From positions 2,820,559 to 2,884,558 of the forward strand of contig OZ251446.1 of NCBI GenBank assembly GCA_965242495.1: 64,000 nt of DNA, written 5' to 3'. Every line of letters begins with the position of its first letter. Positions within the stretch are counted from its first letter, which is position 1. The notes under the pieces are model-generated. The model had not been told where the DNA came from and searched no databases. It worked only from the letters and a program-made list of their open reading frames with translations. Shown here one piece after another: positions 1 to 64,000 of this stretch. A program made the position numbers and the translations under genes. The stretch is from Alphaproteobacteria bacterium (GTDB taxonomy: Bacteria; Pseudomonadota; Alphaproteobacteria; MPNO01).

Positions 1-1
1 C

Positions 2-574
2 GCGCACATGCTGCTGGACCCGCGCGACGCGCGCGGCGGGCCGACGCCCGGCTCGCCGACGACGCCGGGGGCGGTTTACCGGCTTCCGGTGGTGGCGCTG
101 ATCCCGCATCTGGTCGCCGGCCCGATGCTCGGCATCGCCCGGGGCGCCTACGAGGACCATGCCGAGAGCTTGCGCGCCCGGACCTCGGCGTATAATCGCT
201 CGCGCCTGGCCGAGCACACGACCGTCCAGCTGAAGCTCGCCGAGTCGGGGGTGCTGATCCAGAGCGCGCGCCTCCTGATCCACGACAACGTAGCCGAAGC
301 CGCCCGGCGCGCCGAGGCGGACGAGCGGCCATCGGTCGCCGACCGCGCCCGCTGGCGCCGCGACGCGACCCATGCGGCCGGCTGCTGCGTGCGCGCGGTC
401 GATCTCATCTACGCGGTGAACGGCGGCGCGGCGCTCTATCTCGACAACGAGCTCCAGCGCCGGTTCCGCGACATCCACGCCGCCGCCGCCCAGATCCACC
501 TGTCCTGGGACATCAACGGCCCGGAATTCGGCCGCATCGAAGCCGGCCTGCCGCCCTCCAACCCCAACCTGTGA
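2..574 (+). CDS. Acyl-CoA dehydrogenase-fold flavin-dependent oxygenase/dehydrogenase, C-terminal fragment (5' end lies outside the window)
   Basis: The frame is open from the window edge. It carries C-terminal helical-domain motifs typical of Acyl-CoA_dh_2-type proteins (LGIARGAYEDH, TVQLKLAESG, AVDLIYAVNGGAALY, RRFRDIHAA) and has high GC3. Confidence 0.6.
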   Translation, partial: AHMLLDPRDARGGPTPGSPTTPGAVYRLPVVALIPHLVAGPMLGIARGAYEDHAESLRARTSAYNRSRLAEHTTVQLKLAESGVLIQSARLLIHDNVAEAARRAEADERPSVADRARWRRDATHAAGCCVRAVDLIYAVNGGAALYLDNELQRRFRDIHAAAAQIHLSWDINGPEFGRIEAGLPPSNPNL

Positions 575-724
575 CGCGCCGGGGCTTTCCGCCGCGTCAC
601 GAGGCGACGGCGGCGGACGGGCGCATTCCCGCCGCCCGGGGGGCGCGCCCGCGGATGCGGGATCGGAACGGGAAGCTCGCCGTCGCAGGCGGCGTCCCGC
701 CTGCCGGCCTTCCGGCGCGGCGGG

Positions 725-1327
725 TCAGCCCTCGCGGACCACGAGCTCGATATCGGTCAGGCGGTCGCCGTTGATTCCGGTGAGGTCCATCGGGCAGGCC
801 GAGCCTACCGCGATCACGTCCATCAGCGCCCGCAGCGTCACCTTGTCGCCGGGCCGCGCGGGCGACGCCGCGCCGTAGCCGATCGCGCCGTCGGCCTCGA
901 CCGGCGTGTTCTGGAAGAAGTTGATCGGGTCGGGCAGGTGGTTGAACGGGATGTCGAACCCGGCCATCGCCTCGGCCAGATTCGCCCGGCAGCTGCGATG
1001 ATCGGCGACGCCGAAGCCGACGAGGTAACGCTGCGGGTCGCAGGCCGCGAAGATCATGTCGTGGCGCCCGACGTCGTCGGCGACGATCTCGAACATCGGC
1101 CGCCGCTCGACGCTCACCAGCTCGTCGCCCACGCGAAGCGTCAGGCGCAGCAGCTGCGCCCGGCAATGGGCCGGCGAGAGATACTCCCCCACGTCGGCCC
1201 GGTTGAAGGCGAAGAAATCGCAGATCTGCGCGCCGTCCAGGTTCACGATGTCCAACAGCTGCCCGCGATCCACGTCGATCCGTCCGCCATGGCCGCCCTC
1301 GATCCGGCGGGAGCCCGGCATCGTCAT
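725..1327 (-). CDS. DUF1989 (urea-carboxylase-associated) family protein
   Basis: Only the C-terminal 200 aa of track ORF 725..2131 looks real (MTMPGSRRIEGG...DGAQICDFFAFN...GRHDMIFAACD). The start ATG at 1327 overlaps the upstream stop by 4 nt (ATGA). Confidence 0.72.
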   Translation of the reverse strand: MTMPGSRRIEGGHGGRIDVDRGQLLDIVNLDGAQICDFFAFNRADVGEYLSPAHCRAQLLRLTLRVGDELVSVERRPMFEIVADDVGRHDMIFAACDPQRYLVGFGVADHRSCRANLAEAMAGFDIPFNHLPDPINFFQNTPVEADGAIGYGAASPARPGDKVTLRALMDVIAVGSACPMDLTGINGDRLTDIELVVREG

Positions 1328-2316
1328 CTCCCCGGCGCCGGTTCGACGCCGAACAGTCCGGCTGCGGTTTCGCCCAGCACGGCGCGCTCCGCCGCCGCGT
1401 CCAGCCCGGCCTCGCGCACGGTCCTGCAGGGTTCGAGATCGCCGATCGCGAACGGGTAGTCCGATCCCAGCATCACCCGGCCCGCCCCCGCCCGGCCGCA
1501 CAGGAAACGCAGCGCCTCCGCGTCCGACAGCACGGAATCGAAATAGAGCCGGTCGAAGCCCGCCGCCGGGTCGGCGTATTCGGGATGGAGCCGGTGGTTC
1601 CTGGCCAGCCGGCCCAGCAGGAAGGGAAGCGCGCCGCCGCCATGCGCGACCACGAAGCGCATGCCCGGATAGCGCAGGAAATGGCCGGCGTATAGCAGGC
1701 GCGCGACCGCGGTGGTGGTGTCGAGGCCGCGGCCGACGGCGTTGATCATGTCGTAATCCGACAGCCTGGGATCGCCGCAGCCGAACATGGGATGCAGAAA
1801 CAGGGTGGCGCCGAGTTCCGACGCCGCCTCCCAGAACGGGTCCAGGGCCGGGTCGTCCAGATTGCCCGCGCTTCCCTTGGGCTGGGTGCCGATCATGGCT
1901 CCGGCGAAGCCCGCGGCGAGGGCCTCGCGCAGGACCTCGGCGGCGAGCCGGCCGTCCTGCATCGGCACGGTGGCCAGCGCCGCCAGATTGCCGCGCCCGG
2001 TCGTCCCGGCGAGCAGATGCTCGTTGACGAACCGGCTCCAGGCGGCGCCCTCTCGCGCCGGGAGCTCGTAGCCGAAGCTGTCGAGCCAGCCGCCGCACAC
2101 CTGCGCGTCGATGCCTTGCGAGGCCATCCATTCCTGGCGCGGTTCGAGCGCGCGAAGGCGCGGCATGACCGGCCGGGTCGGGGCGCCGCCGGCGAAGCTG
2201 AGCTTGTAGCTGTCGCCGTCCCGCAGCAATTCGACCGACGGAAAGTCGCCGGCGCGCCGCGCCAGCGCGTCCAGCATCGGCTGGGGGACGAAATGCGCGT
2301 GGGTGTCGATGATCAT
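1324..2316 (-). CDS. Amidohydrolase_2 family metal-dependent hydrolase/decarboxylase (ACMSD-like)
   Basis: N-terminus MIIDTHAHFVP carries the HxH metal motif, and a later HGGG motif is present. The start ATG at 2316 overlaps the stop of the large-subunit gene (ATGA). Confidence 0.8.
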   Translation of the reverse strand: MIIDTHAHFVPQPMLDALARRAGDFPSVELLRDGDSYKLSFAGGAPTRPVMPRLRALEPRQEWMASQGIDAQVCGGWLDSFGYELPAREGAAWSRFVNEHLLAGTTGRGNLAALATVPMQDGRLAAEVLREALAAGFAGAMIGTQPKGSAGNLDDPALDPFWEAASELGATLFLHPMFGCGDPRLSDYDMINAVGRGLDTTTAVARLLYAGHFLRYPGMRFVVAHGGGALPFLLGRLARNHRLHPEYADPAAGFDRLYFDSVLSDAEALRFLCGRAGAGRVMLGSDYPFAIGDLEPCRTVREAGLDAAAERAVLGETAAGLFGVEPAPGR

Positions 2317-4727
2317 CCGGCCTGCTCCGTTCGTCTGCGATGGATCGCGGCTTCGATGTCTCCGATGCGGATCGGCAGCTCGTCGATCGCGATGCCGAGC
2401 GGCGCCAGCGCGTCGTTGACCGCGCTGGCGACCGCCGCCGGGGCGCCGAGATAGCCGCCTTCGCCCGAACCCTTCTGCCCCAGCGAGGTCAGCGGCGACG
2501 GCGTACAATGCTCCACGTCCCGGATCGTCGGCACTTCGTGGACCGAGGGCAGCAGATAGTCCACGAACGTGCCCGACAGATGCTGGCCGTCGGCGTCGTA
2601 TTCGAACTTCTCGTACAACGCGGCGCCGATGCCGTGGGCGATGCCGCCCAGGATCATGCCGCGCACGATGTCGGGGTTGATGACCGTGCCGCAGTCATGG
2701 GCGACGGCGTAGTCCAGCAGCGCGACCTTGCCGGTCCCCGGGTCGATCTCGACCAGCGGCAGATGCGCCTGGAAGGAAAAGCACGGGTAGAGCCGCGCCC
2801 GCCCCTCCGCATCCGGCAGCGCGCCGCCGCCCGGCACCGGGGTCACCGCCATCGCCTGCAGGCCGGGCTCCGTCCCCGGCGGCATCCGGTGCAGCTGCCG
2901 ATGGGCGATGAAGGCGACCTCCTCCCAGGTCAGCCGCCGCGCCGGCGCGCCGCGCACGGCGAACTCGCCCATGGCGTAGTCGATCCGCGCCTCCTCGACG
3001 CCGAGATCGTGCGCGGCGATGCGGATCATGCGCGCCTTGATCGCGCGCGCCGCCTGCGACGTCGCGCCGCCGAGTACGATCGCCATCCGGCTGGCGACCG
3101 GGCTCCGGGTCGGCAGCGCGTCGAGCGAGGCGGCGTGGACGACGCGGATCGCGTCGGGGTCGCGCTCGAGCTCCTCGCCGGCCACCGTGGCGACCAGCGT
3201 CTCGTGCCCCTGTCCCGACGTCGTGGTCGCCATCGCCGCGGTGACGCCGCCATGCGGGTCGACTTTCATCAGGCAGGATTCGACGAAGGTCGTGACCTCG
3301 AGCCGCGGATTGATCATCGACTCGAAGACGTTGTTGCCGCCGCCCGGTTCCAGGCAGGTCGCGATCCCGATCCCGGCCAGCCGGCCGTCGGCGCGCAGAC
3401 GGTCGCGGCGCGCGATCAGCTCGGGGTAGCGCGCCAGCGCCAGGGCCTTGTCCAGCACCGCGTGATAATCGCCCGAATCGTATTCGGCGCCCGAAGGGAT
3501 GCGCCAGGGGAACTCGTCGCGGCGGATGAAGTTGCGTCGGCGCGCCTCCAGCCGGTCGATCCCCAGCCGCCGGGCCACGCGCTCGATGCCGGTCTCGATG
3601 GCGAAGTTGGTGGGCGACTGGCCGAAGCCGCGCACCGGTACCTGGCCGGTCTTGTTCGAGGCGACCGAGATCGCCTCGTAGGCGACCGAGTTGATCCGGT
3701 AAGGACCGACGATGGCGGTGATCGGCTTTCCCAGCTGCAGCGGCGCGCGGCCGGGATAGGCGCCTGTGTCGTCGATCGCCCGCATCTTCATCGAGCGCAC
3801 CAGCCCGTCGTCGTCGAAGGCGAGCGTCACGTCGAAGATGCGGTCGGGGCCATGGGCGTCGCCGCCCGACATGTTGTCGAGCCGGTCCTCGATCAGCCGT
3901 ACCGGCGCGCCCAGCTTGCGCGCGAGATAGCCGGCCAGAACCGTATGCTTGATGCCCCGCTTGACGCCGTAGCTGCCGCCCACGTCGACGTCGTTATGCA
4001 CCTGGACGGCGTTCAAGGGGATGCCGAGGGCGTCGGCGATCTGCTCCGCATAGTTGGGCATCTGGATGGAGGCCCAGACGTCGAGGATCCGCCGCGCCTC
4101 GTCCCAGCGCGCGACCACGCCGAAGGTCTCGATCGGGACGGTCGCGCTGCGCCCCCAGCGCGCGCGGTAGGACAGTCGGTGCCGGGCGGCGGCGAAGTCT
4201 TCGGCCACCGGCCCCCATTCGAACGCGCCCCGATAGAGCACGTTGCTGCCATGGTCGGGATGGACCAGCGGCGCGTCGTCCCGCATCGCCGCCTCCGAAT
4301 CGACCGCGGCCGGCAGCGGCCGGTACTCGACCTCGATCTTTTCGGCCGCGTCCTCGGCGGCGTAGCGCGAGTCCGCGGCCACCGCCGCGACCCATTCGCC
4401 GGCATAGCGCGTCATGCCGACCGCCAGCGGGCGCCATTTCACCGCCGGCAGATGGAGGCCGTGGAACAGCGGCTTCGTAGCCCCGGCGAGCTCGTCGCCG
4501 GTGAGCACGGCTTCCACGCCGGGCGAAGCGAGGGCGCGCGTCGCGTCGATGCGCCGTATCTCGGCGCGGGCGTGCGGGCTCGCCGCCAGGGCGACGTGTT
4601 TCATGCCGGGCAGCCGCAGATCGGCGACGAACTTCCCGCTTCCGGCGACGAAGCGCCGGTCCTCCCGCACCCGCCGCTTGCGCGAGACGTGGAGGTAGTT
4701 GGCGCCGCGCGCCGGCGCGTCAGCCAT
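2313..4727 (-). CDS. Molybdopterin-dependent hydroxylase large subunit (xanthine dehydrogenase / CoxL family)
   Basis: 804-aa ORF with family-typical N-terminus (RVREDRRFVAGSGKFVADL, HVALAASPHARAEI) and organisation throughout. It overlaps the small-subunit gene end by 8 nt. Confidence 0.85.
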   Translation of the reverse strand: MADAPARGANYLHVSRKRRVREDRRFVAGSGKFVADLRLPGMKHVALAASPHARAEIRRIDATRALASPGVEAVLTGDELAGATKPLFHGLHLPAVKWRPLAVGMTRYAGEWVAAVAADSRYAAEDAAEKIEVEYRPLPAAVDSEAAMRDDAPLVHPDHGSNVLYRGAFEWGPVAEDFAAARHRLSYRARWGRSATVPIETFGVVARWDEARRILDVWASIQMPNYAEQIADALGIPLNAVQVHNDVDVGGSYGVKRGIKHTVLAGYLARKLGAPVRLIEDRLDNMSGGDAHGPDRIFDVTLAFDDDGLVRSMKMRAIDDTGAYPGRAPLQLGKPITAIVGPYRINSVAYEAISVASNKTGQVPVRGFGQSPTNFAIETGIERVARRLGIDRLEARRRNFIRRDEFPWRIPSGAEYDSGDYHAVLDKALALARYPELIARRDRLRADGRLAGIGIATCLEPGGGNNVFESMINPRLEVTTFVESCLMKVDPHGGVTAAMATTTSGQGHETLVATVAGEELERDPDAIRVVHAASLDALPTRSPVASRMAIVLGGATSQAARAIKARMIRIAAHDLGVEEARIDYAMGEFAVRGAPARRLTWEEVAFIAHRQLHRMPPGTEPGLQAMAVTPVPGGGALPDAEGRARLYPCFSFQAHLPLVEIDPGTGKVALLDYAVAHDCGTVINPDIVRGMILGGIAHGIGAALYEKFEYDADGQHLSGTFVDYLLPSVHEVPTIRDVEHCTPSPLTSLGQKGSGEGGYLGAPAAVASAVNDALAPLGIAIDELPIRIGDIEAAIHRRRTEQAG

Positions 4728-5211
4728 CGCGGGTCGCCTCCGCCGCGCGCCGCGCGGCGAGCCGGATCGCCTCGACGATCTGGACGTAGCCGGTGCAGCG
4801 GCACAGGTTGCCGCCGATCGCCTCCCGGATCTCCTCGTCGGAGGGGTCCGGGTTCGACCGCAGCAGCGCCTCCGCGGCGACGATCATGCCCGGCGTGCAA
4901 TAGCCGCACTGCATCGCGTGCGCTTCCCAGAAACAGTCCTGCACCGAGCCGGGCGCGCCGTCGGCGCCGGCCAGCCCCTCGATGGTCGTCACCTCGTGGC
5001 CCGCGGCCTGGACGGCGAACAGCAGGCAGGACCGGATCGCCTCGCCGTCGAGCAGCACCGAGCACGCGCCGCAGACGCCGTGCTCGCAGCCGACATGGGT
5101 CCCGGTCAACCCCAGCTCGTCGCGCAGAAAATCGACCAGCGTCAGGCGCGGCGCGACCTCGGCCCGCCGCGGCCGGCCGTTGACGGCGACGACGATCTCG
5201 CGCCGCGTCAC
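4720..5211 (-). CDS. (2Fe-2S)-binding small subunit of the molybdo-hydroxylase (CoxS-like)
   Basis: Both cluster motifs are present: [11 protein letters not shown] and QCGYCTPG...CRCTGY. The start GTG at 5211 overlaps the CoxM-like stop (GTGA). The upstream part of track ORF 4720..6036 is spurious. Confidence 0.85.
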
Positions 5212-6086
5212 GTCCGCGCCTCCGCCGCGGCGTCGCGGATGGCGCGGGCGAGCAGCACCCGGCACACCCGGCGCCGATAGGCCGCGCTCGCGTGCAGGTC
5301 GTCGTCCGGCTCGATCGCCGGATCGATCAGCGCCAGCGCTTCGTCCAGCTCGCCTTCGCCCAGGCGGGTCCCGGTCAGCGCCCGCTCGATCGCCGTGAAC
5401 CGGACCGGAACGGGCCCGACGCCGCCGGCCGCGGCCGCCAGGCGCGCGCACCTCCCGCCGGCGTCGAGCCGAAGCTGGGCGCAGGCGGCGACGATCGCGA
5501 AGTCGCCGGCGCGGCTCGCGACCTCGTGGAAGGCGGCGCCGACGCGGCCGCCCGGCCATACCGGGAAGCGGATCTCGGTCAGGCACTGGTCGGGGCGCAG
5601 CGCGGTGACCATCGGCGCGGCGAAGAATTCGCCGGCGGCGAAGACGGTCTCGCCCTCGCCGCTGCGGGCGATCAGCGTCGCGTCGAGGGCGCGGGCCGCC
5701 AGCGGGATCTCGGCCGCCGGATCTCCATGCGCCAACGACCCGCCGATCGTACCCCGGTTGCGGATCTGGACGTGGCCGACGAAAGCCAGCGCCCTGGCCA
5801 ACAGAGGCGCGCGGGCGCGGACCTCGCCCGACAGTTCGGCCCGGCGCTGGCGGGTGCAGGCCTTGATCGTCAGCTCGCCGTCCGCAACGCGGACGCCGCG
5901 CAGCTCGGCCACGTCGTTGATGTCGATCAGCAGCGACGGGCGCGCCAGGCGCATCGCCATCAGGGGCGCCAACGTCTGCCCCCCGGCGACGATCTTGCGC
6001 TCGGCCCCGCCATCCGCCCCGGCGAGCGCCTCGCACGCCTCGCCGACGCTGCCGGCGCGGAGATAGTCGAATTCCGCCGCTTTCAT
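5208..6086 (-). CDS. FAD-binding medium subunit of the molybdo-hydroxylase (CoxM-like)
   Basis: MKAAEFDYLRAGSVGEA...IVAGGQTLAPLM...IRNRGTIGGSLAH is typical of FAD_binding_5/CO_deh_flav_C proteins. It is the first gene of the five-gene minus-strand operon. Confidence 0.85.
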   Translation of the reverse strand: MKAAEFDYLRAGSVGEACEALAGADGGAERKIVAGGQTLAPLMAMRLARPSLLIDINDVAELRGVRVADGELTIKACTRQRRAELSGEVRARAPLLARALAFVGHVQIRNRGTIGGSLAHGDPAAEIPLAARALDATLIARSGEGETVFAAGEFFAAPMVTALRPDQCLTEIRFPVWPGGRVGAAFHEVASRAGDFAIVAACAQLRLDAGGRCARLAAAAGGVGPVPVRFTAIERALTGTRLGEGELDEALALIDPAIEPDDDLHASAAYRRRVCRVLLARAIRDAAAEART

Positions 6087-6354
6087 CCCCGGCCCGGTCC
6101 GCCCCCGCGCCCCGCGTATGGCGCGCGGGCAGTTACCCCGTCCCGCCCACCGCGGTCAAGCGACGCGGCGGCCGCGCCGTTCGTCGGCCGCACGGGCGGC
6201 GCCGGTCTGCGCCGCCGCGACCTCCCGGTCGGGAGCGCCGAAGAGCCTCCGTTCTCCGTTGGAAGACGTTCATGAATCACCGACAACCCGTTTTACGCCG
6301 CCCGCCGCCCGGAATATGGTCCGCGCCGCAAGTCGGCCGGCAGGGACGTCGCGC

Positions 6355-6996
6355 ATGAGCTCGATCCGCTATCCGGTTCTCGTCTGTCTGGGGGCGGCGA
6401 TGCTCGCCGCCGCTTCGCCGGTCGGGGCGGCGTCTGCGCCCGAGGCGTCCGCCTTGCCCGAGGCGGCGTCCGCCTTCGTCCGCGATCTCGGCGACCGCGT
6501 GGTCGAGCTGCGGCGCGCGCCCGACCGCAGCCGCGCCGCCCGCCACGCGGCCTTTCGCGAGCTGCTGGCCCGGAAGTTCGACATGCGTCTGATCGGCCGC
6601 TACGCCGTCGGGCGGCATTGGCGTCGGGCGAGCGCGGCGCAGCGGCGGGACTATCTCGCCTTGTTCCGCGAATACGTCGTGCTCACCTATGCGGAGCGGC
6701 TGGGCAGGGACGGCGGCGAGCGACTCGAAGTCGTCTCCGAGCGGGCGCTCGCCAACGGCAGGGACGTGCTGGTCGCCGCCCGCATCCGGCGTCCGTCCCG
6801 ACCGCCGATCGAGACCACCCTCCGGGTCCGCGAGACCGGACGCGGGCTCCGCATCGTCGATGTCCTGGTCGCCGGCGCCAGCATGGTGGTCACCCAGCGG
6901 GAGGAGTTCGGCGCCGTCGTCGGCAGGAGCGGGATGGACGGTTTGCTGGAGATTCTCCGCGCGCGGATCGCCGACCTGTCGGCGACGGACGGCTGA
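6355..6996 (+). CDS. MlaC/Ttg2D-family periplasmic phospholipid-binding protein
   Basis: Signal peptide MSSIRYPVLVCLGAAMLAAASPVGAA, then an MlaC-like pattern (FDMRLIGRYAVGRHWRRASAAQRRDYLALFREYVVLTY...IVDVLVAGASMVVTQREEF). The N-terminal 79 codons of the track ORF were rejected. Confidence 0.7.
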   Translation: MSSIRYPVLVCLGAAMLAAASPVGAASAPEASALPEAASAFVRDLGDRVVELRRAPDRSRAARHAAFRELLARKFDMRLIGRYAVGRHWRRASAAQRRDYLALFREYVVLTYAERLGRDGGERLEVVSERALANGRDVLVAARIRRPSRPPIETTLRVRETGRGLRIVDVLVAGASMVVTQREEFGAVVGRSGMDGLLEILRARIADLSATDG

Positions 6997-7011
6997 GCGC
7001 CGGTTCGGGCG

Positions 7012-7665
7012 ATGCCCGCGGTTCCGGTGCTGACCCAGGCGGGCTTCCGCCGCGCCGTCGACGCGCTGGCCGCGGCCGATGCGGATCTCGGGCGCGTGGT
7101 CGCCGGGTTCGGCCGCCCGCCGATGCGGCGGCGCGAGCAGGGGTTCGCCACCCTCGTCCTGTTGATCCTGGAGCAGCAGGTCTCGCTGGCGTCGGCGCGC
7201 GCGACCTTCGACCGGCTCGCGGGCCGGATCGGCGCGGTCGAGCCGGCGCGCATTCTCGCCCTCGGCGAGGGCGAGCTGCGCGCCCTCGGGCTGAGCCGCC
7301 AGAAGGCGCGCTACGTCGGCGGGCTGGCGGAGAGCGTCCGCGACGGCGCGCTCGATCTCGCCCGGCTGGCGGCGCTTCCCGACGCGGCCGCGCACGCCGC
7401 GCTGGTCGGCGTCACCGGGATCGGCGACTGGACGGCGGACGTCTATCTGATGACCGCGCTGCGGCGTCCCGACGTGTGGCCGACGAAGGATCTGGCGCTC
7501 GCCGTCGCGACCCGGGAGGTGAAGCGGCTCGGCGCCCGGCCCGGCCCGGTCGAACTCGCCGCGGTCGGCGAGGCCTGGCGGCCGCGGCGCGCCGTCGCCG
7601 CCCGCATCCTGTGGCATCACTACCTGAACACCAAGCGACGCGGCGCCGGAGGCCGTCCGACATGA
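7012..7665 (+). CDS. HhH-GPD DNA glycosylase (AlkA-type DNA-3-methyladenine glycosylase II)
   Basis: LILEQQVSLASARATFDRL...LSRQKARYVGGLA...LVGVTGIGDWTADVYL contains the helix-hairpin-helix/GPD region with its catalytic Asp context. Confidence 0.75.
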   Translation: MPAVPVLTQAGFRRAVDALAAADADLGRVVAGFGRPPMRRREQGFATLVLLILEQQVSLASARATFDRLAGRIGAVEPARILALGEGELRALGLSRQKARYVGGLAESVRDGALDLARLAALPDAAAHAALVGVTGIGDWTADVYLMTALRRPDVWPTKDLALAVATREVKRLGARPGPVELAAVGEAWRPRRAVAARILWHHYLNTKRRGAGGRPT

Positions 7666-8339
7666 CCGACATGATGGAACTCGCCGGCCCGCGTTTCGGC
7701 CCGGCGTCGGGCGGCGCGGCCCGTCGGCTGGTCGTTCTGCTGCACGGGTTGGGGGCCGACGGCGACGACCTGATCCCGCTCGCGCCGCATTTCGCCGAGG
7801 CCCTGCCCGACGCCGCCTTCGTCTCGCCCAACGCGCCCTATCCCTGCGACATGGCGCCGCACGGCTACCAGTGGTTCAGCATCCAGACGACCGACCCGGT
7901 CCTCGGCCTCGCCCGGATCCGCCAGACCGCCCGGATATTGAATGCGTTCCTCGACGCCGAACTCGCTCGCCGCGGGCTCGCCGACCGCGACCTCGCTCTG
8001 GTCGGATTCTCCCAGGGCGCGATGATGTCGCTGTTCGTGGCGCCCCGGCGCGATTCCGCCTGCGCCGGCGTCGTCGGCTATTCCGGGCGGCTCGATTCCC
8101 CCGACGCCCTGGCCGCCGAACTCCGTTCCCGGCCGCCGGTCGTCTTGATCCACGGCGAGCGGGACGAGCTGCTGCCGGCGGCCTTGATGGACGCCGCCGC
8201 GCAGGCGCTGCGGTCGAACGGGATCGAGGTCGAGACCCATCTTCGCCCGGGCCTCGGTCACGGCATCGACGAAGCCGGGATCCAGCTCGGCAGGCGATTC
8301 CTCCGCCGGGCGCTCGCGCCCTCCGACGGCGGCGGGTGA
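7662..8339 (+). CDS. Phospholipase/carboxylesterase family alpha/beta hydrolase
   Basis: VVLLHGLGADGDDL, a GFSQGAMM nucleophile elbow, and HGERDELLP...GLGHGI. The ATG at 7662 overlaps the previous stop (ATGA). Confidence 0.75.
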   Translation: MTDMMELAGPRFGPASGGAARRLVVLLHGLGADGDDLIPLAPHFAEALPDAAFVSPNAPYPCDMAPHGYQWFSIQTTDPVLGLARIRQTARILNAFLDAELARRGLADRDLALVGFSQGAMMSLFVAPRRDSACAGVVGYSGRLDSPDALAAELRSRPPVVLIHGERDELLPAALMDAAAQALRSNGIEVETHLRPGLGHGIDEAGIQLGRRFLRRALAPSDGGG

Positions 8340-8396
8340 TGGCGCGCGGCCCGTCGATCCGGCTATAGTCGGGCCAATCGATCAGGATACGATCCC

Positions 8397-8957
8397 GTGA
8401 GCGCTCCCAGCGACTGCCCGGCCCTGGTGCTCAACGCCGACTACCGGCCGTTGAGCTACTTCCCGCTGTCGCTCTGGTCGTGGCAGGATGCGGTCAAGGC
8501 GGCGTTCCTCGAACGGGTGAGCATCCTCTCCGAGTACGAGCGCATCGTGCGCTCGCCCGGCTTCGCGATGCGCCTGCCAAGCGTCATCGCCCTCAAGACC
8601 TACATCCCGATGGCGCGGCGCCCGGCCTTCACCCGGTTCAACGTGTTCCTGCGCGATCGCTTCGCGTGCCAGTACTGCGCCTCGGCGATGCCGGCCTCGG
8701 ACCTCACCTTCGATCACGTCGTGCCGCGCTCGCGCGGCGGCTACACCGCCTGGGACAACGTCGTCGCGGCCTGCACCGGCTGCAATCTCAGGAAGGGCGA
8801 CCGGTTGCCGCAGGAGCGCGGGATGCGCCCGCGCCGCCCCCCGCGCGAGCCGACCAACCACGAGCTGCAGGAGAACGGCCGCGCCTTCCCGCCCAACTTC
8901 CTGCACCAGAGCTGGAGCGACTTCCTCTACTGGGACAGCGAACTGGATCCCGGATAG
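8397..8957 (+). CDS. HNH endonuclease family protein
   Basis: CQYC...FDHVVPRSRGGYTAWDNVVAACTGCNLRKG is the HNH/zinc-ribbon motif. The start codon is GTG. Confidence 0.75.
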   Translation: MSAPSDCPALVLNADYRPLSYFPLSLWSWQDAVKAAFLERVSILSEYERIVRSPGFAMRLPSVIALKTYIPMARRPAFTRFNVFLRDRFACQYCASAMPASDLTFDHVVPRSRGGYTAWDNVVAACTGCNLRKGDRLPQERGMRPRRPPREPTNHELQENGRAFPPNFLHQSWSDFLYWDSELDPG

Positions 8958-8978
8958 CCTTCCGGACGGCCATGGACG

Positions 8979-9824
8979 TCAGTCGGCGAAGCGCGCCGTC
9001 GCCGTCATCGCCGTCCCGCCGTCCGCGTCCGTCACCCACAGCTCGGCCGAGCGCCCATCCGCGCCCGGCCTGCCGGCGACGGTGAACGGCCCGGTGTCGT
9101 AGATCGGATAGCGGTTGTCGTAGTCGAACCCCGCGACGCGCCGCGCCGGCATCTCCCGCCGGCACAGTTCGAGCAGCAGCTGGGCTTCGAGCGTCCCGTG
9201 CACCATCAGCCCGGGCAGCCCCTCCGTCCGCATTGCGAAGTCGCGATCGAAATGGACGCGGTGGCTGTTGAACCGGACGGCGCCGTAACGGAACAACAGC
9301 AGCGGGGTGGGGTGGACGACGCGCCGCCAGGCGGGCGAGGCGGGCGCCGGCGTCTTCGCCGCCGGCGGCTCGTCGTCGAGATAGAGCATCGTCCGCTCTT
9401 CGACCACGGCGAGGCCGCGCTCGCAGGAGATGCGGTTGCGGAGGTCGAGATATACCGCCGGGCCGTCCGCCGCCTGCTCGATCCGCAGGTCGGCCACCAC
9501 CGACTCGCGGGTCATCTCGTCGCCGATCCGCAGCGGTTCGTGGAACGTCATGCGCTCGCCGCCCAGCCGCTGGCGCGGCAAGGGGATCGCCGGGACCAGG
9601 CCGCCGCCCGCGGCCTGGCCGTCGGGGCGGGCCGCGGCCGACGGGTAGAGCGGGCTGAAGAACGCGGTATGCCATCCGGCCGGGATCGGATCGCCCGGCC
9701 GCGCCGCCGGCGCCGCCGCGTCGAGCGTCGCCGCGAGCCGCGCGATCGCCGCCGCGGTCACCGTATCGGTCGCCGCGGCGCTGTTTCCGACCGCCTGCTT
9801 CAGGTCGCCCAGCTCCGCCGTCAT
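8979..9824 (-). CDS. Hotdog-fold hydratase (FAS1-like dehydratase N-domain + MaoC-like C-domain; itaconyl/mesaconyl-CoA hydratase-like)
   Basis: Starts at MTAELGDLK (ATG at 9824). The C-terminal part has FRYGAVRFNSHRVHFD...GLMVHGTL, typical of MaoC dehydratases. The upstream 73 codons of the track ORF were rejected. Confidence 0.62.
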   Translation of the reverse strand: MTAELGDLKQAVGNSAAATDTVTAAAIARLAATLDAAAPAARPGDPIPAGWHTAFFSPLYPSAAARPDGQAAGGGLVPAIPLPRQRLGGERMTFHEPLRIGDEMTRESVVADLRIEQAADGPAVYLDLRNRISCERGLAVVEERTMLYLDDEPPAAKTPAPASPAWRRVVHPTPLLLFRYGAVRFNSHRVHFDRDFAMRTEGLPGLMVHGTLEAQLLLELCRREMPARRVAGFDYDNRYPIYDTGPFTVAGRPGADGRSAELWVTDADGGTAMTATARFAD

Positions 9825-9885
9825 GACGCCGCTCCCCGCAGTCGTTCGGGCAGGGTAGGCCATCGGCCGCCGGCGCGTCGAATCG

Positions 9886-9991
9886 GCGCGTTCGACCGGC
9901 GCTTTTGAGTCCGCGGCGCGGCCAAAGCCTCGAACGCTTCCTCCATCTCTTTCGAGCGCGTTCGATCGGCGCTTTTGAGTCCGCGGCGCGG
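9886..9991. promoter_or_regulatory. Two 36-bp direct repeats, 70 bp apart, in a divergent promoter region
   Basis: GCGCGTTCGA(C/T)CGGCGCTTTTGAGTCCGCGGCGCGG occurs at 9886-9921 and 9956-9991 with 35/36 positions identical. It lies between the hydratase start (9824, minus) and the aldolase start (10055, plus). Confidence 0.6.
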
Positions 9992-10054
9992 GCCGGGGTA
10001 GACTCGTCGCTCCGGCCGGCCGTCGGGCGCCGGCCATCGTCATGCGGGGGAGCC

Positions 10055-10837
10055 ATGGGCGCGGTTGCGAACCCGGCGCGCGAGCGTCTGGAGAAGGGCG
10101 AGCTGGCGATCGGCATGGGGCTGCGCCAGGCGCGCACCGTCGATATCGCCAAGGCGGCGAAGACCTGCGGCTACGACTGGCTGTTCATCGACCTCGAGCA
10201 CAACGCGATGTCGATCGACGGCGCGGCGCAGATTTCCGTCGCCGCGCTCGATGCCGGAATCGCGCCCATCGTGCGGACGCCGTGGATGGAGCACTGGATC
10301 GCGACCCGCGCCCTCGACGGCGGCGCGCTGGGCGTGGTGATGCCGCACGTCGACACCGCCGAGGAAGCGCGCATCGTCGTGGACCGGCTCAAATACCCGC
10401 CGGTCGGCCATCGCTCGGTCGCCGGCAGCTTGCCGCAGCTCGACTTCGCGCCGGGGGCGATCGGCGACGCCATCGAAGCCGTCAACGCCGCGACGCTGAT
10501 CGTGGTGATGGTCGAGACCCCGGCCGCGGTCGCCAACGCCGACGCCATCGCCGCGGTCGAAGGCGTCGACGTCCTGCTGATCGGGACCGGCGACCTCACC
10601 GCCGAGATGGGCATTCCCGGCGCGCTGGGCGACGACCGCGTCGCCGACGCCTACGCGACCGTGATCGCCGCCTGCCGCAAGCACGGCAAATGGCCCGGCA
10701 TGGGCGGGGTGTATGCCGACGACCTGCTCGCCCGCTATATCGGCATGGGGATGCGCATGATCCTGGCCGGCTCCGACCTGAGCTTCATGATGGCCGCGGC
10801 GAAGCTGCGGTCCGAATCCGTCCGCGCCTGCCGTTAG
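10055..10837 (+). CDS. HpcH/HpaI-family class II aldolase
   Basis: GYDWLFIDLEHNAMS...VRTPW...VMPHVDTAEEA...VMVETPAAV...LIGTGDL match the HpcH_HpaI pattern. Confidence 0.8.
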   Translation: MGAVANPARERLEKGELAIGMGLRQARTVDIAKAAKTCGYDWLFIDLEHNAMSIDGAAQISVAALDAGIAPIVRTPWMEHWIATRALDGGALGVVMPHVDTAEEARIVVDRLKYPPVGHRSVAGSLPQLDFAPGAIGDAIEAVNAATLIVVMVETPAAVANADAIAAVEGVDVLLIGTGDLTAEMGIPGALGDDRVADAYATVIAACRKHGKWPGMGGVYADDLLARYIGMGMRMILAGSDLSFMMAAAKLRSESVRACR

Positions 10838-11876
10838 CCCGCGCCTCGGCTGCGATCAGCCCGTCGATCACCCGCCGCGCCGCGATCCGGCCGGCGTCGA
10901 CGCGGGTGTCGACGGTCGGGCGGCGGTCCCGGTTCCGCTGCTGCATCTCCAGGACCTCCCAGTCCTGGCGGAACGCCCGGAGGATCTGTTCGAACTGCAT
11001 GTTCGTCCGCTCCTCGGTGATCGGGGCGAGGTTGCAGGCGTTCGACCAGAAGTAATGGCAGGAGGCCTCGGTCTCCGGGGTGATGAAGTTGAGGTTGCGG
11101 AAGGCGAATCCGTTGGCCGGGACCGGGTGGTCCAGCTCGGCGAAGCCGAACGTCCGTCCGCCCGCGGCGCCCGGCGCCGCGCCGACCAGCAGCCGCACCG
11201 CGCCGGGCGGGCGGAATTCGTTGATCGCCCAGCGGTCCACCAGGTCGTCTTCGGTCCAGCCCATCATCTTGCGATAGGTCGGCGGAGCCGGATGGCCGAC
11301 CGTCCAGCGCGCCGCCGTCACCGCGTCTCCTCTCTTGAAGATCCGCGTGTCGGCATGTTCGGCGATCGCCGCATCGCCGATCGTGGTCGCGTGGACATAG
11401 GCCAGATGCGACTGGTCGAGCAGGTTGTCGATCAGCAGCCGGTAATCGGCCTCGACGTGGAAGCGAGCGCCCTTGTCGCCCCAGGCCTCGCTCTCGCGCC
11501 AGGGAAAGGGGACGATCGCCGAGTCGTCGGCCGCCGCCGGATCGCCCATCCAGACCCAGATCCACCGGTATCTCTCGACCACCGGATAGACCCGCACCCG
11601 CGCCCCCGGCGGGACCGCCGATCCGTCCGCGGCGCCGACGCAGGCCCCCGACGGGTCGAACGCCAGCCCGTGATAGCGGCAGTGGAGGCGGTCGCCGACC
11701 GGCCTTCCCCGGCTGAGCGGCATCCGCCGATGGGGGCAGCGGTCCTCGAACGCGATCGGCTGGCCCTGCGCCCCGCGCCAGAGCGCCACGCGCTCGCCGA
11801 GCAGGACGCGCCCCAGCGGCGCGCGTCCGATCTCCTCCGCCTCGGCCGCGACGTACCAGCAATTCCTCGGAAACAT
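10785..11876 (-). CDS. Rieske [2Fe-2S] aromatic-ring monooxygenase, VanA-like oxygenase component
   Basis: NCWYVAA start, Rieske motif CPHRRMPLS...CRYHGLAF, and a catalytic-domain NLLDQSHLAYVH. The 3' end overlaps the convergent aldolase gene by 53 nt. Confidence 0.8.
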   Translation of the reverse strand: MFPRNCWYVAAEAEEIGRAPLGRVLLGERVALWRGAQGQPIAFEDRCPHRRMPLSRGRPVGDRLHCRYHGLAFDPSGACVGAADGSAVPPGARVRVYPVVERYRWIWVWMGDPAAADDSAIVPFPWRESEAWGDKGARFHVEADYRLLIDNLLDQSHLAYVHATTIGDAAIAEHADTRIFKRGDAVTAARWTVGHPAPPTYRKMMGWTEDDLVDRWAINEFRPPGAVRLLVGAAPGAAGGRTFGFAELDHPVPANGFAFRNLNFITPETEASCHYFWSNACNLAPITEERTNMQFEQILRAFRQDWEVLEMQQRNRDRRPTVDTRVDAGRIAARRVIDGLIAAEARANGRRGRIRTAASPRPS

Positions 11877-11993
11877 CGCCGCCGCGCCCCGCCGCGCTCG
11901 TCGTCCGCCGGATTATCCCCGCCCGCGCGGGGCGGTCAACAAACCCGCTGCGGCGCGCTATCCTGTCCGCGCAATCCCGCGGGAGCCCCGACG

Positions 11994-12917
11994 TTGAAGC
12001 TCGCGATCCCCGACCTGATCTCCAACTCCTATCTGCCGGCCGTCGCCGCGGCCGAGCTCGGCTTCTTCGCCGCCGAGGGGCTCGACGTAACCCATGAGTT
12101 GATCTTCCCGGTCGACGCCTCCTACCGGGCGCTCCGCGACGGCGAGGTCGATTTCGTCGGCGGGTCGGCGCATTCCGTGCTGGCGGCGTTTCCCGAATGG
12201 CGCGGCGCCAAGCTGGTCTGCGCCCTCTCCCAGGGGATGTACTGGTTCCTGGTGCTGCGCGCCGATCTCGGCGCTGCGCGGGGCGAGGTCGGCGCCGTCA
12301 AGGGGCTGCGGATCGGCGCCGCGCCCTGGGTCGAGCTGGGGCTCCGGCGTCTGCTCGTCGAGGCTGGGCTCGACGTCGAGCGCGACCGGATAACGATCGC
12401 CCCGGTCCCCGGAACCGGAGCGCGCGACGCCTCCTTCGGCGTCGCCGCGGCGAAGGCGCTGGAAGACGGCCTGATCGACGGCTTCTGGGCCAACGGCATG
12501 GGCGCCGAGGTCGCGGTCCGGCGCGGCGTCGGCGCGGTCGTCCTCGATGTGCGCCGGGGCGACGGCCCCGCCGCCGCCTTCCACTACACCTGCCCGGTGC
12601 TGGTGACGACCGACCGGTTGATCGAGCGCGCCCCGGAGGATGCGGCCCGCGCCGTGCGGGGCGTCGTGCGCGCGCTCCGGGCCTTGCGCGACGACGCGAA
12701 CCGCGCGGCCGAGGTCGGCCGCCGGCTGTTCCCGCCTGCGGAAGCCGGGATGATCGCCCGGGTCGTGGCGCGCGACCTGCCGTTCTATGACGCCTCGCTG
12801 TCCGAGGCCTGCATCCGCGGCGTCAACCGGTTCGCGCGCGACATGGGGCTGCTCGCGGCCGATGCGGCCTATGACGACGTCGTCGCGGCGCAGTTCGCCC
12901 CGCTCTGGGCCGGTTAG
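11994..12917 (+). CDS. NMT1/THI5-like (NitT/TauT-type) substrate-binding-protein homologue without a signal peptide
   Basis: Starts LKLAIPDLISNSYLPAVAA (TTG at 11994). It resembles SBPs throughout. There is no hydrophobic leader, and the upstream 313 codons of the track ORF are antisense to the Rieske gene. Confidence 0.58.
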   Translation: MKLAIPDLISNSYLPAVAAAELGFFAAEGLDVTHELIFPVDASYRALRDGEVDFVGGSAHSVLAAFPEWRGAKLVCALSQGMYWFLVLRADLGAARGEVGAVKGLRIGAAPWVELGLRRLLVEAGLDVERDRITIAPVPGTGARDASFGVAAAKALEDGLIDGFWANGMGAEVAVRRGVGAVVLDVRRGDGPAAAFHYTCPVLVTTDRLIERAPEDAARAVRGVVRALRALRDDANRAAEVGRRLFPPAEAGMIARVVARDLPFYDASLSEACIRGVNRFARDMGLLAADAAYDDVVAAQFAPLWAG

Positions 12918-12998
12918 CCCGGCCCGGCGGCGCGCTGCGTTTCGCGCCGGCCGTGCTATAGTCCGGGCGCTTCCGCCCATCCTCGGGGACGCATTCCC

Positions 12999-13292
12999 AT
13001 GCGCGTCGACTTCGAACGGCTGATTCAACACGACATGAGCGACGAATGCCCGGTCTGTCGGGCGCAGGACATCGTCTCGATCGCGCTCGTCCCGGCCGCG
13101 GCGTCGTGGGAGGCCAGCAACGAACTGCCGCACTTCTCGATCGCGCTGCACGGCGCGGCCGAGCTGCTGGGGGCGATGCTCCAGGAGGGCGTGCCGCGCG
13201 ACGCGATCGAGTCGGCGGTGGGCGAGCTGTTGGACGACATCGAGCTGCGCATCGCCGAGGACAAGGTCGGCGCGCCGCAGGGGACCGCCTGA
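12999..13292 (+). CDS. Hypothetical small acidic protein (97 aa)
   Basis: ATG start, ordinary amino-acid composition and high GC3. I recognise no family. Confidence 0.4.
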   Translation: MRVDFERLIQHDMSDECPVCRAQDIVSIALVPAAASWEASNELPHFSIALHGAAELLGAMLQEGVPRDAIESAVGELLDDIELRIAEDKVGAPQGTA

Positions 13293-13383
13293 CGGTCGCC
13301 TCCGATTCGCCGAAGAACGACGGCGCGCTCCGTCGTCGCCGCGGCCGCCCCCTTCGGCGTCGGCCGCGACCGGCGCCCGCGGG

Positions 13384-14388
13384 TCAACGCCCGCCTTTGG
13401 CGAACAGCCGGGCCGCGTTGGCGCCGAAGATGCGCCGCCGGGCGTCGTCGTCGTCGAAGCTCCGCCGGACGAAGCCCACCGGGTCGGGCTCGCCCAGCGG
13501 AAACGGACCGTCGCTCCCCATGACGAAGCGATCGAGGCCCACGGCCTCGGCGGCGTAGCGCAGATAGCCCGGATCGAAACAGATCGTGTCGAACCACAAC
13601 CGCTCGAGATAGCTCCCCACCGCGCCGCTCACCGCGGCGGCGAGGGCCGGATTGGCGTCGACCTCGCGCTGCATCCGGGCGCGCAGCAGCAGCGCGAAGC
13701 CGCCGGTATGGGCGATGCACAGCTTGAGCGTCGGGTAGCGGTCGAGCAGACCGCCGAAGATCATGTGGAAGACGTTGAGCGTCGAATCGAACAGATAGCC
13801 GCCGACCACCGCGAGCTCGTGCTTCGCCATCCGTTCGCGCCCGGCCGGGTTCGCCGGATGGACGAACAGCGGCGCGTCGAGCTCGACCGCGGCGTCGAAG
13901 ACGGGCGCGAAGACGGCGTCGTCGAGATAACGTCCGCCGACGTTGGAAGCCACGTGGCCGCCGTCGAGGCCGAGCGCGCCCACGCCGCGGCGCAGTTCGT
14001 CCGCCGCGGCTTCCGGGGCCTGCATCGGCAGGAACGCCCAGCCGCCGAACCGGTCCGGCGCCTCCGCGGTCAGGGCCGCGAGTTCGTCGTTGAACAGCAG
14101 CGCGGCGCGGATCGAAGGCTCCGCCGGCGCGTCGTAGTCGATCAGCGGCGTCGCCAGCGACAGCACGCTGCGCTCGATGCCGAGCGAGTCCATGCGCGCC
14201 CGCTGACGGTCGGGATCGAAGAACGTCCGGTTGAGGTCGAAGGCCAGCGGCGTCGCCCGCCCGCGCCCGGTCTCGATGCGCACCGTCTCGCCGCCCCCGG
14301 ACTCGCGGCGGACTCCGAACGCCGGGTCGGCCTCGAGCAGGGCGAAATGGCGCGGCGGCGCGATGTGGCAGTGGATGTCGACGATCAT
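13384..14388 (-). CDS. Amidohydrolase_2 family decarboxylase/hydrolase (ACMSD/LigW-like)
   Basis: MIVDIHCHIAP (HxH), FVHPANP, CIAHTGG and GSDGPFP are family motifs. Confidence 0.8.
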   Translation of the reverse strand: MIVDIHCHIAPPRHFALLEADPAFGVRRESGGGETVRIETGRGRATPLAFDLNRTFFDPDRQRARMDSLGIERSVLSLATPLIDYDAPAEPSIRAALLFNDELAALTAEAPDRFGGWAFLPMQAPEAAADELRRGVGALGLDGGHVASNVGGRYLDDAVFAPVFDAAVELDAPLFVHPANPAGRERMAKHELAVVGGYLFDSTLNVFHMIFGGLLDRYPTLKLCIAHTGGFALLLRARMQREVDANPALAAAVSGAVGSYLERLWFDTICFDPGYLRYAAEAVGLDRFVMGSDGPFPLGEPDPVGFVRRSFDDDDARRRIFGANAARLFAKGGR

Positions 14389-14522
14389 GGGGTCCGATCC
14401 CGTCGCGGCTGCGCAGTATGGGCGAAGCGCCCTCCGGGCGCGCGCGAAATCGATGGACTATGGCCGCCGTCCGGGCGACTCTGCGCCGGCCAGCGATCGG
14501 CGGGCGGGACCGAGGAGTCGGC

Positions 14523-16904
14523 ATGACCGCATCCCCGCGGCGGACCAGGGTCCGCACCGGCGCCCATTGGGGCATGTACGAAGCCGAAGTCGAGGATGGC
14601 CGGCTGGTCGCCGCCGCGCCGTTCGCGGGCGATCCCGATCCCAGCCCGATCGTCGCCGCCATGCCGAGCGCCGTCCATGCCGAATGCCGCGTCGAGCGGC
14701 CGATGGTGCGCAAGGGGTGGCTGGACCGCGGCGTCGACGGCGGCGGCGCGGGCCGCGGCGTCGAACCCTTCGTCCCGGTGACCTGGGACCAAGCCCTCGA
14801 CCTCGTGGCCGGCGAGCTCCGGCGCGTCAAGACCCGTTACGGCAACGAGGCGATCTACGCCTGTTCCGGCTGGGCGAGCGCGGGCGCCTTCCACCAGGCC
14901 CATGCCCAGCTCCACCGCTTCCTGAACTGCTTCGGCGGCGCCATCGGCTCGGTCACCAACTGGAGCTTCGGGGCCGCCAGCGTCATCGTGCCCCGCGTCG
15001 TCGGCACAATGGAGCCGGTGGTCGGGCGGATCACCTCCTGGCCCACGATCGCCGCGCATAGCGACATGATGGTCCTGTTCGGCGGCATCGCGCCCAAGAA
15101 CGCGCAGGTCAACATGTACGGCATCGGCCGCCACGAAACCGCGGGTTGGCTGCGGCGGGTCGCCGAGGCGGGAGTCGAGCTGGTCAGCATCAGCCCGATT
15201 CGCGACGACGCGGCGGCTTGCCCCGGGGCCGAATGGCTGCCGATCCGCCCCAACGCCGACACCGCCCTGATGCTCGGGTTGATGCACACGCTGGTCGCCG
15301 AGGAGCTGCACGACCGGGCGTTCCTCGACCGCTACTGCGTGAGCTTCGATCGCTTCCGCCGCTATCTGATGGGCGAGACCGACGGCGCGCCCAAGTCCGC
15401 CGAATGGGCCGCCGGCCTCGCCGAGATCGACGCCGGCGCGATCCGCGCCCTGGCCCGGCGCATGGCCGGCGCGCGCTGCCTGATCGCCGCGAGCTGGTCG
15501 GTCCAGCGCGCCGACCATGGCGAGCAGCCCTACTGGGCGTTGATCGCCCTGGCGGCGCTGCTCGGCCAGATCGGGCTGCCCGGCGGCGGGTTCGGGTTCG
15601 GCTACGGCGCCACCGGCACGCTCGGCGGGCCGCGGCCCAAGCTCCCGGCGCCGGCGCTGCCGACCGGCCGCAACCCGGTGGCGGCCTACATCCCGGTCGC
15701 CCGCCTCACCGACATGCTGCTCGCCCCCGGCGCGTCGTTCGACTTCAACGGCGAGCGGCTGACCTACCCGCACGCGCGGCTGATCTACTGGTGCGGCGGC
15801 AACCCCTTCCACAAGCAGCAGGACCTCAACCAGCTCGCCGCCGCGTGGCGCCGGCCCGAGACCGTCATCGTCCACGAGCCCTGGTGGACGCCGGCGGCGC
15901 GCCGGGCCGACGTCGTGCTCCCCTGCGCCACCACGGTCGAGCGCAACGACGTCGGCGGGTCGCCCTTCGACCGCTTCTGGTTCGCGATGCGGAAGGCGAT
16001 CGAGCCGGTCGGCGAGTCGCGGACCGAATACGACATCTATACCGCCCTCGCCGAACGGCTGGGGTTCGCCGACGCCTTCACCGAGGGGCGCAGCGAGATG
16101 GACTGGCTCCGCCATCTGTACGACGTCGCCCGCCAGGCCGCCGCGGCGCAGCGCTTCGAGACGCCCGGCTTCGACGAGTTCTGGCGCGCCGGCCATTTCG
16201 AGTTCCCTCCGCCCGAAGACCCGCCGGTCCTGTTCTCGGAGTTCCGCGCCGATCCGGAGGGCAACCCTCTCAAGACCCCGTCGGGCAGGATCGAGCTCTT
16301 CTCCGAGACCATCGACGGCTTCGGCTACGACGATTGCCCGGGCCATCCGGTCTGGTTGGAGCCCGGCGAATGGCTGGGCGCGGACCGCGCCGCGGTCTAT
16401 CCGCTGCATCTGATCTCCAACCAGCCGCGCTGGCGGCTGCACAGCCAGCTCGATTGCGGCGAGGTGAGCCGCGCCGCCAAGGTCGCCGGGCGGGAGCCGA
16501 TCCGCATCAACCGCGCCGACGCCGCGGCGCGCGGCATCGCCGATGGCGATCTGGTGCGGGTCTACAACGACCGCGGCGCCTGCCTCGCCGGGGCCTGCGT
16601 GACCGACGACGTCCGGCCGGGCGTGGCGCAGCTCGCGACCGGCGCCTGGTACGACCCGCACGATCCCGCCGAGGTCGGCAGCATCGATCTCCACGGCAAC
16701 CCCAACGTGCTCACCCGCAACAAGGGCACGTCCCGCCTCGCCCAGAGCTGCTCGGCGCAATCCACCCTGGTCGAGGTCGAGCGCTGCGGCGCCGAGGCGC
16801 CTCCGGTCGCCGCGTTCGACCCCCCGGCTTTCGTCGAAGCCCCAAGCGTGGATCCTCGGGGCTTGGATCCTCGGGATGCGGATCGCCAGACTCAGGACCT
16901 GTAA
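14523..16904 (+). CDS. Cytoplasmic bis-MGD molybdoenzyme of the BisC/TorA/DMSO-reductase family (biotin-sulfoxide/N-oxide reductase-like)
   Basis: Starts at MTASPRRTRVRTGAHWGMY (ATG at 14523) with no twin-arginine leader. WDQALDLVAGELRRV, NWSFGAASV, QPYWALIAL and HLISNQPRWRLHSQ are typical of this family. Confidence 0.8.
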   Translation: MTASPRRTRVRTGAHWGMYEAEVEDGRLVAAAPFAGDPDPSPIVAAMPSAVHAECRVERPMVRKGWLDRGVDGGGAGRGVEPFVPVTWDQALDLVAGELRRVKTRYGNEAIYACSGWASAGAFHQAHAQLHRFLNCFGGAIGSVTNWSFGAASVIVPRVVGTMEPVVGRITSWPTIAAHSDMMVLFGGIAPKNAQVNMYGIGRHETAGWLRRVAEAGVELVSISPIRDDAAACPGAEWLPIRPNADTALMLGLMHTLVAEELHDRAFLDRYCVSFDRFRRYLMGETDGAPKSAEWAAGLAEIDAGAIRALARRMAGARCLIAASWSVQRADHGEQPYWALIALAALLGQIGLPGGGFGFGYGATGTLGGPRPKLPAPALPTGRNPVAAYIPVARLTDMLLAPGASFDFNGERLTYPHARLIYWCGGNPFHKQQDLNQLAAAWRRPETVIVHEPWWTPAARRADVVLPCATTVERNDVGGSPFDRFWFAMRKAIEPVGESRTEYDIYTALAERLGFADAFTEGRSEMDWLRHLYDVARQAAAAQRFETPGFDEFWRAGHFEFPPPEDPPVLFSEFRADPEGNPLKTPSGRIELFSETIDGFGYDDCPGHPVWLEPGEWLGADRAAVYPLHLISNQPRWRLHSQLDCGEVSRAAKVAGREPIRINRADAAARGIADGDLVRVYNDRGACLAGACVTDDVRPGVAQLATGAWYDPHDPAEVGSIDLHGNPNVLTRNKGTSRLAQSCSAQSTLVEVERCGAEAPPVAAFDPPAFVEAPSVDPRGLDPRDADRQTQDL

Positions 16905-16988
16905 CGGGAGACAGTGACCGCGGCGGGCAACGAAAATTCATAGTTGGCGTATGCTTGTATTCGGCCCGTCGATATTGGGAGTCAAGCG

Positions 16989-17312
16989 GTGAAGAGCACG
17001 ATCTGGATAAGTTACGACCTCGGCGTAAATGGCGACTACGAAGGCATGTATGCGTGGCTGGACAACCACGGCGCGAAGGAGTGCGGTTCCAGCGTCGCCT
17101 TCGTAAAGCCATACGACTACGACGGCGAAGACCTGATGCAGGCATTGGAGTGCGACATCCGAGACACCGTCAAGATCGACAAGCGGACGAGAATCTATGT
17201 GATTCGGAGGGTCGATGGTAAGGAGAAAGGGGGGTTTCTCTTTGGCCGCCGGAAGGGGGCTCCTTGGGATGGCTATGGCCAGCAAGGCGATACCTTTGAC
17301 GACGAAGCGTGA
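16989..17312 (+). CDS. Hypothetical 107-aa protein with a Cas2/VapD-like sequence pattern
   Basis: GTG at 16989 lies 7 nt after GGGAG; the track's TTG at 16944 is an alternative start. The pattern IWISYDL / YEGMYAWLDNHG / AKECGSSVAFV / DLMQALECDIRDTV / RIYVIRR follows the Cas2 strand-helix order. The gene sits in a low-GC islet. The fold assignment is my inference only. Confidence 0.45.
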   Translation: MKSTIWISYDLGVNGDYEGMYAWLDNHGAKECGSSVAFVKPYDYDGEDLMQALECDIRDTVKIDKRTRIYVIRRVDGKEKGGFLFGRRKGAPWDGYGQQGDTFDDEA

Positions 17313-17321
17313 CCTGCGAAC

Positions 17322-17759
17322 ATGAACGGAGCTTTGCTGGCCGATACGGGCTACCTCATTGCGCTCTACGACGAAAGGGACGAGCACTACGCAGTGGCGC
17401 AACGCAATAAGCGCTTGCTGGATTTACACCCTGTGGTCCTGCCTTGGCCCGTTCTTTACGAGACGATCAATACGAGATTCGCGAGGAGGCCGAGCGTCTT
17501 GACGCGCATAGACTCGATAATTGCCAAGGCGGACACGCTCCTCCTGGACGATTCTCCGTATCGCGAGGGCGCCTATCGGCAGCTGCGGCGGACCTCCCGC
17601 AAGCGTCCACTGAGCCTCGTCGACGCGGTTCTCCGTGCAGTCATTGAAGACGAGAACGTGCGCATCTCCGGGCTGCTGACCTTCAACGCAAAGGACTTCC
17701 TCGATCTTTGCTACCCGCGCCATGTGGACTTACCGTGTCAGAACGCTCGCACGACATGA
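17322..17759 (+). CDS. PIN-domain ribonuclease (VapC-like)
   Basis: LLADTGYLIAL (N-terminal Asp), VLYETI (Glu), SLVDAVLRAV (Asp) and a C-terminal TFNAKDF. It starts 9 nt after the upstream stop and shares the low-GC composition. Confidence 0.75.
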   Translation: MNGALLADTGYLIALYDERDEHYAVAQRNKRLLDLHPVVLPWPVLYETINTRFARRPSVLTRIDSIIAKADTLLLDDSPYREGAYRQLRRTSRKRPLSLVDAVLRAVIEDENVRISGLLTFNAKDFLDLCYPRHVDLPCQNARTT

Positions 17760-17884
17760 GGCGTGGATGCGAGATGATGGTTCTCGTCAAGCGTAAGGCC
17801 GTCGTGCAAGTCGGCCGCGGCTGTCGCCCTCGGACGGATCCGGATGCGACCGCCGAACAGGCGGCGTATCGGTGAGCTTGGCGT

Positions 17885-18469
17885 ATGCGGGTTCTGCTGA
17901 TCTACGCCCACCCGGTCGAGACCAGCTTCAACGCCGCGGTCCATGACTGCGCGGTCCGGTCGCTGACCGCGGCCGGTCACGAGGTCGACGACTGCGACCT
18001 CTACGCCGAAGGGTTCGACCCGGTGCTGTCGCGCCAGGAGCGGCTCGACTATCACGACGAGCGCGTCAACCGGACCCATGCCGCCGGCTATATCGAGCGT
18101 CTGACCCGCGCCCAGGGGCTGATGTTCGTCTATCCGACCTGGAGCATGTCGCCGCCGGCGATCCTCAAGGGCTTCCTGGATCGGGTGATGGTTCCGGGCG
18201 TCGCGTTCGATCTCACCGACGACGGCAAGCTGACGCCGCGCCTGACCAATATCGGCCGGATCGGCGCCGCGGTGACCTACGGGCAGAAGCGCCTCGCGGC
18301 CGAATGGTTCGGCAACCCGTCGCGGCGGCTGATAACCCGCTACGTCAAGTTCTTCGCCGGGCCCGGCGCGCGGACGACCTTCCTGGCCTTCCACAACGTC
18401 AACGTTCCCGACGAGGCGCGCCGCCGCCGCCATCTCGACCGCGTGGCCCGCGAAATGGCGCGGTTCTGA
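17885..18469 (+). CDS. Flavodoxin-like-fold NAD(P)H dehydrogenase (quinone), Flavodoxin_2/NQO-KefF-like
   Basis: MRVLLIYAHPVETSFNAA...FVYPTWSMSPPAILKGFLDRV matches the family pattern. Confidence 0.8.
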   Translation: MRVLLIYAHPVETSFNAAVHDCAVRSLTAAGHEVDDCDLYAEGFDPVLSRQERLDYHDERVNRTHAAGYIERLTRAQGLMFVYPTWSMSPPAILKGFLDRVMVPGVAFDLTDDGKLTPRLTNIGRIGAAVTYGQKRLAAEWFGNPSRRLITRYVKFFAGPGARTTFLAFHNVNVPDEARRRRHLDRVAREMARF

Positions 18470-18473
18470 CCCG

Positions 18474-19058
18474 ATGCGCGTCCTGGTCGTCTACGCCCAC
18501 CCGGTCAAGTCGTCCTTCAACGCGGCGATCCACGCCAGGGCGGTCGAAGCGCTGAAGGCCGCCGGCCACGAGGTCGACGACTGCGACCTCTACGCCGAGG
18601 GGTTCGATCCGGTGCTGTCGGAGGCGCAGCGCCTCGACTATCACGACCCGGCGGCGAACCGGCGCTTCGTCGCTGGCTATGTCGAGCGGCTGCTGCGCGC
18701 CGAGGCCCTGGTGTTCGTCTACCCGACCTGGTGCATGGGGCCGCCCGCCATCCTCAAGGGGTTCTTCGACCGGATCATGATGCCGGGCGTCGCCTTCACC
18801 CTGGAGGAGGGCGGCCAGCCCCGCCCCAACCTGGGCAACGTCCGGCGCGTAGCCGCGATGGTCACGCACGGCCGGACCCGCCTCGCCGTGGCCCTCATGG
18901 GCGACATGCCGCGCAAGATCGTCACCCGCTATTTGCGCTGGTTCGTTCGCCGCGGCGCCCGGATCGCCTACCTGCCCTACTACAACCTCAACCGGCCCGA
19001 CGAGGCGCGCCAGCGACGCTTCCTCGACCGCGTAGCCCGCGAGATGGCCCGCCTTTGA
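18474..19058 (+). CDS. Flavodoxin-like-fold NAD(P)H dehydrogenase (quinone), tandem paralogue
   Basis: Identical length (194 aa) and colinear with the upstream gene (MRVLVVYAHPVKSSFNAA...FVYPTWCMGPPAILKGFFDRI). It starts 4 nt after the upstream stop. Confidence 0.8.
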   Translation: MRVLVVYAHPVKSSFNAAIHARAVEALKAAGHEVDDCDLYAEGFDPVLSEAQRLDYHDPAANRRFVAGYVERLLRAEALVFVYPTWCMGPPAILKGFFDRIMMPGVAFTLEEGGQPRPNLGNVRRVAAMVTHGRTRLAVALMGDMPRKIVTRYLRWFVRRGARIAYLPYYNLNRPDEARQRRFLDRVAREMARL

Positions 19059-19071
19059 CCCGCCCCGGCGC

Positions 19072-19628
19072 GATCGCTGAAAGCGGGTATGAAGAAACCC
19101 TTGGCGTATCTCCCTCGGGCCGTCGTCACAGCCCCTTCGTCCCCAGGGAGGCAGGAATCGGGACACGAATATGGATTCCCGCTTTCGCGGGAATGACGGG
19201 TGGTTGGCGTACCCGCCTCGAGCCAACGGCCTCCCTCGCCCGTCATCGCGGCCCCCTCCGTCATTCCCGCGAAAGAGCGTGTGAAGAAATCTGACGTATC
19301 CGCCTCGAGCCGATGGCCTTCCCGGGGCCAGTGTCCCGGGGTCCCCCCCTCCCTCGTCATTCCCGCGAAAGCGGGAATCCATATTCGTATCTCGATTCCT
19401 GTTTCCGTGAGGACGAGGGGCCTGTGACGACGGCCCGAGGGAAGCCGTAATGACGAGGGGGGGGGGGGCCGCGACGGCCTCCCTCGGGCCATCGTCACGG
19501 GCCTCCCTCATCATTCCCCCGCTTTCGCGGGGGCAGGCTCCGCGCGCTCGGGGATTCGGCTGAACCGACGCCCACGCGGACATGCCGGGATTTCTTCACA
19601 CGCTCGAAAGCGGAAATCCAGGAGCCTT
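19072..19628. repeat. Cluster A of a dispersed intergenic repeat family (REP/MITE-like), hairpin core ATTCCCGC-GAAA-GCGGGAAT
   Basis: Core copies at 19171-19199 (reverse orientation) and 19356-19384, with degenerate copies at about 19260-19290, 19508-19532 and 19590-19620. Companion modules GGCGTATCCGCCTCGAGCCGA and CCTCGGGCCGTCGTCACAGCCCC are present. The same modules recur at 29.9, 32.2 and 37.9 kb. Confidence 0.85.
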
Positions 19629-19761
19629 GACGAGATCGATCGAAGCGGTCGCGCGCCGGAACGCTCGCCGTCCCCGCGACTGCATCGGCGGAGTTCCATG
19701 GGTAAGCAGGTTCGTGTGTAGTCGTTTGATGGGCCGATTCATGTTCGGGTTTCCGTAAGTA

Positions 19762-20049
19762 TTGACTCCTCCGCTCGCAATCCCGACCATCCGCCCTGCA
19801 ATCACATGCAGGCTGCCCGCTCCGTCGGGTTGCCCGCCGAATGGAACGGCCGCTACCCGGCGCGGGTTTGGCCGCCCTCGCCTTTGGGAATAGGCGGGAT
19901 CTTCACACAGCCCGCGTGATTGCAACGGCCCGGCGCCCGCCGGCGCCGTGTTGCGACCGCACGGAGGATGCGCCGATGCATACCGGAAGACCCCTCGCAG
20001 TCGCGCTCTGCATCGCCCTCTCGTTCACCCTCGCCGCGTGCGGCGGGGG
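19762..20049 (+). repeat. Direct repeat copy 1 (leader + signal peptide of the surface lipoprotein gene)
   Basis: Aligns base-for-base, with few substitutions or indels, to 21150-21439. This includes TTGACTCCTCCGCTCGCAA, the SD GGAGGA and codons MHTGRPLAVALC.ALSFTLAACGGG. Confidence 0.85.
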
Positions 20050-20345
20050 CCGCGGCGCAATCGCCACTGATGCGTTCCTCGACGCCGTCGTGCTGGCGGC
20101 CGATCTCCTCTTTTTTCTGGATAGGTAGCGGCCGGACGACGGGAGAGGGGTGTCGGCTCGCCGGTTGGACCGGGGCCGTTGTCGGCGATATGACCGGATC
20201 TCGGCCCGCCATATCGGCCGCATGGCGCGGACTCATGGTCGGGACTCCAAGCCGCGGCGCGGCGCGCGCTCCTGCATCGGCGGCGAACCGCCCGACCTGA
20301 CCTCGCAGCAGATCATCGACCGCGCCGGGCGCCTTCTCCGGAGTG
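19976..20345 (+). pseudogene. Decayed paralogue of the TbpB-like surface lipoprotein gene
   Basis: The lipoprotein signal peptide and lipobox LAAC are intact, then a stop occurs at 20126-20128. DNA blocks at about 20131-20270 and 20270-20345 still align to about 21851-21988 and 22333-22410 of the intact gene, but out of frame or with deletions. Confidence 0.6.
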
Positions 20346-20451
20346 AACCCGGACGGATTCTTGAGCGCCATCTCCGCCGCCGCTACCGTCGCCTTGCGGC
20401 GATGAGCCCCGATCCTGGCTGGAATGGCGCGGGCGGCATGGGGAGGCTGCA

Positions 20452-20736
20452 ATGCATCCGCTGATCGAGGCGCATCGCGCCGAGATTCTTACCCTTGCCG
20501 AGCGCCGCGGCGCGCGAAACGTGCGGGTATTCGGGTCGATGGCGCGAGGCGATGCCGACGATGCGAGCGACGTCGATCTGCTGGTTTCGCTGGCTCCCGA
20601 CAAGACGGGGTTGGCCCTTGGCGCTCTGCTGACGGACGTGCAGGGGCTCCTTGGCCGCCAGGTGGAGGCGCCGACCGAAAGCGGTCTCCACCCCGCGATA
20701 CGCGACCGGGCGTTGAAGGAGGCGCAACCGCTGTGA
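20452..20736 (+). CDS. Minimal nucleotidyltransferase (MNT) antitoxin
   Basis: The GSMARGDADDASDVDLLV motif is present and the SD GGGGAGG lies 5 nt upstream. The stop overlaps the HepT start (GTGA). Confidence 0.8.
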   Translation: MHPLIEAHRAEILTLAERRGARNVRVFGSMARGDADDASDVDLLVSLAPDKTGLALGALLTDVQGLLGRQVEAPTESGLHPAIRDRALKEAQPL

Positions 20737-21095
20737 GGCCGGGCGCGGTCTCTGATCGGGCGCCGCCGGAGCACATTCTTCAGCGCATGGGGCGCATCCG
20801 GCGCTACACGGGAGGACGGCGGGCGACGTTCTACGATTCGCACGTGGCGCAGGACGCGGTCATGCGCAATCTGCAAATCCTCGCGGAGTCGACGCAGCGG
20901 GTGAGCGGGTCGCTCAAGGCGACCGAGCCCGCCGCGCCATGGGGCGCGACCGCCGGCTTCCGCAACGTATCGGCTCACAACTATCTCGGGGTCGATCTGG
21001 CCGCGGTTTGGAGTGTGGCCGAGACGGATTCGCCGGAGCTGGAGTCGGCGCGACCCTCGGCCGCACGCCGCTCGCTTCCTATGCGGATAGCGTAG
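20733..21095 (+). CDS. HepT/DUF86 HEPN-domain toxin
   Basis: RN-x3-H HEPN motif in GFRNVSAHNYLGVD, with QDAVMRNLQILAES upstream. The GTG at 20733 is coupled to the MNT stop. Confidence 0.75.
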   Translation: MRPGAVSDRAPPEHILQRMGRIRRYTGGRRATFYDSHVAQDAVMRNLQILAESTQRVSGSLKATEPAAPWGATAGFRNVSAHNYLGVDLAAVWSVAETDSPELESARPSAARRSLPMRIA

Positions 21096-21149
21096 CGGGG
21101 GTCCTGGAGCCGGTCGTTTCCCTTGCGCCTCCGGAATCGATCACAGGCG

Positions 21150-21439
21150 TTGACTCCTCCGCTCGCAACCCCGACCATCCGCCCTGCAATCACATGCAGG
21201 CTGCCCGCTCCGTCGGGTTGCCCGCTGAATAGAACAGCCGCTACCCGGCGCGGGTTTGGCCGCCCTCGCCTTGGCGAATAGGCGGGGTCTCCACACAGCC
21301 TGTGTGTGATTGCAACGGCCCGGCACCCGCCGGCGCCGTGTGGCGATCGCACGGAGGATGCGCCGATGCATACCGGAAGACCCCTCGCAGTCGCGCTCTG
21401 CGGCGCCCTCTCGTTCACCCTCGCCGCGTGCGGCGGGGG
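21150..21439 (+). repeat. Direct repeat copy 2 (leader + signal peptide of the intact surface lipoprotein gene)
   Basis: Partner of 19762-20049. Confidence 0.85.
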
Positions 21440-23084
21440 TGGGGGCGGCAACGCGATTTCCACCCCCCTGCCCGACGCCGCCGGAGTGCGCACCCTGACC
21501 GGTTCGCAACCTCCCGCCGAGACCGCCGCGGATCAATCCGCACGAGCCGCCGGGATCGTCGCGCGCACCGATTCACTCATCGCTTCCACTTTCTTCGGGG
21601 AGACGTCCCACCCGGATCTCCCGACATATGAGCTTCGGGCGAATTGCTCCCGGACACGATGCACGTGGAGGGAGCCGACCACCGGGGCCTCTACCTCTTT
21701 CAGCCTGGACGACCTCGGCGGCTCCGGCCAAATCGACCGTCGGACCATTCTCACCAAGAACGGGATTACCACGCGGGAAAGCAGAGACGCGGATGGTGAG
21801 AGTTACGGAGCCTGGATGCAACACGCCTCTTTCCAGATAGCTAGCGCCCAGACGACGACGGAAGAGGGGGTGCGGGTCGCCGGTTGGGCCGGGGCCGCCC
21901 TCGGCGATTTGACCGAATCACGGCCCGCCGTGTCGGCCACGTGGCGCGGACTCATGGTCGGGACTCCAAGCCGCGGCGCGGCGCGCGGAAACACCCTGCA
22001 AGGCGACGCCGCCCTGATCTACACGCCTGCCGGCAATTCGCTCGACGCGGCCTTCACCGACATAAAGGATCTCGACCGGGGCGCGGCGTATTCGACGGAG
22101 AGCGTGCGCTTCGAAGACGTGCCGGTGGCCGCCGACGGCACTTACGAAGCCGGTCTGACCGGCAACCGCATCCAGGGCGGCTTCTACGGGCCGGACCATG
22201 TGGAGGCGGCCGGGATTATTGAGCAGAGCGGCATCGTCGGTTCGTTCGGCGCGAAGGGAGAAGCAACGTCGGCGGTATCCCCCGAAACGCCGACGGTTCC
22301 CGATTGGCTTTGGCTGCCGTCGGCGGACGGCGCGCGCTCCCGCATCGGCGGCGAACCGCTCGAGCTGACCTCGCAGCAGATCATCGACCGCGCCGGGCGC
22401 CTTCTCCGGGCGGCGAGTATCCGACTCATCTATCAGGAGTTCGGGAACACCGGCGCGCATCGCGTTTTCTGCGATGGCGTCGTTTGCGACTGGGTGCACA
22501 GCGTAGGCGAGCAGCGACTCGCCCTCGAAGTCGAAGGCGAATGGCGGCCGGTCATGCGCCGTCGCGGAGTCGATCTGGCGCAGGGCCGGGGACGTGTGAC
22601 CGGCGAGAACGCCCACTCCTGGGGCGAATACGTCGGCTTAATGGCGCACGGATCGTTCGGACTCAGGCGGTTGGATCGCGACGCCCCTTCGGGATCGTGG
22701 TCCGCCTTCCCCTATGCGTTCGGCGACGCGCCCGAAACCAACCCTGGCGCCGACCTCGGAACCGCCGTCTGGAACGGCGTGATGATGGGCTTCGACACGA
22801 GCGGGGCCGCGCCCGGGACCATCCAAGGCGACGCGGCGATCACCGTCGATCTCGGTGGCTTCTCGACCGTCGACGTGGCGTTCACGAACGTCCGCAATCT
22901 CGACACCGGCGCGGCCGCGCGCGACATGCGATGGAACGACATATGGTTGCGGGACGGCGGCTTCGACGGTTATTCCTCCGGCGACGGCTACATTGAGGGC
23001 GCGTTCTTTGGGCCACAACACCAGGAGGTCGGCGGCGTATTCAAGCAGGATCTCTACGCCGGCTCCTTCGGGGCGAAGCGGTAG
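21366..23084 (+). CDS. Bilobed surface lipoprotein with two TbpB/fHbp-type beta-barrel domains (putative Slam substrate)
   Basis: Lipobox LSFTLAAC. There is an internal duplication, and each lobe ends with the family signature: GGFYGPDHVEAAGIIEQSGIVGSFGAKG and GAFFGPQHQEVGGVFKQDLYAGSFGAKR. The SD GGAGGA lies 8 nt upstream of the ATG at 21366. Confidence 0.7.
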   Translation: MHTGRPLAVALCGALSFTLAACGGGGGGNAISTPLPDAAGVRTLTGSQPPAETAADQSARAAGIVARTDSLIASTFFGETSHPDLPTYELRANCSRTRCTWREPTTGASTSFSLDDLGGSGQIDRRTILTKNGITTRESRDADGESYGAWMQHASFQIASAQTTTEEGVRVAGWAGAALGDLTESRPAVSATWRGLMVGTPSRGAARGNTLQGDAALIYTPAGNSLDAAFTDIKDLDRGAAYSTESVRFEDVPVAADGTYEAGLTGNRIQGGFYGPDHVEAAGIIEQSGIVGSFGAKGEATSAVSPETPTVPDWLWLPSADGARSRIGGEPLELTSQQIIDRAGRLLRAASIRLIYQEFGNTGAHRVFCDGVVCDWVHSVGEQRLALEVEGEWRPVMRRRGVDLAQGRGRVTGENAHSWGEYVGLMAHGSFGLRRLDRDAPSGSWSAFPYAFGDAPETNPGADLGTAVWNGVMMGFDTSGAAPGTIQGDAAITVDLGGFSTVDVAFTNVRNLDTGAAARDMRWNDIWLRDGGFDGYSSGDGYIEGAFFGPQHQEVGGVFKQDLYAGSFGAKR

Positions 23085-24579
23085 GCGGCGCGCACGGAAG
23101 GGGATCGCCGGCGCGGCCCTCGCCGCGCTGGCGTTGTCCCTGTGCGCGCCGGTCTTCGCCGGGGACGCGGCGGACGCGCCCCCCGAAGGGCCGGCGGGCG
23201 CGGTCGCGCGCGCCGAGACGATGATCCTCTCCGGCGCGCCGGCGGCGGCGCTCGCTCTGCTGCGCCCGCTGGCCGAGAGCGATCCGAGCCGCACCGACGC
23301 CTGGTTCTTCCGCGGCATGGCGGCCGCGGCGGCGGCCAACCTGCCGGCGGGGCGTCCGGGCGCGCCGGCCGACGACGCGGCGCGGCGCGCCCTGCGCGAT
23401 GAGGCCGCGGCCAGCTACCGCCATATCCTGGAGGCGCGTCCCGGCCTCGCCGGCGCCCGGCTCGAACTCGCCCGCGTCCTGTTCGAACGCGGGCGCTGCC
23501 TGGAGGAGCCCGACGACCTGCTGGCGCATCTGCTGGGCGACGATTGCGACGCCGCGGCGCATCACTTCCGGCGCGCCTTGGCGGGCGGCCTGCCGCCGCA
23601 GATCGTCGCCGCGGTCTCGCGCTTCCTCGCCGTCGTGCGGGCGCGCAAGCGGCTGTCGGGATCGTTCGGGATGTCGATCGCGCCCGACAGCAACGTCAAC
23701 GCCGGCTCCTCGGCGCGGAGCTTCGCCACCCGCCTCCGGAACTTCTTCACCGGCGAGAGGCTGGTGTTCGAACTCGACGAGCGCGCCCACGCGACCACCG
23801 GCGTCGGGGTCGTCGTCTCGGCTTCCGGCGAGTACCGGCGCCCGATGCGGTTCCGGCTGCTGGAGGATAGCGCGACCCGGCTCCGTTTCGGCGGCGGCGT
23901 CCACCGGCGCGAATACGCCGGGCGGCGGTTCGACGACATGACGCTCTCGCTCCATGCCGGGCCGCAGATTCTGCTTCGGCGCGGACGCGCCAGCCTGCTC
24001 GCCAAGGCGGACCGCCGCTGGTACGGCGGCGGACCGGTGAGCCGCGGTCTCGGCCCGCGCCTCGAAGGGGGCGTGCTCGTGGGCGAACGCCTTCGGCTCG
24101 GCGCCGGCGTCGAGCGGATCGAGCGGCGCCATCGGCGCGGCCGGGCCTCGGACGGTCCGCGCTCCGACCTCGACGTCAGCCTGAACTTCGCGGCGACGCC
24201 GGCGATCGCGCTCGGCCTGCGCGGCGGCTGGCGGAGAACCCGCGCGGACGCCCCGGGCCTGCGCTCCCGCACCCGCCGGCTGGGCGCGTATGTCGGCGCC
24301 GCTCTGCCGCCGGTCGTCGGCGTCGCCGGCTTCAACCTCGGTCTCTTCCACGACGTCCTGCTCACCCGCTACGACGCGTTCGTGGCCTACCTGATCAGCC
24401 CGGATACGCGCCGCGACCGGACCTCGGTCAGCCGGTTGACGTTCTCCAACGATCGTCTCGAACTGTTCGGCTTCGCCCCGGTGCTGTCCCTGGTTCACGA
24501 GCGTCGCGATTCGAACATCGGCGACGTCTACGACTACCGGCGATCCCGGGCCGAACTCTCGCTGCGCCGCCTGTTCTGA
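23008..24579 (+). CDS. Slam-like outer-membrane protein (TPR N-domain + DUF560 beta-barrel)
   Basis: Signal peptide ...RRRARKGIAGAALAALALSLCAPVFAGD, then a TPR-like region, then a barrel region starting SFGMSIAPDSNVNAGS with alternating-hydrophobic strands and a C-terminal ...ELSLRRLF. The start is uncertain: there is no in-frame ATG/GTG near the leader. The coordinate given is the TTG at 23008. Confidence 0.62.
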   Translation: MGHNTRRSAAYSSRISTPAPSGRSGRRRARKGIAGAALAALALSLCAPVFAGDAADAPPEGPAGAVARAETMILSGAPAAALALLRPLAESDPSRTDAWFFRGMAAAAAANLPAGRPGAPADDAARRALRDEAAASYRHILEARPGLAGARLELARVLFERGRCLEEPDDLLAHLLGDDCDAAAHHFRRALAGGLPPQIVAAVSRFLAVVRARKRLSGSFGMSIAPDSNVNAGSSARSFATRLRNFFTGERLVFELDERAHATTGVGVVVSASGEYRRPMRFRLLEDSATRLRFGGGVHRREYAGRRFDDMTLSLHAGPQILLRRGRASLLAKADRRWYGGGPVSRGLGPRLEGGVLVGERLRLGAGVERIERRHRRGRASDGPRSDLDVSLNFAATPAIALGLRGGWRRTRADAPGLRSRTRRLGAYVGAALPPVVGVAGFNLGLFHDVLLTRYDAFVAYLISPDTRRDRTSVSRLTFSNDRLELFGFAPVLSLVHERRDSNIGDVYDYRRSRAELSLRRLF

Positions 24580-24610
24580 TCCCGCCCCGCATCGCGGGAA
24601 GGCCCGCCCG

Positions 24611-24937
24611 CTACGGCAGCTTGTAGAGGGCGACGAAGGCGAAGCCGGCGACGATCAACCCGCCCAGGCGAAGCGTCATGCGCAGTTCGAGCGCCTGCAG
24701 CTCGGCTTTGACTTCGGCCCTGAGTTGGGCGATCTCGGCCTTAAGCTCGGTCTTGAGTTCGGCCTTCACGTCGGTGATTTTGGCCTTCACGTCGGCGATG
24801 TCGGTCCTGGTGGCGGCGCCTTCGGCGAAGGCGTCGCGGACCATGGCGACGGCCGCTTCGGCCTGGGCCTCGTCGAACCCGGCGTCCCGGAGCGTCTTGG
24901 CCGCGGCGTAGGCGTCGAAGGCGAGCGCGGTCGTCAT
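24611..24937 (-). CDS. DUF1640-type coiled-coil membrane-anchored protein
   Basis: 108 aa: MTTALAFDAYAAAKTLRDAGFDEAQAEA..., a heptad-like KAE/LKTELKAEIAQLRAEVKAEL segment, and a C-terminal TM helix. The remaining 590 codons of the track ORF are antisense to hyuA. Confidence 0.62.
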   Translation of the reverse strand: MTTALAFDAYAAAKTLRDAGFDEAQAEAAVAMVRDAFAEGAATRTDIADVKAKITDVKAELKTELKAEIAQLRAEVKAELQALELRMTLRLGGLIVAGFAFVALYKLP

Positions 24938-25030
24938 ACGGCGGATCTGGACGCAACCGGCATCGAGCGCAAGGCCCGCGGTCGTCATCGCGCCGGGGCT
25001 TCCGCGCCGGCCTCGGGTATGAAACCCTAG

Positions 25031-27130
25031 ATGCGGGAGAGCCATGCGCGCATGACCGGGGCACGTCTGGCCGCCGACATCGGCGGCACCTTCACCGACA
25101 TCGCCGTCGAGACAGCGGACCGGCTGTTCACCTGCAAGGTCCTGACCACCACGGGCGCGCCGGAGGAGGGCATCTTCCAGGGCGTCGCCGCGGCGCTCGA
25201 CGAAACCGGGCTCGCGCCGGGCGATTTCGACCTGGTCATCCACGGCACGACGCTCGCCACCAACGCGATCATCGAGCGCAGGGGCGCGCGCGCCGCCCTG
25301 CTGGTGACGCAGGGATTCCGCGACACCGTCGAGATCGCCTTCGAGAACCGCTTCGAACAATACGACGTCTTCATGGAGAAGCCGGCGCCCCTGGTGCCGC
25401 GCGAACGCCGGCTGGAGGTGGCGGAGCGGATCGACAGCCGCGGCGACGTCCTGCTGCCGCTGGCCGAGGAGTCCCTGGCCCCGCTGATCGCGCAGCTGCG
25501 CGCCGACGGGGTCGAGTCGGTCGCGATCGGGCTGCTCCACTCCTATGTCGACGCGCGGCACGAACGCGCCGTCGCCGCGGCGCTGCGCGAAGGACTCCCG
25601 GGCGTCTCGATCACCCTGTCGAGCGAGGTCTCGCCCGAGATCCGCGAGTACGAACGCTGGTCCACGGCTGCGGCCAACGCCTACGTGCAGCCGCTGATGT
25701 CGCGCTATCTGGGCCGGCTCGAAGACCGGCTGAAGGCGATGGGCTTCGCCTGCCCGCTCCGCCTGATGACCTCGGGCGGCGGTCTCGCGGCGATCGAGAC
25801 CGCCCGCCGCTTCCCGATCCGGCTGGTCGAATCCGGCCCCGCGGGGGGCGCCGCCCTCGCCGCCCGCATCGCCCGCCAATGCCGGCTCGACCGGGTCCTG
25901 TCCTTCGACATGGGCGGCACGACGGCCAAGATCTGCCTGATCGACGACGGCGAGCCGCAGCACTCGCGAAGCTTCGAGGTCGCCCGCCAGTACCGCTTCC
26001 TCAAGGGCAGCGGATTGCCGCTTCGCATCCCCGTGATCGAGATGGTCGAGATCGGCGCCGGCGGCGGCTCGATCGCCGCCGTGGATTCGCTCCGGCGCAT
26101 CCACGTCGGACCCGAAAGCGCGGGCTCCGAGCCCGGACCGGCCTGCTACGGCCGCGGCGGCGAGAGCGCCACGGTGACCGACGCCGACGTGGTCCTCGGC
26201 CGCATCGACGCCGACGCCTTCGCCGGCGGCGACATGCCGCTGGACGCCGCCCGCGCCCGCGCCGCCATCGACGCCGCGGTGGGCGCGCCGCTGGGCCTGA
26301 CCGCCGTCGATGCGGCCTTCGGCGTCTCCGAGGTGGTCGAGGAGAACATGGCCAACGCCGCCCGCGTCCATGCGGTGGAGCGCGGGGCCGAGCTGGAGGG
26401 GCGGACGCTGATCGCTTTCGGCGGCGCAGCGCCCCTCCACGGCGCCCGGCTGGCGCGCTCGCTGGGAATCGGGCGCGTCGTGGTCCCGACCGAGGCGGGC
26501 GTGGGTTCGGCCATCGGCTTCCTGCGCGCCCCCGTCGCCTACGAGGTGGCGCGCAGCCGTTACGCCGTTCTCGACGACGGTTTCGACGTCGCCGGGTTGA
26601 ATGCGCTCTTCGCCGGGATGCGCGCCGAGGCGGAGGAGGTCGTCGCCGCCGCGGCCGCCGGCGCCGAGCTGACGGAGACCCGCACCGCGGACATGCGCTA
26701 TCGCGGCCAGGGGCACGAGATATCGTTCGTCCTGCCGCCGGGTCCTTACGACGCGACGACGCGCGACCGCCTGCTGCGCCTGTTCGAGACGGCCTACGCC
26801 GCCGCCTATGCGCGGCGCGTGCCGGGGATGGCGGTCGAGGCGATGAACTGGACGCTCCGCCTCGCCGCGCCCCAGGACCCGCCGCCGCCGCCGCCCGCCG
26901 CGCCCGGCGACGCCGCGCCCGCCCCCGCCGGATGGCGCCGGATCTTCGATCCCGACGCGGCGGCGATGCGGCGCGCCCCGGTCTACCGGCGGGGCGATCT
27001 GGCGCCCGGCGCTCGCATGGCCGGTCCCGCGGTCATCGCCGAGGACGAGACCACCACCGTCGTCCCCGCCGATTTCATCGCCCGGATCGACTCCCTGGGG
27101 TATATCGTCCTGTCGAAGGAACCCGCATGA
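25031..27130 (+). CDS. Hydantoinase/oxoprolinase A-family subunit (HyuA-like), copy 1
   Basis: RLAADIGGTFTDIA...IHGTTLATNAI...SFDMGGTTAKI. An alternative start is the ATG at 25052. Confidence 0.85.
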   Translation: MRESHARMTGARLAADIGGTFTDIAVETADRLFTCKVLTTTGAPEEGIFQGVAAALDETGLAPGDFDLVIHGTTLATNAIIERRGARAALLVTQGFRDTVEIAFENRFEQYDVFMEKPAPLVPRERRLEVAERIDSRGDVLLPLAEESLAPLIAQLRADGVESVAIGLLHSYVDARHERAVAAALREGLPGVSITLSSEVSPEIREYERWSTAAANAYVQPLMSRYLGRLEDRLKAMGFACPLRLMTSGGGLAAIETARRFPIRLVESGPAGGAALAARIARQCRLDRVLSFDMGGTTAKICLIDDGEPQHSRSFEVARQYRFLKGSGLPLRIPVIEMVEIGAGGGSIAAVDSLRRIHVGPESAGSEPGPACYGRGGESATVTDADVVLGRIDADAFAGGDMPLDAARARAAIDAAVGAPLGLTAVDAAFGVSEVVEENMANAARVHAVERGAELEGRTLIAFGGAAPLHGARLARSLGIGRVVVPTEAGVGSAIGFLRAPVAYEVARSRYAVLDDGFDVAGLNALFAGMRAEAEEVVAAAAAGAELTETRTADMRYRGQGHEISFVLPPGPYDATTRDRLLRLFETAYAAAYARRVPGMAVEAMNWTLRLAAPQDPPPPPPAAPGDAAPAPAGWRRIFDPDAAAMRRAPVYRRGDLAPGARMAGPAVIAEDETTTVVPADFIARIDSLGYIVLSKEPA

Positions 27131-28863
27131 CCGTCAACGACCCCCTTTCGCCCATCCGCCTGCAACTCATGTGGGACCGTCTGATCGCGGTCGTCGAGGA
27201 GCAGGCCCAGACCCTGCTGCGCACCGGGTTCTCGACCTCGACGCGCGAGGCCGGCGACCTGTCCGCCGGCGTGTTCGATCCCGCCGGGCGCATGCTCGCC
27301 CAGGCGGTGACCGGCACCCCCGGCCACGTCAACGCGATGGCGCGGTCGGTCCGCCACTTCCTCGACGAATTCCCGCTCGGCGACATGGCCGAGGGCGACG
27401 TCTTCCTGACCAACGATCCGTGGAAGGGCACCGGCCACCTGCACGACTTCACCTTCGTCACCCCCGCCTTCCGGCAAGGGCGGATCGTGGCCCTCTTCGC
27501 CAGCACCTGCCACGTCGTCGATATCGGCGGGCGGGGCATGACCTCCGACGGGCGGCAGATCTACGAGGAGGGGCTCTACGTCCCGCTGATGCGGTTCGCC
27601 CGCGCCGGCGAGGTCGACCGGGGGCTGCTCGGGATCGTCGGCGCCAACGTGCGCGAGCCGGTCCAGGTGATCGGCGACCTGCACTCGCTCGCCGCCTGCA
27701 ACGACGTCGCCTGCCGCCGCCTGACCGGGATGCTGGACGAGTTCGGCATCGCCGATCTCGACCGCCTCGGCGCGCACGTCCTGGAGCGATCGAGGACCGC
27801 GGCCCTGGAGGCCGTGGGGCGTCTCGCGCCCGGACTCTACCGCCACGCGATGCGCATCGACGGGCTCGAGGAGCCGGTCGATCTGGTCGCCGCCATGACC
27901 GTCGGCGCCGCCGGCATCGACGTCGATTTCACCGGCAGTTCCGGGGTTTCGTCCTACGGCATCAACGTGCCGATCTGCTACACCGAGGCCTATGCGTCCT
28001 TCGGCGTGAAATGCATCGTGGCGCCGTCGGTGCCGAACAACGAAGGTTCGCTCTCCGTCATCCGGGTCACGGCGCCGCGCGGCACGATTCTCAACGCCGA
28101 GCATCCGGCCCCGGTCGCGGTCCGTCACGTCACCGGCCAGATGCTGCCCGACGTCGTGTTCGGCTGCCTGCATCAGGCCCTGGGCGGCGGCGTTCCGGCG
28201 GAGGGAACGTCCTGTCTGTGGAACCTCTACGCCTTCGGCGGGCCGGGCCGCGTCGACGCCGCGCCGCAGGACCTCGCCGACAGCGAGCCCTTCACCGTCC
28301 TTAGCTTCCATTCCGGCGGCGCCGGCGCGCGCCCGGGCAAGGACGGCCTGTCCGCCACCGCCTTCCCCAGCGGGGTGCGCAACGTCCCGGTGGAGGTCAC
28401 CGAGGCGATCTCGCCGCTCGTCGTCTGGCGCAAGGAGTACCGCGCCGATTCGGGCGGGCCGGGGCGCCACCGCGGCGGGTTGGGCCAGGTCATGGAGCTC
28501 GGCCTCGGCGCCGACGCCCCGTTCGCCTTCAGCGCCCTGTTCGATCGCATCGAGCATCCGCCGCGCGGCCGCGACGGCGGCGGGGATGGGGCCGCGGGAG
28601 GCGTGCGCCTGGGCTCCGGCGGCGTCCTCGCGGGCAAGGGCACGCAGACGATCCCGCCGGGCGACCGGGTGGTGATCGAGATGCCGGGCGGCGGCGGGCT
28701 GGGCGATCCGCTGACGCGCGATGCGGCTGCGGTGGCGGCCGACCTGCGCGCCGGTCTGGTCTCGCCGGGCGCGGCGCGGGCCGCTTACGGCGTGGCGCTC
28801 GACTCCGCCGGCGCGGTCGACGCCGAGGCCACCGCCCGCCTTCGCGCCGGCGCGCCGGGGTGA
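27127..28863 (+). CDS. Hydantoinase B/oxoprolinase-family subunit (HyuB-like), copy 1
   Basis: The ATG at 27127 overlaps the hyuA stop (ATGA). LMWDRLIAVVEEQAQTL, STREAGDLSAGVFD and NDPWKGTGHLHDF are present. Confidence 0.85.
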   Translation: MTVNDPLSPIRLQLMWDRLIAVVEEQAQTLLRTGFSTSTREAGDLSAGVFDPAGRMLAQAVTGTPGHVNAMARSVRHFLDEFPLGDMAEGDVFLTNDPWKGTGHLHDFTFVTPAFRQGRIVALFASTCHVVDIGGRGMTSDGRQIYEEGLYVPLMRFARAGEVDRGLLGIVGANVREPVQVIGDLHSLAACNDVACRRLTGMLDEFGIADLDRLGAHVLERSRTAALEAVGRLAPGLYRHAMRIDGLEEPVDLVAAMTVGAAGIDVDFTGSSGVSSYGINVPICYTEAYASFGVKCIVAPSVPNNEGSLSVIRVTAPRGTILNAEHPAPVAVRHVTGQMLPDVVFGCLHQALGGGVPAEGTSCLWNLYAFGGPGRVDAAPQDLADSEPFTVLSFHSGGAGARPGKDGLSATAFPSGVRNVPVEVTEAISPLVVWRKEYRADSGGPGRHRGGLGQVMELGLGADAPFAFSALFDRIEHPPRGRDGGGDGAAGGVRLGSGGVLAGKGTQTIPPGDRVVIEMPGGGGLGDPLTRDAAAVAADLRAGLVSPGAARAAYGVALDSAGAVDAEATARLRAGAPG

Positions 28864-28891
28864 GCCGCGGCTTGGCGCATCGGCCGCCGGG

Positions 28892-29890
28892 TCAGCCGCC
28901 GAGACCGGTGGAAAGGACCATCTTCCCCTTGGTCCGGCCTTCGCCGAACAGGGTCCACGCGGCCTTGAAGCCGTCGAGCGGATAGGTCCCGGTGATCTCC
29001 GGCCTGACCTGCCCCGCCGCATGCAGCTCGCAGAGGTCGGCGAAGGCGCCATGGACGGCTTCGGGCATGTGGGTGAAGTGCAGGTCCAGGGAGATCCCCG
29101 ACAGCGCCAGGTTCTTGACGTTGAAATAGTTGGCCTTGGCCTCGGGAATGCGGCCCGAGACGTAGCCGATGGTGATGATCCGGCCGGCGAAGGCCAGCGC
29201 CCGCAGCGAGGCGTCGAAGACGTCGCCGCCGATCGGATCGAGGCAGATGTCCACCCCGCGGCCGTCGGTCACGGCGAAGACCTGCCGGCGCAGCGCCTCG
29301 CGCAGGTCGTCCGCGGCGAGGTCGATCGCGTGATCGGCGCCGTTGTCGAGGGCGAGCCGGCGCTTGTCGTCCGAGATGTCGCCGGCGACGACCAGCGCGC
29401 CCTTGGCCTTGGCGATCTGCACCGAGGCGAGGCCTATCCCGCCGGCGGCGCCGTTGACCAGCACCGACTCGCCGGCCCGGTAGCCGCCCCGGATCATGAG
29501 CGAGACGTGCGCGGTCGGGTATACCGTGCCCAGGCTGACCGCATCGGCGAAGGTCATGCCGTCGGGGACCGGGAAGCAACGCTCCTCCGGGGCGGCCAGC
29601 CGCTCGGCATAGGCCCCCCAGCGAACCTGGGCGAGGACCCGGTCGCCGGGCTTGAACCGGGTCGCGCGCTCGCCGACCGCCGCGACCACTCCGGCGGCGT
29701 CGCGCCCGGGGACGAACGGCCGCTCGGGCCGGGCCTGGTACAGGCCCTGGACCATCAGCGTGTCGGGAAAGTTGACGCCGACCGCATGAACGTCGATCAG
29801 AACGTCGCCGGGCCCCGCCTCCGGGGCCGGGAACTCTTCGACCTCGTGCGTGTCGATGGGTCCGAAATCGTGGACGACCACTGCGCGCAT
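28892..29890 (-). CDS. Zinc-type alcohol dehydrogenase-like NADPH:quinone oxidoreductase
   Basis: MRAVVVHDFGP...GVNFPD...VLVNGAAGGIGLASVQIAK. The start at 29890 is preferred because of SD spacing. The upstream part of the track ORF runs into the repeat cluster. Confidence 0.85.
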   Translation of the reverse strand: MRAVVVHDFGPIDTHEVEEFPAPEAGPGDVLIDVHAVGVNFPDTLMVQGLYQARPERPFVPGRDAAGVVAAVGERATRFKPGDRVLAQVRWGAYAERLAAPEERCFPVPDGMTFADAVSLGTVYPTAHVSLMIRGGYRAGESVLVNGAAGGIGLASVQIAKAKGALVVAGDISDDKRRLALDNGADHAIDLAADDLREALRRQVFAVTDGRGVDICLDPIGGDVFDASLRALAFAGRIITIGYVSGRIPEAKANYFNVKNLALSGISLDLHFTHMPEAVHGAFADLCELHAAGQVRPEITGTYPLDGFKAAWTLFGEGRTKGKMVLSTGLGG

Positions 29891-29930
29891 GTCCCGCATC
29901 CCTTTCGATCGTTCGGTGAGGCGCCGTTCC

Positions 29931-30127
29931 GGATTCCCGCTTTCGCGGGAATGACGAATTGTTGGCGTATCCGCCTCGAGCCGACGGCCTCTCTCGCCCG
30001 TCATCGTAGCCCCCCTCGTCATTCCCGCGAAAGCGGGAATCCAGGGCGGGCAAGGACGGGTCCTTGGCGTCCGCCTCGAGCCGTCGTCACAGCCCCTCCG
30101 TCATTCCCGCGAAAGCGGGAATCCATA
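29931..30127. repeat. Cluster B of the REP/MITE-like family
   Basis: Hairpin cores at 29931-29955 (reverse orientation), 30018-30043 and 30100-30124, with GGCGT(A/C)CCGCCTCGAGCCG modules between them. Confidence 0.85.
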
Positions 30128-30243
30128 GGCGGCGCCCGCGTAACGTGACGGGGCAGGCCGGAAACCTGCATGGGGGTCCTCCTGCGAGCCGTCTGTTCCG
30201 AACCAACGGCTCCGGAGACCCCCAACCCTCCTTCAAGCGCCCC

Positions 30244-30311
30244 GTCTCACATGTGTCCGAACCAGGACAGGCCGCCCCCCGATCCGTCCTGGTTCCGACA
30301 CATGTGAGACA
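30244..30311. repeat. Long hairpin built from two inverted copies of a second repeat family (GTCTCAYATGT..GAACC.GGAC)
   Basis: GTCTCACATGTGTCCGAACCAGGAC (30244-30268) and its near-perfect reverse complement (30287-30311), separated by an 18-nt loop. Confidence 0.75.
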
Positions 30312-30427
30312 CGGCCCATCGGGTCGGTTCCCGCCTTGCCGCGCCCGGAAGCTCACTTTAGTGTTCCAGCGGCGGCGCGGGCATCGAACGCGCGGGATGG
30401 ACGTCCGTCGTCAGTCGGGGAGAGGGA

Positions 30428-30715
30428 ATGACACCGGCGACGGCGCGATACTCGGCATCCCGCGCGCTCGGGTCCAGGCCTCTCACGGTCATCGCGCTGG
30501 CGGCGGCGGTGGCGGCGACCGTGCTCGACTGGTACTGGCCGTGGGGACTGCTGTTCGTCTACTGGACGGCGCCGAATATCCAGCGCGGTGAGGCGTTTCT
30601 GATCGAACCCATATCGAGGGCGCGCAATCCCGTCTTGTTCTGGGCGATTACCGGAATGTGGGCCGCGTTCGGCGTTTGGATCCTGTACGCGGATCTGGCA
30701 TGGCGTCTGTCGTAG
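30428..30715 (+). CDS. Hypothetical small membrane protein (95 aa, two predicted TM segments)
   Basis: The SD GGGGAGAGGGA lies directly upstream of the ATG. Hydrophobic stretches are LTVIALAAAVAATVL and VLFWAITGMWAAFGVWILY. Confidence 0.5.
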   Translation: MTPATARYSASRALGSRPLTVIALAAAVAATVLDWYWPWGLLFVYWTAPNIQRGEAFLIEPISRARNPVLFWAITGMWAAFGVWILYADLAWRLS

Positions 30716-30782
30716 CGCGCATTCGACGCCGTGCCCCGCGGCGCGAGTTCGTCCGGCGGCGGAGACGAAGGCGGAGGGCGCC

Positions 30783-31997
30783 GTGAGCGCCGTCGTCCAG
30801 CCTCCCGGGCGGGGCGGGCGCGCCATCTCCGACGCGCCGGTCCAGCGGCTGCCCCGCGAGGCCTACACCTGCCCCCGGTGGTTCGCGCGCGAGCGCCGCG
30901 ACCTGTTCGGGCGAAGCTGGGCCTGCGCCGGCATCGCCGACGATCTGCCGGAGCCGGGCGACTACGCGACGGTCCTGGCCGGAAACTATCCGCTGTTCGT
31001 GCTGCGCGACGACCAGGGAGGGTTGCGTGCGTTCCACAACCTGTGCCGGCATCGCGGGACGGAGCTCGTGGAAGGCTCCGGCCGGCTGGATGGTGCGCGC
31101 ATCGTCTGCCCCTATCATCGATGGACCTATGGCCTTGACGGCGGCCTGCGCGCGGTATCCATGCGCGCGCGGTGCTTCCCCGGCCTCGAGGTTGGGGACT
31201 ACGCCCCGCTTCCCGCCGCTCTCGGCGAGTTCAAGGGCCTGCTGTTCGCGCATCCGGACCCCGACGCCGACTTCGGCGACTGGCGGTCGGATCTGGAGAG
31301 AGTCGCTTGGCCCCACCGTTTCGATCGCATGCGCGCCGCCGCCGAAGTCACCTACGAGATGCGCTGCAACTGGAAAGTCTTCTTCGAGAACGCCATCGAC
31401 GGCTACCACTTGGCCTACCTGCACGACCGGACCCTCGGCGGCCCTCCCGCGCACCGCAACCTGTGGGAGGCGCACGGGCGTCATCTGGTGTGGTATTCGA
31501 CCGAAACCGGCCGCAAGACCTGTATGCCCAAGGCGCTCGCGGAGTCCATGGCGGAATGGGGCGAGAGAGTCATCGACGAGGCCCGGTCCGGTGAGTATGG
31601 CGGGGTGTTCATGCTGTTCCCGGGGACGATCGTGACCGCGGGGCCGACCCAGCTCTCCGTTTCCCGCCTGGTCGGGATGGCGCCGGACATGAGCCGCCTC
31701 TCGGTGCGCATCTGGCGCCGCGGCGGCGGCTGGACGTGGCCGCGCCGCGAGGAACCGGTCGAAGACCTGCCGGGCTACGACCCCGGCGACGGCCTTTTTC
31801 GCCTCGCCCGTCTCGAACGGCACCCGCTGGAAACGGGCGATTTCCACTGGGAGGACGTGTGGGTGTGCGAGAAGCTGCAACGGTCGCTGCACTCGCCGGC
31901 GTACCGGTTCGGCCCGTTTGCGGCCGGAGCCGGAGCGGAATCCCCCCTGGAATTCTTTCAGCGCAACGTGCTGGATTTCGTGACCGGGGGGCCGTGA
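30783..31997 (+). CDS. Rieske [2Fe-2S] aromatic-ring-hydroxylating oxygenase, alpha-type subunit
   Basis: CRHRGTEL...CPYHRWTY Rieske motif, and a catalytic-domain NWKVFFENAIDGYHLAYLH. GTG start with GGAGGG 5 nt upstream. Confidence 0.8.
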   Translation: MSAVVQPPGRGGRAISDAPVQRLPREAYTCPRWFARERRDLFGRSWACAGIADDLPEPGDYATVLAGNYPLFVLRDDQGGLRAFHNLCRHRGTELVEGSGRLDGARIVCPYHRWTYGLDGGLRAVSMRARCFPGLEVGDYAPLPAALGEFKGLLFAHPDPDADFGDWRSDLERVAWPHRFDRMRAAAEVTYEMRCNWKVFFENAIDGYHLAYLHDRTLGGPPAHRNLWEAHGRHLVWYSTETGRKTCMPKALAESMAEWGERVIDEARSGEYGGVFMLFPGTIVTAGPTQLSVSRLVGMAPDMSRLSVRIWRRGGGWTWPRREEPVEDLPGYDPGDGLFRLARLERHPLETGDFHWEDVWVCEKLQRSLHSPAYRFGPFAAGAGAESPLEFFQRNVLDFVTGGP

Positions 31998-32074
31998 CGC
32001 GTTGCGCCCGCCCGCCGGCGACGCCCTTCAAACGCGCCCGTCGCCGTTTCCGCTCCCGCCTTCTCCGCTGTCTT

Positions 32075-32152
32075 GGTCCAGACACATGTGAGATGCGGCC
32101 CATCGCGCCGGTCGATATCCGGCCTTGTGTCTCATATGTATTGAACCCGTCC
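32075..32152. repeat. Two copies (opposite orientation) of the GTCTCAYATGT..GAACC family
   Basis: GGTCCAGACACATGTGAGAT at 32075-32094 and GTGTCTCATATGTATTGAACCCGTCC at 32127-32152. Confidence 0.7.
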
Positions 32153-32162
32153 TTTCCTGCCC

Positions 32163-32290
32163 TGGATTCCCGCTTTCGCGGGAATGACGGAGGGGGCTGT
32201 GACGACGGTCCGAGGGAGGCCATCGGCTCGAGGCGGATACGCCAAGGGTCTCTTCACACGCTCTTTCGCGGGAATGACGAGGGGAGGGGG
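32163..32290. repeat. Cluster C of the REP/MITE-like family
   Basis: TGGATTCCCGCTTTCGCGGGAATGACGG..GTGACGACGGTCCGAGGGAGGCCATCGGCTCGAGGCGGATACGCC..CTTCACACGCTCTTTCGCGGGAATGACGA. Confidence 0.85.
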
Positions 32291-32348
32291 ACCGGATAGC
32301 GAAGGAGCCGCGAAGCGGCTTGACGCGCCGATCCCGGAGGCCCACCCG

Positions 32349-32374
32349 GTGTCTCATATGTAGTGAACCCGGAC
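32349..32374. repeat. Copy of the GTCTCAYATGT..GAACC family, 62 nt upstream of the acyl-CoA synthetase start
   Basis: GTGTCTCATATGTAGTGAACCCGGAC. Confidence 0.7.
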
Positions 32375-32435
32375 ACGATCTTGACCGGCCGGACCGCCCG
32401 TCCGATGATCGGCGGATCGCAACCGGGAGTTCGCC

Positions 32436-34016
32436 ATGCCTCCGAAGGTCGGGGGGACCGCGTTGGGGGCGCGTCACGAGCCGGCGATCGAATTCGCCTC
32501 CGTGCGGTCGCTGCTCGACCGCTACGCCGCGCGGGACGCCGGCAAGACCGCCCTGTACGACCTCGACCGGGAAACCTCGATCGCCTTCGGCGCGCTGCGC
32601 GACGCCGTAGATCGCGTCGGCCGCTGGCTCGCCGGCCGGGGGATCGGCAAGGGCGACCGGGTGGCGCTGCTGTCCGGGGAATGCCTGGAGAAGCTGATCC
32701 TGTGGCTCGGCGTCTGGCGCATCGGCGCGGTGGTCTGCCCGCTCAACGTCGAGATCAACGCCGCCTATCTCGCCGAGCTGCTTGGCAGCGTGAAGCCGAA
32801 GCTCACGCTGTGGCAGGACGAGCTGGCCGGCGGCGCGGCGGGCGAGGCCGTGCGGTTCGGGCGCTGGCGGCCGGACGCCGCGGGGAGCGCCGGGGCGTGG
32901 GACGTCTTCGACCGGCCCGGCGGTCCCGGGACCGGGCTCCCCATCGAGGCCGAGAACGAAGCCGGCGACCTCGCCTGCATCTTCTGCACTTCGGGCACCA
33001 CCGACAAACCGAAGCTCCTGTTCTGCGATCATATGGGCTACTGGCTGTTCGGCCTGTCGAGCATCGAGAACGTCGGCCATACCGAGCGCGACCGGACGCT
33101 CGAATACCGCTCCTTCGGGTGGAGTTCGGCCCAGGGCATGAGCCTGTTGCCGTGGCTCCAGACCGGCTGCACGCTGCACGTCGCCAGCCGTTTCTCGCGC
33201 GGCCGCTTCTTCGATTGGGTCAAGACCCACGGCATCACCTTCACGCCCGGCATCCCGACCGTGATCAACATGCTGCTCAACCGGCCCGTGGGCGTCAGCG
33301 CCGACGACGTGCCGACGCTCCGGGCGATGAGCTGCTCCACCGCGCCCCTGTCGCCCGAACGCTGGCGACGATTCGAGGACATGTACGGCATCCCGCTGCT
33401 CCAGATGTACGGCTCGTCCGAGGCCGGCTGGGTCTGCGGCAACCGGCGCGATTACAAGAAGAAGGGCACCGTCGGCCCGCCGGCGAAGCATCAGGAGTTC
33501 CAGATCGTCGACGCCGCCGGCGACCCGTGCCCGCCCGGCGTCGAGGGCGAGGTCACCGTCGGCGGCCCGCAATGCTGCATCGGCGCGATCTCGCCCGACG
33601 GCGTGTGGGAGGATTTCCGCGGCAAGCGCATCCATATGGGCGATCTCGCGGTCATGGACGAGGACGGCTTCGTCACCGTCACCGGCCGGCTCAAGGAGCT
33701 CATCATCCGGGGCGGCGTCAACGTGGCCCCGCTGGAGATCGACAACGTCCTGCTCGGCAACGCCAAGATCGCCGAGGCCGCGGCGGTGGGCGTGCCCGAC
33801 GAGATCTACGGCGAGGAGATCGTCTGCTACGTCGTGCCCAAGCCCGGCGAGGTCCTGACCGAGGACGAGGTCCGCCGCCACTGCGCGGCGAAGCTCCCCG
33901 CCTACAAGACGCCCAGGGAGATCCATCTGGTGGACGACCTGCCCCGGAACGACCGCGGCAAGGTCCGGCGCGACGCCCTCAAGGCGCGCTGGCGGGCCGA
34001 CTCGGCCGCCGGCTGA
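32436..34016 (+). CDS. AMP-dependent acyl-CoA synthetase/ligase
   Basis: The AMP-binding motif IFCTSGTTDKPK, YGSSEAG and GDLAVMDEDGFVTVTGRLKELIIRGG are present. GGGAG lies 7 nt upstream of the ATG. Confidence 0.85.
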   Translation: MPPKVGGTALGARHEPAIEFASVRSLLDRYAARDAGKTALYDLDRETSIAFGALRDAVDRVGRWLAGRGIGKGDRVALLSGECLEKLILWLGVWRIGAVVCPLNVEINAAYLAELLGSVKPKLTLWQDELAGGAAGEAVRFGRWRPDAAGSAGAWDVFDRPGGPGTGLPIEAENEAGDLACIFCTSGTTDKPKLLFCDHMGYWLFGLSSIENVGHTERDRTLEYRSFGWSSAQGMSLLPWLQTGCTLHVASRFSRGRFFDWVKTHGITFTPGIPTVINMLLNRPVGVSADDVPTLRAMSCSTAPLSPERWRRFEDMYGIPLLQMYGSSEAGWVCGNRRDYKKKGTVGPPAKHQEFQIVDAAGDPCPPGVEGEVTVGGPQCCIGAISPDGVWEDFRGKRIHMGDLAVMDEDGFVTVTGRLKELIIRGGVNVAPLEIDNVLLGNAKIAEAAAVGVPDEIYGEEIVCYVVPKPGEVLTEDEVRRHCAAKLPAYKTPREIHLVDDLPRNDRGKVRRDALKARWRADSAAG

Positions 34017-34023
34017 ACGGCGC

Positions 34024-34893
34024 CTAGCGCCGGGGCGCCCGGCGCTCCTTCGCGGTCATGTAATAGATGCCGCCGAAGATGATGGCGGCGCCCAGCAGGG
34101 TCCAGGACTCCGGCGTCTCGGCGAAGAAGACGAAGCCCGCCGCGGCCATCAGCGGCAGGCGGACGAACTCCATCGGGATCACCACCGACGCGTCGGCGGC
34201 GGCGAAGGCGCGGGCGAGGAAGAGATGGGCGCAGAGCCCGGTCACGGTCATGACCAGCAGCCCCGGCGCATCCGCCCAGCCCGGCGTCGTCCAGTAGAAC
34301 AGCGACGGGACCAGCGACATCGGGATCAGCAGCAGGTTGAGCATGAACACCGTGAAGGCCGGGGATTCGGTCCGCGCCAGAGCCTTGAGCGCGATGTCGC
34401 CGCCGGCGTAGGACGCGGCCGAGAACAGCACCACGAAGGCGAGCAGGTCGATCTCGACCACCCCGGGACGCAGGATCACCAACACGCCGACGAACCCCGC
34501 TCCGGTCGCAACCAGCCGCGGCGGCGTCAGCCGTTCGCGCAGGACGACCGCCGCCATCGCCACCCCGAACAGCGGCAAGGTGAAGTGGAGCGCCACCGCC
34601 CCCGCGAGCGTCATATGGGTGAGGGCGTAGAACCAGGACGCGACGCCCAGATAGGTGAGCAGCGCCCGCGCCGCATGGAGCCCCGGCCGGGCGGTCCCCA
34701 GATTCCGCATCCCGCCTCGCCGATACAGGATCGGTAGCATGATGACGAAGCCGGCGACGCTCCGCAGGAACACCTGCTCGATGGGCGAGATCGACTCCGC
34801 CAGGAAGCGGACCGTCACGTTCATGGCCGAGAAGCAGGCCATGCTGGCCATCATCCAGAGCGCGCCCCGGACGACGGGAGGCAGGCGTTCCAT
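34024..34893 (-). CDS. DMT-superfamily (EamA-type) transporter
   Basis: Starts MERLPPVVRGALWMMASMACFS (ATG at 34893). About 10 hydrophobic segments in two EamA-like halves. Confidence 0.8.
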   Translation of the reverse strand: MERLPPVVRGALWMMASMACFSAMNVTVRFLAESISPIEQVFLRSVAGFVIMLPILYRRGGMRNLGTARPGLHAARALLTYLGVASWFYALTHMTLAGAVALHFTLPLFGVAMAAVVLRERLTPPRLVATGAGFVGVLVILRPGVVEIDLLAFVVLFSAASYAGGDIALKALARTESPAFTVFMLNLLLIPMSLVPSLFYWTTPGWADAPGLLVMTVTGLCAHLFLARAFAAADASVVIPMEFVRLPLMAAAGFVFFAETPESWTLLGAAIIFGGIYYMTAKERRAPRR

Positions 34894-34939
34894 ACGCGCG
34901 GGAGCTCCCGGCCGGGACCACGGTGCGCCGCGGCGCGGT

Positions 34940-34967
34940 TTGCCGCGCCCGGCGCGCGGCCTATATT
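34940..34967 (+). promoter_or_regulatory. Putative sigma70-type promoter of rlmN (TTGCCG-16 nt-TATATT)
   Basis: -35 at 34940-34945 and -10 at 34962-34967. The ATG at 34975 lies 7-8 nt after the -10, and there is no SD. Confidence 0.3.
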
Positions 34968-34974
34968 GTGGGCC

Positions 34975-36128
34975 ATGGCAGGCGCGCTTCAAACCGTTTC
35001 GTCGCCGCCGTCCGCGCCCGACGGCGCGCGGGTGGATCTCGTCGGTCTGACGCGACCGGAACTGGCGGCGGCCCTCGCCGCCATCGGGCTGCCGGCGTTC
35101 CGCGCCGCGCAGCTGTGGCGCTGGATCTACCGCCGGGGCGCTACGTCGTTCGACCGGATGACGACCCTCGCCAAGCCGTTGCGCCGCGAGCTGGCCCGGC
35201 GTTTCGCCATCGCCCGGCCCGCGGTCGAGCGCGACCTCGCCTCCGCCGACGGCGCGCGCAAATGGTTGCTCCGCTTCGCCGACGGCCGGCTCGCCGAGAC
35301 CGTCCACATCCCCGAGGCCGACCGCGGGGCGCTCTGCCTGTCGTCGCAGGTCGGCTGCGCGCTGACCTGCCGGTTCTGCCATACCGGCACCCAACCCCTG
35401 GTGCGGAACCTGACCGCGGGCGAGATACTGGGCCAGGTCATGGTGGCCCGCGACCGCTACGGCGAATGGCCGGCCGCGCGCGAGCCGCGCCGCCTCTCCC
35501 ATCTGGTGATGATGGGGATGGGCGAGCCGCTCTACAACTACGACAACGTGCGCGCCGCCCTCGAGATCGCGATGGATGCCGGCGGCATCGGCATCGGCCG
35601 GCGCCGGGTGACCCTCTCCACCGCCGGCGTGGCGCCGCGCATCCGCGACGTGGGCCGCGATCTCGGCGTCCGTCTCGCCGTCTCGCTGCACGCGGTGACG
35701 GACGAGCTGCGCGACCGGCTGGTTCCGCTCAACCGCAGATACGGCATCGAGGCCCTGCTCGCCGCGTGCCGCGACTACCCCGGGGCGCGCAACGCGCGGC
35801 GCATCACGTTCGAATACGCCATGCTCAAGGACGTGAACGATTCCCCCGCCGACGCCCGCGCGCTCGCGCGTCTGATCCGAGGCATCCCGGCCAAGGTCAA
35901 CCTGATCCCGTTCAATCCCTGGCCCGGCGCGCCCTATGAATGCTCCACCGACCGGGCGATCGCCGCCTTCGCCGGCGTCCTCAACCGCGCCGGCTATACC
36001 GCGCCGGTGCGCACGCCGCGCGGCCGCGACATCATGGCCGCCTGCGGCCAGCTGCGGAGCGCCAGCGAGCGGGCCCGGCGCGGCGCCGGGACGGGGGCCG
36101 GGACGGACGCCGGCGCGGATCGGCCGTC

Positions 36129-36132
<4 letters not shown>
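34975..36132 (+). CDS. rlmN: 23S rRNA/tRNA (adenine-C2)-methyltransferase, radical SAM
   Basis: [11 protein letters not shown], the radical-SAM cluster motif [17 protein letters not shown] and LIPFNPWPG. The track's TTG at 34966 is an alternative start. Confidence 0.88.
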
Positions 36133-37334
<1,202 letters not shown>

Positions 37335-37365
37335 TCCCCGCGGCTCCGGAGACGGAATTTTTCGC

Positions 37366-37394
37366 TTGACATGGGCGCGCCGTTGTGTTATGAT
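37366..37394 (+). promoter_or_regulatory. Near-consensus sigma70 promoter with extended -10 (TTGACA-17 nt-TGT-TATGAT)
   Basis: TTGACA at 37366-37371, a 17-nt spacer, and TATGAT at 37389-37394 preceded by TGT. This is striking in a roughly 70% GC genome. Confidence 0.55.
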
Positions 37395-37400
37395 CACCAC

Positions 37401-37457
37401 AATCGGCAGATGAGATTGAGATTTCGGGCCCCCGCGACGAGCCGTCGGCGGGGTTTT
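37401..37457 (+). ncRNA. Candidate small RNA (about 57 nt) from the consensus promoter to an intrinsic terminator
   Basis: Predicted start near 37399-37401. A 5' hairpin CAATC-N9-GATTG (37400-37418), a single-stranded AGAUUUCGGG stretch, then a terminator hairpin. I recognise no homologue. Confidence 0.3.
37430..37457 (+). terminator. Rho-independent terminator-like hairpin
   Basis: CCCCGCGACG-AGC-CGTCG(G)CGGGG forms a 10-bp GC-rich stem with one bulge, followed by TTTT (37454-37457). Confidence 0.4.
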
Positions 37458-37631
37458 CCGTCGCCCGACCTGGAGATTCCTATGTCCTGATACGATGCAA
37501 TCGAAGATTGCGTAGACGATAACGAATCCGGTCCCGACGCCGCCTGCATGACGCCGGACCGAACCGGGGCGGAAAGGCGAGGAATGGACGCCGCCGCCGC
37601 GCCGCCAGGCGAAATTCGACGGTGAATCACC

Positions 37632-37700
37632 CCTGCTTTTCGCCTGCTTTCGCCCTGCTTTTGACCGGTTTCTGCCTTGTTTTTTTCCTGGTTTTTCGTC
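37632..37700. other. Six helically phased T-tracts (predicted intrinsically curved DNA)
   Basis: T-runs start at 37637, 37648, 37659, 37669, 37680 and 37692 (spacing 11, 11, 10, 11, 12). Most are preceded by CTGC or CCTG. Confidence 0.6.
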
Positions 37701-37900
37701 ATAACCTGTTGAAATACAACGAAATTGCAAAATTTTCCGCCGGCGGGACGCCCCGCGCCCCGTCCCCACCGCCGCCCGCCCCCCGGGCGAAGCGCCGGTT
37801 CGGAGCGGATTCCGCAGTCGGATCCGTCGCAATCGAAGGTTGTTTTTCTTCGCTGCGTTACGACGTCGAATGACGGGGCTTGTATCGGCGGCCGCGCCAA

Positions 37901-38020
37901 GGATCCGCCTCGAGCCGATGACCTTCCTGGGGCCATCGTCACAACCCCTCCGTCATTCCCGCGAAAGCGGGAATCCAGGGCGGAAAGGACGGGTCCTTGG
38001 CGTCCGCCTCGAGGCGACGG
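37901..38020. repeat. Cluster D of the REP/MITE-like family
   Basis: GGATCCGCCTCGAGCCGATGACC..CATCGTCACAACCCCTCCGTCATTCCCGCGAAAGCGGGAATCCAGGGCGGAAAGGACGGGTCCTTGGCGTCCGCCTCGAGG. Confidence 0.85.
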
Positions 38021-38103
38021 AGGCGCCCCGGCGGTTCGCCGGTTTCGTTTGCCGCCGCCGCGTCGGTTCTCGGCCCGGGCTCGGCGGCGGCCCTTCCGGC
38101 GTT

Positions 38104-38185
38104 TCGTATGTCTCGAACCGGAACGGCGGCTTGACGCGCCGCCCCCGGATCCCCGTTTGGCGTCTCGTATGCGGTGAACTCGGAC
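38104..38185. repeat. Two degenerate copies of the GTCTCAYATGT..GAACC family
   Basis: TCGTATGTCTCGAACCGGAAC at 38104-38124 and GCGTCTCGTATGCGGTGAACTCGGAC at 38160-38185. Confidence 0.55.
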
Positions 38186-38222
38186 AGTCGATCGGGTCCG
38201 AAAAAACGAGTGGAGGAGAGGA

Positions 38223-38429
38223 ATGTCGGGAAGGAAGCGAAACGGATCGCCTTCGACCGCCGCCCGGAGCCCGGGCGAGGCCCTGGCGCGGATACAGCTG
38301 GCGAACGCGGAGAAGGAGAAGGACCCGGAGATGGCCGCCCTGCAACGCGAGGTGGGCCGGAAAAGCCTGCTGGCCGCGCAGCGGGAGGACAGCCCCGGGC
38401 GGACGCCGAAAGACAAGAGGCGGATGTAG
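38223..38429 (+). CDS. Hypothetical small charged protein (68 aa)
   Basis: Strong SD (GGAGGAGAGGA) directly upstream of the ATG, and high GC3. No recognised family. Confidence 0.42.
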   Translation: MSGRKRNGSPSTAARSPGEALARIQLANAEKEKDPEMAALQREVGRKSLLAAQREDSPGRTPKDKRRM

Positions 38430-38530
38430 AGGCCATTCCTGCAACGCCGTATCGGAGCGAAGGCGCGCGCGACGCCCAGGGCTATCCGAGAGGAGACGTT
38501 CCGATCGGCGGCGCGTGAGGAGCGAAGGTG

Positions 38531-38587
38531 ATGGCGAGCGACCCGTCGCCCGAGCCCGCGGCCGCTGCCGCATTCCGGAAGCGTTGA
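38531..38587 (+). CDS. Mini-ORF (18 aa, MASDPSPEPAAAAAFRKR)
   Basis: SD GAGGAGCGAAGG upstream. The stop overlaps the next ATG (TGATG). Speculative. Confidence 0.2.
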   Translation: MASDPSPEPAAAAAFRKR

Positions 38588-38646
38588 TGGACCGCGGATT
38601 GATGCGGGCTGGACGGACCGGCGCGCCGATGGGTTCGTTCGACTGA
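38587..38646 (+). CDS. Mini-ORF (19 aa, MDRGLMRAGRTGAPMGSFD)
   Basis: Coupled to the preceding mini-ORF. It is in the same frame as the next ORF, separated by one TGA. Speculative. Confidence 0.18.
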   Translation: MDRGLMRAGRTGAPMGSFD

Positions 38647-38661
38647 ACGAGGAGGAGCGAA

Positions 38662-38910
38662 ATGAACTTCAGGAGCGCCGTGAAGAGTTTGCGCCGAGGG
38701 CGGAAGTCGAGATCCTCCCGCCTCTTGGATCCGAACCTCGGCCCGCAGATGGTTCCGGGACTCGGGCCGCAGATCGGGACGGTGGGCTTCTACGACCCGC
38801 CGCCGCCATTTCGACACGACGCCGACGTCTTGCCGTCCGACTTTCCCCGCGCGCGACCGGGGTGGGCCGGACGGATTTGGTCGCGGTTGAGGATGCGGTC
38901 GTCAGCCTGA
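38662..38910 (+). CDS. Hypothetical small protein (82 aa, basic N-terminus, Pro/Gly-rich core)
   Basis: SD GAGGAGGAGCGAA upstream of the ATG, and moderately high GC3. No recognised family. Confidence 0.33.
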   Translation: MNFRSAVKSLRRGRKSRSSRLLDPNLGPQMVPGLGPQIGTVGFYDPPPPFRHDADVLPSDFPRARPGWAGRIWSRLRMRSSA

Positions 38911-39233
38911 CCCGGATCTCCAAGACCGATCGATATGCCGCCCGGGCCGCCGCCGCGGCCCACGTCTTCGCGCCGTTCCGCAAGGAGCACGATCGCGGTT
39001 GCGGATTCGACGGCGGGTTGTCGACGGCGCGCCTGTTTGCCGTTCTGGGCGGCCGAGCGGACGGCCGAGACCGGAACGGTTGTTTGACGGCAAACCGCTC
39101 CCGGGCGGGCGCGCCGCCCCACGGAAACCATCAACCGGTTGATATGCCGAATAAATTTCCCTATCGTGTTTGTTCGACGGTCGTTTGGCGCACGCCGGAT
39201 CGCAGCTGGCGGGCGTGTACGCCCCGGCGCCGC

Positions 39234-40133
39234 TCAGCCGTCGGCGGCGGGCGGCGGGTCGATGCCGTGCTGGCGGCAGGCGGCGATCAGGGTGTTGCGC
39301 AGCAGGCAGGCCACGGTCATCGGGCCGACGCCGCCCGGAACCGGCGTCACCGCGCCGGCGACGGCCGCGGCTTCGTCGAAGGCCACGTCGCCCACCAGCC
39401 GGGTCCCGCCGTCCCCGACGTCGCGGCGGTTGATGCCCACGTCGATCACCGTGGCGCCGGGCTTGATCCAGTCGCCCCGGATCATCTCCGCCCGCCCCGT
39501 CGCGGCGACCAGGATCTCGGCGCCGCGGCACAGCCCGGCCAGGTCGCGGGTCCGCGAATGGGCCACCGTCACCGTGCAATGCGCGCGCAACAGCATCAGC
39601 GCCAGCGGTCGGCCGACGATGTTGGATCGGCCCACCACCACCGCGTTCTTGCCGCCGATCTCGCCCAGCGCGCGCTCGATCAGCATCATGCAGCCCGACG
39701 GCGTGCAAGGCGCGAGCCCGTCGCGCCCGGTCGCGAGCCGCCCGGCGTTGACCGGGTGGAAGCCGTCCACGTCCTTGGCCGGATCGACCGCCTCGATCAC
39801 GGCCGCGGCGTCGATATGGTCGGGGAGCGGCAGCTGGACCAGGATTCCGTTGACCGCCGGGTCGTCGTTGAGGCGCGCCACCAGCTCCAGCAGCTCCGAC
39901 TGCCGCGTCCCCGCGGGCAGGTCGCGCCGATGCGAGTTCATGCCGGCGCGTTCGGCCTGCCGTCCCTTGTTGCGGACGTAGATTTGGCTCGCCGGGTCTT
40001 CGCCGACCAGCACCGCCGCGAGCCCGGGAACGATGCCGTGGTCGCGTCGCAGCGCCTCCGCCTGGCGTCCGATGCGCGCGCAAAGCTCGGCCGCGACCGC
40101 CTTGCCGTCGATCCGCCGCGCCTGCGCCGCCAC
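39234..40133 (-). CDS. folD: Bifunctional methylenetetrahydrofolate dehydrogenase/methenyltetrahydrofolate cyclohydrolase
   Basis: [59 protein letters not shown] and [13 protein letters not shown]. Confidence 0.92.
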
Positions 40134-40163
40134 CCGCCTCGCCCGCCCTGGCCCGCAGCGGCG

Positions 40164-40475
40164 TCAGTAGGACGGATAGACGCCCATCGCCACCGCGACC
40201 GCGAGCGCCAGCCGGCGCAGGAAGTAGACCAGGATCACCAGGACGATGGGCGAGAAGTCGACGCCGCCGAAGCGCGGCAGAATGCGCCGGATCGGCGCCG
40301 CCGCCGGCTCGACCAGCCGGTACAGCGAATCGCTGATCAGAAAGACCACCCGGTTGTTGACGTTGACCACCTCGAACGCCAACAGCCAACCCAGGACCAC
40401 CCACAGGATCACCGCCCAGATATAGAGGGCGAGCAGGGCGTCGATCAGCCAGAAGAACGGTTCGAGCAGCTGCAT
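40164..40475 (-). CDS. yggT: YggT-family membrane protein
   Basis: 103 aa with two TM regions and a YggT-like pattern (LYIWAVILWVVLGWL...LYRLVEPAAAPIRRILP...GGVDFSPIVLVILV). Confidence 0.78.
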   Translation of the reverse strand: MQLLEPFFWLIDALLALYIWAVILWVVLGWLLAFEVVNVNNRVVFLISDSLYRLVEPAAAPIRRILPRFGGVDFSPIVLVILVYFLRRLALAVAVAMGVYPSY

Positions 40476-40589
40476 GATCCCGGACGGTACAGCATTTCCC
40501 GCCGCCGCGGAACCGCGTCGAAGGCGCGTTCCCGACGTCGCGTCCGCGCGCGGAACGAATCGACGAGCAGGGCCGCCGACGAGCGTCGG

Positions 40590-42287
40590 TCATCGACCGC
40601 CCGCGGCGTCCGTCGCTCCGCCTTTGGGAGCGGATTCTCGAACCGGCGCCTCCGCCCCATAGATCGCCCGCGCGGCTTCGGCGGAGACGTAGCCCTCCGC
40701 GAGATCCTGCGCCAGCGCCCCGGGGTCGCGGCGGCGGGGGTCGCCGTAACCGCCCCCGCCGGCGCATTCGAGGACGAAGCTCTCGCCCGCCTCGAGCGCG
40801 TAGCGGCCCGAGGCCGGGGCGGTCTGCTCGTCCGCGCCGCCGGGGCGGAGGACGAAGCGGCTGGCGCGGCCCGGACGCCCGCCCGCCAGGCCTTCGGGCG
40901 GGAAGCGCGCGCGGTCGTAGCGCCGGGTCACCACGGCGTCCCGCAGCAGTTCGTAGCGTCGGCGGAAGGACAGGCCGCCGCGATACTCGCCCGCGCCGCC
41001 CGAGTCCGTGATCGGCGCGAATTCGGAGATCCGGCAGGGGAACTCGGACTCCAGTATCTCGATCGGCGCGATGCGGAGGTTGCTCAGATGGGTCGCGACC
41101 GCGGAGGCGCCGTCATGGCCGGGGCCGGCGCCATAGGCCGAGGACAGGATCTCGTATTGCAGGCCGCCGCCGCGCCAGGCGATGGCGATCGAGCCGGTCG
41201 AGCCCGAATGGGCGATGGCGCGCTCGGGCCGGAAGCGGGCCAGCGCTTCGAGGACCACGTCGACCAGCCGGAGATTGGCCTTCTGATAGCTGGAGACCGG
41301 CGCCGGCGGGTCGGCGTTGACGACCGTGCGCGGGCCGTAGCGGAAGCGCGCGACCTCGCGCATGCCGTCGTTATAGGCGAGGTCCGGCCCCAGACATGCG
41401 ATCAGCGCGTAGAAGCAGCAGGCCTCGACCATCGACGGGCGCAGGTTGACCGGCCCCCGGGCTTGGCGGTCGCTGCCGGAGAGATCGAAGCAGGCCACGC
41501 CGTCCTCGATCGTCACCGTGACGGCGAAACGCACCGGCCGGCCCAGCTCCACCCCGTCGTCGTCCATGAACCCCTCGGCCGTCGCGGTCCCGTCGTCGAG
41601 GGCCCGGATGCGGTCGCCCAGCGCCCGCGCCGCGGCCCGCAGCAGAGCGTCGAACGCGGTCGCGACGGTCTCGCCGCCGAAGCGGTCGCCGAGAGCTTTC
41701 AGGCCGTCGGCGCCCAGCCGCGTCGCCGCGATCTGCGCCCGCATGTCGCCCTGGACCAGCGCCGGCTCGCGGCTGTTGGCGAGGATCAGCCGCTCCAGCT
41801 CCTCGTCCGGCGCGCCGCGGTCGTGGATGCGGACCGGCGGCAGCAGCAGCCCTTCCTGGTAGATCTCGGTCGCGGTCGCCGAGGTGCTCCCCGGAACGAC
41901 GCCGCCGAGGTCCGCCTTGTGCGCGATCGAGCCCGAGAACCCCAGCAGCGCGCCGCCGGCGAAGACGGGCGCCACGAACGCCATGTCGGAGACGTGCGGA
42001 AGACCGCCCTCGTAGGGGTGGTTGCAGACGAACACGTCGCCGGCGCGGAGGCCCCGCTCGCCGTAGATCTCCAGCACCCTGCCGACCAGCCGCTTGTAGA
42101 CCGGGGCGTGGAAGAACATCGGCGGGGCGACGATCAGCCCGCCGGCCCGGTCCAGGACGGCGCAGCTGAAATCGCGGGATTCGCGGACGATCGTCGAGTA
42201 GCCGGAGCGGTAGAACCGGTCGTGCATCTCCTCGACCAGGGCCGCGACCTTGCCGCGCAGCAGCTGGACGGCGACCGGATCAACCAT
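40590..42287 (-). CDS. Hydantoinase B/oxoprolinase-family subunit (HyuB-like), copy 2
   Basis: VDPVAVQLLRGKVAALVEEM, IVRESRDFSCAVLD and CNHPYEGGLPHVSDM. The gene overlaps the hyuA copy 2 end by 8 nt. Confidence 0.85.
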   Translation of the reverse strand: MVDPVAVQLLRGKVAALVEEMHDRFYRSGYSTIVRESRDFSCAVLDRAGGLIVAPPMFFHAPVYKRLVGRVLEIYGERGLRAGDVFVCNHPYEGGLPHVSDMAFVAPVFAGGALLGFSGSIAHKADLGGVVPGSTSATATEIYQEGLLLPPVRIHDRGAPDEELERLILANSREPALVQGDMRAQIAATRLGADGLKALGDRFGGETVATAFDALLRAAARALGDRIRALDDGTATAEGFMDDDGVELGRPVRFAVTVTIEDGVACFDLSGSDRQARGPVNLRPSMVEACCFYALIACLGPDLAYNDGMREVARFRYGPRTVVNADPPAPVSSYQKANLRLVDVVLEALARFRPERAIAHSGSTGSIAIAWRGGGLQYEILSSAYGAGPGHDGASAVATHLSNLRIAPIEILESEFPCRISEFAPITDSGGAGEYRGGLSFRRRYELLRDAVVTRRYDRARFPPEGLAGGRPGRASRFVLRPGGADEQTAPASGRYALEAGESFVLECAGGGGYGDPRRRDPGALAQDLAEGYVSAEAARAIYGAEAPVRESAPKGGATDAAGGR

Positions 42288-44376
42288 CGCCGCCGGGCTC
42301 GCGCTCCACGATCAGGTTGAGGAGCGGATCGACCGCCGCCGCCCAGCCGGGCGGGACGACGGCGGTGGCGTCGAACTGCTCGACGATGGCCGGGCCGTCG
42401 ATCCGCGCCCCGACCGGGAGGCGGTCGCGGTCGTAGACCGCAGTGTCGATTCCGGTCTCGCCGTCGAAGAAGACGTCGCGGCGGCCCTTGGACGCGCCGC
42501 CGAGGCCGGCGGGCATGGGCGCGGGCGCGGGTTCGTATTTGGGAACCTCGACGCGGGCGCGGAGCCGGTAGCTCACGACCTCGACCTCCTTCTCGCGCGC
42601 CGCGTGGCCGTGGATGCGCCGATGGCGTTCGTCGAAGCGGTCGCGCGCCGCGGCCATCGCCGGCGGGTCCAGGGCGGGCGCGCCAAGACCGTCGAGCGGG
42701 ACGCGGAGCTCGTAGCCCTGCCCCGCGTAGCGCAGGTCGAGCTCGCGCTCGAAGGCGGCGGCGGCCGGGTCCAGCCCCTCCGCCTCGATCTCGCTTGCGG
42801 CCCGCGCCTCGAGCTCGGCGAAGATCGCCTCCGCCCGCGCCGGCGCCACCCGCGCCAGCGGCTGGAGGGCGGAGCGCACGTAGTCGTGGACCACGTCGGT
42901 GCAGAGGAGGCCGAGGGCGGAGAAGGCGCCGGGCTGGCGCGGCACCAGGATGCGGCGGATGCCGAGCTCGGCCGCGACCGAGGCGGCATGGACCGCGCCG
43001 GCCCCGCCGAAGGGGAGCAGCGTGAAGTCCTGCGCATCGACCCCGCGCTTGGCCGCGACCACGCGAACCTCGTCGGCCATGCGCATATCGACGATACGGC
43101 GAATCCCGGCGGCCGCGGCGCGGACGCCGAGCCCCATCGGACGTCCCACCTTGGCCTCCAGCGCGGCGGCGGCGGCGGCGGCGTCGAGCGGTTGCGCGCC
43201 GCCCAGGAAATAGGCCGCATCCAGCATCCCGCACAGCAGGTCGGCGTCGGTGACGGTAGGATCGGCGCCGCCCTTGCCGTAGCAGACCGGGCCGGGGTCG
43301 GCGCCGGCGCTGCGCGGCCCGACGGACAGGAATCCGCCGCGGTCCATCCAGGCGATCGAGCCGCCGCCGGCGGAGATCGTCGTCAGGTCGAGGGCGGGCG
43401 CGTCGACCGGCCGGCGGGCTACGACGCTCTCCGTCACTTCGAGCGGCGCGCCGTCCTCGATGAAGGCGATGTCGCAGCTGGTGCCGCCCATGTCGAGCGT
43501 AACCAGCCCGCGCCGCGCGTCGCCGCGGACGAGATGGGCGCTCGCCCGCGCGCCCGCGGCCGGCCCCGACAGCAGGGTGTGGACGGCCTTGCCGCCGCCG
43601 ACCGCGGCGGCGAAGGGCATCACCCCGCCGTTGGACTGCATCAGGAAGCGCTGCCGGGTGCGCAGGCCGGCCTCGTCGAGACCGGCGGCGAGATGCGTCA
43701 GATAACGGACCAGCACCGGTTCGAGATAGGCGTTCAGGAGCGTAGTCGACATGCGCGGCCATTCGCGAATGCGCGGCAGCACGTCGGACGACAGCGACAC
43801 GCAGACGTCGGGCAGCGCCGCGGCCAGGATGCGCTTGGTCTCGCGCTCGTGGCGCGGGTTCATGAAGGAGAACAGGTAGCAGACCGCGATCGACTCGACG
43901 CCGGCGGCGGCGAGCTCGTCGGCGGCCAGACGCACCGCAGCCTCGTCGAGCGGGGTCAGCTCGTTGCCCTCGAAGTCGATCCGACCGGGGATCTCGCGGG
44001 TCAGGCTCTGCGGGGCGATGGGGACCGGCTTGCGGTAGAAATAGTCGAACGGGTTGCCGTCGCGCGCTTGGCCCTGGACCTCCTGAATGGCGCGGTAGCC
44101 GGCGTTGATCAGCAGCCCCACCTTCGCCCCGCGCATCTCCAGCAGAGCGTTGGTGGTGATCGTCGTCCCGTGGGCGAAGAACTCCACCTCCGCCGGGTCG
44201 GCGCGACCCCGGAGCAGCCGCGCCGCGCCGTCGAGGACCGCGAGCGCCGGGTTGGCCGGGGTCGTCGCCGCCTTCTCGACGGCGAGCGCGCCGTTCGTCG
44301 TATCCAACAGCACCAGGTCGGTATGGGTGCCGCCGACGTCGACGCCGATGCGGTAACGGGCGCGCGGCGCGGCCAT
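42280..44376 (-). CDS. Hydantoinase/oxoprolinase A-family subunit (HyuA-like), copy 2
   Basis: YRIGVDVGGTHTDLVL, AHGTTITTNALLE and TLDMGGTSCDIA. Confidence 0.85.
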   Translation of the reverse strand: MAAPRARYRIGVDVGGTHTDLVLLDTTNGALAVEKAATTPANPALAVLDGAARLLRGRADPAEVEFFAHGTTITTNALLEMRGAKVGLLINAGYRAIQEVQGQARDGNPFDYFYRKPVPIAPQSLTREIPGRIDFEGNELTPLDEAAVRLAADELAAAGVESIAVCYLFSFMNPRHERETKRILAAALPDVCVSLSSDVLPRIREWPRMSTTLLNAYLEPVLVRYLTHLAAGLDEAGLRTRQRFLMQSNGGVMPFAAAVGGGKAVHTLLSGPAAGARASAHLVRGDARRGLVTLDMGGTSCDIAFIEDGAPLEVTESVVARRPVDAPALDLTTISAGGGSIAWMDRGGFLSVGPRSAGADPGPVCYGKGGADPTVTDADLLCGMLDAAYFLGGAQPLDAAAAAAALEAKVGRPMGLGVRAAAAGIRRIVDMRMADEVRVVAAKRGVDAQDFTLLPFGGAGAVHAASVAAELGIRRILVPRQPGAFSALGLLCTDVVHDYVRSALQPLARVAPARAEAIFAELEARAASEIEAEGLDPAAAAFERELDLRYAGQGYELRVPLDGLGAPALDPPAMAAARDRFDERHRRIHGHAAREKEVEVVSYRLRARVEVPKYEPAPAPMPAGLGGASKGRRDVFFDGETGIDTAVYDRDRLPVGARIDGPAIVEQFDATAVVPPGWAAAVDPLLNLIVEREPGGDG

Positions 44377-44861
44377 CAGCGTCCGCCGTCGTCGCGATGG
44401 CGGCGATCGTGGTCGTGGTCGTGGCCGTGGCCGTGGTCGCGGCCGTGCGAATGCTCGTCGGGTCGGAGCATCGCCCGCGGCAGCATCCGTTCGATCTCGC
44501 CATGCAGCGCTCGCGCCTGGAACGGCGTCACGGCGAAGCCCAGGTCGAAGCCGAACATGCGGGCGACCAGAACGATCTCGTCGGAGGCCATGCCGCGCAT
44601 GAATCCGAGATCGGACGTCTCGATCGGCGACACGGCGACGTTGTCCGCGCCGCCGAACCGGTGCGGCGTGACCTGGGGCCGTCTGGCCGCGGCGAGCTGC
44701 CCGACCCCGATCAGATAGGCGATGATCCGCTCGAGGTCGGCGTGATCGCAGTCCACGTCGACATGCCGTCCGCCGCGGCCCTCGATGCGAAAGCGAACGC
44801 GGCCGCCGTCGTCCGCCGCGGCCCCTGACAACCCCGTCAACATCAGCGGTCCGTCGCCCAT
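44376..44861 (-). CDS. Hypothetical 161-aa protein with a His/Asp-rich C-terminal tail, coupled to hyuA copy 2
   Basis: Starts MGDGPLMLTG (ATG at 44861) and ends ...DEHSHGRDHGHGHDHDHDRRHRDDGGR. Its stop TGA shares one base with the hyuA ATG (TGATG). The upstream 308 codons of the track ORF are antisense to pip. Confidence 0.5.
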   Translation of the reverse strand: MGDGPLMLTGLSGAAADDGGRVRFRIEGRGGRHVDVDCDHADLERIIAYLIGVGQLAAARRPQVTPHRFGGADNVAVSPIETSDLGFMRGMASDEIVLVARMFGFDLGFAVTPFQARALHGEIERMLPRAMLRPDEHSHGRDHGHGHDHDHDRRHRDDGGR

Positions 44862-44914
44862 CGAGCGCCCCTCCGTCGGGCCGCCGGCGCGGCGCGCGAT
44901 GGCGCCGGCGCCGC

Positions 44915-45865
44915 TCACAGCCGGTTCTTGAACTCCTCCATCGCCGACAACAGCGCGGTGCGGATTCCCGGGTCCATCGCCGAATGACCCGAATCGGGGA
45001 CGACGACGTAGCGCGCCTCCGGCCACGCCCGGTGCAGCTCGTCGGCGGTGACGATCGGGCACACCATGTCGTAGCGCCCCTGGACGATCGTCCCCGGGAT
45101 CGCGCGCAGCTTGCCGACGTTCGCCAACAGCGCGTCGGGCGGCAGGAACAGGTCGTTGACGAAATAATGCGTCTCGATGCGGGCGAGGCCCGCCGCCATC
45201 GAGTCCTCGCTGAAGGCGGCCACGGTCTCCGGGCTCGGCAGCAGCGTCGAGCACGACCCCTCGTAGCGGCTCCAGGCCTGGGCCGCGGGCAGCCGGACCG
45301 CCGGGTCGGGGTCGAGCAGCCGCCGGTGATAGGCGCGCAGGATGTCGTCGCGCTCCGATTCGGGCAGCGGCGCGACGAAGGCCCGCCAGGTTTCGGGAAA
45401 CACCGTGCGCAGCCCGTAAAGGAACCAGCGGACCTCCTGCGGCCGGCCGAGGAAGATCCCGCGCAGGATCAGACCGAGGCAGCGCTCGGGGTGTCGCTCG
45501 GCGTAGGCCAGGGCCAGGGTGCTGCCCCAGGAGCCGCCGAACAGAAGCCAGCCGTCGATGCCGAGCGCGGCGCGCAGCCGCTCCATGTCGGCGATCAGAT
45601 GGTCGGTGGTGTTGTTCTCGAGCGCGCCGCGCGGCGTCGAGCGGCCGGCGCCGCGCTGATCGAAGACGACGATGCGGTAGAAGGCGGGATCGAAGAACCG
45701 CCGATGCGTCGGGATCGCCCCGGCGCCGGGGCCGCCATGCAGGAACACGACCGGAGCGCCGTCGGGGTTGCCGCACTGTTCCCAATACATCGCATGGGTG
45801 TCGTCGAGCCGCATACGGCCGGTCTCGTAAGGCTCTATGGGCGGGTGCAGCTGTTCGCGTATCAT
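44915..45865 (-). CDS. pip: Prolyl aminopeptidase (proline iminopeptidase)
   Basis: Starts MIREQLHPPIEPYETG. Motifs are VVFLHGGPGAG, FDQRGAGRS, the nucleophile elbow GGSWGSTLALAY and SGHSA. Confidence 0.88.
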   Translation of the reverse strand: MIREQLHPPIEPYETGRMRLDDTHAMYWEQCGNPDGAPVVFLHGGPGAGAIPTHRRFFDPAFYRIVVFDQRGAGRSTPRGALENNTTDHLIADMERLRAALGIDGWLLFGGSWGSTLALAYAERHPERCLGLILRGIFLGRPQEVRWFLYGLRTVFPETWRAFVAPLPESERDDILRAYHRRLLDPDPAVRLPAAQAWSRYEGSCSTLLPSPETVAAFSEDSMAAGLARIETHYFVNDLFLPPDALLANVGKLRAIPGTIVQGRYDMVCPIVTADELHRAWPEARYVVVPDSGHSAMDPGIRTALLSAMEEFKNRL

Positions 45866-45950
45866 GGCGTGACGGCCCCGCCTCGCGACGCCCGCGCCGG
45901 GCGGATCGGCCGGAGCCGTATCGTCCTGACGGTCGGGACGGCGGGAGCGC

Positions 45951-46811
45951 ATGGCGAGACTCGCGAAGTGTACCGCGCGGGCGGCGCCGGGCAAGGACCG
46001 GCGTCGGAAGCGCCTCTCATACAGGGTCGCGTGCGGCTTCGCCAGCCTGCTGCCGGCCGCGACGGCTGCCGCCGCCGCCGAGCCGCCCCGCGACGCGCGG
46101 GTCGTGGCGGAAGACCGGGTGGCGGCGATCGTCGACGGCGACACGCTGCGGCTCGCCGGCGGCCTCGAGCTGCGGCTCACCGGCATCCAGGCGCCCAAGC
46201 TGCCGCTCGGCCGGCCGCATGTCGACAAGTGGCCGCTGGCCGACGAGGCGAAGGCGGCGCTCGCCGAGCTGACCCTGGGCGCCGCGGTCCGGCTACGCTA
46301 TGGCGGGCGCCGGATCGATCGCTACGGCCGTCTGCTCGCCCATCTGTTCGACCCGCGCGGCCGTTGGATCCAGGGCGAGATGCTGTCGCGGGGGCTGGCG
46401 CGGGTCTACACCTTCGCCGACAACCGGACGCGGGCGGCGGAGATGCTGGCCCTCGAACGGGCGGCGCGCGCGGCCGGGCGCGGCATCTGGTCGCACCCCC
46501 ACTATCGGATCCGCGACGCGGCCGACGCGGTCGGCCTGTCCCGGCTCGCCGCCTCGTTCCAGATCGTCGAAGGGCGGGTGCGCGACGCGGCGCTCGTCCG
46601 CCGCCGCCTCTATCTCAACTTCGGCGCCGACTGGCGGACCGACTTCACGGTCACGGCGGCGCCCCGTCACCGGCGGTCGTTCGCCGCCGAGGGGGATCCC
46701 GTCGCCCGCTACCGGGGCCGGCGCGTGCGCGTGCGCGGCTGGCTGAAGCGGTTCAACGGACCCATGATCGAGGTCGACCACCCCGAACGGATCGAGCTGC
46801 TGGACCGCTGA
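45951..46811 (+). CDS. Staphylococcal-nuclease (SNase/thermonuclease)-like protein with a C-terminal extension
   Basis: VDGDTLRL...LRLTGIQAPK...IDRYGRLLAHL...GEMLSRGLARVY...AARAAGRGIWS is the SNc pattern. The exact start is uncertain. Confidence 0.68.
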   Translation: MARLAKCTARAAPGKDRRRKRLSYRVACGFASLLPAATAAAAAEPPRDARVVAEDRVAAIVDGDTLRLAGGLELRLTGIQAPKLPLGRPHVDKWPLADEAKAALAELTLGAAVRLRYGGRRIDRYGRLLAHLFDPRGRWIQGEMLSRGLARVYTFADNRTRAAEMLALERAARAAGRGIWSHPHYRIRDAADAVGLSRLAASFQIVEGRVRDAALVRRRLYLNFGADWRTDFTVTAAPRHRRSFAAEGDPVARYRGRRVRVRGWLKRFNGPMIEVDHPERIELLDR

Positions 46812-46821
46812 ACCGGGCCGG

Positions 46822-47309
46822 TCAGGCGCGGCCGCGGGCGGGCGAGTCCCACAGCAACAGGCGGAGGACGTCGCGCGCGCGGGCCTCGACGTCGACGCCC
46901 TGGCTCGCCCGCGGCCCGGCGACGTTGAGGACGCGGATGCCGTGCTCGGCGATCCAGCGCCGCGCCGCCGCCGCGTCCGCCGCCGGATCGTGGCGCCCGC
47001 CCGCGAGATCGAGGACCAGGAGGGACCGGCCCAGCCGGCCGGCATGGGCCGCGGCGGCGCGCGTCCCGCCGGCGGGCGGTCCCCAGCCCAGCACCAGCGT
47101 CCCGTCGGAATCCCGGACGTTGAGGCGCGTGCGCTCGATATAGCGCCGGCTGCCCGTCTCGGTCAGCGGGTAGCGAGGCGGGATTTTCCGGTCCTCGGCG
47201 CGGCGGCCGCGCGGGCGCCGTCCGCCGCAGGCGATCCCGGCGTCCAGCGCGGCGTCGAGCGCCGCCCGGTCGACGCCGGTCTCCCGCCCGACGCCGCGCG
47301 CTCGATCAC
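46822..47309 (-). pseudogene. cpYpsA / 'MoCo-carrier'-type SLOG-family gene interrupted by a 1-nt frame change
   Basis: The GTG at 47309 overlaps the upstream stop (GTGA) and reads VIERAASGG. The family signature then continues in the -1 frame from 47283: ETGVDRAALDAALDAGI...RRAED..IPPRYPL..RTRLNVRDSDGTLVL...VLNVAGPRAS. The span is 488 nt, which is not a multiple of 3. Confidence 0.6.
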
Positions 47310-47800
47310 GCGGCGCCCGCCGGCGCCAGAGGGCCGCTCCGCAACCACCCCGCCAGCGCCTTGTCGGGATCGGCGATCTCGTCGAGCGAGCGGTACCAAT
47401 GGGCCTCCCAGCCGATTTCCGGCAGACCGGCGAAGAGCATCAGGTTCAGCGGGTACTCCTCGGAGTCGGTGCAGCGGCGGAAATCGTCCCGGAACAGGAA
47501 GACCGGCTTCTCCCAGGCGATCGCCATGCCCAGCTCCACCATCACCCCTTCGTCCGGCGGACAACCGTTGACCACCGCGAACAACCCGTCGGCCATGCGC
47601 ACGTCGCGAAGGTCGGCCTGGCCGATGCGGTAGGCCCAGCCGGGTCTCGCCCGGTCGGTCTGGTTGTTGCGGGCGAAGGGCTCCCAGACCTCCGCGCCCG
47701 CGGCCTCCAGGGCGGCGGCCAGGGCGGCCAGCGGCCCCTGGCGCTGCTGCGCGGAGAAGCCGTAGGGGTTGGCCAGATACAGGGTCTTGCGCGGCGTCAT
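47306..47800 (-). CDS. Nucleoside 2-deoxyribosyltransferase-like protein
   Basis: The N-terminal LYLANPYGFS and the catalytic-region DEGVMVELGMAIAWEKPVFLF match the Nuc_deoxyrib_tr pattern. Confidence 0.7.
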   Translation of the reverse strand: MTPRKTLYLANPYGFSAQQRQGPLAALAAALEAAGAEVWEPFARNNQTDRARPGWAYRIGQADLRDVRMADGLFAVVNGCPPDEGVMVELGMAIAWEKPVFLFRDDFRRCTDSEEYPLNLMLFAGLPEIGWEAHWYRSLDEIADPDKALAGWLRSGPLAPAGAA

Positions 47801-47854
47801 GCCGACCCGTCCGCCCGGTCGGGGCGGCCGCCGTCGGAGCTGCGGGCGTCCATC

Positions 47855-48832
47855 TCAGTGCTCCTTGACGTAGGGAACGCCGCTCGCCCGGGGGGGCGTC
47901 GCCTTGCCGACGAAGCCCGCGAGCAGCAATACGGTCAGAAGATAGGGGATAGCCTGAATCGCCTGCACCGGTACGACGCCGACGCCGGGGATGTCGACCC
48001 CCTGGAGCCTCGCCTGCACGGCGTCGGCGAAGGCGAAGAGGAAACAGGCGAAGAGCGTCGGCGCCGGGCGCCACTTGCCGAAGATCAGGGCGGCGAGGGC
48101 AAGGTAGCCCATGCCCGCGGTCATGTCGCGGAGGAACAGGGCATTCTGCGCGATCGAGAGCGAGACGCCGGCGACGCCGCAGAGAACGCCGCACAGGATC
48201 ATCGCCCGGTAGCGCATCCCGGCGACGGAGACGCCGGCGGTGTCCACGGCTTCGGGCGCCTCGCCGACCGCCCGCAACCGCAGCCCGAACCGGGTCCGGT
48301 AGATCAGCCAGGCCGCGAGCGGGACCATGCCGAGCGCGACGTAGACGATCAGATTGTGGCCGCTGGCGATCTCCGAATAGATCTGACCCAGGAACGGCAA
48401 GTCGCTCAGCCGGTCGGCGAAGGGGAGGTGGAGCGGGCGGAAGCGCGCCCCGTCGCCGACCACGGGCGTTCGGCCGCCCTGTCCGAACCAGGCGAGGGCC
48501 AGCACCGGCCCGAGGCCGGCGACCAGGATGTTGAGCGCCATGCCCGACACCACCTGATTGCCGTTATGGGTCACGCAGGCGAAGGCATGGACCAGGGCGA
48601 GGGCGACCGAGACCGCGACGCCGGCGAGCAGGCCGATCCAGGGCGAGCCCGAGGCGAAAGCGGCCGCGGCCGCGGCGAAGGCCGCGCCCAGCATCTTGCC
48701 TTCGAGGCCGATATCGACCACGCCCGATCGCTCGGCGAACAGGCCCGCGAAGGCGGCCAGGATCAGCGGCGTCGAGACGCGGAGCGTCGCGTCGATCGCG
48801 AGGACCAGCCATTCGACCGCCGCCAGGGCCAT
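47855..48832 (-). CDS. ABC transporter permease (BMP/nucleoside-type, YufQ/NupQ-like)
   Basis: Starts MALAAVEWLVLAID (ATG at 48832) and is polytopic. The ABC-2/BPD region is FGLRLRAVGEAPEAVDTAGVSV. Confidence 0.85.
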   Translation of the reverse strand: MALAAVEWLVLAIDATLRVSTPLILAAFAGLFAERSGVVDIGLEGKMLGAAFAAAAAAFASGSPWIGLLAGVAVSVALALVHAFACVTHNGNQVVSGMALNILVAGLGPVLALAWFGQGGRTPVVGDGARFRPLHLPFADRLSDLPFLGQIYSEIASGHNLIVYVALGMVPLAAWLIYRTRFGLRLRAVGEAPEAVDTAGVSVAGMRYRAMILCGVLCGVAGVSLSIAQNALFLRDMTAGMGYLALAALIFGKWRPAPTLFACFLFAFADAVQARLQGVDIPGVGVVPVQAIQAIPYLLTVLLLAGFVGKATPPRASGVPYVKEH

Positions 48833-48840
48833 GCCGCCGC

Positions 48841-49952
48841 CTACGTCGCCGTCCGGGGCGCCCGGCGCGCGAACAGAAGCTCGATGCGCGCGCGGAACAT
48901 GTGTTCGAGCGCCCCGGAGAACAGGATCACCAGGCCCTGGAGCACGACCACCATGTCGCGGGTCACGTTGGGCATGTCGAAGGCGAGTTCGGAACCGCCC
49001 TGGTAGAGCGCGCCGAACAGCAAGGCGGCGAGCAGAATGCCGACCGGGTGGTTGCGGCCCATCAGCGCCACCGCGATGCCGACGAAGCCGTAGCCGGCGG
49101 TGAACTCCAGCAGCAGGCGGTGGTGGACGCCCAGGATCTCGTTGACGCCGACGAGGCCGGCGAGGCCGCCCGAGACCGCCATCGCCAGCATGATCGCGCG
49201 CGCCGGCGAAATCCCGCCATAGACCGCGGCCGATTCGTTGTGGCCGACGACGCGGATCTCGTAGCCCCAGCGGGTGCGCCAGACGAAGAGCCAGAACAGA
49301 ACCAGACAGGCCAGCGCGAGGACGACGCTCAGATTGAGCGACGACCGGCCGACATCGAGGCCGAACGGGGCGAGCAGGTCGTGCAGGAAAGGCAACCGCG
49401 CCCCCGGCGCGAAGGCCCGACTCTCCGCCGATTGCTGGCCCGGCCGGATCAGCACCTCGACCAGGAGATAGGTCATCAGCGCGGCGGCCAGGAAGTTGAA
49501 CATGATCGTGGTGATCACGACGTGGCTGCCCCGCCGCGCCTGCAACCAGCCGGGAACGAAGCCCCAGACGGCCCCGAACGCCGCCGCCGCGGCGACGGCG
49601 AGCGGGATCGCGACGGGGGCGGGCCAGTCGTCCAGCGCGAGCGCCGCCAGCCCGGCGCCGAGCCCGCCGAGATAGGCTTGGCCTTCGCCGCCGATATTGA
49701 ACAGGCCGCAATGGAAGGCGACCGCGACGGCGAGCCCGGTGAAGACGAAGTTGGTGGCGTAGTACAGGGTATAGCCGATCGCCTCCGGGTACCCCGCCGC
49801 CCCGCGCGCCAGGAGGCGGAGCGCCGCCAGCGGATCCTCGCCGATCAGGGCGACGATGACGCCGGCGACGACCAGCGCGAAGGCGAGGTTGACGAGTGGG
49901 ACCAGGCCGTAGCCGACCCAGGCCGGCGCCCGCGTCGGTCCGCCGAAGCCGC

Positions 49953-49956
<4 letters not shown>
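48841..49956 (-). CDS. ABC transporter permease (BMP/nucleoside-type, YufP/NupP-like)
   Basis: The GTG at 49956 overlaps the ATPase stop (GTGA). NIGGEGQAYLG and WGYEIRVVGHNESAAVYGGIS are present. Confidence 0.85.
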
Positions 49957-51545
<1,589 letters not shown>

Positions 51546-51555
51546 GCGATGCGGG

Positions 51556-52539
51556 CTATCGCGCCGTATAGTCGGTCACCCGGGTCCTGCCGGCCACGAT
51601 GTCCTGCCGGGCGCGCTCGATCGCGGCCTCCATCCCGGCCGAGACGAGGCGCCGGTTGTAGGAGTCGAGCGCCCAGCCGACCCCGTTCTCGGCGAGGCCG
51701 AGGACCCGGACGCCGCTCCGCCAGCTGCCGTTCCGGGCGCTCTCGAAGGCTTCGTAGACGACGACGTCGACGCGCTTGACCATCGAGGTCAGCATGGTGC
51801 CGGGGAAGAGATAGTTCTGGTTGCTGTCCACGCCGATGGCGAGCTTGCCGGCGTCCTTGGCGGCCTGGTAGACGCCGATGCCGGTGCCGCCGGCCGCGGC
51901 GTAGACTACGTCGGCGCCGCGGTCGAACTGGCTGCGCGCGAGCTCGCCGCCCCGGGTCGGATCGTTCCATGCCGCCGGCGTCGTCCCGGTCATGTTCTGG
52001 TATATCTCGATGTCGGGATCGACGCGACGGGCGCCCTCGACATAGCCAAGGGCGAACTTGCGGATCAGGGGAATGTCCATGCCGCCGACGAAGCCGATCT
52101 TGCCGGTCTTCGACGCCATCGCCGCGGCCATGCCGACCAGGAACGAGCCCTCATGCTCCTTGAAGATCACGGACTGCACGTTCGGCAGATCGACCGCCGT
52201 GTCGATGAGCGTGAATTTCGTCTGCGGGAACTCCCTGGCCACGACCTCGACCGCGGCGGCCCAGGCGAAGCCCATGGCGACGACGATCTGCGCGCCGCGC
52301 CGCGCCATGTTGCGGAGCGCCTGCTCGCGCATGGCGGGGTTGGCGACCTCGAAGTCGCGATAGGCGATGCCGGTCGCCGCCTTGAAGCGTTCGGCACCGT
52401 TGAACGCGGCTTCGTTGAACGATTTGTCGGACTTGCCGCCCAGGTCGTAGACGAGGGCGGGGGTGAACGCCGCCGCCGGGGTCATGCCGGCTGCCGCCAG
52501 CCCGCCCGCCGCGAGGGCGGCGCCGATGAGTCGCTTCAT
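51556..52539 (-). CDS. BMP-family (basic membrane protein/PnrA-Med-like) substrate-binding protein
   Basis: Signal peptide MKRLIGAALAAGGLAAAGMTPAAA. Motifs are DKSFNEAAFNG, GFVGGMDIPLI and GVDSNQ. Confidence 0.85.
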   Translation of the reverse strand: MKRLIGAALAAGGLAAAGMTPAAAFTPALVYDLGGKSDKSFNEAAFNGAERFKAATGIAYRDFEVANPAMREQALRNMARRGAQIVVAMGFAWAAAVEVVAREFPQTKFTLIDTAVDLPNVQSVIFKEHEGSFLVGMAAAMASKTGKIGFVGGMDIPLIRKFALGYVEGARRVDPDIEIYQNMTGTTPAAWNDPTRGGELARSQFDRGADVVYAAAGGTGIGVYQAAKDAGKLAIGVDSNQNYLFPGTMLTSMVKRVDVVVYEAFESARNGSWRSGVRVLGLAENGVGWALDSYNRRLVSAGMEAAIERARQDIVAGRTRVTDYTAR

Positions 52540-52588
52540 GGACCGGTCTCCCCTGGGATCTCCGCCGCGCCGGCGCCCGCGGATGCGG

Positions 52589-53089
52589 TCAGGCTGTCTT
52601 CTTCAGCACCGATTCCAGCTTCAGCGTCGCGGCCTCCCGGTCGATCTTCTCGACCAGGGCCAGCTCCTCCGCGAGGCGTTCGAGGGCCGCCTCGTACATC
52701 TGGCGCTCGCTGTAGGATTGATCGGGCTGGCCGGAGGCGCGGTGCAGGTCGCGCACGACTTCGGCGATCGAGATCGGATCGCCGCTGTTGATCTTGGCCT
52801 CGTATTCCTGGGCGCGCCGACTCCACATGCTGCGCTTGCTGCGGGCGCGCCCGCGCAGCGTCGTCATCGCCGACTGCATCTTGTCGCGGCTCGATATCTT
52901 CCGCAGCCCGGAATTCTTGATCTTTTCGACCGGCACGCGGAGCGTCATCTTCTCGGACTCGAACACGATGACGTAGAGTTGCAGGTCGAAGCCGGCGATC
53001 TCCTCGTTCTCGATTCCGAGCACCTTGCCCACGCCGTGGGTCGGGTAGACCACGTAGTCTCCCGGCGCGAAGGGCCGCTTGGCTGGCAT
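52589..53089 (-). CDS. carD: CarD-family RNA-polymerase-binding transcription regulator
   Basis: FAPGDYVVYPTHGVGKVLGIE..., MTLRVPVEK and SYSERQMYEAA. Confidence 0.9.
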   Translation of the reverse strand: MPAKRPFAPGDYVVYPTHGVGKVLGIENEEIAGFDLQLYVIVFESEKMTLRVPVEKIKNSGLRKISSRDKMQSAMTTLRGRARSKRSMWSRRAQEYEAKINSGDPISIAEVVRDLHRASGQPDQSYSERQMYEAALERLAEELALVEKIDREAATLKLESVLKKTA

Positions 53090-53104
53090 CGTCCCGGCCC
53101 GCGG

Positions 53105-53443
53105 TCAGCTCTGCGCCGCCGGGTTGGGGCTGAACTGCTCCTCGAACTTGTTGGCGACGTCCCGCCAATCGTCGGAGTCCGCCGGCGGCTCGCCCTTGCG
53201 CGTGATGTTGGGCCAGGTCTCGGAGTATTGCCGGTTGATCTCGACCCACTTCTCGGCGCCCTCGTCGGTGTCCGGGTGGATGGCCTCGACCGGGCATTCG
53301 GGCTCGCACACGCCGCAGTCGATGCATTCCTCCGGGTGGATGACGAGCATGTTCTCGCCTTCGTAGAAACAATCCACCGGGCAGACTTCCACGCAGTCCA
53401 TCAACTTGCACCGGATGCAACTTTCGTCGACAATGTAGGTCAT
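53105..53443 (-). CDS. fdxA: 7Fe ferredoxin (3Fe-4S + 4Fe-4S), FdxA type
   Basis: [29 protein letters not shown]...[16 protein letters not shown]. The start ATG is at 53443. Confidence 0.9.
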
Positions 53444-53546
53444 CCTGCTCTCCGCGTCATCGGTCGTCCGTCCGGCGCGCCCGACCCCCCGGGCACCGAC
53501 GGGGAAACTAGTATCTTCGCCTTCGCGAACCAACCGTTTTGTGGCG

Positions 53547-54020
53547 TCAGGCCCCGCGCGAAGCGAGCCGTTCGAGCACGCGCTTCCGCGCCAGGCCCCG
53601 GTCTCGGTCGGTGACGTAGACCAGCCCGCCGATGCGGCGCATCAGCTGCGCTTCGCAATCGTCGAGCCGACCGTCGCTATGCACCACCTGCCACAGCATC
53701 TCGATCAGTTCGACGCGCTCCTCGTAGGAAAACCCGTCCTTGACGGCGCGGGTGAAGCCCAGGAGCTGGACCGAGTGGCCGACCGCGGTCTCCGCCGCCG
53801 ACAGCAGCTCCCGCGCCTCCTCCTCGCCGAGGTCGAGCCGCCGCCGGACGAGGTCCAGAATCAGGGCGCGTTCGGTCTCGTCGAACTCGGCATCGACGCA
53901 GGCGGCATGGACCAGCAGGGCGGCGGCGGCGAGATGGCGCTCGTCCACGCTGTGCCGCCCGGCGCCGCCCTCGGGCTTGGCGGCGCGTTCGACGAAGAAC
54001 CTCCCGATGCGGCCGATCAT
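53547..54020 (-). CDS. TerB-family (tellurite-resistance TerB / DjlA N-domain-like) protein
   Basis: [26 protein letters not shown]...[31 protein letters not shown]. The ATG at 54020 overlaps the upstream stop (ATGA). Confidence 0.62.
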
Positions 54021-54301
54021 GGCTCCTCCCCGTGTGCGGCGGGCGGCGCCAGGTCCTCGTAGAGCGCGCGCGCCTCGCTCGCCGGACCCCGGCGCGCGGC
54101 CAGGGCCGCCACTCGGACGACGCGGATGACGCGCGCCTGCGGAAAGGTGAGCACGTCGCCCGGCCGCACCGGGCGATGGGCCTTGGCGACGACCGCGCCG
54201 TCGATGCGAACCTTGCCCCGGTTGCAGGTCCGGGCGGCGAGGCTGCGGCTCTTGAAGAACCGCGCCTGCCACAGCCATTTGTCGAGCCGTTCCGAGGTCA
54301 T
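54017..54301 (-). CDS. S4-domain RNA-binding protein (Hsp15/HslR-like)
   Basis: RLDKWLWQARFFKSRSLAARTCNRGKVRIDGAVVAKAHRPVRPGDVL. The ATG at 54301 overlaps the helicase stop (ATGA). Confidence 0.75.
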   Translation of the reverse strand: MTSERLDKWLWQARFFKSRSLAARTCNRGKVRIDGAVVAKAHRPVRPGDVLTFPQARVIRVVRVAALAARRGPASEARALYEDLAPPAAHGEEP

Positions 54302-56793
54302 CCGGCGGCCGTGCGCTCTTGCAGCTTGGCGAAGGGCGTGTCCCGGCTCGATGCGGCGCGGCGCGGCGCAGGGTCCCCGGGAGGTCGGCCGCGGCCGTTT
54401 CGCCGCCGCGCCCGGACGTATTCGCCCGGCCGGCCGGACCCGGCCTCCTCGTAGCCGAGCGCCCGCAGCACCGGCGCCAGCCGGTCGAGCGGGAGGCCCA
54501 CGCCGGAGAGGATATCGGGCGACAAGGCGAACGGGCCATTGCGGCCGGCGCGCGCGAGCCGGCCGGCGAGCCGGTCGAGGACGTCGACGCGGATCGCCCG
54601 GCCGCCGACCACGCGATAGCCGCAGGCGTCGTAGAACGACGCCTCGACCGCGCTGTCGGGCGCTACGGCGCGGAGTCCGGGCGCCGGCGGCGGCCTCGCC
54701 GGCTTGCCGCGGTGGACCGTCCACAGCAGCGCCCGCAACCGCGCCGCGCGCGGCTTCACCAGTGTCGGAACGAAGATGCTCTCCGTTCCGATCCTGACCC
54801 CCAGGCAACGGAATGCGCGCCGGTCGGCCGGCGTCAGCCCGGCCGTCAGCCCGCGCGTCGCGCGCCGCGGGACGGAGCCCAGCGACTCGACCAGCTGGAA
54901 CGCCAGCCCGCGCGCCGGGCCGGAGAGTTCGGCGTCGCGAATCGCGAACAGCGGCCCCAGCCCGGCGCGCAGGACCGCCTCGAGCCAGCGGACGAGGCGA
55001 TGGCGGACGCGCTCGCGCTCGGCCGCGGACAGCCGCTCCCCGGGGGCTACCTGAATCTGCGGAGCGAGGACGCCGCCGCCGCGTCGGAGCCGCGCCACGC
55101 GCGCGCCGCGCCAGGCGATCGTCGCATCGTCGTCCAGCGCGAACGCATCGTCGCCGTCGCTCGCCAGCCGGGCGACCCGGCCAGCGAGTTCGGCCCGCAG
55201 CGCGCGGTTGGCCGCGGCCAACACCGCGCGGCGTCCCTCGGCCGTATCGGCGGCGTCGGGGGTGAAGCGGAAGCCGTCGAGCCTGCCGACGAGCTGGCCC
55301 TCGACGGTGACTTCGCCGTCGCCGGTCACCGCGGCGGCGAGAACCGATCTGTCCTTGAGCCGGCCGAGCGCGGCGGCGCGGCGATCGACGAAGCGCTGCG
55401 TCAGCCGGTCGTGGAGCGCGTCGGACAGCCGATCCTCGATCTTGCGCGCGCGTTGCCGCCAGTGGCGGGCGTCGTCCAGCCACTCGGCGCGGTGCGAGAC
55501 GTAGGTCCAGGTGCGGATATGGGCGATCCGCGCCATCAGCGTATCGATGTCGCCGTCCACCCGGTCGAGGCGGGCGGTCTGATCGGCGACCCAATCGGTC
55601 GGCAGCCGGCCATCGACGAGATGGGTGTAGACGCGGGTCAGGAAGCGCGTATGCGCCTCGGCCATGGTCTTGCGGAAATCCGGGATGCGGCAGACGTCCC
55701 ACAGCAGGCGCACCGCCTCGGGATGGCGCGCCAGGGCGGCGATGCGGGGTTCGCGGACGAGGACGGCGAGCGCGCGCTGGTCGTCGGCCTCCCGCGCGCG
55801 CGTCAGCGCGGCGCGCGGCGGTCGGGCGTCGAGGCTCGCGAGCAGCGCCGCGGGCGATCGGAAGTCGAGTTCCGGGTTGCGCCAGCGGATCGCCCTGGCG
55901 GCGTCGAAGCGGTGATTCTCGATGGCCTCGGCCTCGCCGGGCTCCAGCTCGGCCGCGCCGGCGACCGTCCCGAACGTGCCGTCGTTCATGTGCCGGCCGG
56001 CCCGCCCGGCGATCTGCGCGATCTCGGCCGCCGCCAGCCGCCGCCGCGCTCGGCCGTCGAATTTGGTCAGCGCGTGGAAGGCGACGTGATCGACGTTCAT
56101 GTTGAGACCCATGCCGATCGCGTCGGTCGCGACGAGGTAATCGACCTCGCCGCTCTGATACATCCCGACCTGCGCGTTGCGGGTGCGCGGGCTGAGGGCG
56201 CCCAGCACCACCGCCGCCCCGCCGCGTTGGCGGCGGACCGCCTCGGCGATTTCGTAGACCCGGTCGGCGGAGAACGCGACCACCGCGCTGCGCGGCGGCA
56301 GGCGCGCGATCTTCCGGGGCGCCGTATGGCTCAGGCGCGACAGGCGGGGGCGCGAGACGAAGGCGGCCTCCGGCGTGAGCGCCCGCAGGATCGCCCGCAT
56401 GCTGTCGGAGCCCAGGAACATGGTCTCCGCCGTCCCGCGCGCCCGCAGCAGCCGGTCGGTGAAGACGTGTCCCCGCTCCAGGTCGGCGCACATCTGAATT
56501 TCGTCGATGGCGAGGAAGTCCACCGGCCGGTCGAGCGGCATCGATTCGACGGTGCACAGGAAATATCGCGCCGACCCGGGGACGATCTTCTCCTCGCCGG
56601 TGACGAGGGCCGCGTCGCGGGCGCCCTTGCGGCGGACCACGCGGTCGTAGTTCTCGCGCGCCAGCAGGCGCAGGGGGAAGCCGATCATGCCGGTCGGGTA
56701 GTCCAGCATGCGCTCGATCGCGAGATGGGTCTTGCCGGTATTCGTGGGACCCAGGAGGGCGGTCAGGCGCGACCGGCGACCATACGCGGACAT
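54298..56793 (-). CDS. SUV3-like ATP-dependent (RNA) helicase with a long C-terminal extension
   Basis: LLGPTNTGKTHLAIE (motif I), AIDEIQM (DEIQ box), ATDAIGMGLN and IAGRAGR (motif VI). 831 aa. Confidence 0.8.
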   Translation of the reverse strand: MSAYGRRSRLTALLGPTNTGKTHLAIERMLDYPTGMIGFPLRLLARENYDRVVRRKGARDAALVTGEEKIVPGSARYFLCTVESMPLDRPVDFLAIDEIQMCADLERGHVFTDRLLRARGTAETMFLGSDSMRAILRALTPEAAFVSRPRLSRLSHTAPRKIARLPPRSAVVAFSADRVYEIAEAVRRQRGGAAVVLGALSPRTRNAQVGMYQSGEVDYLVATDAIGMGLNMNVDHVAFHALTKFDGRARRRLAAAEIAQIAGRAGRHMNDGTFGTVAGAAELEPGEAEAIENHRFDAARAIRWRNPELDFRSPAALLASLDARPPRAALTRAREADDQRALAVLVREPRIAALARHPEAVRLLWDVCRIPDFRKTMAEAHTRFLTRVYTHLVDGRLPTDWVADQTARLDRVDGDIDTLMARIAHIRTWTYVSHRAEWLDDARHWRQRARKIEDRLSDALHDRLTQRFVDRRAAALGRLKDRSVLAAAVTGDGEVTVEGQLVGRLDGFRFTPDAADTAEGRRAVLAAANRALRAELAGRVARLASDGDDAFALDDDATIAWRGARVARLRRGGGVLAPQIQVAPGERLSAAERERVRHRLVRWLEAVLRAGLGPLFAIRDAELSGPARGLAFQLVESLGSVPRRATRGLTAGLTPADRRAFRCLGVRIGTESIFVPTLVKPRAARLRALLWTVHRGKPARPPPAPGLRAVAPDSAVEASFYDACGYRVVGGRAIRVDVLDRLAGRLARAGRNGPFALSPDILSGVGLPLDRLAPVLRALGYEEAGSGRPGEYVRARRRNGRGRPPGDPAPRRAASSRDTPFAKLQERTAAG

Positions 56794-56969
56794 GCGCCTA
56801 CGATCGCCGCATTCGGTTCCGGATGCAAGGTCCCGTCCGGCGCAAGGCGCAGGAGACGGCGGGGGTTTGCCGGCGATCGTCGCCGGCCTCGCCGGCGCGC
56901 GCCGCCGCGCCTTGATCTCCGCCGGCGTTTCCCGCAGGCTCCCGGACCGTCCGACCCCAGCGAGGCGAC

Positions 56970-58670
56970 ATGGCGAGCATTTCGACGACCCGCGCGGCCA
57001 AGAGCGACCTCGAGATCGCCCGCGCCGGGACCATGCGTCCGATCCTGGACGTCGCCGGCTCGATCGGCATTCCGCCCGAGCGCGTGCTGTCCTACGGACC
57101 GCACAAGGCGAAGATCGATCTCGACTACGTGAACGGGCTCGGCGACCGGGCGGACGGCAAGCTGATCCTGGTGACCGGCATCACCCCGACGCCGGCCGGC
57201 GAGGGCAAGACCACCACCACGGTCGGGCTCGGCGACGCGCTCAACCGGATCGGGCGCAAGGCGTTGATCTGCCTCCGCGAGCCCAGCCTGGGGCCATGCT
57301 TCGGGGTCAAGGGCGGGGCGGCCGGGGGCGGCTACGCCCAGGTAGTGCCGATGGAGGACATCAACCTCCACTTCACCGGCGACCTCCACGCCATCGGGAC
57401 GGCGCACAACCTGCTGTCGGCGCTGCTGGACAACCACGTCTACTGGGGCAACGAGGCCGGGATCGACCCGCGGCGCATCTCCTGGCGGCGAGTGGTCGAT
57501 CTCAACGAGCGCGCGCTGCGCTCGGTGGTGTGCTCGCTCGGCGGCGTCGCCAACGGGTTCCCGCGCGAAGACGGGTTCGACATCACCGTCGCCTCCGAAG
57601 TCATGGCGGTGTTCTGCCTGGCCGACGGGCTGCGGGACCTGCAGGCGCGGCTGGGCGACATCGTGGTCGCCGAGACGCGCGGCCGCGACCCGGTGACGGC
57701 GCGCGACCTCAAGGCGGCGGGACCGATGACGGCCCTGCTCAAGGACGCGCTGATGCCCAACCTGGTGCAGACGCTCGAACACACCCCCGCCTTCGTGCAT
57801 GGCGGGCCGTTCGCCAACATCGCCCATGGCTGCAACTCGGTCATGGCGACGCGCGCGGCGCTCAAGCTCGGCGATTACGTCGTCACCGAGTCCGGTTTCG
57901 GCTCCGATCTCGGGGCCGAGAAGTTCATGGACATCAAGTGCCGCAAGGCGGGGCTCGCCCCCGATGCGGTGGTGCTGGTCGCGACCGTCCGCGCCCTCAA
58001 GATGCATGGCGGGGTGCCGCGCGGCGAGCTGGCGGCGGAGAATACGGAGGCCCTGCGGGCGGGCGTCGCGAATCTGGCGCGGCATATCGGCATCATCCGG
58101 AAATTCGGGGTCCCCGTGGTCGTGGGCCTCAACCGCTTTACCGCCGACACCGACGCGGAGCTCGCCGTAGTCGCCGAGGCGTGCGCCGCCCAGGGCGTGG
58201 ACGGCATCGAGTGCACCCATTGGGGCGACGGCGGGGCCGGCGCCGAGGCGCTCGCCCGGGCGGTGGCGGCGAAGGCCGAGGGCGAGGGGAGCGGCGGCTT
58301 CCGCTTCCTCTATCCCGACGACATGCCGCTATGGAACAAGATCGAGACCGTCGCGCGCGAGATCTACGGCGCCGGGTCGGTCACGGCTCCCGCCCGTGTG
58401 CGCCAGCAGATCGACCGCTATCAGGCGGTGGGCCACGGGTCGAAGCCGGTCTGCATGGCCAAGACTCCGCTCAGCCTGTCCGCCGACCCGTCGCTGCTCG
58501 GCGCGCCCGAGGGGCACGAGGTCACGGTGCGCGAGGTGCGGCTGTCGAACGGCGCCGGCTTCGTGGTCGCGATCTGCGGCGACATCATGACCATGCCCGG
58601 CCTGCCGCGCGAGCCGGCCGCCAACCAGATCTTCGTCAACGACCGGGGCGAGATCGAAGGGCTTTTCTGA
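56970..58670 (+). CDS. fhs: Formate--tetrahydrofolate ligase
   Basis: [48 protein letters not shown] and [10 protein letters not shown]. Confidence 0.92.
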
Positions 58671-58689
58671 CCGCCGCCGCCTTTGACCG

Positions 58690-58715
58690 CCGCCCGGCCG
58701 GGTTCAGCCGGGCGG
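58690..58715. terminator. GC-rich hairpin between convergent fhs and SBP-like genes (possible bidirectional terminator)
   Basis: CCGCCCGGC-N8-GCCGGGCGG forms a perfect 9-bp stem. There is no clear U-tract, and the right arm overlaps the stop codon of the minus-strand gene. Confidence 0.25.
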
Positions 58716-59435
58716 GGCGACCGAGAGGCCGCGGACGGCGTGGCGTTCGATCAGCTCGGCGACCAGCCCCGACGCCTTCGCCTCCTCGACGAACGCGCGC
58801 AAAAAGGCCGCCCCCGCCCGGTTGCCGCGCGCCGTGCCGACGGCCTGCTGCACGGCGGTGAACTGCCCGTCGAGGATGCGCGCGTCTGGCAGCTTCTCCA
58901 CGTCCGCCAGGAGGCGCGGGCGGAGCCCGGCCAGGGCGTCGAGCCCGCCGTCGGCGAAACGCTCGAAGGAGGCGTCGAGACCCTCGCTCCGGACCAGCTC
59001 GGCGTGGCGGAGGTTGCGGCTCAGCCACAAGTCGTAGGCGCTCCGGGCCGACACCGAAATGCGGATGCCCGGCCGGTCGACCTCCTCGATCGTCGTCAAC
59101 GGCGAGCCGGCGGGCACCAGGTAGCTCGCCTGAATCTCCACATAGGCGGCGGTGAAGGCGATCTTCTCCGCCCGCGCCGGCTCGGCTCCGATCAGGCAGA
59201 TGTCCCAGACGCCGTCTTCGACCGCATCGGCGACCGGCCCCGGGCTGGCGAAGGGCGCATAGGCGACCGGCGCGCCCAACCGGGCGGCGATCTCCGCCGC
59301 GAGATCGGGGGCTACGCCCGCGGGCTCCCCCGCCGGGCCTGCGCCGCTGACCAGCAGGAAGTTGGCCATGTTGATGCCGGCGCGCAAACGCCCGGTCGGC
59401 GCGAGTTCGGCGACGGCCCGGGCGTCCTGCGGCAT
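58704..59435 (-). CDS. SBP_bac_3-like (amino-acid-type) substrate-binding-protein homologue without a signal peptide
   Basis: Starts MPQDARAVAELAPTGRLRAGIN (ATG at 59435). The periplasmic-binding type II pattern is present: DICLIGAEPARAEKIAFTAAY...AVQQAVGTARG. There is no hydrophobic leader. Confidence 0.58.
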   Translation of the reverse strand: MPQDARAVAELAPTGRLRAGINMANFLLVSGAGPAGEPAGVAPDLAAEIAARLGAPVAYAPFASPGPVADAVEDGVWDICLIGAEPARAEKIAFTAAYVEIQASYLVPAGSPLTTIEEVDRPGIRISVSARSAYDLWLSRNLRHAELVRSEGLDASFERFADGGLDALAGLRPRLLADVEKLPDARILDGQFTAVQQAVGTARGNRAGAAFLRAFVEEAKASGLVAELIERHAVRGLSVAPPG

Positions 59436-59440
59436 CCCGT

Positions 59441-60292
59441 TCAACCCTCCGGCGACAGGCGCCGGCGCAGGAACTTGGCCAACGGCTCCAGCGACTGCGC
59501 CGCGCGGTCCTCCTGTTCGACATGGACCAGATCGATCTCGCCGCCAGCGGCGCGATAGTTGCGGACGAAACGCTCCGGCTCGCCGAGGTCGAGATCGGAA
59601 TCGGGGTCGCGATAGTCGTGGACGTCGTCGGGCCGGCCCTGAATCCAGAGCGCCGGCGGCAGTCGGACGCGCTCTCCGGCTGCGAGCGCCAACATCGGGT
59701 TGCCCTCCGCCATGTTCTCCTCCGTCCGCCAGTAGAGGTCGTGGGCCTCGGGAATGCCGGTTACCCAGGCCGGCGGTTCGGCCTGGGCGCTCCGCCGCAA
59801 CGCATGGCGATAGCGCGACAGCGGGTTGATCACCGGCCACATCATGGCGACGCAGCGCACCGAGGCGTCGGGCGCCGCGGCGCGGTCCAGCGCGAGCGCG
59901 GCGTATCTGGGATCGTGCGGGCGCATCGCCGCGAGCATCGCCAGATGTCCGCCGCTCGACTGTCCGACGACGCCGATCCGATCCGCATCGAGCCGGAGCG
60001 AAACGGCCTCGGCCTTGAGCCAGCGCAGCGCGTAGTTGATGTCGACCGACGAGGCCGGATAGCCGTCGCCGGCATGGCGGAAATCCAGCGCGGCCGCGGC
60101 GATGCCCGCGGCCGCCAGGAATTCGTCGCGGGGCCCGCACTCCGTCCGGTCGCCCTTGCGCCAGGCGCCGGGATGGAGATCGACCACCGCCGGAAACGGA
60201 CCGTCGCCGGCCGGGCGGAACAGCCGCAGCACGAGCGGCGCGCCGTCGTGACGGAGATAGGTGATGTCCTCGCTGGTGAAGGTCCCGGTCAT
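59441..60292 (-). CDS. Alpha/beta hydrolase (Abhydrolase_3 / esterase-lipase type)
   Basis: HPGAW oxyanion region and the nucleophile elbow GQSSGGHLA. Confidence 0.75.
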   Translation of the reverse strand: MTGTFTSEDITYLRHDGAPLVLRLFRPAGDGPFPAVVDLHPGAWRKGDRTECGPRDEFLAAAGIAAAALDFRHAGDGYPASSVDINYALRWLKAEAVSLRLDADRIGVVGQSSGGHLAMLAAMRPHDPRYAALALDRAAAPDASVRCVAMMWPVINPLSRYRHALRRSAQAEPPAWVTGIPEAHDLYWRTEENMAEGNPMLALAAGERVRLPPALWIQGRPDDVHDYRDPDSDLDLGEPERFVRNYRAAGGEIDLVHVEQEDRAAQSLEPLAKFLRRRLSPEG

Positions 60293-60369
60293 GCTTCCGC
60301 CTCGCCTCCGGTCCGGCAGTCTACGGAACGCCGACGGCGCCGTCCATCGCGCCCCGCCACTGCCCGCGG

Positions 60370-60957
60370 CTACAGCAGGATGGCGGGGTTGCGGAGGTTG
60401 CGGTCACAGTCGATCAGATTGACCTGCTTGACCAGAATCTCCCATTCCTCGCCCTGGCGGCGCACGCGGTGGGCGCACCAGCCGGCATGGGTGCGTAGAT
60501 CGCCCTCCCGGAGCTCGGCGATCAGGAAGTTCGATCGCAGCATGAAGACGTTCTCCTGCGCGGTGGCGAAGACGGTCGCGTTGGCGACCATGCGGCTGGT
60601 GCGCGACGCCGGCTGCTGCGACCAGGCATAGGCGCTCCGCAGGCGGTGGACGCGGTCTTCGAGCCGGCGCCGGTCGTCGAAGGCGACCGCGACTTCCCGC
60701 CGGGGGTCGCCGCCGTCGGGCGCGGCCGGCACCCAGTAGACGCATTCGGGCGCGTACATGTCGAGCCAGTCGTCGAACAGCCCTTGGTCGAGGAGGCGCG
60801 CCTCGCGTTCGAGCAGCCGGCGGCAGGATTCGCGGAGCGCCGCATCCTGCGCCTCGGCTGCGTCCGCCTGCCAGCCGGCGAAGGCGTCGATCAGCTCGCG
60901 GTAGAATCGGCCGCCGACGTAATGCGAATGCCGCGACGGATCCGGGTCGACCGCCAC
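60370..60957 (-). CDS. Aromatic-ring-hydroxylating dioxygenase beta (small) subunit
   Basis: SnoaL-like small-subunit pattern: LLDQGLFDDWLDMYAPECVYWVP...DRVHRL...RTSRMVANA. The best start is the GTG at 60957, 5 nt after the alpha-subunit stop. Confidence 0.72.
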   Translation of the reverse strand: MAVDPDPSRHSHYVGGRFYRELIDAFAGWQADAAEAQDAALRESCRRLLEREARLLDQGLFDDWLDMYAPECVYWVPAAPDGGDPRREVAVAFDDRRRLEDRVHRLRSAYAWSQQPASRTSRMVANATVFATAQENVFMLRSNFLIAELREGDLRTHAGWCAHRVRRQGEEWEILVKQVNLIDCDRNLRNPAILL

Positions 60958-60962
60958 TGCGC

Positions 60963-62345
60963 TCAGCCCGTCTCGCGGGTGATCGCCAGCCTCGGCTCGG
61001 CGGTCATCAGACGCCGATAGTTCTCCATATGCTCGCGCATGAACACTTCGTCGGTCGCGGGCCCGGTGATCGTACCGTCGTTGCCGGTGCGGATGCGGCC
61101 GGGGATGCCGAGGCCCCGATGCATGTAGATCCATTCGTCTTCCTCGGCGGCGAGCCCGGCCTGGATCTGTTCGAAATTGGCCAGGTCGTCGACCTCGCCG
61201 AAATTGGGAAAACTCTCCTGGGTGCGCATACGCAGCGCGTTGATCTCGTCCAGCGCGCCCTGCATCTCGCCATCCTCGTCCACCACCGCGGTCCCCCACC
61301 AGGTGGTGTCGGTTTCGGCCACCGAGACCGGGCGCATGACCTGGATGTGGTTGCCGAGGATGTGGAGGTTGGGGAAGACGTTGATGTTGACCGGCTCGGA
61401 CGCGGCGAGGTCGAGCAGCCGGTCCGCCGCCCCGCCGAAGCGCCGGCGCAAATCCTCTTCGTAATGCTCCATACCCGGATGGGGGCCCTCGATCCGCCAC
61501 AACGCGCCCGGCCGATCCTCGACGTTGGGCCGCTTGTCCTTGAAATGGTGGCCGTTGGCGAAACAGCGGACGTACATCGGCGCGTCGTCGGGGCTGTCCT
61601 TGTAGAACGACATGCCCTTGTCGCCTTCGGCGTCGGCAAGGTGCCGGTTCTCCATCGCCAGCAGCGACCGGTGCGAGAACAGCACATGGTAGCCGTCCGC
61701 CGAATTGTCGTAGAGCAGTTTCCAGTTGCCGTTGAACTTCAGCCGGTTGGCGTTGCACAGGACGACCTTGCCGCCGGGATGCCGGTCGAGCCATTCGTCG
61801 AGCGGCCCGGCGACCGGTCCCAGATAGTCGACCAGAGCGGGCGCGTCCGGGTTGAGCGTGCCGAAGACGAAGCCGCGATAGGACTCCACGCGCGGCAGCT
61901 GGGCCAGGTTGAACCCGGCGTCCGGCATGTCGCCGGCATAGCCCTCGGGCCACGGCACGCCGGCCAGCGCGCCCGTGTTGAGGTAGGTCCAGCCGTGATA
62001 CGGACATTGGAACGACTTGGCCGAGCCGGACTCCCGGCGGCACACGGTCGCGCCGCGATGGGTGCAGCGGTTGTAGAGGGCCCGGATCATCCCGGCCGAA
62101 TCGCGCACCACGATGATCGGCCGCAGGCCGAGGGTCGAGCGCACGAAGTCGTCCTTCGCCGGTATCTGGCTCTCATGCGCCAGATACACCCAGACCGCGC
62201 CGAAAATCCGGGTCATCTCGGCGCGGAAGATCGCTTCGTCGGTGTAGATCCGGCGATGGACCCGATCCTCGCGGATCAGCTGGTCGAAATCGTACCCCTC
62301 GAGATCCGGTATCGGCCCGGGGCCGCCGCTCCGCCGTCCAGTCAT
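60963..62345 (-). CDS. Rieske non-haem-iron dioxygenase alpha (large) subunit
   Basis: Starts MTGRRSGG (ATG at 62345). The Rieske motif is CTHRGATV...CPYHGWTY, and the catalytic domain has NWKLLYDNSADGYHVLFSH. Confidence 0.85.
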   Translation of the reverse strand: MTGRRSGGPGPIPDLEGYDFDQLIREDRVHRRIYTDEAIFRAEMTRIFGAVWVYLAHESQIPAKDDFVRSTLGLRPIIVVRDSAGMIRALYNRCTHRGATVCRRESGSAKSFQCPYHGWTYLNTGALAGVPWPEGYAGDMPDAGFNLAQLPRVESYRGFVFGTLNPDAPALVDYLGPVAGPLDEWLDRHPGGKVVLCNANRLKFNGNWKLLYDNSADGYHVLFSHRSLLAMENRHLADAEGDKGMSFYKDSPDDAPMYVRCFANGHHFKDKRPNVEDRPGALWRIEGPHPGMEHYEEDLRRRFGGAADRLLDLAASEPVNINVFPNLHILGNHIQVMRPVSVAETDTTWWGTAVVDEDGEMQGALDEINALRMRTQESFPNFGEVDDLANFEQIQAGLAAEEDEWIYMHRGLGIPGRIRTGNDGTITGPATDEVFMREHMENYRRLMTAEPRLAITRETG

Positions 62346-62391
62346 GCCGCCACGATCCCGCCTCGCCGCCGACCCCGGCAATGGCTCCGGT

Positions 62392-63888
62392 TCAGAAGGC
62401 GTCGTAATACTCGTCCTGCTCCCAGCCGGTGACGTCCCGGCCGGGATCGTCGATCGCCTCATCTTCGCAGTATCGGGCGAACCGGTCCAGCTCGGCCCGT
62501 TTCATGGCGAGGTAGTAATCGACGAACCAATCGCCGAATTGCCGACGGTAGAGGCTGCTGGCGGCGAGCGCCTCGAGAGCCGCGTCCAGCGTCTTCGGCA
62601 GCGGCGGCCGGGGCGCGTCGTAGGCGTCGTCGTCGGCAGGATGCGGGACCAGCCCGCGCTCGATCCCGTCGAGCCCGGCGGCGATCTGCGAGGCGATGAA
62701 CAGATAGGGGTTGGCCGCCGGTTCGCCGGCCCGGTTCTCGATCCGCGTCGCCGGATCGCCCGCGCGCCCCAGCACCCGCAACAGCGCGCCCCGGTGATCG
62801 CGGCCCCAGCCGGCCCGATCCGGGGCGAGCGAATTGGGCCGGAAGCGCCGGTAACCGTTGACCGTGGGCGCCGCGAAGACCGTGGCCGGCCCGGCATGGG
62901 CGAGCAGCCCGGCGAGAAAGGCGAGCCCCATATCCGAGAGCGCCGCGCCTTCGGCCTCCGGCGCGAACAGGTTGTCCCCCGTCGCCGCATCGGCCAGCGA
63001 CTGGTGCAGGTGCCAACCGCTGCTGTAATGGCCGGCGACGCCCGGCCGGCTCATGAAGCTCGCGACATGGCCGTGGCGCCGGCAGATCTGGCGCACCGCG
63101 GTGCGGAACAGCACGTAGTCATCGGCGGCGCGCCCGGCCTCCATGGCGGCGAAGGTGCATTCGACCTGACCGGGGCCCCATTCGTTCTCGACCGTGCGCA
63201 GCGGCAGGCCGAGCGCGGTGAGGCAGCGGGCGAGCTCGCTCAGGATCGGCTGCATGAGATCGAGGTTGGTCTCGGAGTGGTAGGAATAGCCGGGTTCGAC
63301 GGGCGCGGTCGCGACCGGGCGGGCGCGGAGGCCGGGCCGGCCGACATTGTCCGCGGTGAGCCGCTCCTGGACCAGATGCGCCAGATAGAACTCGACCTCC
63401 AGCCCGATCCGTAGCGCCAGCCCGCGTTCGGCAAGCCGGTCGAGCTGGCGGCGGGCGAGGCGACGGGTCGAGAAATGGAACGGCGCGCCGTCGGCGAAGT
63501 ATTCGTCGCACAGCACCCAGCCCACGCCGTCCGCCCAGGGCAGCGGCCGGAAGGTCGTCGGATCCGGCACGGCGACCAGGTTGGGCGAGCCGGTCATCTC
63601 GTCGAGCCCCATGCCGCCGCCGCGGGTGAAGGAGCGAAACACGCGCCCGCCGGCGGCGTCGAGCGTCGAGGTCGCGACGTTGACGTTGTGGCCGTCGGCC
63701 AGGGCGTCGAGAAACGCCGCCGGAGCGAGGGCCTTGGCGCGCGAAGCCCCGTGCGGGTCGGCCCAGGCGAGGCGGACGAGCGCGAACTCGCCCGCGGCGA
63801 TGCGCTTGCGCAATTCGGCGGCGCCCTGCGCTTGCGCTTCGGACCACAGCCCGTGGCGGGCGATGAAACCTTCCCTCGCCATGCCCAT
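62392..63888 (-). CDS. Glutamine-synthetase-family gamma-glutamyl-amine ligase (PuuA/TdnQ/AtdA1-like)
   Basis: GS catalytic-domain motifs are EVEFYL, NEWGPGQVE, SFMSRP, GWHLHQSL and NRAGEPAANPYL. It lies immediately upstream of the dioxygenase alpha/beta genes. Confidence 0.85.
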   Translation of the reverse strand: MGMAREGFIARHGLWSEAQAQGAAELRKRIAAGEFALVRLAWADPHGASRAKALAPAAFLDALADGHNVNVATSTLDAAGGRVFRSFTRGGGMGLDEMTGSPNLVAVPDPTTFRPLPWADGVGWVLCDEYFADGAPFHFSTRRLARRQLDRLAERGLALRIGLEVEFYLAHLVQERLTADNVGRPGLRARPVATAPVEPGYSYHSETNLDLMQPILSELARCLTALGLPLRTVENEWGPGQVECTFAAMEAGRAADDYVLFRTAVRQICRRHGHVASFMSRPGVAGHYSSGWHLHQSLADAATGDNLFAPEAEGAALSDMGLAFLAGLLAHAGPATVFAAPTVNGYRRFRPNSLAPDRAGWGRDHRGALLRVLGRAGDPATRIENRAGEPAANPYLFIASQIAAGLDGIERGLVPHPADDDAYDAPRPPLPKTLDAALEALAASSLYRRQFGDWFVDYYLAMKRAELDRFARYCEDEAIDDPGRDVTGWEQDEYYDAF

Positions 63889-64000
63889 GGAATACGGTCC
63901 GGCGGCGCGGATGTCGAGAGGCGGGCGGGTTGCGTATCCGGGGCGTTTGGATCACCATCGACGGGTGGGGATTCCTCACGGCATCCAGAGACAGCCAGGG

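Follow-up and report, generated by a model that had tools for sequence, protein, structure and literature searches.

An apparently mobile two-gene module pairing a protein of predicted Cas2-like fold with a divergent PIN-domain nuclease: a candidate toxin–antitoxin system

PIN-domain proteins of the VapC type are the most abundant toxins of toxin–antitoxin (TA) systems, and the antitoxins paired with them are, almost without exception, small proteins that bind DNA. Folds related to Cas2 also occur inside TA systems, where VapD is accompanied by VapX, VapY (SH3 fold), VapW or no partner at all, and where VapW, having lost the catalytic Asp and Ser, uses the fold as an antitoxin that neutralises its paralogue VapD (PMC11980593). 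A second precedent for a Cas2/VapD-fold antitoxin is GhoS of E. coli, whose gene precedes that of its toxin GhoT; GhoS is structurally homologous to Cas2 and cleaves the mRNA of GhoT, a membrane peptide (PMC4010927). Outside TA and CRISPR systems, the stand-alone protein BPSL1038 was recognised as Cas2-like through its structure only, and in Cas2 itself the C-terminal strand mediates the binding of Cas1 (PMC10491678). In the two-gene system DS-5 (DefensePredictor), a PIN RNase is accompanied by a small protein with a DUF5830 and an AcrIF4-like domain; this accessory protein is needed for defence, and an antitoxin role was excluded for it (PMC13092281). Here, we describe a locus in which a small protein with a predicted Cas2-like fold is encoded directly upstream of a divergent PIN nuclease, and which most likely represents a TA system with an antitoxin type so far undescribed for PIN toxins.

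The module is located in a 64-kb stretch of DNA, the window, between a molybdopterin oxidoreductase gene on one side and a Flavodoxin_2/FMN_red gene for a flavodoxin-like quinone reductase on the other, in agreement with the molybdoenzyme and NQO genes named in the original prediction. The two open reading frames described there were both recovered on the plus strand, 9 nt apart. The first one (16989 to 17312) encodes a 107-aa protein that is probably the antitoxin or an obligate partner, and the second one (17322 to 17759) encodes a 145-aa PIN-domain protein. The frame of the small gene is open from position 16944, and its GTG start at 16989, preceded by a Shine-Dalgarno-like GGGAG read from the sequence (16977 to 16981, plus strand, 7 nt before the GTG), had been proposed as the best one. 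This start is supported by the lengths of the homologues (105 to 108 aa), and a Shine-Dalgarno-like motif was found at positions −20 to −4 relative to the start of the small gene in 82 of 103 related loci. Promoter and terminator scans gave no matches. The GC content of the cassette was 0.581 versus 0.707 in the 3-kb flanks; along the sequence it fell to 0.55–0.60 across about 16800 to 17700, compared with 0.70–0.77 upstream and 0.65–0.72 downstream, which confirmed the low-GC islet noticed earlier.

The second protein scored 24.2 bits with the Pfam model PF01850 (E 5.6e-5), narrowly above the cutoff of 23.6. Among 63 partners of the small protein, the four acidic residues D8, E47, D101 and D125 of the PIN protein were conserved at 97% or more, and the PIN family profile retrieved VapC20 (E 0.038) and the VapC protein AF_1683 (E 0.087) from the PDB. 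The Pfam match and the four conserved acids bore out the assignment of this protein to the PIN domain, and the downstream gene encodes a divergent VapC-type PIN-domain nuclease whose catalytic residues are intact and which is probably the toxin. The module thus resembles VapBC in its PIN protein with four conserved acids and in the small partner encoded tightly upstream, although a PIN domain barely above the Pfam threshold sets it apart.

The pairing of the two genes was assessed from both sides. Starting from the small gene in genomes, a PIN gene was present in 72 of 80 loci and could not be detected in the other eight; in about nine further loci found in this way the PIN gene was truncated or frameshifted, and two loci (L019 and L039) kept N-terminal relics of it. 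Starting from the PIN protein in metagenomes, where the best 80 of 372 PIN relatives were taken, the small gene lay immediately upstream in all 79 assessable loci. The analysis yielded 107 paired sequences of the two proteins. In 62 related loci, the intergenic spacing lay between −20 and +9 nt, and the order of small gene followed by PIN gene was kept in about 150 loci from at least 12 bacterial phyla, so that the non-canonical two-gene cassette proposed for the window proved to be a widespread unit. Instead of the VapX, VapY or VapW partners of VapD (PMC11980593), the small protein had PIN as its partner in these loci, and, as in VapBC, the toxin candidate never occurred partnerless.

Decaying TA pairs are expected to lose the toxin and to keep the antitoxin. 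Solo small genes and decayed PIN genes were found, and solo PIN genes never, which favours an antitoxin-like role of the small protein. The original prediction had left a choice between a Cas2-fold substitute for the usual antitoxin and two cooperating nucleases; the asymmetric occurrence narrows this choice and favours the former. The same asymmetry argues against a reversed polarity, in which the Cas2/VapD-like protein would be the toxin and the PIN-like protein its antidote. Toxins of the VapD fold are indeed found in VapXD, VapYD and VapWD (PMC11980593), and the Asp at position 10 (D10) of the small protein is conserved; however, the small gene stands alone and intact in several genomes, the PIN protein retains all its catalytic acids, and the upstream position is typical of antitoxins. 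We consider a reversal extremely improbable and rejected it.

The small protein belongs to a family of 244 to 411 members (411 cluster representatives), all of them unannotated. It matched nothing in Pfam, NCBIfam, PADLOC or PHROGs; a Pfam scan of all 57 aligned family members with E up to 10 gave no match, and neither protein of the module matched any PADLOC-DB 2.0 model with E up to 10. Searches against PDB sequences with phmmer and with the family profile were negative as well, the chains of Cas2, VapD, BPSL1038 and GhoS included. An antitoxin of the RHH, AbrB, Phd or HTH type was rejected, given that no such Pfam domain was found and that the predicted fold is Cas2-like; the earlier reading of the sequence had likewise seen none of these domains. 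In this respect the partner differs from that of VapBC. The protein is organised into a globular core (residues 1–86), a conserved segment R88-K-x-x-P-W93-x-G95 and an acidic disordered tail (about residues 98–107), which follows the conserved C-terminal motif with a pLDDT below 50 and a net charge of −4.6. Across 241 sequences, D10, E31, C32, G33, R68, Y70, G86, W93 and G95 were conserved at 94% or more, and D10 at 99.6–100%.

The fold was derived from two independent AlphaFold monomer models of the family (pLDDT 86.8 and pTM 0.75 for the first, pLDDT 83 for the second), which were compared with the PDB by Foldseek. Both models showed the order β1-α1-β2-β3-α2-β4-β5 that is known from Cas2 (PF09827/PF09707), with D10 at the end of β1 (residues 2–10). 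The results showed that Cas2 proteins accounted for 15 of the 16 top PDB matches of the first model and for all 21 top matches of the second, with E of 2.8e-3 to 0.5, TM scores of 0.5–0.70 and probabilities of 0.8–1.0 in both models; the Foldseek E-values as a whole ranged from 2.8e-3 to 1. VapD (6zi1) was a weaker match than Cas2, at rank 31–32 or thereabouts for both models (E 0.15–0.93), and neither GhoS (2LLZ) nor BPSL1038 appeared among the 50 best structures. Further likeness to Cas2 is seen in the Tyr-Asp at the end of β1 and in the C-terminal extension, which in Cas2 binds Cas1.

Kinship at the sequence level was another matter. Local and global hhalign comparisons of the family with 27–30 real Cas2 sequences yielded probabilities of 0.3–0.6%, which is not significant (the Cas2 comparison set was drawn with a consensus-like seed, and all 120 matches listed carry PF09827). 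In a relaxed hhalign alignment, D10 fell over D8 of Cas2, and the Y-D at the end of β1 and an R-x-Y in β4 were in register with Cas2. The likeness, as modelled, is only one of fold and motif, with sequence homology statistically undetectable. Of the original description of the protein as Cas2/VapD-like, the predicted fold, the order of its elements and the Asp at the end of β1 therefore stood, whereas homology to Cas2 by sequence or profile did not, and VapD ranked lower among the structural matches. A canonical orphan Cas2 was rejected, since neither PF09827/PF09707 nor a profile match was obtained. No match to a canonical Cas2 profile was found in the window, and the array scan and the Rfam scan of the same 64 kb revealed no CRISPR-like tandem array and no Rfam family, CRISPR repeat families included, as had been claimed for CRISPR arrays before. 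The partner in the module is PIN rather than Cas1, and the E-C-G turn, the P-W-x-G motif and the acidic tail are specific to the family of the small protein.

These comparisons also allow the Cas2 likeness to be read as convergence on the common ferredoxin-like fold, in which case the family would be a new kind of antitoxin unrelated to Cas2 and VapD; such a reading competes with homology and leaves the TA function untouched. The silence of all sequence comparisons and the modest Foldseek values speak for it. On the other hand, Cas2 proteins of many subtypes head both match lists, far above ACT, RRM and other ferredoxin-like domains and with Foldseek homology probabilities of 0.9–1.0, and the β1 and β4 motifs share the register of Cas2. 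Convergence is in our estimate a serious possibility that nonetheless falls short of even odds.

No inverted repeat was found upstream of the small gene in the window, and upstream palindromes were not enriched over shuffles in 103 related loci. The lack of an operator signal, together with that of a recognisable DNA-binding domain, counts against the usual picture of a type II antitoxin, and VapBC differs here too, a palindromic operator not having been detected. The module nevertheless reads best as a horizontally mobile, bicistronic, VapBC-like type II TA system with a Cas2-fold antitoxin, to which we assign a probability of roughly 0.55, because both genes share a strand, with the small gene first and coupled to a PIN gene that is never alone, the PIN protein is intact, the small protein has an acidic tail, the cassette shows signs of mobility, and VapW and GhoS provide precedents (PMC11980593; PMC4010927). 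The catalytically intact PIN RNase would be the toxin, and the upstream protein would be its obligate neutralising partner, with the Cas2-like ferredoxin fold in place of an RHH, AbrB, Phd or HTH domain. We infer that the Cas2-fold core dimerises in the manner of Cas2 and that, in a parallel to the binding of Cas1 by the C-terminal strand of Cas2, the R-K-x-x-P-W-x-G-x-G segment and the disordered acidic tail attach to PIN and occlude its RNA-binding and active-site groove. If the partner were lost or titrated, for example when the element is lost or a phage infects, PIN would be free to cleave RNA, and growth would stop.

Neutralisation could also proceed in a type V-like manner, with the Cas2-fold protein acting as an endoribonuclease on the PIN mRNA, as GhoS does on that of its toxin, rather than by binding the PIN protein. 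The GhoS precedent, in which a Cas2 structural homologue encoded upstream of the toxin is the antitoxin (PMC4010927), and the conserved putative catalytic residues are in keeping with this mechanism, as are the missing DNA-binding domain and operator palindrome. GhoS, however, shares no sequence similarity with the small protein, did not rank among its top structural matches in either model and acts on a membrane peptide rather than a PIN toxin; type V is so far one narrow family with a toxin of that kind, and the conserved C-terminal motif with its acidic tail looks more like a protein-binding module. We therefore regard an mRNA-cleaving antitoxin as improbable. As an antitoxin, the small protein would be, after GhoS and VapW, the third independent instance of the Cas2/VapD fold in that role, this time with the signature Asp retained: VapW has lost its catalytic residues and faces a paralogue, whereas here the Asp is essentially invariant and the partner an unrelated PIN protein. 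A Cas2-fold partner that spans at least 12 phyla and is absent from Pfam, NCBIfam and PADLOC would extend the network of partner swapping among TA systems by a new antitoxin architecture, and about 400 cluster representatives labelled 'hypothetical' could gain an annotation.

The conservation of the small protein fits an antitoxin less comfortably. Its mean pairwise identity was 0.49 (0.52 for the core) compared with 0.45 for PIN, and it was the higher of the two in 76% of pairs. A partner whose conservation equals that of the toxin departs from VapBC, and one slightly better conserved, as these sequences suggest, would be unusual for an antitoxin and counts against that role. The near-invariant D10, E31, C32 and R68 occupy positions equivalent to the active sites of Cas2 and BPSL1038, which suggests catalysis or ligand binding beyond neutralisation, and polar residues so strongly conserved may serve a further activity. 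In BPSL1038, as in the small protein, a triad at the β2-β3 turn follows the Asp at the end of β1 after 20 residues (D11-X20-SST versus D10-X20-ECG), although the triad consists of Ser/Thr in the former and of Glu-Cys-Gly in the latter, and BPSL1038 has an extra C-terminal helix and stands alone (PMC10491678). The small protein could accordingly be pictured as a widespread, unrecognised lineage of catalytically competent Cas2-like proteins, with a putative site formed by D10 and E31-C32-G33, that takes part with PIN in a two-nuclease conflict module and either licenses PIN by sensing or cleaving nucleic acid or neutralises it enzymatically. We think this unlikely. Were it true, the small protein, whose structure resembles Cas2 more closely than VapD does, would newly join the candidate relatives of the TA-like ancestor from which CRISPR adaptation recruited Cas2. 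A Cas2/VapD fold that retains the Asp on the probable antitoxin side bears on the proposed recruitment of Cas2 from nucleases of the TA type, and the pair may offer a tractable model of how a Cas2 scaffold binds and controls another enzyme, be it Cas1 or PIN.

The genomic contexts of the module were variable, among TA, defence and mobile genes, and the neighbours included WYL/WCX, a STAND-like ATPase, DUF4238 and a P2-like prophage region. Neighbours of the defence type, together with the putative active site sharing the D-(X20)-triad spacing of BPSL1038 and the high conservation of the small protein, raise the prospect that the module serves defence or abortive infection with two components. 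The Cas2-fold protein would then act as an active nuclease or as a sensor, working with PIN or licensing it, and would be no plain antitoxin. DS-5 sets a precedent for a PIN protein with a non-antitoxin partner (PMC13092281), even if the partner in DS-5 is unrelated to the small protein, which has no Pfam match. Against a defence system stand the absence of a PADLOC match and the presence of the module on a single contig among about 2.9 million viral ones, and solo small genes and decayed PINs without solo PINs fit antitoxin logic better than mutual dependence. A dedicated defence function thus appears doubtful, and the TA reading remains the preferred one. The single viral contig, together with structural matches in BFVD that were all uncharacterised and weak, also indicates that the module is not typically phage-borne, and a phage origin was rejected as the typical one.

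Horizontal acquisition of the cassette, as originally proposed, is supported by three observations. The GC content of the cassette was below that of the flanks in 78 of 80 loci, and gene neighbours differed even between homologues of about 80% identity, a mobile low-GC context of the kind known for VapBC. In the window, the cassette is bracketed by a perfect 11-nt direct repeat (TTGGCGTATGC), which may be an insertion footprint or a target duplication. When the left and right flanks were aligned for a duplicated gene end, no extended similarity was seen beyond this 11-mer. The left copy lies at 16944 to 16954 and the right copy at 17878 to 17888, overlapping with the start codon of the flavodoxin-like gene (ATG at 17885), and the placement of the repeat around the cassette had a P of about 0.005 against shuffles and of about 0.03 against controls of the same geometry elsewhere in the window.

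The interval between the stop codon of a molybdopterin oxidoreductase gene (828 aa, 14418-16904; PF00384, PF01568 and PF18364) and the start codon of a gene for a flavodoxin-like NAD(P)H quinone reductase (194 aa, 17885-18469; PF02525 and PF03358) is filled by two plus-strand ORFs, namely a small gene encoding 107 aa from a GTG codon (16989-17312) and, beginning 9 nt past it, a gene encoding a 145-aa PIN protein (17322-17759). The sequence GGGAG lies 7 nt ahead of the GTG, and a Shine-Dalgarno-like motif precedes the small-gene start in 82 of 103 related loci. An alternative upstream TTG would yield 122 aa; since the homologues are 105-108 aa long, the GTG was taken as the correct start. Measured in 300-nt windows, GC drops to 0.55-0.60 over the gene pair from 0.70-0.77 upstream (0.581 for the cassette versus 0.707 for its flanks). 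The ORFs, start and GC trough described in the original prediction were thus accurate by ORF, Shine-Dalgarno and GC checks. No RNA family, including tRNA, riboswitch and CRISPR repeat families, was detected in the 64-kb window with Rfam at the gathering threshold.

The small protein had no match in Pfam, NCBIfam, PADLOC or PHROGs, nor among PDB sequences, whether the query was the protein alone or the family profile. Despite this lack of database matches, it belongs to a clear family, with 244 clusters when grouped at 90% identity and, at 50% identity and E 1e-3 or better, 411 representatives, in which every member named by its source is labelled hypothetical. Over 241 near-full-length members, D10 (99.6-100%), L24, A29, E31, C32, G33, A37, R68, Y70, G86, W93 and G95 are at least 94% conserved, whereas the last ~14 residues form a variable, strongly acidic tail (mean net charge -4.6) on a neutral core. 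A few members are far longer than 107 aa, such as P0174 (244 aa, with the small-protein domain at residues 136-241), P0153, P0163, P0165, P0148 and P0254, and may be fusions or mis-called starts.

To describe its fold, the small protein was modelled with AlphaFold from a 57-sequence alignment (pLDDT 86.8, pTM 0.75). The modelled elements are β1 (2-10), α1 (17-26), a short β2 (30-31), β3 (36-43), α2 (49-60), β4 (68-75) and β5 (78-85), followed by a disordered tail, and in the model their order is that of Cas2. A Foldseek search of the PDB gave nothing below E 1e-3; 15 of the 16 top matches were Cas2 or the Cas2 domain of Cas2/3 (including 5b7i, 2ivy, 1zpw, 4es2, 3exc, 6k2e, 7mid, 5xvp, 5g4d and 5zyf), with TM scores of ~0.5-0.6 and homology probabilities up to 1.0, whereas ACT-type and other ferredoxin-like domains scored far lower. 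As a robustness check, a second family member (P0112, 54% identical) was modelled and showed the same topology (pLDDT 82.5); all of its top 21 PDB matches were Cas2 (best E 2.8e-3, TM up to 0.70), spanning subtypes I-E, I-F, I-C and II-A as well as Cas2-DEDDh. VapD (6zi1) ranked about 31-32 in both searches.

The Cas2 sequence comparison used an alignment of real Cas2 proteins and three type II-A PDB sequences, PF09827 being present in all of the 120 seed-search matches listed for it. The hhalign probability between the small-protein family and this alignment was 0.3%, and a relaxed local run produced a collinear 86-column alignment with P ~0.1, placing IWISYD over VLITYD (D10 over Cas2 D8) and RIYVI over RFYYL. 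The motif correspondences first read from the sequence are therefore in register with the structure, but sequence homology has no statistical support, and for this reason we describe the modelled protein as Cas2-fold rather than as a Cas2 family member. In the orphan Cas2-like nuclease BPSL1038, the active site combines D11 with an SST turn lying exactly 20 residues further on, at the β2-β3 turn (PMC10491678), and the family likewise carries D10-(X20)-E31-C32-G33 at equivalent positions. Neither BPSL1038 nor GhoS was among the top 50 structural matches of either model. In 1.1 Mb of fetched loci, the only canonical Cas2 profile match was a marginal one on the minus strand in the flank of one module (L064, E 5e-4 to 0.02), which may reflect a genuine cas2 gene that happens to lie close by.

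PIN toxins pair with many antitoxin families. The PIN protein of the window exceeded the PF01850 cutoff in Pfam by a small margin (24.2 versus 23.6 bits), and a profile of 24 PIN partners matched VapC20 (E 0.038) and the AF_1683 VapC (E 0.087) in the PDB. D8, E47, D101 and D125 show at least 97% conservation among the 63 full-length partners recovered from related loci, and the same holds for N122 and three additional acidic positions (D20, D77 and D110). The protein is a divergent nuclease of the VapC type and, judged from its sequence, appears to be catalytically intact.

The association of the two genes was surveyed from both sides. Seeding with the small protein, at one genome per species, gave 80 loci spanning 12 or more phyla, nearly all in MAGs, with members in Binatia, Latescibacterota, Alpha- and Gammaproteobacteria, Thermodesulfobacteriota/Syntrophobacteraceae, Entotheonella, Acidobacteriota, Gemmatimonadota, Nitrospirota, Planctomycetota, Calditrichota, Bacteroidota and Eremiobacterota. 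A PIN homologue lay directly downstream on the same strand in 72 of the 80 (about 9 of these truncated or frameshifted), and two of the eight loci without a PIN match (L019 and L039) retain an N-terminal PIN relic. When metagenomes were searched with the PIN protein, 79 of the best 80 of 372 relatives had sufficient sequence on the 5′ side, and every one of those 79 loci carried the small gene directly upstream. The PIN gene was never seen without the small gene in this census, whereas the small gene was seen without an intact PIN gene, which is what a toxic PIN protein and a small-protein antidote would predict.

We consider it somewhat better than even (about 55%) that the module is a VapBC-like type II toxin-antitoxin (TA) system in which a Cas2-fold protein takes the place of the usual DNA-binding antitoxin. 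The conserved C-terminal segment and acidic tail of the small protein would bind and occlude the PIN protein, paralleling the binding of Cas1 by the C-terminal strand of Cas2 (PMC10491678). Three observations speak against the small protein being simply an antitoxin: it is conserved slightly better than the PIN protein (mean pairwise identity 0.49 versus 0.45), its Cas2-type site carries invariant polar residues, and the region upstream of the small gene has no operator-like palindrome in the window and no palindrome enrichment over shuffles in 103 related loci. They leave room for a defence module of two cooperating nucleases or of a sensor and an effector, an unlikely reading with a precedent in DS-5, where the protein accompanying the PIN is no antitoxin (PMC13092281), and for a GhoS-like type V mechanism, which seems quite improbable, GhoS being a type V antitoxin with the Cas2/VapD fold (PMC4010927). 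This fold is also represented in TA systems by the VapD toxins and by VapW, an inactivated self-antitoxin (PMC11980593). No Cas2-fold antitoxin is mentioned for PIN toxins in the NetFlax paper (PMC10440598), and VapD and Cas2 go entirely unmentioned in the 2009 Makarova TA census. Since Cas2/VapD-fold TA proteins are known, and this family is absent from Pfam, NCBIfam and PADLOC, we regard the module as new in two respects, the architecture of the antitoxin with which a PIN toxin is paired and a widespread Cas2-fold lineage that stands outside CRISPR, but not as categorically new.

In 78 of 80 loci the cassette had a lower GC content than the flanking DNA, with a mean drop of 7.7 points. Small-protein homologues ~80% identical to that of the window occur in unrelated contexts, one beside a HicA toxin, a DDE transposase fragment, DUF1156 and an AAA ATPase (L162), the other beside WYL/WCX regulators and a large AAA/STAND-like ATPase (L163); these surroundings are typical of TA, defence or mobile genes and wholly unlike those in the window. 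The only copy in the viral collection (L161, IMGVR_UViG_3300018868_000040; 5992-6330 and 6331-6768) lies in a P2-like prophage region (3741-9705), between Ogr/Delta zinc-finger and HTH repressor-like genes on one side and DUF4238 and gpD tail genes on the other, a possible slot for accessory or defence genes. An orphan small gene without a PIN gene (L017, 3026-4900) was seen by eye near a putative RES-domain toxin and its upstream partner, which suggests a TA-rich island.

In the window, the cassette is bracketed by a perfect 11-nt direct repeat, TTGGCGTATGC, at 16944-16954 and 17878-17888, the right copy of which includes the ATG start codon of the flavodoxin-like gene. The left copy resembles a gene start that was duplicated on insertion; with P ~0.005 against shuffles and ~0.03 against same-geometry controls, the bracketing placement is no more than suggestive. 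Separately, a tandem 15-nt repeat, GCGTGGATCCTCGGG, occurs in two copies (16846-16879) within the part of the molybdopterin oxidoreductase gene that specifies the C terminus, where it encodes a repeated DPRG/DPR peptide, and a related string, GGATCCGGATGCG, is located 3′ of the PIN gene at 17836-17848.
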